A DNA stretch of 64,000 nucleotides from Macrostomum lignano (lineage: Eukaryota), in contig NIVC01001871.1 of the NCBI GenBank assembly GCA_002269645.1, positions 58,494-122,493 on the forward strand, in the 5' to 3' direction. The translations under genes were made by a program, and so were the position numbers. Shown here one piece after another: positions 1 to 64,000 of the stretch; the stretch's first letter is position 1, and every line of letters starts with the position of its first letter. Under the pieces are notes generated by a model. The model worked only from the letters and a program-made list of their open reading frames with translations. It was not told the DNA's origin and searched no databases.

Positions 1-703
1 TAGGCTAGATTAGCAATCCATTCTATTCCTTCATCCATGATGTAGGCTAGATTAGCAATCCATTCTGTTCCTGCATCCATGATGTAGGCTAGATTAGCAA
101 TCCATTCTATTCCTGCATCCATGATGTAGGCTAGATTAGCAATCCATTCTGTTCCTGCATCCATGATGTAGGCTAGATTAGCAATCCATTCTATTCCTGC
201 ATCCATGATGTAGGCTAGATTAGCAATCCATTGTATTCCTGCATCCATGATGTAGGCTAGATTAGCAATCCATTCTATTCCTGCATCCATGATGTAGGCT
301 AGATTAGCAATCCATTCTGTTCCTGCATCCATGATGTAGGCTAGATTAGCAATCCATTCTATTCCTGCATCCATTATCTAGGCTAGATTAGCAATCCATT
401 GTATTCCTGCATCCATGATGTAGGCTAGATTAGCAATCCATTCTATTCCTGCATCCATGATGTAGGCTAGATTAGCAATCCATTCTGTTCCTGCATCCAT
501 GATGTAGGCTAGATTAGCAATCCATTCTATTCCTGCATCCATTATCTAGGCTAGATTAGCAATCCATTGTATTCCTGCATCCGTAATGTAGGCTAGATTA
601 GCAATCCATTCTATTCCTGCATCCATGATGTAGGCTAGATTAGCAATCCATTCTATTCCTGCATCCATGATGTAGGCTAGATTAGCAATCCATTCTATTC
701 CTT
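1..703 (+). repeat. 42-bp minisatellite (family A), ~16 copies, truncated by window start
   Basis: Unit TAGGCTAGATTAGCAATCCATTCTATTCCTGCATCCATGATG repeated in tandem; the same unit recurs at ~35130-36070 (+) and ~46283-47135 (-). Confidence 0.97.
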
Positions 704-707
704 ATAG

Positions 708-1138
708 AACCAGTCGGCCTCCTTACTCACCAGTTGCCGGCATCGCAGATATACAGTGTACAGTCGGATATGTTTAGAATTGCTGCAGAAGAGGAGGCAA
801 TAGCGCGCTTGGCCCAGATGAAAAAAATGGTTATGGTCAGTCGGCCAGTCTGGCACCACTCGCCCACACCCTTGCGCTCTTCGCTCTCTTGGATTCCAGC
901 TTGGCTTTTTACAAGAATCGACCTCAATAAGCGACCCAAGCTTTATTGGTCGGCTGGCCGCCACCAGTCAAATGGGAGCAGAGCAGAGCACAGCAGAGCA
1001 GAGCAGAGAAGAGATAGAAAGCAGAGATTTCTAGCTAGCTTGACTATGAAATGTTTTTCGCTTCGCCACTCAACCTGGGATTCGTCCACGCTCGATTTCC
1101 ACTATGTCGATGCCTTTCTGCCGCTCAAGGATTTCTAG
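708..1138 (+). other. Possible exon of an unidentified gene
   Basis: The family-A array ends in a pyrimidine run plus TTATAG (acceptor-like) at 707. One frame stays open to 1138 (EPVGLLTHQLPASQIYSVQSDMFRIAAEEEAIARLAQMKK...). No family recognised. Confidence 0.2.
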
Positions 1139-1294
1139 ATTAGAAATATCTAGATTAGAAACCAGAAAATGGGGTGAACCAAATATTTCCAGATTTATTT
1201 TACGCACGTAGTTAAGCAAGTTAAGCAAAGTGGTAGCGGTTAGTTTCGTAGGGATAATTTTGGGGTCAATGTAAGGATCCATATGGGATTTCTG

Positions 1295-2199
1295 CTCCAC
1301 AACCATAGACACAATCTGCCATTGTTTGACTCCACAACCATAGACACAATCTGCCATTGTTTGACTCCACAACCATAGACACAATCTGTCATTGCTTGAC
1401 TCCACAACCATAGACACAATCTGCCATTGTTTGACTCCACAACCATAGACACAATCTGCCATTGTTTGACTCCACAACCATAGACACAATCTGTCATTGC
1501 TTGACTCCACAACCATAGACACAATCTGCCATTGTTTGACTCCACAACCATAGACACAATCTGTCATTGCTTGACTCCACAACCATAGACACAATCTGCC
1601 ATTGTTTGACTCCACAACCATAGACACAATCTGCCATTGTTTGACTCCACAACCATAGACACAATCTGCCATTGCTTGACTCCACAACCATAGACACAAT
1701 CTGCCATTGTTTGACTCCACAACCATAGACACAATCTGCCATTGTTTGACTCCACAACCATAGACACAATCTGCCATTGCTTGACTCCACAACCATAGAC
1801 ACAATCTGCCATTGTTTGACTCCACAACCATAGACACAATCTGCCATTGTTTGACTCCACAACCATAGACACAATCTGCCATTGCTTGACTCCACAACCA
1901 TAGACACAATCTGCCATTGCTTGACTCCACAACCATAGACACAATCTGCCATTGTTTGACTCCACAACCATAGACACAATCTGCCATTGCTTGACTCCAC
2001 AACCATAGACACAATCTGCCATTGTTTGACTCCACAACCATAGACACAATCTGCCATTGTTTGACTCCACAACCATAGACACAATCTGCCATTGCTTGAC
2101 TCCACAACCATAGACACAATCTGCCATTGTTTGACTCCACAACCATAGACACAATCTGCCATTGTTTGACTCCACAACCATAGACACAATCTGCCATTG
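1295..2199 (+). repeat. 35-bp minisatellite, ~26 copies
   Basis: Unit CTCCACAACCATAGACACAATCTGCCATTGTTTGA; it explains the repetitive ORFs at 1070-2247. Confidence 0.97.
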
Positions 2200-2553
2200 A
2201 GTATTACCACGAAAAACACCGAGTATCCCGAGTACTTCTCTCAACAAGAGGCCACAGCAGCAGAAGCACAGTCGCTCTCTATCTCGCTCTAGGGATTCGA
2301 ATTTCTCCTTTGCTCCTTCTCAGACAGCCGATGGAGATTTTGCGCGGTTTAATCAGACAGATTCGGGTCTGTTTTCTCTAGCTCTCGCTCGCCTCTTTGG
2401 TTGATCAAATTCTATAGTAAGTTCTGGAGAAGGGAAACTTTTTGTATATCCTTAGTCTAATAAACCATAATTAAGTCACTGTGTGGTGCACTTCTGATTT
2501 GCTGCTAATGAATGCGAATATTTCCCTATCTGTTTTAATCAGCGACTGGTTCC

Positions 2554-2722
2554 GATTGCATGAACTATTGCAAGGGAATTGTGCTGATTGCATGAACTAT
2601 TGCAAGAGAATTGTGCTGATTGGATGAACTATTGCAAGGGAACTGTGCTGATTGCATGAACTATTGCAAGGGAATTGTGCTGATTGCATGAACTATTGCA
2701 AGGGAATTGTGCTGATTGCATA
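2554..2722 (+). repeat. 32-bp minisatellite, ~5 copies
   Basis: Unit GATTGCATGAACTATTGCAAGGGAATTGTGCT. Confidence 0.9.
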
Positions 2723-3094
2723 AAAGTCCGAGGCGGATTGCTTTTAAATTGCTTTGCAGATTCGCGCATTTCGAAATATAATAAAACTACATCTATTCTT
2801 TTATCCATCCTCATTTAGAGACGCTTTGCCCTTCCTGTCCAAAAATTAAGCGGATTTACAGAATCTGTTACGCACTAGCGTAATGATCCAAAATTCTGAG
2901 CCTTGTCGAGCCCTCGAAATGAAATCCCACCTGATCCGGGATATTTTATTGAGAAATAGGTTTAATTAAGAAAGCTTCGTACCAGCGAATCCAAAATAGA
3001 AACTTTATTATTCAATATGTGATAACAGAGTACCTGAATACTATTGCCATCGATCATTTTCACCTTTACTGCATTTGTTAGTTAGTTATTTACT

Positions 3095-3443
<349 letters not shown>

Positions 3444-4155
3444 CTCAGTCCGCTGACCTCTCGGCACGCACACGAATACTCGGATTAGAACGCAGGCACC
3501 CGCTCACCCAAACAAGGTGTACAGCGGCCCTGAATGACTCATTGTACACTCTTTGCATGTATATGTACAGCATGTACACTCTTTGTGCCTTGGGGCTTGG
3601 CCCTCATGACACGACACACTTGGAATCGAGCCTGGGCCGCTGGCACATCAGAGCCATCCTGGACTGTTATCCTTCAGAGGCAATAGTTGAACATCTCGAC
3701 AGTGGTCTTAGCCTTGACTGCCCTGCCTCAAATATGAATTTAGTACACCCGATTGCATGGCTAGTAGCCATTCCTACTGCCATCTAATCAGGCGTCTGCC
3801 ACCGAAGTGAAAAATTTGATTATTAAAAGTCTCTTTTAGAATAAAAAATCAACGGCTGTGCACTCACAAAGGCACTGGAGCCTCCTTCAGTTCCAATCAA
3901 CTTTCGATAATAAATTAGCAAAGCAATGCTTCACTGCTTCTACATGTAACTTTCTAATGCCAAATAGTACAAGGTTCCCTTCTAACGCTTGGCTTTTAAG
4001 CCTAGTGGCATAGTAGAACTTGTAATGAGTGCAGAGTGTGCAGAATATTTGTTTCGTATTTATCAATGATTTTGGAATTCACGATTTTGAAAAACACTCA
4101 ATCGCAACTGCTTGGCAAAGGCTTGCGCCGATCCTTCAGAGCTTCATATGCTTTG

Positions 4156-4826
4156 GTGAGCCTCACTTACCCTTCCCGATGCTTCAGTGAGCCTCACTAA
4201 CCCTTCCCGATGCTTCAGTGAGCCTCACTTACCCTTCCCGATGCTTCAGTGAGCCTCACTAACCCTTCCCGATGCTTCAGTGAGCCTCACTTACCCTTCC
4301 CGATGCTTCAGTGAGCCTCACTAACCCTTCCCGATGCTTCAGTGAGCCTCACTAACACTTCCCGATGCTTCAGTGAGCCTCACTAACACTTCCTGATGCT
4401 TCAGTAAGCCTCACTAACACTTCCCGGTGCTTCAGTGAGCCTCACTAACACTTCCCGATGCTTCAGTGAGCCTTACTAACACTTCCCGATGCTTCAGTGA
4501 GCCTCACTAACACTTCCCGATGCTTCAGTGAGCCTCACTAACACTTCCCGATGCTTCAGTGAGCCTCACTAACACTCCCCGATGCTTCAGTGAGCCTCAC
4601 TAACCCTTCCCGATGCTTCAGTGAGCCTCACTAACACTTCCCGATGCTTCAGTGAGCCTCACTAACACTTCCTGATGCTTCAGTAAGCCTCACTAACACT
4701 TCCCGGTGCTTCAGTGAGCCTCACTAACACTTCCCGATGCTTCAGTGAGCCTTACTAACACTTCCCGATGCTTCAGTGAGCCTTACTAACACTTCCCGAT
4801 GCTTCAGTGAGCCTCACTTACCCTTC
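4156..4826 (+). repeat. 31-bp minisatellite, ~21 copies, with an internal palindrome
   Basis: Unit GTGAGCCTCACTAACACTTCCCGATGCTTCA; AGTGAG-C-CTCACT is a perfect inverted repeat. Confidence 0.96.
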
Positions 4827-5402
4827 CCCCATCCTTGTGAGTGGCACACTAGCCATAATGATATTCTAATGCAGCTTCAACTGAACCATACCCAATTAAA
4901 GAACGCTATGTTAAAGCATCAGTGAGATAGAAGTACAGCATTGACAATTCAAAAGATTAGGGTTGGAAAGAAATAGATAAACTAAAAAATGTTTTTCTTA
5001 CTTTTTTATTACTCAGTTTCTTGTGAAAATGCCTGGGCTATAAAGCCCAAAAAAGTCAGAACAAGGTAGAAGTTGAAAACAGCAACGAAAAAACTGGAAG
5101 CATACTCGTAACAGAAGCTCAAAACATTACATACGACTTTTTGCCTTTTCAAAAAGATGGTAAATTCTTATTCTTAATAATCAACATTCGAAGTATTAAA
5201 GCTACAAAAACAGTGGCAAAAATTAGCAGAATGCAACAAATCACCTAGCTAATAATGCAATCTTACCAAAGCGAAATATCGCACAGTTTACTAAAATTCA
5301 CATCGAACCAAGAAATTATAATAGAAAACAAAGAAACAAAGTAATTGAGTTTCCAATATAGCACCTTGGATTCGCCTGAGCCCCGTGTACATGTAGGCCT
5401 CT

Positions 5403-6788
5403 TCAACCAGACCACTTCAAGTCGAACACTACCGACTGCTCATGGAAGGTGAACTTGCGGCGACCACTGCGGCTAACGCGGCTACTTATAGATCGGCGAG
5501 TCACCACCGAGCTGGCGCCGCCGCCGCTGCCTCCGCTGGCGCCGCCGCGACGGGAATCGAGCCAGCCCATATCATAGCCGCTGCCGCATTTACCAGCTTG
5601 GCGAGCTTGTCTAGCAGCCTCGCGTAGCTTCTCAATCTTTTGGTCCCGGTTTGAATAGTGATCGACGCGCTCCCAGTACAACTCGCGCTCTCTCTGGCGC
5701 TCCAGCTCGCGCCCGTTGTTGCGCAACCACTCCAACTCTAGCTGGCGCTCCTCCTCCAGCATTTGCTCTTTAAACGCTTCGAATTGCAAATCCGAGGCCG
5801 ACAGTTCGTGCCTCTGCGACGAGTTGCTGAATGGCGACAAGCCGAAGCAGCTAGACGTGTCCTGGCGCAGAAACGCGATGTTAACGCGAGAAGACGACGA
5901 ACGCTGCCGCATCAACGCCACGGGTTGTTGACCGTGTCGATAATTCAGATTGCTAGCAGACCGCGGAGGTGTTGACTGCGCGATCGAACGCGACGACGAG
6001 GCCTGTGGGGCCATCGAACGGATCCGGCTTGGTGCCGGGCGCGGAGGCGGCGATGGCACCACAAACTCCGAACTCGGTCCAACGATTGCCAGCGGCCCCG
6101 GAACCGCAGCGGCCGGGGCGGCACCGTTGTAGCTAGACACGGAAGAGACACTGGAAACAGAGGATCCGCTGCTAATGACGGACACGTTACGCTGCGACAG
6201 CCGGCTCACAACGCTGCCGGAGCCGGAATAGTACGAGCCAACTGACGAACCGCCGGAGCTAGACTGGCCGCTCCGCTGACGCTGCGAGGAGCCCGACAAC
6301 GAAGATGAAGACGACGATGACGACGTCGAGGTGTCGCTGAGACGAAATTGGCGCCGAACTGCGTAGCCACCTCTGCCGCCGACAACGCCGCTCGGGCTAC
6401 GAAGCTGGCGGCCGACTGAGGGGCCAGCCCGATGGGGATTGTACCTACTCGATAGGCTGGCTCCGGCGCCTCCGCCGCCGCTAATAATAGAGCTGAGTCT
6501 AGCGCGGCCGCCGCTGCCGCCGTGGGCTCCCTCAGTGCGCAGTCTATCCGGTCGCCACCACATTGAGCGCAGGCTCTGGTGCTGCCGGCTTGAGGTGACA
6601 GTGGAGTCCATCGGAGAGCGGGACCTGTCCCGTTGACGTCCTGCCGAGCTTCGCATATCGCCACCCAAGCCGCTGATTATAGAGGCTCCGTCGCTCATTA
6701 GAAATCGTTGAAAATGCCGATTATTGTAGCCGTTCATTGCGCAACAGGATTCAAGTTTTAAGCGAATGAAGCTTAAAGACAGTCGCAT
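5403..6788 (-). CDS. Uncharacterised Ser/Arg/Gly-rich low-complexity protein with a C-terminal charged helical segment (461 aa, apparently single exon)
   Basis: 1386-bp ORF in a GC-rich island within AT-rich DNA and not made of tandem repeats. Charged helix FEAFKEQMLEEERQLELEWLRNNGRELERQRERELYWERV. The start could be 6788 or the later MNGYNN ATG. Confidence 0.7.
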   Translation of the reverse strand: MRLSLSFIRLKLESCCAMNGYNNRHFQRFLMSDGASIISGLGGDMRSSAGRQRDRSRSPMDSTVTSSRQHQSLRSMWWRPDRLRTEGAHGGSGGRARLSSIISGGGGAGASLSSRYNPHRAGPSVGRQLRSPSGVVGGRGGYAVRRQFRLSDTSTSSSSSSSSLSGSSQRQRSGQSSSGGSSVGSYYSGSGSVVSRLSQRNVSVISSGSSVSSVSSVSSYNGAAPAAAVPGPLAIVGPSSEFVVPSPPPRPAPSRIRSMAPQASSSRSIAQSTPPRSASNLNYRHGQQPVALMRQRSSSSRVNIAFLRQDTSSCFGLSPFSNSSQRHELSASDLQFEAFKEQMLEEERQLELEWLRNNGRELERQRERELYWERVDHYSNRDQKIEKLREAARQARQAGKCGSGYDMGWLDSRRGGASGGSGGGASSVVTRRSISSRVSRSGRRKFTFHEQSVVFDLKWSG

Positions 6789-9340
6789 AAAACGAGAAAG
6801 GTAAAATAATTGATTTGGGTTCTGTTCAGTGTGTTTTGTTCATTTGGAGTAGAGATCAAAGAGTTTACTTTCATTTAAATAGCATGCATTTCTGCGGAAC
6901 ATACTACTCATATTAATATTTTATGTAGCAGATTGCATACTTCATAAGGAAAAAATAAATAAAACTTCTAACTCCTATTATATTGTACATAAGAATTTTA
7001 CATATTAAATATTTTTAATGATTCCCTTTTTAATAGTCTGTAAAGATTGCACCTAAATAAACCAAAATCTAGAAAAAGTGCACCTCGGTAATATTTCAAT
7101 AACTCTAGCTCATAAATATTGAATTTTAAAACAGCTATTTAAAATAACTTATGAATTTAAAATGCCCCAAAAGACTAAAAGATATGTGAAATTAAATTAT
7201 GCGTAAAACTATTTTATATTGGTGCTACTATGCTAGATACAAGCTAATGATACATATTTTAATAAGGCTATACAAACATAAATATAGCTTTCTAAAATTC
7301 AAAAGGAAAAATATTCAAAGCCATTATCTATCTGAGCTTTCAGGAATAAAAACAGGCTTATTTGAATAATGAAGCTTTCCATATTTTAAATAAAAATTTT
7401 CATTTTTTTGTTCCCAGATTTAAATTAAATTGAATTTCGGGAACATCACATTATATAAAAATAAGACTATTAGCATCAGCAATATTAGTAAGTCACAAAA
7501 CCTTGCATTTAAATTCATGTCCACCAGAGGCAAACATGTCAAATGGATCAATTTATTTTAATTATTGAATAAATTAAACGTGCAATATTTATTTATAAAC
7601 TGCGATTTAGTATGTATTGTATTGATTGCATTCATAAATAGTTGAATAATTAATGAATATGATTTTTATTGACTTTCAGACTCTTAGTCCAAAGTTCGCA
7701 GACTCGAACTAATTATTTACAAGCAAAAAAATCGAATCTAATAAGCAAATTGTAAGGGTATCGAGGTAAGACAACTGAAAATGAAATGCCGATAGCTATT
7801 TAACAATTGCAAACTTTGCACAACGAAACTAGTAATTATTAACAAAACTCTACAGATTGTGGGTTTTTTACATAATGTTATCGGCATTACTTGCGTGTCA
7901 GTTCTAGCTCGGAGAGGAGGATCGCGCGGCCGGCCACGCAGTTAGAGAATAGATTTTGAAATCTTCAATGAACTATTAATGCAACATTATAAATACTGTA
8001 CGGCAGTATTTCAAGCGTACTTTTGTAATAAAGAGTAAGTAATATTTACTTTTGTGTATGTAATCATTCATCTAGCTAAACAACTTTGTTATAGCGGACA
8101 TTCAAAAACATATGCAAACCGTCAAGTTAATTTTCAAAAGTAAATTCAAAGTTATGGCTTTAAAATTAACAAAATAATTGCAATGTTCAGACTACTCGTT
8201 TATGATGAAAGTATCATCTTTCGATATCTGTTTTGCGCAACAGAATTTACACGTAGCTATATATATTCTTATATTCTTATATCATTCTTATATATATATT
8301 GAGAATTACATGTACATTTGCTTCATAATTGTTGCTACCGCGTACGAGTGTACGTACGTACAGAAATCATTAAAATTGTCGTGCTGCTACATTTTCCGGA
8401 AATTTTTACGCTTGTATCCTAATACAGTAGTTGCAGTGTTTACTAATATAGCCCCACTATTCTGGAAACTTCTACGCTCTTCCTGTACGCCAAATAAAAA
8501 TAGTAGTATTCTAGTTAGGAACTTCCCCGGCATCCAGAGGCGATAAATAGAAACGCCCCTAATGAGAGTTGTCAGACTGCGTCAGACCGCAGTTGTCAAA
8601 CTGCGCTGACAACTACTATTACTACAAATATACATGTACATGCGCCATCCTCGCTCTGCCGAGCACTTTGTCGGGTTGGTTTACCAAAAAAAATCGAGGT
8701 CTCTGTTCGTTCGATTATTCAAAGATCAACAGTAATTGCAACCCTAAAAATCTTAGAAATGTTTTTTAAAGCTACTGCGCTTTCAAATCCTGATTTAACT
8801 TAGGCCAGTTTAGAATTAAAAAGCATTTTTCTTGCAAGATTTTAGCTAAGGCATATATAATTGTGCAGATCCAATCCTCACAAGAGACAACTTTGAGTTC
8901 GCTGGCATAATTCCCAATCGATGCTAGGGTTTCTGTTCCAGCACTCAAATGAGATCATAAATGCATCGCTTGTAAGCCGACCAAAGAAAATAAGAGTGAA
9001 ATAATGAAGTAGCTTGTACATGTACATAGCGATTTCAATAATCAATCCTTTCCTTCAGTTTGATTCAGCCTCTGTGAAGTCATTTACTACCATTTAAATA
9101 AGAAAGACCCATTCAAAACAAGCCTAAAATTTCTTGAACAATTAAATGCGCCACAAAATGGAGCAAAGAGGCTTTTATTTAAACACGAGACCAAAATTCA
9201 ACAGCAACAAAGACAACAGTAAATTTATTAGGTTTTGTAAAGGGCTGTGATATTAGTACAGGAGAAGCAGGAAATTGTTAATATGTCTTGACAAAAACGC
9301 AACACGGGTATCATGGCACAGAGTCTTCTGAGGCGGATAA

Positions 9341-12300
9341 TCACTGATAATCCGTAGTGAAAATATCCGAGTTCGACAGGCCGGAGTCCGAGGAGTTCAC
9401 GCTGGTGCCGCCGTGCCGCAGGCGCTTCTTGGCCCGCTGCCGGCGCCGATTAGCGATGCCGGCGCCTCCGCTGCTGCCTCCAGCGCCGCTGCCACCGCCG
9501 CTGGCGGCTCCGTCGTCGTCGCTGCTGCTACTAGACGACGTCGAGCTGTTGTCTCCACGGCCGCCGCCGGCGCCGCCGCTGCCAGAGGCGCCGCTGCCGG
9601 AGCTACCGCCGCCCGACGAACGGGTAGCTCCGCTGCTGCTCCGCTTCTGCGGTCCGCCGCCTCCGCTGCCGCCGCCGCTGGACGCTCCAGATGATGGATG
9701 GCCGCGAGCGGCTGCGGCCGCCTTCCGACTGGGAACGGCACGGAGGCTGCGGGTGCGACCGCCCGCCTGCTCATCGTCCAGATCGTCGGCAGCCAAAGCC
9801 AGCAGGTCGATGAAGGTGTACCTGGATCAGCAAAGAGAGACAGATGGTCTTTGTTCTGCTTGAAGTGGTGAAAAAGCCAACTTTGAATGCTAGCTTTTTT
9901 GTTAAAAATTAGCAAACTTTTAAGCTACACTCGTATATCCACAGTAATTTAAACAATTGATAAATTTTAGCTAGAAGCGATGCTATTTAGTTACAAGCCT
10001 CCTAAACTAGAAACTAGAAGCTTTCTACTAGCTTTATCAACTAGAAACTCCACAAGCTATAAGCTTCATCAACTAGAAACTCCACAAGCTATAAGCCTCC
10101 TAAACTAGAAACTCCCCAAGCTACGAGTATAAGCTTCATCAACTAGAAACTCCACAAGCTATAAGCTTCATCAACTAGAAACTCCACAAGCTATAAGCTT
10201 CATAAACTAGAAACTTCACAAGCTATAGGCCTCCTAAATTAGAAACTCCACAAGCTATAAGCTTCATCAACTAGAAACTCCACAAGCTATAAGCCTCCTA
10301 AACTAGAAACTACCCAAGCTACGAGTATAAGCTTCATCAACTAGAAACTCCACAAGCTATAAGCTTCATCAACTAGAAACTCCACAAGCTATAAGCTTCA
10401 TAAACTAGAAACTTCACAAGCTATAGGCCTCCTAAATTAGAAACTCCACAAGCTATAAGCTTCATAAACTGGAAACTCCACAAGCTATTAGCTTCATCAA
10501 CTAGAAACTCCCCAAGCTATAAGCTTCATCAACTAGAAACTCCACAAGCTACAAGCCTCTTAAACTAGAAACTCCCCAAGCTATTAGCTTCATCAACTAG
10601 AAACTCCCCAAGCTATAAGCTTCATCAACTAGAAACTTCACAAGCTATAGCTTCATAAACTAGAAACTCTAGTATTCTTGTATTCTAGTATTCTTGTATT
10701 CTTGTAGATCTACAAGCTATAAGCTTCATAAACTGGAAACTACACAAGCTATAAGCTTCATAAACTAGAAACTTCACAAGCTATAGGCCTCCTAAATTAG
10801 AAACTCCACAAGCTATAAGCTTCATAAACTGGAAACGCCACAAGCTATAAGCTTCATCAACTAGGAAGCTGGCGGTCACCTCAGCTCCGCGGGCGCCGCC
10901 CGCACAACCTCGCGCAGAGCCTCCTGCATGAGCTCGTGCTGCAGCAGTGACAGATTGCGCAGCCTCTGCCGCATAATGTCCAGATGGCGGAGACTCTGCT
11001 CTAGGGGAGGCGGCGACTGACGAGAGCTTCCACCGCCGCGTCCACCATGGGCGGAGGCTGCAGTCCCGCCTCCAGGCGACATCAGACAGTTGTTGAGTAT
11101 CTCGGCCAGTCTGTCCAATTTCTGTTCGGACCAAAAGTGCAGAATGCTCGGACACAGCGGGTCTGTTAGCTGAGGCTCGCGCCATAGGACAGCGCAGACT
11201 AGATCGAAACTTGGCTGCTCAAGTTTGAGCATTAGCAACAGATTAGTGGTAGCTTCCGCATGCCGGCCGCTGTCAAGGTGAGGCAGCAGTGGCAGGAATC
11301 GTTCTGTAGGCAAATCCTGAGCATTCAACAGCTGCCAAAGGAATAGTTGTTCAACACTCTCCCAGGAGAGACTGTCTCGTAGTAGAGTCACCTGGTAATA
11401 AAATAAAATAACTTAAAATTACTTTTGCTTTTGTCTATGGCTAAAAGTGACAAATTCAGCGAAGTCTCATAGCAAAAGTTGGCTGTTTTATTTTTAAGTC
11501 AGGGCCGCTGTACACTGCCAGGATTTTTCCTGGGGGGGGCATCTGACCCCCTCCCTGACCCCCTTTCGGATCCGCCATTGAGTAAATTTCTGCTCTCTCT
11601 CCAACTTTGGAGGAAGTATAGAACAGTTGAATTTCACTTTTTCTTAAATTTTAAGGGGGGAGGGGTCATGACCCCTAGATTTTCTCGCAAGGGAAGGGTC
11701 ATGAACCCTAGATTTTCTCGCGGGGGAGGGGCATGCTTGGACGCAACATAGGGATTCACCCGGCTGTTTCTATTGGCAACACACACATGTAAGTCGCTAT
11801 TGGACAGAATAATAGTCACGTGACTGCTCTCAGCCAATAGCGACTTACATGTGTGTTGCCAATAGAAACGGCCGGGTGATTCCTAAGGTTGCGCATGTAT
11901 GGGAAGGGGTCATGACGGCCTAGATTTTCTCGCGGGGGAGGGGTCAGCTGACCACTTTGACCTCCTGGATCCGCCATTGCACTGTGTACTGTGTAATGCA
12001 TAAGCCGAACTAAAACAATTACCAGATTATCTTTGCGGAACAATTCCAAGTGTCCCTGCATAATATCGGCCACCATAGTCTGCAGCTGGGAGCAGTCAAT
12101 GCTGGACACAATGATGCGCATCAGATGCGGATTATTCTGGCACTGGCTGGCAAAGTTGCGGAACACATCGGGCAGCAGGTAGGCCAATAGGCGCGGATCG
12201 TCCTGGGCTAGCAGGTTCAAATCTTTGAACAGGCAGGTGCGCAGATCGGGATTCTCTTGGCTTTTGCAAAACTCTTTGTAGGCAACAAATTTATCGTCCT

Positions 12301-15300
12301 GGCTTTGGGCTCGGTCCACTTTGAGAAAGTATAACAGGTAATAGCCAATGCGAGGGTGCCTGGCCGCCATCTCCGATAGCAGCAGGTACAGCGGCTGCCG
12401 CTTCGGGTCGTCCTCAGAGTACTGGCATAGCGTTCGGCAGATCACGAATATGGGAGTGCTCACGCTGTCCTCCAGGCTCCTGCGGTATGCAGTCAGGGAT
12501 CGGCGGGATCGTTAGGGCTCTTTGCCGTGTTCTCCTCTGCTTTCATTGCCCCTATTCTTCTCTCTGTTCCTTCCCAGATTCTCCTGATCTGCCTTCCTCA
12601 TCCCGACTCTCCCCGATCCCCTGACTCTCCCCGATCCCCTGACTCTCCCCGATCCCCTGACTCTCCCCGATCTCCTGACTCTCCCCGATCTCCTGACTCT
12701 CCCCGATCCCTGACTCTCCTCCCGATCCCCTGACTCTCCCCGATCCCCTGACTCTCCCCGATCCCCTGACTCTCCCCGATCCCCTGACTCTCCCCGATCC
12801 CCTGACTCTCCCCGATCCCATGACTCTCCCCGATCCCATGACTCTCCCCGATCCCCTGACTCTTCCCGATCCCATGACTCTCCCCGATCCCCTGACTCTC
12901 CCCGATCCCCTGACTCTCCCCGATCCCCTGACTCTCCCCGATCCCCTGACTCTCCCCGATCCCCTGACTCTCCCCGATCCCCTGACTCTCCCCGATCCCC
13001 TGATTCTCCTCCCGATCCCCTGACTCTCCTCCCGATCCCCTGACTCTCCCCGATCCCCTGACTCTCCTCCCGATCCCCTGACTCTCCTCCCGATCCCCTG
13101 ACTCTCCTCCCGATCCCCTGACTCTCCCCGATCCCCTGACTCTTCCCGATCCCCTGACTCTCTCCGATCTCCTGACTCTCCTCTCGATCGGACTCTCTCC
13201 GATCCTCTGACTCTCCCCCATCCAAAGACTCTCCCAATCCCTTGACTCTCCCCCATCCGAAGACTCTCCCAATGCCTTGGCTCTTCCCCATCCAGACTCT
13301 CCCATACCCAAAAACTCTCCCCGATCCCCTGACTCTCCTCCCGATCCCCTGACTCTCCCGATCCCCTGACTCTCCTCCCGATCCTCTGACTCTCCTCCCG
13401 ATCCCCTGACTCTCCCCGATCCCCTGACTCTCCCCGATCCCCTGACTCTCCCCGATCCCCTGACTCTCCCCGATCCCCTGACTCTCCCCGATCCTCTGAC
13501 TCTCCTCCCGATTCCCTGACTCTCCCCGATCCCCTGACTCTCCCCGATCCCCTGACTCTCTCCGATCCTCTGACTCTCCCCCATCCAAAGACTCTCCCAA
13601 TCCCTTGACTCTCCCCCATCCGAAGACTCTCCCAATGCCTTGGCTCTTCCCCATCCAGACTCTCCCAATCGCTTGACTCTCCCAATCCCTTGACTCTCCC
13701 ATACCCAAAAACTCTCCCAATCCCCTGACTCTCCGCCATTCAAAGACTCTCCCAATCCCCTACTTTCTCCCATCCCCTGATTAGCGTACTTCCGAAGAAA
13801 GTACCGTGCAAAAGCTCCGCAGGGAACTCACGAAGCATCGGCCGACTCCCCGGGAAAGATGGGGTCCTCCAACTGCGAGTGGCAGATTTCGCACAGGCAG
13901 GTGGCTATACGACGCGAAAAGTCCAAATCGATGTCCTCCTCTTCTATGATGCCCTGCACCACCTGGTACATGATCTCGCACTGGGCCTCAGTATCGCTGC
14001 GAGAGTTTTAAAATAATAATTGTAATATATTAGGTTAGTAATTTCACATTGTCCTTAAGTCTTTAGCTTGATTGCACAATTCCTAGCAATAAGCTTCAAT
14101 TCAGTGTAAAAAACTTTACCTTTCATCTCTAAGCTGCATAAGGCGATCCCGCATGACTGGGTCCAACTGCTGCAGGTAGGACTCAATATCCACCCTGTCT
14201 ACCTGGTAATGACAGCGCAGCTTCAGGCGTTGAAAGTCCCGACGAAGATCGAAAAACGCGCCGCTAGCGCCGCCGACAGTTCCACCGGCGCCGCCGCCAG
14301 CGCCGTTCTCTGCGTCCGACATTTCGGCGTCGCTGAACTCGGCAGATTCCGAACGGCGACGCCCTCTACCACCGCCAGAGCCGACAAAAGCTGCTGCCGC
14401 AGCTGCAGCCGACGGTTCCATCGACACGTCCGGCTGGACGCTGGCTGGGGCGGCGGATGGCGCTGGCGGCGCCGGAGGCGTCGGCGGTTTCGGCGGCGGA
14501 GTGGCGGAGCGCGACAAGGACTCGTGGTGATGCCCGCCGCCTGAAGTCGAGGAGGCCGGCGGCGTCGACGTCTGCCGAGCGATGCCGCCGCTGCTGGAGA
14601 CGCCGCTGCTGGCAGCCGATACGATGATTGCCGAATCATAGATTGGCGTCGGTTGAAGGCCGCCGACAACCGCCGAAGCGGGGTCTGGCAGCCTGGCGGA
14701 CTGGCGTAATGGGGAACACGGAACTAATTCAGGTGCTTAGTCGCTGAGTGATTGTTTGAAATAAAAGGGAGATTGGCGACGGTGAATCGCCTAGCGATAA
14801 AAACCATTGTTCAGAATATCGCCCGTGTCCGACAGAAATATGTTCCTCTCCCCCTGAATCCACCCCGACAATCCCATCTCCCTAAATGTTTTCCCCCCGA
14901 AAATCCCATCCACCCTGAATCTTTCACCCCGAAAAACCCATCCCCCGGAATCTTTCAACCCAAGAATCCCATCTCCCTGAATCTTTCCCACCAAAATCCC
15001 ATCTCCCCTGAATCTTTCCCACCAAAATCCCATCTCCCCTGAATCTTTCCCACCAAAATCCCCCCGAAAATCCCATCCACCCTGAATCTTTCACCCCGAA
15101 AATCCCATCCCCCAGAATCTTTCAACCCAAGAATCCCATCTCCCTGAATCTTTCCCACCAAAATCCTATCTCCCCTGAATCTTTCCCACCAAAATCCCAT
15201 CCTCCTGAATCTTTTCCACCGAAAATGCCATCTCCTCTGAATCCATCCCGAAAGTGCCATCTATCCTAAATCTTTCCCACCGAAAATGCCATCTCCCCTG

Positions 15301-18300
15301 AATCTTTCCAACCGAAAATCACAACCCCCTCCCCCCTGAATCCACCCTGAAAATCTCATCTCTCGTGATTGTGAATCCTTCAACCCGAAAATTCCATCTC
15401 CCCTGAATCTTTCACCCCGAAAATTCCATTCCCTGAATCTTTCACCCCGAAAATCCCATCTCCCCTGAATCTTTCACCCCGAAAATCCCATCCACCCTGA
15501 ATCTTTCACCCCGAAAATCCCATCTCCCCTGAATCTTTCACCCCGAAAATTCCATCTCCCCTGAATCTTTCACCCCGAAAATTCCATTCCCCTGAATCTT
15601 TCACCCCGAAAATCCCATCTCCCCTGAATCTTTCACCCCGAAAATCCCATCCACCCTGAATCTTTCACCCCGAAAATTTCATCTGCCCTGAATCTTTCAC
15701 CCCGAAAATTCCATTCCCCTGAATCTTTCACCCCGAAAATCCCATCTCCCCTGAATCTTTCACCCCGAAAATCCCATCCACCCTGAATCTTTCACCCCGA
15801 AAATTTCATCTGCCCTGAATCTTTCACCCCGAAAATTTCATCTGCCCTGAATCTTTCACCCCGAAAATTCCATCTCCCCTGAATCTTTCACCCCGAAAAT
15901 TCCATTCCCCTGAATCTTTCACCCCGAAAATCCCATCTCCCCTGAATCTTTCACCCCGAAAATCCCATCCACCCTGAATCTTTCACCCCGAAAATTTCAT
16001 CTGCCCTGAATCTTTCACCCCGAAAATTTCATCTGCCCTGAATCTTTCACCCCGAAAATTCCATCTCCCCTGAATCTTTCACCCCGAAAATTCCATCTCC
16101 CCTGAATCTTTCACTTCGAAAATTCCATCTCCCCTGAATCTTTCACCCCGAAAATTCCATCTCCCCTGAATCTTTCCTCCCGAAAATTCCATCTTCCTGA
16201 ATCTTTCACCCCGAAAATTCCATCTCCGAAAAAGTTCTTTCCGCTATCAAATTCTCCAGACTCACCGCAGCCGCAGCCGCCTGAGGCGCCTGTGCCGGCA
16301 CCAGATCGGCAAACGTGTGCCTCAACAGGCCGTGCATCTGTTTGTCCATCTTAGCCAAATCGAATATATGCGCCAGACTGTGCACAACTTTTCGTTCGAC
16401 TGCGGACAGCAGACACAAGCGGAGCCTGCGCCGTAGGTCGCCAGCCAGAGCCGGATAATAATTATCGGCTAATCGGCATAGAAAATCCAGCATGCCAATA
16501 GCCAGGTGCTGCTGATGCGATCTGGCTAAATTGTTTTGAATAACCAGCACGCCGGGCTCAATGTTCATGAGATTGTGCTGCGCCGGGTCGAACATCAGCC
16601 AATCGTAATAGAGCGCCAATTTCATATTGCAAACCACTGTTGGCGATGTACAGCTAAGTATTAGCCAGCTAATGAATGCCCAGCGCTGTACAACCTCGGA
16701 GGCGATTGTCTCATTAGACGGATGCACCTGGGTGACTACGAAACGAATCCAATCTACTCGGAGACTCTGCGACTCGGGCGTGTTCAGGTATTTGCGAGTT
16801 AACCAATCTAGATAGCGTTTGTGCGAGCCCATGTGTACGAACTTCAGGTACCTGGAGGGGCATTGGGATGGTAGGATTTTATTAGTGACTAGAATTCCTC
16901 AGTGAATGGGATTTCCCAATGGGATTCCCACTTATTGGGATTCCTCGCTGACTGGAATTTTCCACTGGGATTTCCCACAGATTAATATTTCCCACTGATT
17001 GGGACTACCCACTGCTTAGAATTATCGATTGATTAGGATTCCCTAAGGATTCGGATTACCCACTGATTGGGATTTCCCGGCTATTGGGATTTCCCACTGA
17101 GATTCCCAACAGATTAGGACTTCCCACCGATTGGGATTACCCACTGATTAGAATTATCGACTGATTCGGATTCCCTAAGGATGCGGATTACCCACTGATT
17201 GGGATTTTCCACTGATTAAGATTTCCCACTGATTGGGATTTCCCACTGATTGGGATTTCCCGGCTATTGGGATTACCCACTGATTGGGATTTCCCGGCTA
17301 TTGGGATTTCCCACTGAGATTCCCAACAGATTAGGACTTCCCACCGATTGGGATTACCCACTGATTAGGATTCCCTAAGGATTCGGATTACCCACTGATT
17401 GGGATTTTCCCCTGATTAAGATTTCCCACTGATTGGGATTTCCCGGCTATTGGGATTTCTCACTGGGATTCCTAACAGATTAGGACTTCCCACCGATTGG
17501 GATTACCCACTGATTGGAATTATCGACTGATTAGGATTCCCTAAGGATTCGGATTACCCACTGATTGGGATTTTCCACTGATTAAGATTTCCCACTGATT
17601 GGGATTTCCCGGCTATTGGGATTTCTCACTGGGATTCCCAACAGATTAGGACTTCCCACCGATTGGGATTACCCACTGATTAGAATTATCGACTGATTCG
17701 GATTCCCTACGGATTCGGATTCCCCACTGATTGGGATTTCGCAGCTATTGTGATTTCCCGCTGGGATTCCCACCTGATTTGGATTTCCCACTAAATAGGA
17801 TTCTCTTGAATAGAATTAACTTGTGATATAGCAGTGATTTTTTCGAGCCTGGAACGATTTAATACATGGAATTCTCCACTGATTGGGAATCTCTATTGAC
17901 TGTAATTCCCATAAAACAAAGCCACCAACTTACCACTTGATTCGCTGTTCCATATCGTGAGTCAGCCGGCTTGTAATGCACACGGGACTGGGCGGTTGGG
18001 CCAACAGCTGGGAAACTCCGGTAAATTTCGGAGACAGGCTGGTCGGCGAGTGCAGAATCTCCGACCAGAGACGTTCGAACTCGGGAAGCTTGGCCAGGTC
18101 CTATGCGGGAAACCGGTGGGAGTGCACTAATGCATAAGTGACTCTCCCTTCTGATCTAACAGGTTGAATGCTTAGCTGTGACTCTCCCCTCTGATCCAAC
18201 AGGTTGGATGCTTAGCTGTGACTCTCCCCTCTGATCTAACAGGTTGAATGCTTAGCTGTGACTCTCCCCTCTGATCTAACAGGTTGGATGCTTGGCTGTG

Positions 18301-21300
18301 ACTCTCCCCTCTGATCTAACAGGTTGGATGCTTAGCTGTGACTCTCCCCTCTGATCTAACAGGTTGGATGCTTGGCTGTGACTCTCCCCTCTGATTTAAC
18401 AGGTTGGATGCTTAGCTGTGACTCTCCCCTCTGATCTAACAGGTTGGATGCTTGGCTGTGACTCTCCCCTCTGATTTAACAGGTTGGATGCTTAGCTGTG
18501 ACTCTCCCCTCTGATTTAACAGGTTGGATGCTTAGCTGTGACTCTCCCCTCTGATCCAACAGGTTGGATGCTTGGCTGTGACTCTCCCCTCTGATTTAAC
18601 AGGTTGGATGCTTAGCTGTGACTCTCCCCTCTGATCCAACAGGTTGAATGCTTAGCTGTGACTCTCCCCTCTGATCCAACAGGTTGGATGCTTGGCTGTG
18701 ACTCTCCCCTCTGATTTAACAGGTTGGATGCTTAGCTGTGACTCTCCCCTCTGATCCAACAGGTTGAATGCTTAGCTGTGACTCTCCCCTCTGATTTAAC
18801 AGGTTGGATGCTTAGCTGTGACTCTCCCCTCTGATCCAACAGGTTGGATGCTTAGCTGTGACTCTCCCCTCTGATCTAACAGGTTGAATGCTTAGCTGTG
18901 ACTCTCCCCTCTGATCTAACAGGTTGGATGCTTAGCTGTGACTCTCCCCTCTGATCCAACAGGTTGAATGCTTAGCTGTGACTCTCCCCTCTGATCCAAC
19001 AGGTTGGATGCTTGGCTGTGACTCTCCCCTCTGATCCAACAGGTTGGATGCTTGGCTGTGACTCTCCCCTCTGATTTAACAGGTTGGATGCTTGGCTGTG
19101 ACTCTCCCCTCTGATCTAACAGGTTGGATGCTTAGCTGTGACTCTCCCCTCTGATCCAACAGGTTGAATGCTTAGCTGTGACTCTCCCCTCTGATCCAAC
19201 AGGTTGGATGCTTGGCTGTGACTCTCCCCTCTGATTTAACAGGTTGGATGCTTAGCTGTGACTCTCCCCTCTGATCCAACAGGTTGAATGCTTAGCTGTG
19301 ACTATCCCCTCTGATTTAACAGGTTGGATGCTTAGCTGTGACTCTCCCCTCTGATCCAACAGGTTGGATGCTTAGCTGTGACTCTCCCCTCTGATCCAAC
19401 AGGTTGGATGCTTGGCTGTGACTCTCCCCTCTGATTTAACAGGTTGGATGCTTAGCTGTGACTCTCCCCTCTGATCCAACAGGTTGAATGCTTAGCTGTG
19501 ACTCTCCCCTCTGATCCAACAGGTTGGATGCTTGGCTGTGACTCTCCCCTCTGATCTAACAGGTTGGATGCTTAGCTGTGACTCTCCCCTCTGATCCAAC
19601 AGGTTGAATGCTTAGCTGTGACTCTCCCCTCTGATTTAACAGGTTGGATGCTTAGCTGTGACTCTCCCCTCTGATCCAACAGGTTGGATGCTTAGCTGTG
19701 ACTCTCCCCTCTGATCTAACAGGTTGAATGCTTAGCTGTGACTCTCCCCTCTGATCTAACAGGTTGGATGCTTAGCTGTGACTCTCCCCTCTGATCCAAC
19801 AGGTTGAATGCTTAGCTGTGACTCTCCCCTCTGATCCAACAGGTTGGATGCTTGGCTGTGACTCTCCCCTCTGATCTAACAGGTTGGATGCTTGGCTGTG
19901 ACTCTCCCCTCTGATTTAACAGGTTGGATGCTTAGCTGTGACTCTCCCCTCTGATCCAACAGGTTGAATGCTTAGCTGTGACTCTCCCCTCTGATCCAAC
20001 AGGTTGGATGCTTGGCTGTGACTCTCCCTCTGATTTAACAGGTTGGATGCTTAGCTGTGACTCTCCCCTCTGATCCAACAGGTTGGATGCTTGGCTGTGA
20101 CTCTCCCCTCTGATTTAACAGGTTGGATGCTTAGCTGTGACTCTCCCCTCTGATCCAACAGGTTGAATGCTTGGCTGTGACTCTCCCCTCTGATTTAACA
20201 GGTTGGATGCTTAGCTGTGACTCTCCCCTCTGATCCAACAGGTTGAATGCTTAGCTGTGACTCTCCCCTCTGATCTAACAGGTTGAATGCTTAGCTGTGA
20301 CTCTCCCCTCTGATCTAACAGGTTGAATGCTTAGCTGTGACTCTCCCCTCTGATCTAACAGGTTGAATGCTTAGCTGTGACTCTCCCCTCTGATTTAACA
20401 GGTTGGATGCTTAGCTGTGACTCTCCCCTCTGATTTAACAGGTTGGATGCTTGGCTGTGACTCTCCCCTCTGATTTAACAGGTTGGATGCTTAGCTGTGA
20501 CTCTCCCCTCTGATTTAACAGGTTGGATGCTTAGCTGTGACTCTCCCCTCTGATCCAACAGGTTGAATGCTTGGCTGTGACTCTCCCCTCTGATTTAACA
20601 GGTTGGATGCTTAGCTGTGACTCTCCCCTCTGATCCAACAGGTTGAATGCTTAGCTGTGACTCTCCCCTCTGATCTAACAGGTTGAATGCTTAGCTGTGA
20701 CTCTCCCCTCTGATCTAACAGGTTGAATGCTTAGCTGTGACTCTCCCCTCTGATCTAACAGGTTGAATGCTTAGCTGTGACTCTCCCCTCTGATTTAACA
20801 GGTTGGATGCTTAGCTGTGACTCTCCCCTCTGATCTAACAGGTTGAATGCTTAGCTGTGACTCTCCCCTCTGATCTAACAGGTTGGATGCTTGGCTGTGA
20901 CTCTCCCCTCTGATCTAACAGGTTGGATGCTTAGCTGTGACTCTCCCCTCTGATCTAACAGGTTGGATGCTTGGCTGTGACTCTCCCCTCTGATCTAACA
21001 GGTTGAATGCTTAGCTGTGACTCTCCCCTCTGATCTAACAGGTTGGATGCTTAGCTGTGACTCTCCCCTCTGATCTAACAGGTTGGATGCTTAGCTGTGA
21101 CTCTCCCCTCTGATCTAACAGGTTGAATGCTTAGCTGTGACTCTCCCCTCTGATCTAACAGGTTGAATGCTTAGCTGTGACTCTCCCCTCTGATCTAACA
21201 GGTTGGATGCTTAGCTGTGACTCTCCCCTCTGATCTAACAGGTTGGATGCTTAGCTGTGACTCTCCCCTCTGATCTAACAGGTTGAATGCTTAGCTGTGA

Positions 21301-24300
21301 CTCTCCCCTCTGATCTAACAGGTTGAATGCTTAGCTGTGACTCTCCCCTCTGATCTAACAGGTTGGATGCTTAGCTGTGACTCTCCCCTCTGATCTAACA
21401 GGTTGGATGCTTGGCTGTGACTCTCCCCTCTGATTTAACAGGTTGGATGCTTAGCTGTGACTCTCCCCTCTGATTTAACAGGTTGGATGCTTAGCTGTGA
21501 CTCTCCCCTCTGATTTAACAGGTTGAATGCTTAGCTGTGACTCTCCCCTCTGATCTAACAGGTTGAATGCTTAGCTGTGACTCTCCCCTCTGATCTAACA
21601 GGTTGGATGCTTGGCTGTGACTCTCCCCTCTGATTTAACAGGTTGGATGCTTAGCTGTGACTCTCCCCTCTGATTTAACAGGTTGAATGCTTAGCTGTGA
21701 CTCTCCCCTCTGATCTAACAGGTTGGATGCTTGGCTGTGACTCTCCCCTCTGATTTAACAGGTTGGATGCTTAGCTGTGACTCTCCCCTCTGATCCAACA
21801 GGTTGAATGCTTAGCTGTGACTCTCCCCTCTGATCTAACAGGTTGAATGCTTAGCTGTGACTCTCCCCTCTGATCTAACAGGTTGAATGCTTAGCTGTGA
21901 CTCTCCCCTTGGGTCCCCAGCAGCATGAGCTAAATTCACAGGTTAACTCACCTGCAACAGACGCAGCAGATCCCGCCCAATACTCAGACAGTCTGTAAAA
22001 TTATCCCTCAGCAATGGCAATACAAAATCAATTTCTCGTTTTCTTAAGCGCTCCAACGCGCCCTGTAAACCGTGGCTAACAGGCGCGGCGTGATCGGCAA
22101 TGATTCTGAGATAAGAGTACACAACCACTGGCACCACAGCCTTCTTATCTAGCCAATTGTGCCTGTGCTGGCTCAGTATGTCTAGCACAGTTTCAACCAG
22201 CCACAGATTCAATGGAGACAAATCTCCGCCAGTCATCCTGCGCAGAAGATGATGCAACACGTGCTCGGCATTGATTGTATTGCTTTTGACCAGCTCGTGA
22301 AATAGCCATAGCAACTGGCGCCGAGGCGTATCCAATAATTTAGCCCAATATTCGCCTAGCAACCGGCTGATTTCTGTGACGGCCAAATTTAAATTGTCTT
22401 TAGTAGTTAGCAGCAAGAATTTGAATGCTTTGGCCGCAAATGCTGGCTCACATAGGGAGGAATAGAGGAGGCCCAGCTGTACCGCGTTGCATGCATTATG
22501 CGATGTGAGCGACTGCAGAAAATGGTATGGCAGATTTGTCATTTTGAAATAAAATTTGACAGCAAAATGTTAATCTTACAAAAAACATGCGTTCACTACT
22601 TACATGCTTTAGTAGTACATCATTCATAGCTGATTCGGAATCTTCAATCGAGTTAAGCAGCTGTTTGACTTCATTGTAGGCAGATTGCAGCAACTACAAA
22701 CACAAAATGGATTTCTCTACATGAACTCATTGGATAGGCAATGATGCTCTTAACAATACTGTCCTCATATTTGTTTTATATTTTATTTATCATATGCCTT
22801 GAATTTTAAGCTTAGTAGAGAACCTAAATATATGGCCTCTGAGAAAATTTAAGTTATACAAGGAGTCTATAACATGGCCTAATTTTTATTATCATACTGC
22901 ACAATATAGGCTTATTAACATAATCTTTAAATAATACAAAGCAATCTATTAAGCAAGCTAGATAACAAAGATAAGATGAGCTAAATTAAATATCTCTCAA
23001 AGTCTAGAATATATATATAGCATATCTAATATAGAATTAAATCTATATGCTAAAACTACTTCTACTAAAACTATAGATATGGCTATAAGAGTTATAGATA
23101 CAAAAGGTTTTACATAGAAAAAAGTAAATACAAATACAGAATAGTTTGGACCTTAGTTGGCTACAATAAGGTTAGCCCATGTTGTAGATCATATTTTTTG
23201 TATATGCTAAAAAACTTAGCTTGGTAGTATATACTAATAAAAATTGCATGATTAAAACAATTAGAAATAATATAACAATTCAAAGTATTATTTGATATAA
23301 AAACCTAATATAATTTTGTTGTCAAAATTTTCAAATAAATACTAGTACTATTATTACAAAGTCATAGTTTCTTTGCTACTAAGTAGTGGTAATAGGCTTT
23401 AATTAGGCTTTAATAGGGAGAGTCACCCTTTTAGCATATTTTATGCAATGATCTGATACTTTTATATTTACTAGCTATAAGCTTTTGGATTATAAAAGGG
23501 TGTTTATAAATAGTATTTATATGAAAATGATAATGTCAAAAAATTGTTTTTCTTGTATATACATTAGATGTACATTAGCTAGAGGCTAGAGCTTTTAAAT
23601 GCTAGAATTTTTTAGCATTTATTATACCTTACCTACAACATGGCCTTTACTAGACATTTGGCTATTATATCAATTAACAAATGAATTCTTATCTTTTTAA
23701 CTTTATTGCTATAGCTACTCCATAGTCTAGATCATACTAGGTGCATGCTTAAAACAAAAATTTAATAGGCCTGATTACAAATGCACACCAAAAAATAGAG
23801 TGCATACCCATTCTTAAAACTATGCCAGTGTGTAACAATAAATGACTTTTTATGTTATAGGCTCCTAACAATAAATGACCTTTTTGAATTATGTAGACCC
23901 CCTAATGGACCCTTCTTGGCAAATAATTTGATAGATTTTTCTTTTTTTGGTGATACTATTTGTAATGAAAATTTGATACACACAAAAGTTAGTTTGAATG
24001 CTTTATTACAAGCTTAAAAACCTAGAAAGCTGGAAATTTACACTTTAAAATGAACTTTTTTCATTTTATTAATTCACAATAACTCTTCCGTGTGATTCTA
24101 TAAAGTGCATGCCAGGTGTGCATGCCTACTTTTGGCATGCAAAGCCAATGCATGCCTGAATTTTTGGGCATATACTACATGATCCAGTGTGGTAGCTACT
24201 ATATTATTCCATTGTTAGGCCCTACTATATTTAGAATTATTTTAGATTTCAAATGGTTCTATTTAAGGCCAAATCATTTAAAATAATTTAATACTTAGTT

Positions 24301-24438
24301 AGGCCATAATATTTAAAATTAATACTATTAGACAATGGCATGCTTCCTCAACTCATTAACAAACAATAAACATACCTTGACTGCATCTGGTACAACTTCG
24401 ATAGCATCCTGTTGGATTAGACCTGGAATAGTAGTCAT
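9341..24438 (-). CDS. INTS3: Integrator complex subunit 3 (SOSS-A), 10 coding exons
   Basis: Exons (minus): 24438-24376, 22693-22604, 22512-21952, 18100-17934, 16851-16266, 14700-14120, 13996-13832, 12479-12023, 11391-10880, 9821-9341; all GT-AG with compatible phases. Motifs match INTS3 from memory: GGDLSPLNLWLVETVLDIL, IGRDLLRLLQ, KRYLDWLTRKYLNTPESQSLRVDWIRF, KLALYYDWLMFDP..MNIEPGVLV, DTEAQCEIM, HPRIGYYLLYFLK, SLSWESVEQLFLWQL. The first exon (MTTIPG...) is the least certain. Confidence 0.95.
10000..10865 (+). repeat. 32-bp degenerate minisatellite in the last INTS3 intron
   Basis: Unit AACTAGAAACTCCACAAGCTATAAGCTTCATC. Confidence 0.93.
11743..11893. other. Foldback (long inverted repeat) in an INTS3 intron, probably part of a non-autonomous element
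   Basis: Arms of ~47 bp at 11756-11803 and 11834-11880 are near-perfect reverse complements. The surrounding DNA (~11510-11980) has direct repeats GGATCCGCCATTG and CCTAGATTTTCTCGC. Confidence 0.8.
12590..13780 (+). repeat. 18-bp minisatellite filling an INTS3 intron
   Basis: Unit GACTCTCCCCGATCCCCT; gives the spurious GESQGI/RVRGSG ORFs. Confidence 0.97.
14850..16225 (+). repeat. 32-bp minisatellite filling an INTS3 intron
   Basis: Unit CCCCTGAATCTTTCACCCCGAAAATCCCATCT. Confidence 0.96.
16900..17790 (+). repeat. Degenerate ~17-bp repeat with higher-order duplications in an INTS3 intron
   Basis: Core GATTGGGATTTCCCACT; longer blocks are re-duplicated. Confidence 0.9.
18139..21909 (+). repeat. 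40-bp minisatellite, ~94 copies, 3.8 kb, filling an INTS3 intron
   Basis: Unit GTGACTCTCCCCTCTGATCTAACAGGTTGGATGCTTAGCT; the 120-bp line periodicity confirms a 40-bp unit. Confidence 0.98.
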
Positions 24439-25591
24439 TATGCTTTAAGGCGAATTTAGGGCCTAAGAGTAAGAGTCAAAATGAAGCAAAACAGATTCTG
24501 GTCTTTGTAAATTCAAACATGAAAATGTAGGTCAAGAACCACAAACCACTATTTTAACCTAGGTAGTACTAGTAGGTAGGCCTACCAAGATAGCTTAGAT
24601 AGTAAAAAATCTGTGCCTCTATTAAACTTGAGATCCAGCTTAAAAGTGGAAAGCTAGGCCGAATCAAGGACGAAAAGCGCGATTGATTGCAGTTCAGTAG
24701 TGGAGTGAGAAAATTCACACGACCTAAAAACAAATTTTTGAAAAAACGTTTCTTAGAAAGGAAAAATACAATCCACTTCGGTAACAGCCATTTAGAGCCA
24801 GTGCTTCGGTAACAAGCAGATTTACGTCTGTCAACACTTTATTATTATTATTATTATTAGGTTTAGCAATAATTAGTTTAATAGTTAACATCTCAAATAT
24901 CTTATTGCACATAGTGTTAAACTTTCTAGTTAAACTGTATTATACTTTGTTTAAACTTGCGCATTAACTTTGTGAAAAATTTAAAGGCAAAGAAATTAAG
25001 CGAAGCCGACACGGGCCATGCACCGCCGTAAAAAATAATACGTAAAAAATACCCGGGCCATAAAAAGTAAAAAACATTTTATGATAGTTGGAAACATACA
25101 AGCTCTTTTTTAGCAGCGCCTTCTATGAACAAATGCAATAGCACTTTTTAAGAGCCCAGCCCGCTGGCGTTGCTCCAAGTAAGGCAGTCTTTGCTCATCA
25201 GCTCATGGTTCATTGGTACCTCACGACTCACGTGCGTCCCATGGGCCGTGGGATTGCTCATGCACTTCTAAACAGGGGCATTGGTGGCCCGCTAGGTGGC
25301 TAGGCCTTTATGCCCTACTCTTCTATAGGCCTATTGTATTGCAATAACTGTTCAGTAGGCCTAATTGTACTAATTAGGCTTTTATTAAGTATCAGGTTTA
25401 GAAAATCTGGTTGTGCTTAGCTTGTAGGAAGATCCTAGGGGACCTAGGCTTGCTATATGCAGGCCATAGGCCCTATACAATGCAGGAAGCTTGGTATATA
25501 TTATTGGCATATTGTTTTGATTAGTTGCTTTTCATTCTTATTATTATATTATTATATGTTTTGTATCACTTCTATTATTATGGACTAAAGG

Positions 25592-26031
25592 TAGGGGGCA
25601 ACCGGGATGGCCAAAGTCAGGCCCAGGAATGAGGACTTGGGCCCAGATCGAGCCTTGGGAATTTGGGACAAGATCTTTAGGACAGGTCAATAATTGAAAA
25701 AGAATCATCATAATAAATCTAAATACTTTTAGCATATGTATAGATAACTATTAAATATATAATAAATTTATATTTAATTAAATTTAAATTTAATGTATTG
25801 AGTAAGAATTATTTTTTAATACATTAGTTAAGACTTAAGAATAGACAAGAGTTACATTACAAGACTTAATAGGCCTACTCAAATATTTGCATATGGTTAG
25901 TGCCTTTAAGGAAAAAAGACTTGCCCACTCCCAATTTCCCAACTTTTTTAGGGTCGAGCCCAGGTTGGGCCACAATTTTGGTCAGGATTCCCAACTTTTT
26001 GGGGCTGGGCCTGGGACTAGGTTGCCCTCTA
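25592..26031. mobile_element. hAT-like MITE (440 bp)
   Basis: 12-bp terminal inverted repeats TAGGGGGCAACC (25592) and GGTTGCCCTCTA (ends 26031), 11/12 match. Flanked by an 8-bp near-duplication ACTAAAGG / ACTAAATG; 8-bp target-site duplications are typical of hAT elements. AT-rich non-coding core. Confidence 0.75.
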
Positions 26032-26742
26032 ACTAAATGTAACAATGGCCAGTTGCACTAGCCATAGCCATCAACATGGTTTTAATTAAAAATTAGGCCT
26101 ATTAGTAGTAGTAGTAAGTTGGCTCAGGCAAGAAGCCTGTTTGGCCAGTATATTTCTGTGTATTTAAGTTATTTTAGCATTAGTTGTTTAATTACGATTA
26201 AGTTCAAAAGGTTAAATTTGTTCAAAAGGTTAAATTTTTACACGAGTTACGATGCAAGTTACGATATTTGTAAAATTATTTAGGTATTTGAAAGAGCGTT
26301 TTTTGTAAAAAGATATAGTATTTTGCAAGCGCGCAATATTTCAAAGCGTGAAAAATGAACGAAAAATGAACAAAAACGAACTTTGAAAGAACTTTACGTT
26401 AAACAAATTTATTAGGTCTTAGGCCTATCTTACTTTTAAAAGACTTAACTTTTTGTAACTTTTTTTATAAAAGTTGCCTTTTATTTACTTTTTGTCTTAT
26501 TAGTTAGCCAGATTGGTTGGGTCAGCCAATGGTAATAATTACATATGCTATGTATAAAATGCTTACTTAAGGAATCAATCAAAAACTATAAACATTTGTT
26601 TTAATTCACTTAAGTCTATTCTAATGGTATGAGACTATAGAACTAGGACCTATATCCTATTTGTTTGCTAAAACAGTTTTATATCATATTAAAATTTTAA
26701 TGTTATTAGTACTTAACCATATATTCTGCATCCCTTTTGCAG

Positions 26743-27938
26743 GCTGTCATTGCTTCTATTGCTAAATCGGCACTCAGTGCCCACTGCCCACAGCCACACT
26801 ATGTTCGCGAGTACACCTTGGTGTTGCTGCGCAGCCAGTGTGGCAGCCAGATACTGCTGGGCTATAAGAAGCGTGGATTTGGTCAAGGCAAATGGAATGG
26901 ATTTGGCGGGAAGGTAGGGCTGGGAAACTGAAGACTGGGGAATTGCTTTGCTTTTGTAATCCTTGCTCATTGTTCTAGCTTACTGTTTACTGTATTTATA
27001 AATTGCTGATCTCATTCAACTGATTAATGATCACCTGTCTTAGACTGCTTATGATCCTATCTCTCTGATAATTGATTCCATCTGTTGGATATTTTTGATC
27101 CCATTTACCATGTTGCTGATCCCATCTCTCTGACCATTGATACTATCTCTCTGACCCCTGATCCCATCTTCGTGACCACTAATCGCATCTCTCTGACCCC
27201 TGATATCATCTTATTGACGCCTGATCCCATCTCTCAGACCATTAGTTCGATCTCTCGGATATTGCTAATCCCATCTCTCGGATATTGCTGATCCCATCTC
27301 TCGGATATTGCTGATCCCATCTCTCAGATATTGCTGATCCCATCTCTCGGATATTGCTGATCCCATCTCTCGGATATCGCTGATCCCATTCCGATCTCTC
27401 AGATATCGCTGATCCCATCTCTAACCGCCCCACCCCCCGCCAGGTGGAAGTAGGTGAGACGCCTTTGGCCGCGGCAATCCGCGAGCTGCACGAAGAGTCC
27501 AGCCTTGAGGTGCGGCCGGCCGACATCCGCCTAGCCGGCCGCATGCTGTTCCAATTCGCCGACGAGACTCGCGTATTCCGAGTGCACATCTACACTGGCA
27601 GCCGCTGGACCGGCCAGCCAGTTGAATCGGACGAGATGCGGCCGCGCTGGTTTAATCTGGCCGACATACCGTTCGACAACATGTGGCCGGACGACGCCTA
27701 TTGGCTGCCGAAGGTGCTGGCTGGCCAGTCTGTGATTGGCTACTTTCTGTACGCTGCCGACAAGGTCACGGTGCTGCATCACTGTCTGCGCGACCTGGTA
27801 GAGCCTTTGCGCGGCGATGAGGAATCCAACGAGGCGGCTGATGATGAAGACGAAATTGAAGCTGCCATAGTGAGCAATATTGGTCAGCCCGTCTGCGTCT
27901 GCGGTGCCAACCTGCCAACTCCGCTGCCTGTCAGCTAG
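26743..27938 (+). CDS. NUDT1: 7,8-dihydro-8-oxoguanine triphosphatase (MTH1, Nudix hydrolase); start-codon exon not located
   Basis: Exons 26743-26913 and 27444-27938, phase 0. Motifs: [20 protein letters not shown]|[19 protein letters not shown] (Nudix box), [25 protein letters not shown]. Confidence 0.93.
27060..27421 (+). repeat. 23-bp minisatellite in the NUDT1 intron
   Basis: Unit GATCCCATCTCTCGGATATTGCT; degenerate at the 5' end. Confidence 0.9.
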
Positions 27939-28229
27939 GCTGATTATCAGTTTTTTATTATACTTAGCTTTAGCACTTGTCAAAGTTAAAAAATATTTCG
28001 CATTTAGAAGTCTGTAATAACATTTGTAATCTATTTTTTCTCCTGCCAGTTAGTGCAATCAGCTTCTAACTTATCTTGTTTTATTCAATTGTGTGTAAGG
28101 TGCTACTACTTCAAGTAAGTTTTGTGCTTTTTTCTCAGTTTTAAAATACAACGAGTTATCAATTAATTCTACTTTGTTACGTTCTTGCTTTCCAATTAAA
28201 TTTGTTTATAAAAACGGGAAAAGTCTAAC

Positions 28230-29035
28230 TAAATCGATACTCCAGCTTAGTCTAGTTCTCAACACTAAAATATCGATAATCATCGATCTAACTAAATCGA
28301 TACTCCGGCTCAGTCTAGTTCTCAACACTAAAATATCGATCTAACTAAATCGATAATCCAGCTCAGTCTAGTTCTCAATAGATCGATTATCCAGCTCAGT
28401 CTAGTTCTCAATAGATCGATAATCCAGCTCAGTCTAGTTCTCAATAGATCGATTATCCAGCTCAGTCTAGTTCCCAATAGATCGATAATCCAGCTCAGTC
28501 TAGTTCTCAACACTAAAATATCGATAATCATCGATCTAACTAAATCGATACTCCAGCTCAGTCTAGTTCTCAATAGATCGATAATCCAGCTCAGTCTAGT
28601 TCTCAATAGATCGATAATCCAGCTCAGTCTAGTTCTCAATAGATCGATAATCCAGCTCAGTCTAGTTCTCAATAGATCGATTATCCAGCTCAGTCTAGTT
28701 CTCAATAGATCGATAATCCAGCTCAGTCTAGTTCTCAATAGATCGATACCCCAGCTCAGTCTAGTTCTCAACACTAAAATATCGTTAATTATCGATCTAA
28801 CTAAATCGATACGCTAGCTCAGTCTAGTTCTCAGCACCAAAATATCGATAATTATCGATCTAACTAAATCGATACGCTAGCTCATTCTAGTTCTCAGCAC
28901 CAAAATATCGATAATTATCGATCTAACTAAATCGATACGCTAGCTCATTCTAGTTCTCAGGACTAAAATATCGATAATTATTGATCTAACTAAATCGATA
29001 CTCCAGCTCAGTCTAGTTCTCAGCACTAAACTATC
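28230..29035 (+). repeat. 33-bp minisatellite with longer variant units, intergenic
   Basis: Unit CAGCTCAGTCTAGTTCTCAATAGATCGATAATC. Confidence 0.94.
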
Positions 29036-29072
29036 GGTAGGTATAACCGCCAAATTCAGGTCCTAAGCGTTG

Positions 29073-32000
29073 ATGGATTTATACGAGTCGCCGCTAGGCG
29101 AGCAGCGTCGGTCTCCATGGCAACAGTCGCATAGTCGCGATAGCGGCACGTCAGAACCAAAACTCGATGCCGGCAGCACAGACAGCACTCTGTGGCTGGT
29201 CAGCCGCATCCTGTATCCACTGTTGGTGTGCCTGATCAACTTCTCCCTAGCCATCGGTGCCTGGCTGTGCCTGCTGCACCCGCTGAGGCTCTACCGGCTT
29301 CTCCGCTGGCTGCGGGCCCGCCAAGCCGGCCTTCGATTTCGCCTGGTGCCGCTGGACGGCGCGCACTACCGTCTGGCTGAGAAGGGCCGACCGGACCGGC
29401 TGCGGCCGTCGCTGCTGCTGCTGCACAGCGTCGCCGATGACTGCACAGTGTGGACAGAGTTCGTGCGGCTGGCAGATTCCACTGTTAGTTGGTTAAAAAA
29501 CTTCCTACCTTAATGTAGTAACCATAACCAAATTGCAACTGGGGTGAGGTAACGCTTTTATCACAAGCCCTAAATTTCATATATATAACGCCACATCACT
29601 AAGGGTGGCATAAGGAGGGAGGTACTCTGTAGCTGATGCCCCCTCTGTACTTCTGGTGCCCCTCTGTATCTGGCGCTTCTATGTATCTGGCGTCTCTATC
29701 TGGCGTCCCTCTGTGTCTGGCGTCTATCTGGCGTCTCTATCTGGCGTCCCTCTGTGTCTGGCGTCTCTATCTGGCGTCCCTCTGTGTCTGGCGTCTCTAT
29801 CTGGCGGCCCTCTATGTCTGGCGTCTCTATCTGGCGTCCCTCCATGTCTGGCGTCTCTATCTGGCGTCCCTCTATGTCTAACGTCTCTATCTGGCGTCCC
29901 TCCATGTCTGGCGTCTCTATCTGGCGTCCCTCTGTGTCTGGCGTCTTTATCTGGCGTCCCTCTGTGTCTGGCGTCCCTCTGTGTCTGGCGTCCCTCTGTG
30001 TCTGGCGTCCCTCTGTGTCTGGCGTCCCTCTGTGTCTGGCGTCTCTATCTGGCGTCCCTCTGTGTCTGGCGTCTCTATCTGGCGTCCCTCTGTGTCTGGC
30101 GTCTCTATCTGGCGTCTCTCTGTGTCTGGCGTGCCCGTCTGTATCTGGCGCCCCTCTGTGTCTGGCGTGCCCCTGTAGCTGACGCCCCTGCTTCAGGTGA
30201 CACGACAATTTCCATTTCACTTCAGCACGAGCCGAGATTAACTCGGATTTAATATTCGTATTCATCAATCAATAATTTTAAACCACAAATTTATCAATAC
30301 ACTACATATAGCAGTAGACAGCTAGCCCGTTTCTTAATTAAAATAAATATTTTGTTACTATTTTCCTGGCAGCTTGATCACGTGATCGCCGTCGATCTGC
30401 CGGGCCACGGCGGCAGCCTGGTTAGCTCGGAGGAAGACTTTGATTTCGGCCCGCTGGCTGACAGGATTCGCAAAGTTCTGTTGGCTGCCGGCCTGCCGCC
30501 CAACCAGCGATTGCACGCTGTCGGGTGCGGCGCGGGCGCCGGCGTGGCTCTGGCCTTGGCTGTTGGCTGGCCCAGCCAGGTTGAACTGCTCACCATGGTG
30601 TCTCCGCTGCTGCCGCCGCTGACAACAGGGGATGACGGCACTGGTGTCGGTAAAGACGGCAATGATAGAGCCAGTGACGGCAATGATAGAGCCAGTGACG
30701 GCAATGATAAAGCCAGTGACGGCAATGCTAGAGCCAGTGACGGCGATGATAGAGCCAGTGACGGCAATGATAAAGCCAATGACGGCGATGATAGAGCCAG
30801 TGACGGCAATGATAAAGCCAGTGACGGCGATGATAGAGTCGGTGATGGCAATGATAGAGCCAGTGACGGCAATGATAGAGTCGGTGATGGCAATGATAGA
30901 GCCAGAGACGGCAATGATAGAGCCGATGATGGCAATGATAGAGCCAACTGGCAAAGATACAACAGCGACCTGTACAACTGGCTGCTGCCCTACAATCAGG
31001 ACCTGCTCACTGAGTCCATTCGGCGCCGTTTCTACCGACCAGCGGCCGCTGGTGGACTGTCGATACTCTGGTGGCCGATGCGCTCAGTCTGGCTGTCGGA
31101 CAGGCTGCCTAAGCTGAATTTTTATCGGGCTTTGCTGGCCAATCTGGCTGAAGAGCCTGGCCAGACCGATCTGCTGGCCTTGGCTGGCCGGGTTCGCGTG
31201 CCCGCTCACATTGTCTGGGGCGCGCAGGATGAGGCGAGTTTCAGAATCTTGCATCTTGGGATGGCAGCCTCTGGGAGAGAAAAACTGTAGGGCCTGTATT
31301 GAGCCTGACGGAGAAAAAGGCTGAATCGGGAGAAGAGAGGGGAGAGGAGAAGACAGGGGAGAGGAGAAGAGATGGGATGGGAAAAGAGAGGGGACGGGAG
31401 AAGAGAGAAGAGAGAGGGGATAGGAGATAAGAGGGGATGGGAGAAGAGAGGGGAGAAGAGAGGAGAGAAGAGAGGGGAGAAGGAGAGGGAAGAGGAGATA
31501 AGAGGGGATGGGAGAAGAGAGGGGAGAGAAGAGAGGGGAGAAGAGAGGGGAGAGGAGATAAGAGGGGATGGGGGAAAAGAAGAAAGGGGAGAGGAGAAAA
31601 AATAAGATGGGAGAAGAGGGGAGAGAAGATAAGAGGGGATGGGAGAAGAGAGGGGAGAAGAGAGGAGGCAGAAGAGAGGGGAGAGAAGAGAGGGGGGAGA
31701 AGAGAGGGGATGGGAGAAGAGACTCGTCACGGTTCGTTTCGATCCATTTCGCCTGTTTCGCGAGCGCGTGTGCGCAAGAGCTCACTAGTTTTTCCGTGTC
31801 TCTATCTACGAGTATGAAGAAAGGGAAAGGGAAAGGGAAGGGTAATAGGTGGGATGAAAAAACAGATGTGAGATGAAAACAGACTTTCTGTGCACACGTA
31901 TATAATGAAATTTTATATCTATAGTTAACGCAGGAGGGAGGGTTGGAGCAACAGATGTTGGATGTAGAATCTCAAGACAGTTTTATATTAAGAATGAAAA

Positions 32001-32265
32001 TGGAAAAGCTCTAAAATGGGGAGAGAGTTATTGAGTTGGGGTATAGCAGACTACATTATTCGTGTATTTACAGCTGTAATAACCCTGCGCATTGCAGATT
32101 TCCCCAGCATACAACGCTGACCTGCTGCGCGACCGGCTACAGAATTTGGTACAGTTTGATCTGCTGGACGAATGCGGCCACTGTCCAGAGACTGAGTGTC
32201 CGGGTGTGCTGTATAACTTAGTGCACAAGTTTCGCAAAAATATGTCGATAAAAAAGTATAAATAA
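29073..32265 (+). CDS. ABHD6-like alpha/beta-hydrolase fold protein, probably catalytically inactive
   Basis: Exons 29073-29483, 30373-31233, 32098-32265; intron 2 has a GC donor. N-terminal hydrophobic helix, LLLLHSVADD, VIAVDLPGHG, LHAVGCGAGAG (elbow without Ser), HIVWGAQDE, LLDECGHCPE. This motif order matches ABHD6-type hydrolases. Confidence 0.85.
29655..30180 (+). repeat. 30-bp (13+17 subunit) minisatellite in ABHD-like intron 1
   Basis: TCTGGCGTCTCTA / TCTGGCGTCCCTCTGTG subunits. Confidence 0.94.
30655..30948 (+). repeat. 21-bp minisatellite, 14 copies, in frame within ABHD-like exon 2
   Basis: Unit GACGGCAATGATAGAGCCAGT, which encodes DGNDRAS; no stop in the hydrolase frame. Confidence 0.93.
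31325..31720 (+). repeat. GA-rich polypurine low-complexity tract in ABHD-like intron 2
   Basis: Almost only G and A (GGAGAAGAGAGG-like units). Confidence 0.92.
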
Positions 32266-32340
32266 GTTGGCGGGTTGTTCATTGATTTTTTCAAACTTGT
32301 GTAGATACGCTTCTAAGTACGCGAGCTTTCCTTTTGGCCC

Positions 32341-32490
32341 GAATGTACACCTGCCTTACTCAAATCCCTAACCCGAATGTACATGCCATAGACCAGCCTC
32401 TGCCCCCAATGTACATGCCACAGACCAGCCTCTGCCCCCAATGTACAAGCCACAGACCAGCCTCTGCCCTCAATGTACATGCCATAGACC
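32341..32490 (+). repeat. ~32-bp tandem repeat, ~4 copies
   Basis: AATGTACATGCCATAGACCAGCCTCTGCCCCC-like units. Confidence 0.8.
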
Positions 32491-34374
32491 TTTACATGTC
32501 TTTGCTTCCTATGCACATACATGTGCTTTACCTTGACCAACCTCTCCCCTTAAAGTCGGCTTATACCAACTCTGTTCGGATTTAAATCTCAATTTAAAAC
32601 TGGCATGAATTAGCATGCACAATAGAAAGCTGTTTTTCCTAGCTACTCTGCATTTTTATGACTTACTCTAGTCTCTAGTACTGATCTTGATGCTCTTCTG
32701 TTGCAAAGATTTCTATATAATATTGAATGTGCAAAAATTATTTAAATGAACTGATATTAAATTTGGCTTCCTGTGCTGGGTTTATTTCAAGAAATTCTAA
32801 TTCTACATCTCTATGGTTTTTTCAGCATCAGAATCTGTAGTCCAAATTCAGGATACCAGCTGGCATCAGTCGGAAAATTGGAAAATCAAATAAAAAACCA
32901 GCATCTCTACTCTATCCTTTACACTGTTGGCCTGCAGAAGCTGCAGAAATCTGCAGACTCCGTGTAATAAAGAATAGTCAAATTTTACAATTTAAAAAAT
33001 GGAAATTAAAATTAACTGGCATCCGAGGTCCGTATGTGGAAAACGCATGATCAAAAAAGATTTCTTATTTAAGTCGCTGCGAAGTAGTCCAAACAAGAAG
33101 CCCCGCGCGCATACGGTGGACTCGTGTTATGCTTGCTGGATGGGATCCCCTCCCTGCATTTTCACCTGTCCATGCCAACTCGCGTATGCTGATGCATCAA
33201 TCAATTGTTCCCCAGCTGGTGTTTGGGGCTTCCAGCGCGGGGGGTTTAGGGTGATAAGTTGTCAAACTTTGCCAGCCTGCGCCGGGGCGCGGGACATGAC
33301 AGGCAGGTAAAAATCAAGCAAGAAAACCGACGATGCTGTAACCTGTCGAGCTGTTTTCCAGGCTGCGTCGAACGCTTTGATAAGGTCAGTCGGTGTGTGG
33401 GCAAAGGTAAAGAGAAGCTCCCTGGGAGAAAAATAAGATGAAAAGCGCGTTAAACTGATTCCCTATGCCGCGTTTGCCCAACTTAATTAACTGATCAAGC
33501 TGGCATTGGAATCGGTGAGGGTAGCTTTGCCAAAGGAGCTCAGGACTCGGAAATCTGAAAAGAATTTAAAACGATTTTACAAGCCTTCGATAGGCTGATT
33601 GCAAATTACTATTTCTATAGCGCTAAGCATGTTTCTAGCTAATATTTTCTGTATCTGAAAGGTATATTTTCAGAATTAGATTGATTATTAAGATTAAAAT
33701 CTTAGTTCCGTATGAGGACAATAAAGTATTGAGTCTTTTCCTTTTTCGTTGTTTCTTGGCTTAAACCTTCGGCTGGGACATTGGTCTCGCTGTGGTTTGT
33801 CTATGGTTCAAAACTGCTTCTTAAGCGAAGGTTTGAGAAGACAAATGTTTTATGGTTTACCTGTAGTTCCGAAGGGGCTTAAGCGGACACCAACGGGACG
33901 GCACACCCTGGCTGACGCTGTTAAGTCGTTAGGGAAACGAGGTTGCACCCGACAATACGAAGTACACGCTACGTACTACTCTGACATCGCAAGTGTGACT
34001 GGGACACGGTAGCAACGCTTTAGAGCGCTACATCGGAATTTCTACGAGTCAACAGAAGTTCTTTAGTGCCATCTCAGCCCGGACTGGACACAAAGTGCAT
34101 GTGAACATCTATTAGAGAGTGATTGAATACTGAAAAAGTGTGTTTTTTCGTGCTTCTACGAGTATTAAGTTTCTATTGTATCAAAAAATGGATTATACAA
34201 TACTGATATGGTTGTTACAGTTTTCTGGTAAATGTAAAATTGATTCCCGTCTTTTGTTTCACTTATTGTAGCCGCGAACGGCTGAGGACTCGTTTGTGGG
34301 CCTAGGACTAGATGGCCGAAGCTGTTTGCGGCTATGGATAATTGAAACAAGCCATGCAGGAAAAATACTCGTAT

Positions 34375-34690
34375 GTTTCTGTATAGTCCATGGCCGGGCA
34401 AAAGTGGGGGAATAAATTACATGTTCGTTTCTGTAGACTATGGCCGGGCCCAAGTGGGAAATAAAAACGTTTCTGTAGTCTATGGTTGGGCCCAAGTGTG
34501 GAATAAAAACGTTTCTGTAGTCTATGGTTGGGCCCAAGTGTGGAATAAAAACGTTTCTGTAGTCTATGGTTGGGCCCAAGTGTGGAATAAAAACGTTTCT
34601 GTAGTCTATGGCTGCGCCCAAGTGGGGAATAAATACACATCTCTGTAGTCCATGGCCCGGGCCCAAAGAAGACGCTTCTGTAGTCTCATC
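34375..34690 (+). repeat. 42-bp minisatellite (unrelated to family A), ~7 copies
   Basis: Unit GTTTCTGTAGTCTATGGTTGGGCCCAAGTGTGGAATAAAAAC. Confidence 0.9.
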
Positions 34691-35129
34691 TATAGCCCCA
34701 AAACAATACGACGTAATTGCATTGAACCATAGATATACATAGAGCGGCCAAGTGAAGGAGAAATAATGTAACCGCGATTTATCTCCAGATTACAAACTCT
34801 ATTGGCAAAATTGCAATCAAGTTTGGCCTTATAAGTTCGGAATTCCACGGCAACTGGCCCAGCATTCCTCGCTCCCGGCAACCCACCCCACGGTTTTTCT
34901 GGCCGATAGCGAATGAGGCAGCAGCAGCGGAGAGCCCAATCCCAGTTTTATCCGCCAGCCCGCGCGCCCGCTATCTGAGCCGCACCAAGCTCTTGACACG
35001 GACAAGACCAGCTTCTTTGAAGTTTCAGAAATTTGCGCCAAACTCTTAACTTTGTGTAGGCTTGGCATGAAGCGATCTCACGACTTTTTGGGGCAGACCC
35101 GGTCGCCTCCTATTGGTGAGTTAAACAGA

Positions 35130-36070
35130 CTAACAATCCATTCTATCCCTGTATCCATGATGTAGGTTAGATCAGCAATCCATTCTATTCCTTCATCCAT
35201 GATGTAGGCTAGATTAGCAATCCATTCTATTCCTGCATCCATGATGTAAGCTAGATTAGCAATCCATTCTATTCCTGCATCCATGATGTAGGCTAGATTA
35301 GCAATCCATTCTATTCTCATACATGATGAAGACTAGATTAGCAATCCATTCTATTCCTGCACCCATGATGTAGGCTAGATTAGCAATGCATTCTATTCCT
35401 GCATCCATGATGTAAGCTAGATTAGCAACCCATTCTATTCCTGCATCCATGATGTAAGCTAGATTAGCAATCCATTCTATCCCTGCATCCATGATGTAGG
35501 CTAGATTAGCAATCCATTCTATTCCTGCATCCATGATGTAGGCTAGATTAGCAATCCATTCTATCCCTGCATCCATGATGTAGGCTAGATTAGCAATCCA
35601 TCCTATTCCTGCATCCATGATGTAGGCTAGATTAGCAATCCATTCTATTCCTGCATCCTTGATGTAGGCTAGATTAGCAATCCATTCTATTCCTGCATCC
35701 ATGATGTAGGCTAGATTAGCAATCCATTCTATTCCTGCATCCATGATGTAGGCTAGATTAGCAATCCATTATATTCCTGCATCCATGATGTAGACTAGAT
35801 TAGCAATCCATTCTATTCCTGCATCCATGATGTAGGCTAGATTAGCAATCCATTCTATTCCTTCATCCATGATGTAGGCTAGATTAGCAATCCATTCTAT
35901 TCCTGCATCCATGATGTAAGCTAGATTAGCAATCCATTCTATTCCTGCATCCATGATGTAGGCATGATTAGCAATCCATTCTATTCCTGCATCCTTGATG
36001 TAGGCTAGATTAGCAATCCATTCTGTTCCTGCATCCTTGATGTAGGCTAGATTAGCAATCCATTCTGTTC
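35130..36070 (+). repeat. 42-bp minisatellite family A, second array, ~22 copies
   Basis: Same unit as 1-703. Confidence 0.97.
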
Positions 36071-37619
36071 TAATCAGGGCCTTTTGTCGCAGGGATGTCC
36101 AGACATTCTGATCATGCTCATCATTTCGTTGCTCCTCCTCACTCTTCGAAATTCAACTGTCAATTGCTGGGTTTGTTAGCGATCAAGTGCGACCTGGGAT
36201 CAAATTGAATACTAATTTTCTAAGAATTTCGTGGTCAAGATCAGCCAGATTGCAGACCTAGCTGTAATCTCCTATCTCCCTCCGTGGTCTTTGTGGCCGC
36301 CAGTCTTTGTCCGGCGTTAACGGTCCATCAAATCTCTGTCTGCGGCGGCCTCCCCCTCCCGCCGCTTGTTTTCCAGCGCAACCTGTTCATCAGGCAGGAC
36401 CATGGGAGAAATCGAATTTAGGGATCGAATCATGTCTGCTGCCCCATCCCCCGACGCGCTTCAAGTGTCTGCATGCACCGGCGGCAACTTTTTTCTTTCC
36501 CATCTTTCTCTTCTTTTTTCCCCAGCCCCCTGGTTTCCTCTCTTTTCATCGCAGTTGCCAAGGGCGCCTCCATTCATCCTTGACGGTTGTGGCAACCCCC
36601 CTCTCCACCTCACTGATTCTTCCCAGATCTGCCAGCTTCCCAGAAGGCCAATTATCTCCCAAAGCTTCATCGTGAGCAATCGCTTTATGTAAGATGCTTC
36701 GCAGCTACGGTGTCCCGGGTGCCGCTCCGCCCCCGTCCCCCAACACCCCCCCTGGCGCTTGTGTTTACCCTCCGCCAGGTTCCTCTGATCCCATCCTCCG
36801 CTGCCTGCATCAGGCTGCTTCATCATTTTGCCAGCTTCCCCCTTCACTTTCCCGCGCTTTCGGTTAGCAACTAAAATCCTGCCAGAGGCCACCACTGAAT
36901 GATGATTATTATTAAGATGATGGGACTTATCACTGCGCGCATCTATACACACACTTATACACACGGTACGTGACAAGTCTGACCGCCTTTAGCAAGTGGG
37001 TTCGAATCGCAGAAAATCCCTGAAAATTTATTGCCCAATACTTGGCTAATTATTGCAGGGTGAAATCGAGCTGCACTAACTAATCAAAATCGTTTCTTGT
37101 CAAGATTTCTGTTTCTCCTGCAACTTGTTCAGCTTCAGGGAAATGTCTGCTTATAGTAGTTTGCTGTGTAGGTGCAGTGCGTGCTGCTTGCAGTGATCCA
37201 CTGTCCATACATTGGCCGCGGTCATCCATCACCGCGAGAGCCGCGTGGGCTTCGGGCTGCCACCTCTGCCACCCCGAGTTTTCAACACGCGCCGATCTAG
37301 TCCGAGGGAAAAAAAGAGGAAAATAGGGCTCCTACGTTTATCCCTTTTGATTTCCTGCCTATTTTTCTGCTTCTTTATTCGATAATCAATTTGCGTCTTG
37401 CGCGGCGCGCTTGCGCAATTTATTTGCTAGATGATCTTCGCTGTGCATCACAGATTGTTAGCGACTGCTGGTTCGGTTCTTTGCGAACTTTTTTTATTCA
37501 CTGATAAACTCACTGCTGTGGGGCTACTTTGGACCCCTTTGTTTATCATGTTCACTGGGTTGCTTCTTAGTTCCAGCTAGCGCCTCCTCTGCCGCTTCTG
37601 TCCGCAGCTTTTCCACCTG

Positions 37620-38712
37620 CCCTCCTCTCTCCTCTCCTCTCTCCTCTCCTCTCTCCTCTCTCCTCTCCTCTCTCCTCTCCTCTCTCCTCTCCTCTCTCCT
37701 CTCTCCTCTCCTCTCTCCTCTCCTCTCTCCTCTCCTCTCCCCTCTCCTCTCTCCTCTCCTCTCTCCTCTCCTCTCTCCTCTCCTCTCTCCTCTCCTCTCT
37801 CCTCTCCTCTCCTCTCCTCTCCTCTCCTCTCCTCTCCTCTCTCCTCTCCTTTTTCTCTCCTCTCTCCTCTCCTCTCTCCTCTCCTCTCTCCTCTCCTCTC
37901 TCCTCTCTCCTCTCCTCTCTCCTCTCCTCTCTCCTCTCCTCTCTCCTCTCCTCTCTCCTCTCCTCTCCTCTCCTCTCCTCTCCTCTCCTCTCTCCTCTCC
38001 TCTCTCCTCTCCTTTCTTCTCTCCTCTCTCCTCTCTCCTCTCTCCTCTCCTCTCTCCTCTCCTTTCTTCTCTCCTCTCTCCTCTCTCCTCTCTCCTCTCC
38101 TCTCCTCTCCTCTCTCCTCTCTCCTCTCTCCTCTCTCATCTCCTCTCCTCTCTCCTCCCCTCTCCTCTCCTCTCTCCTCTCCTCTCTCCTCTCCTCTCCT
38201 CTCTCCTCTCCTCTCCTCTCTCCTCTCCTTTTTTCTCTCTCTCTCCTCTCCTCTCTCCTCTCCTCTCTCCTCTCCTCTCTCCTCTCTCCTCTCCTTTTTT
38301 CTCTCCTCTCCTCTCTCCTCTCCTCTCTCCTCTCCTCTCTCCTCCCCTCTCTGCTCTCCTCTCCTCTCCTCTCCTCTCTCCTCTCCTTTCTTCTCTCCTC
38401 TCTCCTCTCTCCTCTCTCCTCTCCTCTCTCCTCTCTCCTCTCTCCTCTCTCCTCTCTCCTCTCTCCTCTCTCATCTCCTCTCCTCTCTCCTCCCCTCTCT
38501 CCTCTCCTCTCTCCTCTCCTCTCTCCTCTCCTCTCTCCTCTCCTCTCTCCTCTCCTCTCCTCTCCTCTCCTCTCTCCTCTCCTTTCTTCTCTCCTCTCTC
38601 CTCTCTCCTCTCTCCTCTCCTCTCTCCTCTCTCCTCTCTCCTCTCTCCTCTCTCATCTCCTCTCCTCTCTCCTCCCCTCTCTCCTTTCCTCTCTCCTCTC
38701 CTCTCTCCTCTC
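37620..38712 (+). repeat. 1.1-kb (CT)-only polypyrimidine tract
   Basis: CTCTC/CTCTCCT mosaic almost free of A and G; source of the spurious ERR-rich minus-strand ORFs. Confidence 0.97.
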
Positions 38713-39645
38713 AACTCTTATCCTTCTTCTTTAATCATTTGTCTCATTTTTCCTTTTCATTTCTCCTCCTAACTCGAATCTTATCTCTTTTCTTTCATTC
38801 TTCCCTTCCAACTGACCCAGCAGCTGCACGCATCCACACCAGACTCGAAGTCCTTTTACTGTCTGGCAATTTGCGATATGAATTCATCATGCAATGCAGC
38901 TCTGCCAATGACAGACAGTCAGGGCAAGTAAAAACACTTTAAAACCTTTTTAAAAAACTTCTGCTAGTACGCGCTCGTACTTTTAGTTAAAAGTTAACTA
39001 TTTCTGCAAAGCCCATCACGCAGGCTTTGCTACTAGAAGAAAAAATTACTAGAAATCTTGAATCTCAGCTTGCATTGGGAGCATGGCTATACTAAATATT
39101 ATAATATTTTCGAAGCCCGTCTTTAAAGGAACAGATGAGGAAGGGAACCTTGCTGATTGGGGGGGGGGGGGGGCTAACAGAGTTTGGTAGGAGGAGAAAG
39201 CGGCAAACTGTGTGAAGCAGAAAACAAAAAGCTTGCGGTCTTCACTTTGGTGAAAGGGGTTTGGTCATAAATATTCGCACCTGGGCCGCCAATCGTAAAG
39301 CTGACAGGAGCAGGCTAGGCCCGCCGGGTTATTTTCCACGCGCGGATTTCGCTTTTATTATTGAGAGACCGCCAGCTTTTATGATGCTCATATCTGCTGC
39401 GCAACGGGGGGGGCGAGAAAGGAGTTTAGCAGTGTTATTATTCCGTAAAATCTTCCGCATTTCTGGCATCAATTTATGCCGATCGGGTTTTTTGATTATT
39501 TCCTTCTTTGAAAAAGACGCGTAAACAGCTTTGAAAATTTTATCTTTCACAAGGGGGGAGATCGAACTGGGATCTGGGATCTTTTTGGCGGCTTAAAAAT
39601 GCAATATTCCGGGAGCGAGTTGGTAGCTTAGTCTTGACTCCGCCA

Positions 39646-40665
39646 CTCTCATCCTATGCTTGCCCTACTCTCATCCTATGCTTGCCCTACTCTCATCCTA
39701 TGCTTGCCCTACTCTCATCCTATGCTTGCCCTACTCTCATCCTATGCTTGCCCTACTCTCATCCTATACTTGCCTTACTCTCATCCTATGCTTGCCCTAC
39801 TCTCATCCTTTGCTTGCCCTACTCTCATCCTATGCTTGCCCTACTCTCATCCTATGCTTGCCCTACTCTCATCCTATGCTTGCCCTACTCTCATCCTATG
39901 CTTGCCCTACTCTCATCCTATGCTTGCCCTACTCTCATCCTATGCTTGCCCTACTCTCATCCTATGCTTGCCCTACTCTCATCCTATGCTTGCCCTACTC
40001 TCATCCTATGCTTGCCCTACTCTCATCCTATGCTTGCCCTACTCTCATCCTATGCTTGCCCTACTCTCATCCTATGCTTGCCCTACTCTCATCCTATGCT
40101 TGCCCTACTCTCATCCTATGCTTGCCCTACTCTCATCCTATGCTTGCCCTACTCTCATCCTATGCTTGCCCTACTCTCATCCTATGCTTGCCCTACTCTC
40201 ATCCTATGCTTGCCCTACTCTCATCCTATGCTTGCCCTACTCTCATCCTATGCTTGCCCTACTCTCATCCTATGCTTGCCCTACTCTCATCCTATGCTTG
40301 CCCTACTCTCATCCTATGCTTGCCCTACTCTCATCCTATGCTTGCCCTACTCTCATCCTATGCTTGCCCTACTCTCATCCTATGCTTGCCCTACTCTCAT
40401 CCTATGCTTGCCCTACTCTCATCCTATGCTTGCCCTACTCTCATCCTATGCTTGCCCTACTCTCATCCTATGCTTGCCCTACTCTCATCCTATGCTTGCC
40501 CTACTCTCATCCTATGCTTGCCCTACTCTCATCCTATGCTTGCCCTACTCTCATCCTATGCTTGCCCTACTCTCATCCTATGCTTGCCCTACTCTCATCC
40601 TATGCTTGCCCTACTCTCATCCTATGCTTGCCCTACTCTCATCCTATGCTTGCCCTACTCTCACA
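39646..40665 (+). repeat. 22-bp near-perfect minisatellite, ~46 copies
   Basis: Unit CTCATCCTATGCTTGCCCTACT; gives spurious ORFs in all three plus frames. Confidence 0.98.
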
Positions 40666-40818
40666 TTACCTACCCCACACTCATCTTGCCAACCTCACTC
40701 TCATCTCATTTACCCTACTCTCACCTTACCTACCTCACTCACACTCAGCCCACCACACTGTCAACCTACCCAGTCTAACAATGAATAAACAGTTATTTTT
40801 CAAACAAACCAATTTCAG

Positions 40819-45777
<4,959 letters not shown>

Positions 45778-46282
45778 AAAACAGTATTTTTCAGAACAAA
45801 TCAATCCTGCAAGTCTTTATTGAAGTCCTAATCTCTTAAAATACATAATCGAATGGATTTTCTCAGAGTAATCTATTACAGTACCTATAAAAACTTTAGC
45901 TAAAAGGAAACATATTCAATTTTAAGGGCCAAGTCAAGGCGTCAGTTCCCACATTATCATGATATGCCCGCTCAGTAATCAGCTAATAATAGTAGTACTA
46001 ACAGCAAGATAATAATAGGTAAGCAACTGTAACTTTCTGGGTAAAATTGCTCCATGGCATATTGAAATGTATCTCAATTAATCTGCCATAACTTATTCAA
46101 ACGCTTCCTAACCTCTGAAATCGCTCATACCTGTAGCTTGTGTCCGCTTGTGACGGCTTCTAGTTTTTAAAGATTCTCCATTTATCATATAAACTCTGTT
46201 ATGCATATAAATAAAAGATTTGTGTAAAGTGCCTCTGTACTCTAACTTTGCTATGTACTTAAGGCTTGCAAAATATTCACGA

Positions 46283-47135
46283 TGGATTGCTAATCTAGCC
46301 TACATCATGGATGCAGGAACAGAATGGATTGCTAATCTAGCCTGCATCATGGATGAAGGAATAGAATGGATTGCTAATCTAGCCTGCATCATGGATGAAG
46401 GAATAGAATGGATTGCTGATCTAGCCTAGATAATGGATGCAGGAACAGAATGGATTGCTAATCTAGCCTAGATAATGGATGCAGGGACAGAATGGATTGC
46501 TAATCTAGCCTACATCATGGATGCAGGAATAGAATGGATTGCTAATCTAGCCTAGATAATGGATGAAGGAACAGAGTGGATTGCTAATCTAGCCTACATC
46601 AAGGATGAAGAAATAGAATGGATTGCTAATCTAGCCTACATCATTGATGCCGGATAGGATGGATTGCTAATCTAACCTACATCATGGATGAAGGAATAGA
46701 ATGGATTGCTAATCTAGCCTACATCATGGATGAAGGAATAGAATGGATTGCTAATCTAGCCTACATCATGGATGCAGGAATAGAATGGATTGCTAATCTA
46801 GCCTACATCATGGGTGCAGGAACAGAATGGATTGCTAATCTAGCCTACATCATGGATGAAGGAATAGAATGGATTGCTAATCTAGCCTACATCATGGATT
46901 CAGGAATAGAATGGATTGCTAATCTAGCCTACATCATGGATTCAGGAATAGAATGGATTGCTAATCTAGCCTAGATAATGGATGAAGGAACAGAGTGAAT
47001 TGCTAATCTAGCCTACATCATGGATGAAGGAACAGAGTGGATTGCTAATCTAGCCTACATCATGGATACAGGGATAGAATGGATTGCTAATCTAGCTTAC
47101 ATCATGGATGAAGGATTAGAGTAGATTGCTAATCA
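46283..47135 (-). repeat. 42-bp minisatellite family A, third array, inverted, ~20 copies
   Basis: CATCATGGATGCAGGAATAGAATGGATTGCTAATCTAGCCTA is the reverse complement of the family-A unit. Confidence 0.97.
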
Positions 47136-47345
47136 AGCCAAGGCATTATACATACCCGGTAACTTATTAAACAACTTAATAAGGACTCCGCATCAAGATG
47201 ACTATTTAGAAGCGTCTATCACATCCAGTAACCAGTTGATCTTATTGTTCTATGGCAATTAGCTGTTCTCACTAGAAGCTAACAATTATTTTAACAACCG
47301 CTGTAAAAGTACTGCGCAGCAAGAAATTCACACAGCCAGCCAGCC

Positions 47346-48285
47346 ATGATTCGCATCAGCAACCAGCAGGAGTTCGCCTCCATAGCGCTGGGCTCGGACG
47401 CCAAGCTGTGGATCGAGCAGTCGTCAAGCGCCGCGCCGAACGGCGAGATGCGAATCCGGTTCCGCGCATTCCGCCCCGCCCCCCTGGACGTCCTGCCTAC
47501 GTACGCCGCCGCTGACGGAGTCGCCTCTACCGCTTGGCCACCCGTCCCGGTGGCGGCCACCCTCTACCTGTCGCCCAATCACGAGGACGTCGAGGAGGCC
47601 AGGTGCAAACGGATACTGGTGACTCGGCGAAGCGGCAACGGAGAGTCCTGCAAGGTGCGGCCGCGGTTGTGGCTGTGCGAGAATCTTTTGGAGGAAAGGG
47701 GATGTCTGGAAGTGCAGTGGGATCTCTGGATGATAGTGGGATCTCTAAGAGGGTAATGGGGTCTCTAGAAAGGTAGTGGGATGTCTGAAAGGTAGTGGGG
47801 TTTCTAAGAGGGTAGTGGGATCTGTGGAAAAGTAGTGGAATCTCTGGAAGGGTAGTGGCTAGTGGGATCTCTTGAAGGTAGGATCTCTGGAAGGTAGTAG
47901 GATCCCTGGAAGGGCGGTGGAATCTCTAGGAAGGTAGTAGGATCTCCTTAATGGTAGTGGGATCTCTGGGTTGGTAGTGGGATCTCTGCGAGGGTAGTGG
48001 GGTCTATTGAAGGGTAGTGGCATCTCTGGAATGGTATTGGAATCTATATGGTAGAGGGTAGTGAATTGTAAAATGTACTCGATACATGTACATGCAACTG
48101 TAATCACCCAATCCAATCAGGATCTGTTGGGCTTCGTGCCAGGACGCGACAGCGACACTGACGACCTGGTGCTTGTGCAGCTGGAGCAGATAGAGGAGCG
48201 GGCGCAGGCCACCGATGTACCGGTGGGTGTGGAACTTCTGGTCAGCTCGCATACCAGCTCATCCGTCACTGGCCTGGTCAACTGA
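47346..48285 (+). CDS. Uncharacterised 157-aa protein, two exons
   Basis: Exons 47346-47654 (AAG|GTGCGG) and 48121-48285 (CAATCAG|GAT), phase 0. GC-rich with coding-like codon use; the intron is repeat-filled like others in the window. Confidence 0.65.
47715..48035 (+). repeat. Degenerate ~21-bp repeat in the orphan gene intron
   Basis: GGAAGGGTAGTGGGATCTCT-like units. Confidence 0.85.
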
Positions 48286-49445
48286 GCTTTTGAGCTCAAT
48301 TTTTTACCTGTTTTGCAGAAACTCCATTGAAGCAAACAATCGACTTTGGCGCGTAAATTCATTACCGACGTTTTTTGAAAGTTGAAATTTAGCAATACAG
48401 TAAACATATAGCGAATCATTAAAAATCCGTGTCTTGCTACTAACAGTAGTAGCTATACCCAATGAAACGATTGTACCTATTAAAGTCTGCGACTTTGAAA
48501 CGGGGCGCTTCTATGACGTCTATCTGAGGCGTGCCAGAGTCGCCAAACAATCACTGAGTTGTGTCTAAAGCGCATCTGCGTCACTGTGAATTAGAATCGT
48601 ATTTCGGATTTACAACTCTATTTAGTCTACTTGAGTTAGTAGAAAGTTAAGCGCAAACACAACGACGCTTTTACGATTCTACAACTCAACGCATTACAGT
48701 AGTGTTTGAGTCGTTGAAAATTCACCAAGAGTCGCCCCAGACTCACTAGTGAGTTGCTTGCAATGAATCTTTAGCGATTCTTGTCACGGTAACGTTTTCA
48801 ACGGTATGGCAGGTAGAATTAAAGAATGAATTCAAAACAATTATATAAAACACAGATATACTATTCGCACTTAGTAAATTATTAATTAATTAGTACAAGG
48901 TCATAAATAGGTATAGTATATTTAGATAACCACAGTATATTATTAGTTATTTAAAGTTTATATCTGCGAAGTTTTACGAAGCGAACAAACGACTGCATCA
49001 GGGAATTGCTCTAAATCGTTAAATTAATTAAATAATTATTACATACTTACTAACTAGCTTACTACGTATATAATCATTACAATTAGCAATCATATATGTA
49101 GTACTATATATATATATAATATAACAATATAAAAAGCGACATACAAAGTCACCCACCTCTCTCTCACTTAAACAAGTAGGCGATAGACAAGCAGTAGTAT
49201 ATATTGATGATAAAAACACGGTACAGTACACGCGCACTCAATAAGTAAAACGGGACCAACTCTTAAGTGGACAAAGGAGAGGGGAGAAACGGCGAACGAT
49301 GGAGAACAACTGGGAGCGGCGGCTGCGGAGAGGTTCAGCGCAATTTTAAGCTAAAAAGGAACTCAATCATCATTATCACTGTCTCAGTATTGTAGGGTTC
49401 ACGCCTCTACTGCGTTCACGGATATTCAATTCCAAAATTAACGGC

Positions 49446-50644
49446 CTAGCGTTTCGCGTTACCATAGGAACCGCGCGCGGGCGGCACTTTAAAGCTGGCG
49501 GCGGCCTGGTACTGCAGCTGATAGGCCAGTGGGTGCACTTTGAAGCCGTACAGGCGCGGCACGAACTGATTGGCTGGCCGCTTGGGCCGGTATTCCGGGT
49601 GGACTAAAAATAGCATATGGGGAAACCCTGTGCCGAAATAGGCCCCGTCGGTGTGGTGGTGCCGCGAAGACTTCGGCGTGTAGACGTCCTGGCATTTGGG
49701 GCAGTACAGCTTCACCATGGCCTCGCCAGGCACGTCGGATAGGCCTGCAGGGTGAGGGCGATGGGGGAAGGAGTGTTGTGACCCACCCCGTTCTTATCAA
49801 ACCAGCGCCCACCCCCTTTCTTATAAAAAACGCACCCACCCCCATTCTTATCAAACCCGCACCCACTTCATTCTTATTAAACCCGCACCCACCCCATTCT
49901 TATCAAACCCGCACCCACCCCATTCTTATCAAACCCGCACCCACTTCATTCTTATTAAACCCGCACCCACCCCATTCTTATCAAACCCGCACCCACCCCA
50001 TTCTTATCAAACCCGCACTCACCCCATTCTTATCAAACCCGCATACACCCCATTCTTATCAAACCCGCACCAACCCCATTCTTATCAAACCCGCACTCAC
50101 CCTATTCTTATCAAATCCGCACCCACCCCATTCTTATCAAACCCGCACCCACCCCATTCTTATCAAACCCGCATCCACTTCATTCTTATCAAACCCGCAC
50201 CCACCCATTCTTATCAAACCCGCACCCACCCCAACCTCCTCAACACACGCGGCAGAACACACAAGAGTCCAATCGCTCACCAATGGGCATCACTGGCTGA
50301 TTCTCGCAATAGACCCGAGGACAGTAGCTGAACTCGCCATTCTGCCATTTCTCAATCATCTGGGCGATGCCGCGGTTAGTCATGATGTAGCGAGCGTGGA
50401 TGAGGCCGTACAGCATCTCGGCGGCCTGCTCAATGATGTCGGATTGGTTGGCATCGGACAGGTTGTCATCGGCTTCAAGATCGAGAATCATGTCCAGCGC
50501 CTGGTGATAGTGGGGCACCTGTTCGTTCAGGCCGGTCAAGTTGAACTTGTCCTGAATGTAGTCTTCATCGACTTCGCAGAAGAATTCGTTGCCGCGAAGG
50601 CCGCAGAACCAGGAGATCCAAGACACTTCTTCACTGGAGCTCAT
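49446..50644 (-). CDS. CSNK2B: Casein kinase II subunit beta
   Basis: Exons 50644-50281 and 49744-49446. [60 protein letters not shown]|[44 protein letters not shown] are diagnostic. Confidence 0.98.
49778..50235 (+). repeat. ~26-bp minisatellite in the CSNK2B intron
   Basis: Unit CCCATTCTTATCAAACCCGCACCCAC. Confidence 0.94.
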
Positions 50645-51162
50645 GGCGCTTTGTTATAATTAACGGCGCACGGGCATGCATATGAATAATGATAACTTGC
50701 AGCTGGCTACTAACAGTAACAGGTAACGGCTTGTCTTGTTCAGAAAATAGTAAACAAAGTGCTTTGTCACTGCGTTTGTCAAGTGAAACTAACCAATTAA
50801 TTTTTTATTTGGTAATCCTTTAAAACATCGGCCACATGAAGTATTGTTCAAATAGTCTAACAATTTTTAGGGGAAAATCGCCAGAAACTAAAAGCAACTG
50901 CTGGGTAAGAGAAGCAAAAACAAGAGTACAAAAAATATCTGCGATTATAAAAAGAAGAATAAAATGTCTCAATCATGCTATCAGTAGTACTGTACAGATA
51001 TATATATTGACTATGTAAAGAGCTCATCATAAACTCTCGAAACGAATACCAAATTAAAAACAATATGGGCGTGAAAGTGCTCAGAAATATACAGACTATT
51101 AATGGAAGATTAACTCTTAATAAGAGACAAAAGTGCATTAAATAACGCTTGAGCGTTTCAGT

Positions 51163-51176
51163 GTAACCATGGCAAC
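51163..51176. promoter_or_regulatory. Candidate RFX X-box
   Basis: GTAACCATGGCAAC fits the near-palindromic X-box consensus GTNRCC-N(0-3)-RGYAAC. It lies ~520 bp upstream of the CSNK2B ATG and ~660 bp upstream of the plus-strand exon at 51837. Confidence 0.4.
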
Positions 51177-51836
51177 AAAACAGGCTGGGAAGCGTCGAAA
51201 AAATAAAACAAAATAATAAAGCTGACTAAAAAATATCAATGAAACCATCAGTATTGCAACGTAGTAGATGACAATGGAATGAGGAAAAAGTATGAATAAA
51301 CGTGAAAACTTGACATGAAGAATCTGTGCGCCTTAGCAGCATAACAATATTAACAATAAGAGATAAGTGACCTTGGATATGCACATATTGCATAGCATAG
51401 CTAGTGAGAAAATGTTATGTCTATAACATTAAAGGATCTATTAGCTAGATTTTTGTATAGATGGCCCACAGCTCATGGATAGATGCTATCTAGATATCAG
51501 AGATAGCATATATGTGCGAGTTACGAGCGTAATACTCTATAATAATAATAATAATATAGACACGATAGACAGATGCTGCTTAGATATCATATAGATACAA
51601 TAGATAGGTGCTGTCTAGATATCATATAGGATACAGTAGGTAGATGCTGCCTAGATATCATATAGATACGGTAGGTAGATACTGTCAAAATATCATATAG
51701 AAACGATAGCTAGATACTGTCTAGATACGGTAGATAGATGCTGGGTGGGTAGTGTGCAGTTGCCATCTATATCTAGACGCCTAAGTACTAAATTCTCTAC
51801 TACAAGTAGGCAATCGCAATTTTGTCCCTAACTAGT

Positions 51837-52185
51837 GCGGCAGCTTCGTATCAGACCGGCTGCACCGTCGCAAGAGATGAAGGACGAGGCTGGGCCGATG
51901 GCAACAGTCGATGGCGGGACGCCAGCAGCCGGACCAGCCGAGGCTGAAGCGGCGGCAACTGATGATGCGGTGGGCCCCAGCTTAGCCAAAGCAGACCGCC
52001 GTCTAGCCATGACAGCTAGCAACAGGCAGAGCGGTAAAGCCGCTGCAGCCAGAAGCAGAAAACGGTCTTTGTTGGGTGACGCTGCTCGAGATGATGTTGA
52101 CACAGAAGATCGGATGCTGCTAGGAATAAAACGAAACCAACGAAGCAGCAAAGAGCCTGCAAATGCAATTAAGTTAAACAAATAA
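51837..52185 (+). CDS. Putative coding exon of an unidentified small protein (~102 aa from ATG 51877)
   Basis: Acceptor TTTTGTCCCTAACTAG at 51836, then a GC-rich, Ala/charged open frame (MKDEAGPMATVDGG...RSRKRSLLG...). No family recognised. Confidence 0.45.
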
Positions 52186-52429
52186 TTGGTAGAAATTGAT
52201 TGCTATCATATACATAGAACTATAAAATAAAATTGAGTTTGCAATCAGCTTCCATACAGCATCATGCCTTAGTATTTTCTTGATTTCAAATTCATTTGGT
52301 CTGCGAATGCTTGATTAGGATAAAAAGCTCCGCATATGTATACATGTATGTATTAATGTTGTGTACTTTCTCAATCTCATTAATTAATCCGCTTTCCCTT
52401 TGCCTTTCTTGGCAACTCTTATCTAGTCC

Positions 52430-52790
52430 CTGACAGTCTTATATTCTCCCTGACAGGTCTCATCATATCGCTGACAGGTCTTATCTTGTCCCTGAAAGGT
52501 CTTATCTTGTCCCTGACAGGTCTAATCTTATTCCTGACAGATCTTATCTTGTCCCTGACAGGTCTAATCTTATTCCTGACAGATCTTATCTTATCCCTGT
52601 CAGGTCTAATCTTATTCCTGACAGAACGTATCTAATCTCGGACAGATATTATCTTGTCCCTGAAAGATCTTATCTTGTCCCTGAAAGATCTTATCTTGTC
52701 CCTGAAAGATCTTGTCTTATCTCTGACAGATCTTATCTGGTCCCTGACGGATCTTATCTTGTCTTTAACAAATCCATCTTGTCCCTGACA
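52430..52790 (+). repeat. 21-bp degenerate minisatellite
   Basis: Unit CTGACAGATCTTATCTTGTCC. Confidence 0.9.
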
Positions 52791-52913
52791 GGTTGTATCC
52801 GTCTCGTCTCTTGTCTAGACACACCTAGCTTTCCGCCTACACGCTTAACATTGTCCTAACACACCAATACTGTCCCAACACACTAACTCCTGCCCATACA
52901 CCCCACAACCACA

Positions 52914-55863
52914 TCAGCGCAACTCACTCCGCAGTTTAGACAGCCAGCTCGCAGACTCGCTCCCGGAGTTGCCGGGACAAGGCCGGTCATCTGACGAGCC
53001 AACAGTGGGCGCAGCGGCGGCAGCCAGAGGACTGGACTGAGCGGCAACATCCTCATCATCAGCAGCAGCATCGGCCATATGCTCAACAGTAGAGAATGCT
53101 GTAGAATCCGATGGAGTCAGATTCAATAGCAAATCGTTGCCCAGACTAGTTTCATACTGTTCAGCGTATCGCAAATCTAATCGAGCTGTCAATCTATCAG
53201 AGTCTGTCAGATCCGAGCCGCGATGTAAAACAGGATTATCCATCTGGCCAGATGCCTCCTCCAGCACAGCGGCCACTCGGCGAGTCTCGGCCGGGCCAAC
53301 TGGGCCGCTAAAGCTGTTATTATTGGAATTGCGACCCGCAGGCAGCAGAGCGGCAAACTGTTGCATTGGCAGGCGTTGCCAGGCAACCCGATCAACAGCA
53401 TTAGTCGGTAGGCGGATTACGCTAGCCGAAACTGCGGCTGCTGCGTCGCCGAGGTCAACCTCGTCCGGGCCGAGGCACAGCACCACCAGCGACGGACTGC
53501 CCGACGCGGCAGCTCGAAGAACGCGCCGACATTCGGCGGCCGATTCGCGGGTAGCAACCAACGCCAGGCAACGGCAATTCCCTGGGAGCAGCTCGCCGCC
53601 GCTGCCACTCTGACTATCAATCGAGTCCCAAGCGGTGAGCGAGTAGCAACAGAGTCCGAGCTGCAGTCGCAGTCGCCTACTAAAGTAAGCGGCAAACTGA
53701 ACAGCCAGCCAGTCGTCAGTGTCGCCAGAATAGTACAGCGAACTGGCCAATATAATATCGTAGCAAGCGGCCGGATCATAAGCCGATCTCGCTAACGGTC
53801 GATAGTCATCAATTGGAGTCCAAGTGACGCGCAGAATACGCGCCAGGGCGCGCCAACCGGCGCTATCAGTATCTAGAATAGTTGAGCCGGCGCCAAACTG
53901 TAACAACGGATAGGCCAGAAAGTCAACCTCCGCCGGGCTCAACAATCCGGCATCGGTGTCGCCGTCGCCAACGTCCAGATTGGTCACCAGATAGCGGCCG
54001 CTCCAGGCGGGCCGGCGGCTGACCAGGTGTACAAATAGGCGAGGTAAGAAAGCGCGGAACAATCTGACAGTGCTAGGAGTGACCAGGAACATGCAGTACT
54101 CAGCATCGGCTAGCGGGTCATCGGAGTCTTCATCGTCGCCATCTAGCCGACTGAGAAGCTGCTCAGCTGGCAGGCTCAGACAGCGGCAGGAGCGACGCTC
54201 GGCCTCCAACGCTAAACTGAGCCGTTGAACGAAGTCTTTCACCGAGCCAGCGGCCGCATCGCCCTCACTGAATAAGAGCCCGTCGGCGCTAACCAATGCC
54301 AGTTTGAAATCGCGCCGGCGGCCGTAACAGCTGCCGGATTCGAACTCGCTGGCCAGCTGGCCGACGTTAACGCCGGCCAGGCTGTCGTCTGAGAAAACGC
54401 CGCCTGACTGCGGGGAGTTTCGGCATGGCGGGGAGTTGGGGTGATTTTTAATAATCCCAAAAGCGTTGCCCTGACGGAACTAAGAGCCTGTATAGGAGAA
54501 TATTCCATAGGGGATAGGGACATGATACCCCTCATGGGATCTTTTGGGCGATTTGCTACTCTATACTCGTACTCTAAATAATCTTTGGGCGTATCTCCCA
54601 CTCCCTACAGATTCCTACGGTACAATCTGCCACTCCCTACAGGTTCCTACGGTACAATCTGCCACTCCCTACAGGTTCCTACGGTACAATCTGCCGCTCC
54701 CTACAGAATCCTACGGTACAATCTGCCGCTCCCTACAGAATCCTACGGCACAATCTCCCACTCCCTACAGAATCCTACGGTACAATCCCCCACTCCCTAC
54801 AGAATCCTACGGCACAATCCTCCACTCCCTACAGATTCCTACGGCACAATCTGCCACTCCCTACAGAATCCTACGGTACGAGCTACAATCTACCACTCCC
54901 TACAGAATCCTACGGCACAATCTGCCACTCCCTACAGAATCCTACGGCACAATCTGCCACTCCCTACAGAATCCTACGGTACGAGCTACAATCTACCACT
55001 CCCTACAGAATCCTACGGTACAATCTCCCACTCCTTACAGAATCCTACGGCACAATCTGCCACTCCCTACAGAATCCTACGGCACAATCTGCCACTCCCT
55101 ACAGAATCCTACGGCACAATCTGCCCCAATCGAGCAGGTCTGCCACTCCTTAATTCCAGCAGAAAATAACATTTACCCCGGACACATCGGGTGAGACGCT
55201 GCGCGTCTCAAATTCGTCTACAACCCGTCGGACGCGCCCGGATGCCGCCGAGTCGAACTCGTCGCCGGCGGCACCCAAGTCTTCAGGCGACTCGTTCAAC
55301 ATTAGGAAGATCGCCTTCCAGCACTCGGACTCCGCTAGCCAGATGGACTCAGCCTCGGACTCATCGAAGGTGTCGCCAGTCAAAGCTCGGAAAACAATCG
55401 GCTCTTGAGCCGAGGCCGCCTCGAAATCTAAGCCGTTAGTTAGGCCTTCAAATTCTTCCATAGCAACAAAGATTAAACGCCGTCGGCAGCGTTGGCGACA
55501 CCTGGCCCCACCGAGACCGGCCAGAAACTTTTTCAATGGTACTAGAGAGCGCGGACTGACTACTAACAGGCAGTAGTCAGATAGGGACAGCAAATTAGAT
55601 AGATAATTTCCAACTTCGTTTTCATTCTCAGCTACTGAGGCGGAGGACACGGCTGCGGCAGCGACATCGAAGGCCGAACAGCTGGCAGGCAGCGGACTGG
55701 CGCAGCCCAATAATTCATCGATTCGCCGTTTCAACAGGGCAGCGAATCGTTCAGCCAGACGGTCGGGCCTGGCCGGCACCACAGATTTCAAGGCGCGGCC
55801 ATAGTCCGAGGGCGAGACCACGGTGAACCGGTGAGGCCTGGCCTGGCCGCTGTCCGCTGCCAT
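52914..55863 (-). CDS. 726-aa protein with three tandem putative TIR-like (TIR/SEFIR/BCAP-type) alpha/beta domains
   Basis: Exons 55863-55177 (GGG|GTAAAT) and 54407-52914 (CCCCGCAG|TCA), phase 0. The gene model is well supported; the domain call rests on motif pattern only (see findings). Confidence 0.75.
54575..55135 (+). repeat. 32-bp minisatellite in the TIR-like gene intron
   Basis: Unit CTCCCTACAGAATCCTACGGCACAATCTGCCA. Confidence 0.95.
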
Positions 55864-58120
55864 GCCAGCAATAATTGTGTTTTATTGCTGAAATTATTTG
55901 TCAGTTTTGGGATGGAGAAGTAGAAAAATAAGCTGTTCGTCCTTGACCTGTCACTGCTTGAAATCCTAAAAATTCCTACATGTATTTAGGTTTATCTGCA
56001 ATTTCCAACAATCTTAAAGTTATAAATCTTTGTAGGTTGTCTTTTGTTTTTTACCCTTTCAGCTTTAGGTTTTCCAATATTGCATGTTGGATTTATAAAC
56101 TTTATCTGAGCTATATAAATTTCTCATTTTTGCAAGTACAATTAAAACCAAGTTGCAAAATTGGGGTACACATAGCAGGGGTTTCCACTGTAGCTATAGG
56201 AAGTTAAAGATGTGGATGTTTTTACGCAGAACATATGGATATGGGTATGGTTACAGGACAAGAACATACAATTCCTATTTCTTACAACATTGGCCATGCA
56301 AGTTGAAATTTTGGCTCTAATTAGGGGAACTGACTTTTTGGCAAAGATACTAGAAAAACTAGATGGGCCACTCAGCATATTTGCCTGTAATCTACTTTCA
56401 GTTCAGTAGAGTTATTAAACAGAAAAATTTTATTTTGTTTTTTATTTTTATTTTAAAGCCAAGGCTTGTTTATTGGCTCTTAACCCCCAGCTTAAACCTT
56501 CCTGACTTTCCACACTAACCCTACCCTGTAACAATTTTTATTGCCTTTCTTAGAATATCAGCCTAAAGCTGCTATGTACATTTCAGTGGACTGGCTAATG
56601 TACATTATGGCTGAACCAATTAGCAAGCTGTTTACACCAGCAAGCTTGGGCTTCTAAACTTATCAAAGCTGCCTTTTTATAAAATAGCTTATGTATTCTT
56701 TTTTGCTACTGAATTGAAAATAGAAAGCTATTTTACTAGGTATATACCTGAGTGGCCCATCTAATCATTTAAATATCTATGCTTTTTGGCACATCCCCTC
56801 TTTGTGGCCATTTGTAGTTGGCACAAGGTGTGGTTAATATTGTTACCTATAGGCAACAAAGATATTTGATACCATGTACACTTAATATGAATAGGATCAT
56901 AAAGACTAAAGTTAAGATGAATAAATTCACTTTCAATATAAAGGGAACTTTTAAGTCCCTATGGTCAAGGACTCAAGCAACAAAGATTTTTTATTTCATT
57001 TGCATACTGTATGATTGGCATAATTAAAAGTTATAATAAGTTATAGGAAATTAATTAGTTATAGATATGGATATATTGTTAGAAAAAATAGATTTGGCAA
57101 TTGAATATAAATGTTAAAAACTTTAGTTATGGCAAAATAGTAAATTATGCACTTTAAGCCACATCATTACACAACTAGCTAGAAACATTATTGCCTATCC
57201 TGTTAATTTCTTAAGTAGGTATATAAGTATATAGACTATATTTTTAGTATATAAGATATTCAATTATATATATATATGCACATATGGTGTCATATACATA
57301 GGAGTATATATTTCATTATTAGATATGCATATTTCTGTGCTTAAAAACAATAAATTAATAATTATTTATTAAATAGAACATATTAGAATAGTCTTGGACA
57401 AATGAAAAATTGATTGGGTATACCTGTATACTTTAAATCTAAATATACTAAAAATCTTTAAATTGACAAATCATTAATTTTAAATTGCATAAAATCCTAC
57501 CTTTGCTACTCAATAAGCAAAAAAAGAATAAAGTTAGTTTGGTCAACTTAGAATATATATTTTTATGATCTTATATAGCTATGCATTTAGGATCAAAGTT
57601 TGCTTGCACAATTGCATTCTTGATACTTGTATATCTAATATATCTTTTAGATTAATTCTAATAAAGAATATATTATCTAAAATAAAATCTTTTTTTGCCC
57701 CAAATTAATATAATTATACTTGGATTCAAGTCTAGACTGCTAATATAAGCTATACAAGAGCTATATTAAAATGCTAAATGATACTCATTTACTTTAGCTT
57801 GACATGTAAATGATCTAATAGGAAAATAATTAGCCAATTATCTCTTATAATATATAGACTAATTGACCTTATCATTAGTAGTTAAAAAGCTAGCAAGATA
57901 AAAAGTACATTTAAATAAATAATATAAATTAGTTAATTTTAAAAAACAGTTTAATGGCTTCATTTGAAAGTAGTAGGCTCCTAATGACAATGACCTAGGA
58001 GCTAGGGCTAGCCTAATATAATACCTAGAGAAAAAAACATTTTGTGATTCTTATTTGAAATTTTGTCCTTTCAATATTTGTTCAGACCCAACTAGGCCCT
58101 ATGACTAGATGGATACATGC

Positions 58121-59232
58121 AAATTTGGCGACAAACAAATTTGGCAACAGAGATTTACAATGGACTAATTAGGCGAAAGCAAATTTGGCAACAATCTAGG
58201 CAAATTTGGCAACACATCTTTTTATAGCTAGCCTAATTAAAGACAAGTTAAAGCAAATGAGGTGGGAGTGGAGAAAGAAAATTAAACTTGGGGTTTGACT
58301 TGAAATTGATTGGTTGCTGACACTCATGAAATGAGGTAGGGCGGATTTCACAGTTAAATTCCTACCAGCATTGCATTTGCACGAATAAATCTAGAGATGT
58401 CCTGCAGACAAATCATAATGAAATTCTTTCTCCTGTTTTACTCTGATTGCCAGGGTCCTCAAATTCCAGGGGAGGGTAGTTGTATCATAGCGGAGTGGTC
58501 GTATAGCGGCGCGGTCGTTTAAATGGTAGACATTGAGATTTTGACACCATAGATTAATGCGTCAATTTGCTGAGCTTGTTACTTTCAGTAGGGTAGAGCT
58601 GCCACCACCGTAATTTACAGTATATTTGAGCCTTATATACTCAAAAGGCCATCCAAGCGATGAATAAAGGAGATTCACGCATTGGAACAAGGCACCAGTC
58701 ACCACCCCACATGCACTCTTTGGCGAGCAAACACAGAGGTAGGATGGGTGACTAATAGTAGAGTAATAAAACATAGATAGCCGCAAAAAGGGGGTTCAAA
58801 TTAGAATGAGTTGGGCACCTTAGATGGCTCACATCAAAATCAAATGGGGAGAAGTTAAAAGGCTGAATTCCTTCCCCGATATTGTAACAATGGAAAGACC
58901 TTATTAGGCATACAAGAAATCATTTTTCTCATTTTTTCAAAGTCCCATAGGTTTTTGCTTATAAGGCCACTCAACCTGAAATTAGAACATTTCTTGGAAA
59001 GGACTTAAAACTCACTAAGAATAAATGACAGATAAAACAAACTCAGTTAAAAAGGGAAAGCTAATCTGCATTATAGAATACCATTCTACAAAAGGAATTA
59101 GGCCTATTCAAATCATACACAATTATTTTTCCTTCATTAATTGTCATCAAATTTGCCTAGATTGTCGCTGAATTTGCTTTTGCCAAATTAGTCCATTGTG
59201 AATCTGTCGCCAAATTTGTTTGTTGCCAAACT
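58121..59232. mobile_element. Putative non-autonomous DNA transposon (~1.1 kb) with ~90-bp imperfect terminal inverted repeats
   Basis: 58121-58212 (CAAATTTGGCGACAAACAAATTTGGCAAC..ACAATGGACTAATT..GCAAATT..ACAATCTAGGCAAATTTG) is mirrored at ~59145-59232. No target-site duplication identified. Confidence 0.6.
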
Positions 59233-62187
59233 GGTCAGCACCCTGACAGGCCTGACTGGACGACCCTATCGGCTATCCTTAATATTGTGAAACACCTGGT
59301 CCAATTGAACATAAACAAAGAAACTAAAATTGGAATTTTGTCAAAATTTTGATTGACAAATTTGACATCAAAATCAAATAGGCTCTACTGAATATGATAC
59401 ACCCACTTTATTATGTCCACTGTCCAGCCCAGTGCAATTAAGGTCTAGGGGGCCTATCGTGCAGAACTGTTTGTAAAAAAATTCACATTGTTGAAGTGAT
59501 TATTCGCATTTAAGGAGTCCAAAAAAGCTTACTAAACTTAGCTTATTGTACTAGGCCTATATGTAACGTATCGTGCACTGTGCATGTGCGCAAGACAAGC
59601 ATATAAAATAATTAATAAAAAAGGAACTATACACGTTACATACTAGGCCTATGATGAGCATTCTAGTCCACGCACAAGTACAGGCGTGTAAAAATAAAAA
59701 ATTTATTACAAAATAAAGCAACCATAATAAAGAATAGGCGCCTGGTACGCCACACAAGTTCCATAACTTCCATATGCAAACAATGGGAGAAAGCGGCAAG
59801 TATTTTCTACTCCCATAAAGCAATTTTGGCCGTAAACTTTATTACAAGAAAAAGCTGTTTCAAAAAGAAACCGTAAAAATCAAGAAAAATGAAGGGAATA
59901 GAAATATATGTTTCTTGCAACCAAAATTTAGTTTTTAAATACATATTTGTCTTTTTAGGTCCAATTTGTCTACTATTTTGTTTCAATTCATGACGTTATT
60001 TCAAAAGCAGCATTAGCGGTATTCTGCACAAGAACCACAGTCGAGTCTATACACTTTAATAACCTTTCATAATGCACTGTATTATGCTACTGTAATACTA
60101 CTATACTTATTAAAGTGGTCCTTGATTCTGAAATTTCGAATGAAGCAGAGCATATTGTGCTGTGCTACTTAGCTGAACTTCTTGAATCAAGTAAACTTGT
60201 AATAAAAATGGTGCATGCAGCTGGGGTGCAGCCGAAATCGTCATATTCAAAATCGTCATATGATGATGACGACTTGAACAAATCTCGAAGACTTAAACAT
60301 TTAAATAAGACGACTTTGACCAAAGGCAAGGGTGTATATTAATTTTGGATTTTTCTACCTTCGGGCAAAAATCCCTTGCATATGCACCCGTAATTTTTAT
60401 ATTAACTGTGTCAATTAATGCTGATTCACCCCTGATTGCTGCATCAGCAATCAGGGTCGGCGTTGCGTTCGCGCGAATTAATCCGGAGAATAATTCAAAT
60501 TTAGTTCAAATATCAATTAAGTGGCACCCGACTGCCACACATGACTACTGAGAATACACTGTAAATTGTTTTAATTTGTTGGCAAACAAGAACACGCTGC
60601 CGCCATGAGCTAAGATCCTTGCGCAGCCAATGCAACACAATATGACGATTTAGTGAATGCAGCATTGTCCAATACTGAGATGATGACGATTTAGATAATT
60701 TAGTTGTTTTTCTCGTAAGCCGCAGATGACGATCTCGAATATGACGACTTCGGCCGGAACCGCAGCTGGTAACTCTTAAGCAATTATGTTAAGCAATTAT
60801 AATTCCATTTTAATGCAAATGCATACAACTTGGCATATGAAATAAAAAATAAAATGAAAATGATCCTTTCACTACTACACAGCTAACATGTACTGTATTT
60901 TGTACAGTTATTTACTCTATTGTAGATTATACTCGTACACATACAGCATAGTAACATGCTGTGCATGCTAAATTTTAAGAATGGTACTCTTCACTACCCC
61001 GGATGAAATTCAATAATTGATTATATGATGAAGACATTATTTGTTTCGATTGTCTTCGCAGTGTATTTTTCCACCAAATTGGCCTCCAAAATAACACATT
61101 TTTAGTTTGACGTTCGTTCAGATACTACAGTGGTCCTTGTGAAATATTCTGAAAAATCTGAAAACTTTCGAACTCACTAATGATATAGCAGAATTTGCAA
61201 TCGCACTTTGCTTTTTTTATTTCTCTAAATGGCGCTTTGCCCATTACCGTATAATCCAAAGCTTATAGAGGATCGAGCTATAAGAAGTACTTTATAATTA
61301 CGTACTTTTATCAAACGTTTCCGTGAAAGCATCAGAGACTCCTGCAAGAGAGATGCACAGACCAGCCCTTCTCTTTATTTTCCATGTTTAGTTTCCATGC
61401 GTGGGACATCCATTGCTATAGCCTATAGCGTAGGCTGAAACAGACAAAAGTTGACGGCTCAGAAATCGCATTGACAATTTGCCCCGTTCCTCGCGTGGCT
61501 AGCAGTTTGCATCTGATCAATCGGGGCTAGAAGTTTTTTAAAAATTAATTTGCTGCTTCTCCCCTTATAAAAAGTTGCAGTGTCTGAAACTGCATGAATG
61601 AGGGGCCATTGTTTCAAGCGAGCCCTCGTAACCTTGGTGCATTGTGGGAGTCAAATGGCTTTAAAAAGATGCTGGTCCATATGACGGCGATTGTTATTCT
61701 GCGAGCTTATTGGACAGGGATTTTCCTCCCCCCAGCTAGAGGAGACATCCCCAGCAACAGAGCTGCCACTGCTGGCTATAGCAAACGCGATGACGACAAC
61801 CGCCTGTGCAGCCGCATGGGATGGGTGCCGTGTGGTCAAAGAGAGGTTGGGCAGTGGTGTCGGGGAACAGGCCAGCTAAATTCAGTCTTTCCCTCCTCTA
61901 ATAAATATCGGCTAGCTCAAGCAGCAATTTCCAGCTTCGATTTGCGATCATCAATAGAGTGTTAGCTAGAGCTGCTTCATCAAGACTCACTATCAGCATT
62001 GTTGCATTGCACGGCAATGGCCGACAAAGCTCGGACAGTTAAGAAGCCTGGCGCTCCGCCGCTGTCACCAACGGCAAGGCTAAGCCGGCTAAAGCGTCTG
62101 ACAACAAGCAGCAGCAGCCGAAAGCTTCGTCTACCGGAAATGGAACGACGACGGAAACGATGAAGAGATAAATGGCGCATAACTGAC

Positions 62188-63185
62188 ATGCTGGCTAAAC
62201 ACGAGCTCGAACTGCTAGCGGTCGCGTCCGATCTCACAGCGGAGACGAGTCACTATGACAAAGAGTTGCGCAATCTCAAAGAGAAGCTCGAAGCGGCCAA
62301 CAGGCGCCTGATGCAGCTGGAGTGGCGCTTTCCAACTACGGCCCTGTGGCGAATCGGTGACTTCTTGGAGCGCATGAAGGAGGCCAAGAAAAACAAATCC
62401 GTACTGGAGAGTCCGCAGTACTATCTGAGCAGGCAGGGCTATCTAATGAGCATGTCTATCGCACTGTATGGCTCTGGAGAAGGTGAGAAATTTGTTTTAC
62501 TATTCAATTAGTTTAGTTATGTGATTATCAAGAACACCTATAAAGTGTAGATGAATTGTTATAAGTTCAAGTGTAATAGTAAACGCACCTCCAAAATCCA
62601 TAATTGTCGTCGTATGCATAATCAGCACAAACCAAACGCATCGCTCAACTGCAGGAAAAGTACATTTAGAACTTTTAAATTGAAAGAAACAAACGAAACA
62701 AATTGACAGAAAATTGATAATAACAAAATTTGGGTGATGGGGATTAGTAGGATGATATGAATAAAGCGATATAAAGTTTCAAAGTGTACGATACGACTAG
62801 TTGGATGTCACTAAATTGTTGACCTGCTGACCGCCCCCCAGCCCGCGGAAAGTACATGTCGATATTCGTGAGCGTGTGCAGAGGCGAATTCGACGGCAAC
62901 CTGGCCTGGCCGTTCACCATGCGGCTGTACCTCAGCATCCTGGACCAGACCGAGGACGAATCGCCGAGGCGCAACCTCACCAAGATGATCATCCCTCGGG
63001 TGTGCCGGGAGAACCTGGCCTTCCTCGGCCGACCCAGAGGCCGGCCCAGGAATCCGCAATTCGGCCTGGAGCAGTTCGTCAGCCTGGAAGACGTTCTGCG
63101 CAACAGCGACGAGCGACAGTACGTGCGCAACGATGCCTTGTTTGTACGGCTGGAGGTGCCCAATGAGGACCTGGTGCCGATGTGA
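62188..63185 (+). CDS. TRAF-family protein (coiled coil + MATH/TRAF-C domain), no RING or zinc fingers seen
   Basis: Exons 62188-62482 (GAAG|GTGAGA) and 62842-63185 (CCCCCCAG|CC), phase 1; ~212 aa. TALWRIGDF..AK..SVLESPQYYLSRQGYLMSMSIALYG..RGKYMSIFVSVCRGEFDGNLAWPFTMRLYLSILDQ ..FGLEQFVSL..YVRNDALFVRLEV is a TRAF-C domain. The N-terminus is uncertain. Confidence 0.9.
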
Positions 63186-63224
63186 GTCATCTCTGCAGCG
63201 CCTGCCAGCCAACTGGGTGACTCG

Positions 63225-63310
63225 TGACCAGTGACCAGTGACCAGTGACCAGTGATCAGTGACCAGTGACCAGTGACCCGTGACCAGTGACCAGTGACCA
63301 GTGACCAGTG
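63225..63310 (+). repeat. (GTGACCA)n heptamer repeat just 3' of the TRAF stop
   Basis: About 11 copies of GTGACCA. Confidence 0.9.
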
Positions 63311-63721
63311 CAGCTGCAAGCGAGTAGAGATAAAAATTAGACGATGTTAAAGTTTGAGACCGGTTCTTATGCCATTATGCACTGGCTAGGTAGGAGGTTT
63401 TCAGTTTTTTTTCAGTAAATCCACAATACGTCGCCTTCTAAAATTATTTACTCAACATTTTTTGGTCAACTTTTTCCCGAAAAAAATCTGCGAATTTAGC
63501 TCTTGTAAAAAACACGTACGCTTGCTTCATATGTATATTCAGAAATTTATAGAAGGCTAGAGATGTTGGGGATTTAGGGCTAAAAAAACTTTTAATGTTT
63601 GAGAAGTTCTCAGTCCCCTGCAAAAGCTTGTTTTCTTAAAAATTGTCATGTTTCCGCTTTGCGTGTTAATTTTTTTGAAAACTTCAGAATTATTAGAGTT
63701 CAGTAAGGAACTTTTATTAAA

Positions 63722-64000
63722 AGGGGTGCTAGATATGGGGACGGGTTGAGATAAGGGTGCTAGATAGGGGACGGGTTGAGATAAGGGTGCTAGATATGGG
63801 GACGGGTTGAGATAAGGGTGCTAGATAGGGGGACGGGTTGAGATAAGGGTGCTAGATATGGGGACGGGTTGAGATAAGGGTGCTAGATAGGGGGACGGGT
63901 TGAGATAAGGGTGCTAGAGATAGGGGGACGGGTTGAGATAAGGGTGCTAGATATGGGGACGGGTTGAGATAAGGGTGCTAGATAGGGGGACGGTTGAGAT
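63722..64000 (+). repeat. ~31-bp minisatellite, truncated by window end
   Basis: Unit GGGTGCTAGATATGGGGACGGGTTGAGATAA. Confidence 0.93.

What the first reader, a model, noticed from the sequence alone, without database searches (positions are those of the whole stretch)
52914..55863. Protein apparently built from three tandem TIR-like domains
Seen: three ~150-170-aa units with the same layout. Each has an N-terminal strand (RFTVVS / FKLALVS / YDIILAS), a helix (DRLAERFAALL / KDFVQRLSLAL / DWLAVQFAAYF), a central strand-turn (LSDYCLLVVSPRS / DAEYCMFLVTPST / NCRCLALVATRES), another strand (RLIFVAM / RYLVTNL / SLVVLCL) and a terminal W-helix (CWKAIFLML / GWRALARIL / AWQRL). Established: TIR, SEFIR and BCAP-type TIR domains share this order, including the C-terminal W-x-x-L box. 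I see no LRR, transmembrane, death or ARM domain; only unit 3 has a Glu in the helix after the central strand. Inference: a cytosolic multi-TIR adaptor or scaffold, an architecture I do not recognise from characterised animal proteins. It has an acidic, disordered tail.
Basis: partly seen in the sequence, partly recalled or inferred. Interest (0 to 1): 0.75.

Follow-up and report, generated by a model that had tools for sequence, protein, structure and literature searches.

The report
Flatworm protein with three TIR-like domains
A gene of the flatworm Macrostomum lignano encodes a protein made of three related copies of a small alpha/beta domain that looks most like, but cannot yet be shown to be, the TIR signalling domain; it has no detectable relatives outside this species and no known function.

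Summary
On the minus strand lies a real gene of Macrostomum lignano: exon 1 at 55863..55177, an intron carrying a 32-bp tandem array, and exon 2 at 54407..52914. It encodes 726 aa with three 150-190-aa units plus an acidic tail.

Inside this protein the units resemble each other only at noise level. A 33%-identical paralogue in the same species settles the question, because its three units match each other at E 1e-13 to 2e-41 and align colinearly with those here.

A full HMMER scan of 1.84 billion proteins found only these two paralogue groups. Pfam, NCBIfam, PADLOC and PDB sequence searches found nothing.

AlphaFold2 on the six-unit alignment gives a confident alpha/beta model (pLDDT 77.9, pTM 0.80). 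Foldseek finds no significant match, but TIR domains supply 8 of the top 50 hits (best E 0.08, TM 0.46-0.51).

Profile-profile comparison with ten PDB-verified TIR domains is weak but colinear and specific (P 0.004-0.009; receiver, flavodoxin and GTPase controls P 0.29-0.87). The TIR catalytic-Glu column is not conserved.

Verdict: a lineage-restricted three-domain protein, probably a cryptic, non-enzymatic TIR-like scaffold. TIR membership is unproven and the function is unknown. Interest is moderate.

The parts
55177..55863 (-). Exon 1 (aa 1-229): start codon, unit 1 and the first part of the acidic linker
   Evidence: ORF and donor GGG|gtaaat. The junction is identical in public models. The start codon position is matched by the paralogue (MAA.. 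vs MAT..).
55273..55839 (-). Unit 1 (aa 9-197), alpha/beta domain
   Evidence: Coordinates verified by translation. Matches paralogue unit 1 at E 4e-32. AF2 model pLDDT 77.9, pTM 0.80.
54408..55176 (-). Intron 1, carrying a 32-bp x 16.2 tandem array at 54593..55125
   Evidence: TRF; splice sites. Copy number differs between genomic copies: 31-32 indel columns.
52914..54407 (-). Exon 2 (aa 230-726 plus stop): linker, units 2 and 3, acidic tail
   Evidence: Acceptor ccccgcag|TCAGGC in phase 0; identical to public models.
53808..54320 (-). Unit 2 (aa 259-429), alpha/beta domain
   Evidence: Matches paralogue unit 2 at E 5e-25 and paralogue unit 1 at E 3e-10.
53325..53774 (-). Unit 3 (aa 441-590), the most divergent alpha/beta domain. 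It has the best box-1-like strand (YDIILAS) and has lost the second Trp.
   Evidence: Matches paralogue unit 3 at E 1e-10; alignment.
52917..53324 (-). Acidic, Ala/Ser-rich C-terminal tail (aa 591-726), probably disordered
   Evidence: pI 4.3, 22 D+E vs 10 K+R. Not aligned to the paralogue, whose tail is different. Disorder is inferred from composition.
51828..52156 (-). Possible exon 3 used in public models. It adds 108 aa with a hydrophobic stretch (FLLLAAAALPLCLLLAVMA). Its coding status is unresolved.
   Evidence: Canonical donor cggA|gtgagt at 52927/52926 and acceptor tttgcag|GC. Used in PAA63119.1 and UniRef models. Codon-usage score is about 0 on both strands, and the opposite strand is equally open.

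Best explanation
This is a genuine, lineage-restricted M. lignano gene. Its product is a soluble chain of three tandemly duplicated alpha/beta domains followed by an acidic, probably disordered tail.

The domains are most likely very divergent ('cryptic') members of the TIR-type flavodoxin-like fold. They have lost the catalytic glutamate, so they would not cleave NAD+.

They would instead act as protein-protein interaction modules. Three TIR-like faces held in one chain could seed, cap or bridge homotypic assemblies of like domains, either its own paralogue or other TIR proteins. The tail would serve as a flexible tether or docking region.

Shown here: the gene structure, the three-fold internal homology, the restricted distribution and the confident alpha/beta model. 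Inferred: the TIR affiliation, the lack of enzymatic activity and the scaffold role.
For: **Real gene**
- Canonical splice sites, with a junction shared by independent public models.
- A 33%-identical colinear paralogue keeps the hydrophobic core pattern.

**Triplication**
- Paralogue units match each other at E 1e-13 to 2e-41, and there are cross-unit hits to the window.

**Fold**
- AF2 on the six-unit alignment gives pLDDT 77.9 and pTM 0.80.
- Strands and helices alternate in the order expected for a five-fold beta-alpha domain.

**TIR-likeness**
- Foldseek places TLR10, PdTIR (x2), TcpB (x3), TIR-STING and TIR-1 among the top 50 of 350,542 chains. TIR hits have the highest probabilities after Tm-1 (0.72, 0.60) and target-normalised TM of 0.46-0.51.
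- hhalign of the units against ten TIR domains verified against PDB scores 21.7, P 0.0087, over 92 colinear columns. The global alignment covers 140 columns at P 0.004.
- Each positional unit pair hits TIR in the same register, at P 0.004, 0.004 and 0.03.
- Controls: receiver P 0.55, flavodoxin P 0.87, small GTPases P 0.29, reversed P 0.39. Of 100 column shuffles 0 reach the score; of 100 block shuffles 2 do.
- Motifs line up: first strand [FY]-[DKH]-x-x-[LV]-x-[ST] (YDIILAS in unit 3); 'L..SEYC-hhh-[ST]..S' against TIR 'I..S...h.VhS..y'; W-x-x-[LI] in the last helix of 5 of 6 units.

**Non-catalytic**
- The TIR WCxxEL glutamate column aligns with Leu/Arg in all units.
Against: - No TIR-type HMM (Pfam TIR, TIR_2, SEFIR, TIR-like; PADLOC; NCBIfam) reports any of the six units (no such family listed at E <= 10; the filters drop most matches above about 0.1).
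- The unit profile finds no PDB sequence at E <= 10.
- hhalign probability is 4.6%, which HH-suite does not count as a hit.
- Foldseek has no match at E <= 0.001, and rmsd values are 7-9 A. The non-TIR Tm-1 N-terminal domain ranks first (E 0.046, TMq 0.43), and TIM barrels and P-loop proteins fill the list.
- The expected second strand and BB-loop region is low-confidence in the model, and no RDxxPG motif exists.
- The model rests on only six sequences, and I could not inspect strand order.
- There are no expression, localisation or interaction data. The gene ids were absent from the supplements of five M. lignano papers.
- Differences between near-identical genomic copies (7 nonsynonymous to 3 synonymous, and 3 to 0) are too few to show purifying selection.
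Confidence: 0.5

Rival explanations
1. The units are a new, lineage-specific alpha/beta domain with no evolutionary link to TIR. The resemblance is the generic one shared by all small beta-alpha sandwiches. The protein does something unrelated to TIR-type signalling, for example a structural or tissue-specific role, as many Macrostomum-restricted genes do.
For: - All HMM libraries and PDB sequence searches are negative.
- Foldseek has nothing at E <= 0.001, and Tm-1, TIM-barrel and GTPase hits are interleaved with the TIR hits.
- Nothing in BFVD.
- hhalign probability is 4.6%.
- The family is confined to two paralogue groups of one species among 1.84 billion representatives.
Against: - The weak signals all point the same way and in the same register. 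TIR is the only family hit repeatedly (8 of the top 50).
- Three independent unit pairs each align colinearly to TIR at P 0.004-0.03, while three control folds do not.
- Box-1-like and box-3-like motifs sit at the expected strand and helix.
Confidence: 0.33
2. The units are catalytically active TIR domains (NAD+ hydrolases or cyclases, like SARM1 or bacterial and plant TIRs), and the protein is an effector rather than a scaffold.
For: - The best-scoring TIR subset in hhalign is the enzymatic pair SARM1 plus TcpB (score 21.8).
- The paralogue carries Glu directly after the central strand (SEV, SEES, TEES), and unit 3 here has RESAAE.
Against: - In the profile alignment the catalytic Glu column (WCxxEL) is Leu/Arg in all six units.
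- The Glu after the strand is replaced by Pro in units 1 and 2 of the window protein, so it is not conserved in the family.
Confidence: 0.05
3. The mature protein is membrane-anchored. The stop at 52914 is spliced out and a third exon (52156..51828) adds 108 aa with a 19-residue hydrophobic segment, so the TIR-like domains would sit at a membrane like the TIR-plus-TM half-receptors of Hydra.
For: - Strong donor (A|gtgagt) three codons before the stop, and strong acceptor (tttgcag|GC), in frame for 108 codons.
- Both NCBI (PAA63119.1, 831 aa) and UniRef models use this junction.
- The exon is identical in three genomic copies, while the 3' flank differs by 5%.
Against: - Codon-usage score of the exon is about 0 (-0.05 bits/codon, against +0.36 for exon 2). 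The opposite strand is open over the same block and scores slightly better (+0.07).
- No Pfam match on either strand.
- There is no signal peptide.
- The charge distribution (RRR after the segment) would put the large N-terminal part outside the cell, which is implausible.
- The paralogue has no similar tail.
Confidence: 0.25
4. The reading frame is a chance ORF in GC-rich DNA or a decayed pseudogene, and the 'domains' are not a functional protein.
For: - Two of the other genomic copies are annotated as truncated or frameshifted proteins (P0005, P0007).
- Nonsynonymous differences are at least as many as synonymous ones between copies.
Against: - The frameshifts are single-base deletions in homopolymer runs (CCC>CC, TT>T), typical of long-read assembly errors.
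- A paralogue at 33% identity keeps the frame, the three-unit layout and the core residues over 517 aligned positions.
- AF2 folds the unit confidently.
- Exons are GC-rich islands between AT-rich, repeat-filled introns with canonical splice sites.
Confidence: 0.03

Closest known systems
TIR domains of signalling adaptors and receptors (MyD88, TIRAP/MAL, TLR1/2/10; Pfam PF01582, PF13676)
   Same: - Size of about 140-190 aa, and the alternating strand/helix order in the AF2 model.
- A [FY]D-like first strand, the 'S...hhhhS' central strand and a W-x-x-L last helix.
- The best recurrent Foldseek family and the only fold with a colinear profile alignment.
   Different: - No HMM match.
- No BB-loop RDxxPG.
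- Inserts between the second strand and the central strand.
- Three copies in one chain, with no death, LRR, Ig or TM domain.
- Similarity is below every accepted significance threshold.
Cryptic TIR domain of BCAP/PIK3AP1 (from my own knowledge: recognised by structure, not by sequence profiles)
   Same: A precedent for a TIR-fold domain that standard HMMs miss and that acts as a non-enzymatic adaptor module.
   Different: BCAP has one such domain followed by DBB, ankyrin and coiled-coil parts. No sequence similarity to it was tested here, because I had no verified sequence.
[quoted passage not shown]
   Same: Cytoplasmic proteins built mainly or only of TIR domains. They are proposed as alternative adaptors in animals without canonical TLRs; flatworms lack TLRs (PMC8609888).
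   Different: Those proteins are found with the Pfam TIR models and are widespread across phyla. This family is invisible to those models and was found only in M. lignano.
N-terminal domain of tomato Tm-1 (PDB 3wrx, 3wrw, 3wrv)
   Same: Top Foldseek hit (E 0.046, TMq 0.42-0.43), also a three-layer alpha/beta domain.
   Different: TM falls to 0.37 against the isolated NN domain, rmsd is 8-12 A and identity 8-10%. There is no sequence or profile link, and no shared motif was identified.
SEFIR domain (Pfam PF08357) and CheY-like receiver domains
   Same: The same general flavodoxin-like class.
   Different: - SEFIR: no Pfam hit. By my own knowledge SEFIR lacks the box-3 Trp helix that this family keeps.
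- Receiver: hhalign P 0.55, with one aligned column.

Membership tests
TIR domain superfamily | Match to a curated TIR-type profile (Pfam TIR PF01582, TIR_2 PF13676, TIR-like, SEFIR; PADLOC and NCBIfam TIR models) | tested here: not met
   No such family reported for the whole protein or any of the six units (listing cut-off E <= 10; HMMER filters drop most matches above about 0.1).
TIR domain superfamily | Three-dimensional similarity to solved TIR structures (flavodoxin-like, five beta-alpha repeats) | tested here: inconclusive
   - AF2 unit model has pLDDT 77.9 and pTM 0.80.
- Foldseek hits: TLR10 E 0.081, prob 0.72, TMt 0.46; PdTIR TMt 0.51; 8 TIR chains in the top 50.
- Nothing reaches E <= 0.001, and a non-TIR hit ranks first.
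- Strand order could not be inspected.
TIR domain superfamily | Profile-profile homology to TIR alignments | tested here: inconclusive
   - hhalign score 21.7, P 0.0087, prob 4.6%, 92 colinear columns.
- Unit pairs give P 0.004, 0.004 and 0.03.
- Controls give P 0.29-0.87, and shuffles reach the score in 0/100 and 2/100 trials.
- Both profiles are shallow (6 and 10 sequences).
TIR domain superfamily | Box 1: (F/Y)D-x-F-[IL]-S-[YF] on the first strand | tested here: inconclusive
   The six units read YDIILAS (unit 3), FKLALVS, RFTVVSP, and in the paralogue YKFSILA, FKLILMT, YHTVVFT. The aromatic residue and the [ST] are kept, but Asp occurs in one unit only.
TIR domain superfamily | Box 2 / BB loop: RDxxPG after the second strand | tested here: not met
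   No conserved Arg-Asp...Pro-Gly. Paralogue units 1 and 2 have PSSSG, and the window units have no common motif. The region has pLDDT below 50 in the model.
TIR domain superfamily | Box 3: F/W-x-x-L motif in the last helix | tested here: met
   The six units read CWKAIFLML, GWRALARIL, CWKALYFIL, SWQILYRIL and TWTTIVTLV. Unit 3 of the window has QQFAALL (W>F). The motif aligns with the FW..L column of TIR in the global hhalign.
Enzymatic (NADase) TIR domains, SARM1 / bacterial / plant type | Conserved catalytic glutamate in the helix after the central strand (WCxxEL context) | tested here: not met
   The column aligns with Leu/Arg in all six units. Other Glu residues nearby are not conserved between the paralogues. 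The alignment in this stretch has low confidence.
TIR domain superfamily | Homotypic TIR-TIR association | not testable with these tools
CheY-like receiver domains | Profile similarity to receivers | tested here: not met
   hhalign against four receivers gives P 0.55 with one aligned column.
P-loop NTPases (suggested by GIMAP and GBP Foldseek hits) | Walker A motif GxxxxGK[ST] | tested here: not met
   The motif is absent from the whole protein. hhalign against small GTPases gives P 0.29.

The most novel reading that the evidence does not exclude
Flatworms, which have lost Toll-like receptors, evolved a private family of three-TIR proteins so divergent that no profile finds them. One chain would carry a pre-assembled three-protomer TIR seed that nucleates or blocks signalling filaments of the remaining TIR adaptors (MyD88- and SARM-like). 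That would be a new way of wiring TIR signalling without receptors.
Probability: 0.12. Interest if true: 0.65.

Novelty: new variant of a known kind. Interest (0 to 1): 0.4.

Why it matters
If the TIR assignment holds, the family adds a cryptic, tandem three-TIR architecture to an animal lineage that lacks TLRs. It would be another case, after BCAP, in which TIR-fold modules escape sequence profiles, so inventories of TIR proteins in invertebrates would be undercounts.

Three covalently linked TIR-like domains would also be a natural tool for studying how TIR assemblies are seeded.

If the assignment fails, the family is still a confidently folding, species-restricted domain present in three copies per protein. 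That is a clean example of recent domain birth or extreme divergence followed by internal triplication, in a model flatworm where RNAi and transgenesis are available.

Tried and rejected
- **Whole protein and three units against Pfam at E <= 10:** nothing.
- **Six units against Pfam, PADLOC and NCBIfam:** only a chance LytTR hit at E 0.066.
- **PDB sequence search:** nothing with the protein or with the unit profile.
- **Word-seeded searches with the paralogue N-terminus and with the unit alignment:** these did not even recover the known family members. The 8000-candidate list was probably saturated by low-complexity words, so these two searches are uninformative, not negative.
- **Single-sequence AF2 of aa 1-590:** useless (pLDDT 39.6).
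- **Foldseek against viral structures:** nothing.
- **Expression:** the gene ids Mlig033572, Mlig023861, Mlig018063 and Mlig030938 appear in no indexed paper and in no held supplement of five M. lignano papers.
- **Selection test between genomic copies:** too few differences to use.
- **Codon-usage test of exon 3:** undecided.
- **Rejected ideas:**
  - Fusion with casein kinase II beta, as named in UniRef. CK2beta has its own ATG at 50644 and is a separate gene in the NCBI annotation.
  - Pseudogene status of the other copies. The frameshifts are homopolymer deletions.
  - Receiver, flavodoxin or P-loop identity.
Full report
**What is at the coordinates**

The window is eukaryotic DNA with GC-rich exons between AT-rich, repeat-filled spacers. 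On the minus strand an ORF starts at ATG 55863 and runs to a phase-0 donor, GGG|gtaaat, at 55177. A second open frame begins behind the acceptor ccccgcag|TCAGGC at 54407 and ends at the stop at 52914. The 769-bp intron holds a 32-bp tandem array of 16 copies. Joining the exons gives 726 aa.

**Source and public annotation**

The protein is 100% identical over its full length to UniRef A0A1I8HRW8 of the flatworm Macrostomum lignano, and it uses the same exon junction. Cluster members include the NCBI entries PAA63119.1, PAA79909.1 and PAA85030.1, all named 'hypothetical protein'.

- The NCBI contig NIVC01001871.1 is 99.98% identical to the window over 4.7 kb.
- UniRef names the protein 'casein kinase II subunit beta' because its model runs on into the next gene. 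That gene has its own ATG at 50644, matches Pfam CK_II_beta at E 7e-47, and is separate in the NCBI annotation. The fusion is an annotation artefact.
- Two further genomic copies (L003, L004) are 98-99.5% identical. Their truncated protein models result from single-base deletions in homopolymer runs, most likely assembly errors.

**Checking the observation**

Within this protein alone the three units are not significantly alike. Local alignment scores exceed shuffles by z = 2.7, 1.6 and 0.65.

The decisive evidence is a paralogue. An exhaustive HMMER scan of 1.84 billion representative proteins returned only the query's own cluster and P0002 (M. lignano PAA64332.1), at 33% identity and E 4e-47.

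- P0002 aligns colinearly with the window protein across all three units: 168 identities in 517 aligned positions.
- Its units are plainly repeats of each other: unit 1 vs 2 at 44% identity and E 2e-41, 2 vs 3 at E 3e-23, 1 vs 3 at E 1e-13.
- Each window unit matches its positional counterpart at E 4e-32, 5e-25 and 1e-10.
- Cross-unit matches also occur, for example window unit 2 vs paralogue unit 1 at E 3e-10, and shifted tblastn hits.
- Pair profiles give unit 1 vs 2 at 97.9% probability and 2 vs 3 at 87%.

The three units are therefore homologous, and the triplication predates the split of the two paralogues. One correction applies: in unit 3 'AWQRL' corresponds to an upstream conserved Trp, and the last-helix motif is 'QQFAALL'.

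**Distribution**

No relative outside M. lignano was found at E <= 0.001 among 1.84 billion representatives. Two word-seeded searches failed to recover even known members and carry no weight.

**Fold**

Single-sequence AlphaFold2 failed (pLDDT 39.6). With the six-unit alignment, unit 1 folds with mean pLDDT 77.9 and pTM 0.80. The model reads:

- strand 3-8
- helix 27-44
- a low-confidence stretch where the family alignment suggests a second strand
- helices 56-64 and 73-86
- strand 87-94
- helices 96-107 and 112-119
- strand 122-126
- helix 139-142
- a short strand at 147-148
- helices 160-168 and 171-182

This is the alternating pattern of a small three-layer alpha/beta domain.

Foldseek against 350,542 PDB chains gives no match at E <= 0.001. 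The first hit is the N-terminal domain of tomato Tm-1 (E 0.046, TMq 0.43). TIR domains follow repeatedly:

- TLR10 at rank 3 (E 0.081, prob 0.72, TMt 0.46)
- PdTIR at ranks 10 and 23 (TMt 0.51)
- TcpB at ranks 17, 29 and 33
- oyster TIR-STING at rank 25
- C. elegans TIR-1 at rank 48

The remainder are TIM barrels, P-loop GTPases and similar proteins. The viral library adds nothing. TIR chains are a tiny fraction of the PDB, so eight of the top 50 is a clear enrichment. That is my inference, not a computed statistic, and none of the individual scores is significant.

**Profile tests**

No curated HMM (Pfam, PADLOC, NCBIfam) reports a TIR-type match for any unit.

I verified them against PDB chains at about 2 bits per residue over their full length.

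- hhalign of the unit alignment against this TIR alignment scores 21.7, P 0.0087, probability 4.6%, over 92 colinear columns. These pair helix A with helix A, the 'G-x-S-C' strand with strand B, 'L..SEYC-hhh-S..S' with 'I..S...V.V.S..y', and strand D with strand D.
- Global mode aligns 140 columns at P 0.004 and places the family's terminal Trp helix on TIR box 3.
- The three positional unit pairs, tested separately, hit TIR in the same register at P 0.004, 0.004 and 0.03.
- Controls: four receiver domains P 0.55, three flavodoxins P 0.87, three small GTPases P 0.29, reversed units P 0.39. Of 100 column shuffles 0 reach the score, and of 100 eight-column block shuffles 2 do. The control sequences were from memory and unverified.

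The signal is specific to TIR among the folds tried, but it is far below what HH-suite treats as homology.

**TIR hallmarks**

- Box 1 is partly present. The aromatic residue and the Ser/Thr on the first strand are kept, and YDIILAS in unit 3 is close to the consensus.
- Box 2 (RDxxPG) is absent.
- Box 3 (W-x-x-L) is present in five of six units.
- The catalytic Glu column of NADase TIRs aligns with Leu/Arg in all six units. The paralogue's Glu right after the strand is Pro in window units 1 and 2.

**Mechanism**

Shown here: three homologous, foldable alpha/beta domains in one chain; a 61-residue acidic Ser/Gly-rich linker between units 1 and 2, which is where the intron sits; an 11-residue link between units 2 and 3; and a 136-residue acidic Ala/Ser-rich tail with pI 4.3. 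No hydrophobic N-terminal segment that could act as a signal peptide is visible by eye in the sequence. The paralogue carries different tail features, a Ser/Thr-rich stretch and a long (QERQKRE)n charged repeat. The conserved business end is therefore the three-domain head.

Inferred: the head is a non-enzymatic TIR-like interaction module. Three linked TIR faces could seed, cap or bridge assemblies of like domains. I put about 0.5 on this overall. That breaks down as about 0.95 that it is a real three-domain protein, about 0.6 that the fold is TIR-type, and less for the scaffold role.

**The C-terminus**

Public models skip the stop codon. They use a strong donor (cggA|gtgagt) three codons upstream and a strong acceptor (tttgcag|GC) at 52157/52156, which adds 108 residues including FLLLAAAALPLCLLLAVMA-RRR.

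The exon is identical in three genomic copies while the 3' flank differs by 5%. However, its codon usage is neutral, the opposite strand is equally open and scores slightly better, and neither strand hits Pfam. Whether the protein is soluble or membrane-bound therefore remains open.

**Context**

TLRs are absent from M. lignano and other flatworms (PMC8609888). Planarians still have about 20 TIR-domain proteins, including MyD88- and SARM-like ones (PMC7958881). TIR-only and other non-receptor TIR-domain proteins, some with two TIR_2 domains, are known in cnidarians and other invertebrates and are proposed as alternative adaptors (PMC5094078, PMC6321704). A protein with several TIR domains is therefore not unprecedented. 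A triple one that no profile detects and that is confined to one lineage would be a new variant.

**Verdict**

TIR is the leading but unproven fold assignment, NADase activity is unlikely, and the immune role is speculation.
- The gene is an uncharacterised, lineage-restricted 'hypothetical protein'.
- Interest is moderate (0.4).

Noticed in passing
window 49446..50644 (-): Casein kinase II beta gene directly downstream on the same strand. It has its own ATG at 50644 ([16 protein letters not shown]...) and matches Pfam CK_II_beta at E 7e-47. UniRef models A0A1I8HRW8 and A0A1I8HX14 fuse it to the three-domain gene, which is why that protein carries the misleading name 'Casein kinase II subunit beta'.
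   Followed up: yes
window 54593..55125; 52417..52793; 50000..50233; 51554..51727: Every intron or spacer around the gene holds a short-period tandem array (32 bp x 16, 21 bp x 18, 26 bp x 9, 35 bp x 5). The 32-bp and 21-bp arrays differ in length between genomic copies (21-32 indel columns), while the surrounding sequence is nearly identical.
   Followed up: partly
window 51828..52185, both strands: A GC-rich block is open on both strands: 117 aa on the minus strand (used as exon 3 in public models) and 116 aa on the plus strand. Codon usage favours neither clearly, and neither hits Pfam. It could be a coding exon, a small antisense gene or UTR.
   Followed up: partly
window 43347..44301 (+): An exon of a T-box transcription factor (…[16 protein letters not shown]…; Pfam T-box E 2.9e-13). 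It runs directly into a tandem repeat that reads as [14 protein letters not shown] in different frames.
   Followed up: partly
L003 (NIVC01000609.1) and L004 (NIVC01000350.1), positions matching window 55812, 55673, 53781, 53551: Single-base deletions in short homopolymer runs break the frame in two other genomic copies and explain the truncated public models P0005 and P0007. They look like long-read assembly errors rather than real pseudogenes.
   Followed up: yes
L002 3001..6165 (NIVC01001761.1), paralogue P0002/P0003: The paralogue is encoded without an intron and lacks the acidic linker in which the window gene has its intron. After the three units it carries a Thr-rich stretch and about 250 residues of (QERQKRE)n charged repeat. 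The far C-terminal part of its annotated ORF looks like non-coding read-through.
   Followed up: no
(tool behaviour): The word-seeded protein search returned nothing for the paralogue's N-terminal half or for the unit alignment, although the database holds exact members.
   Followed up: no
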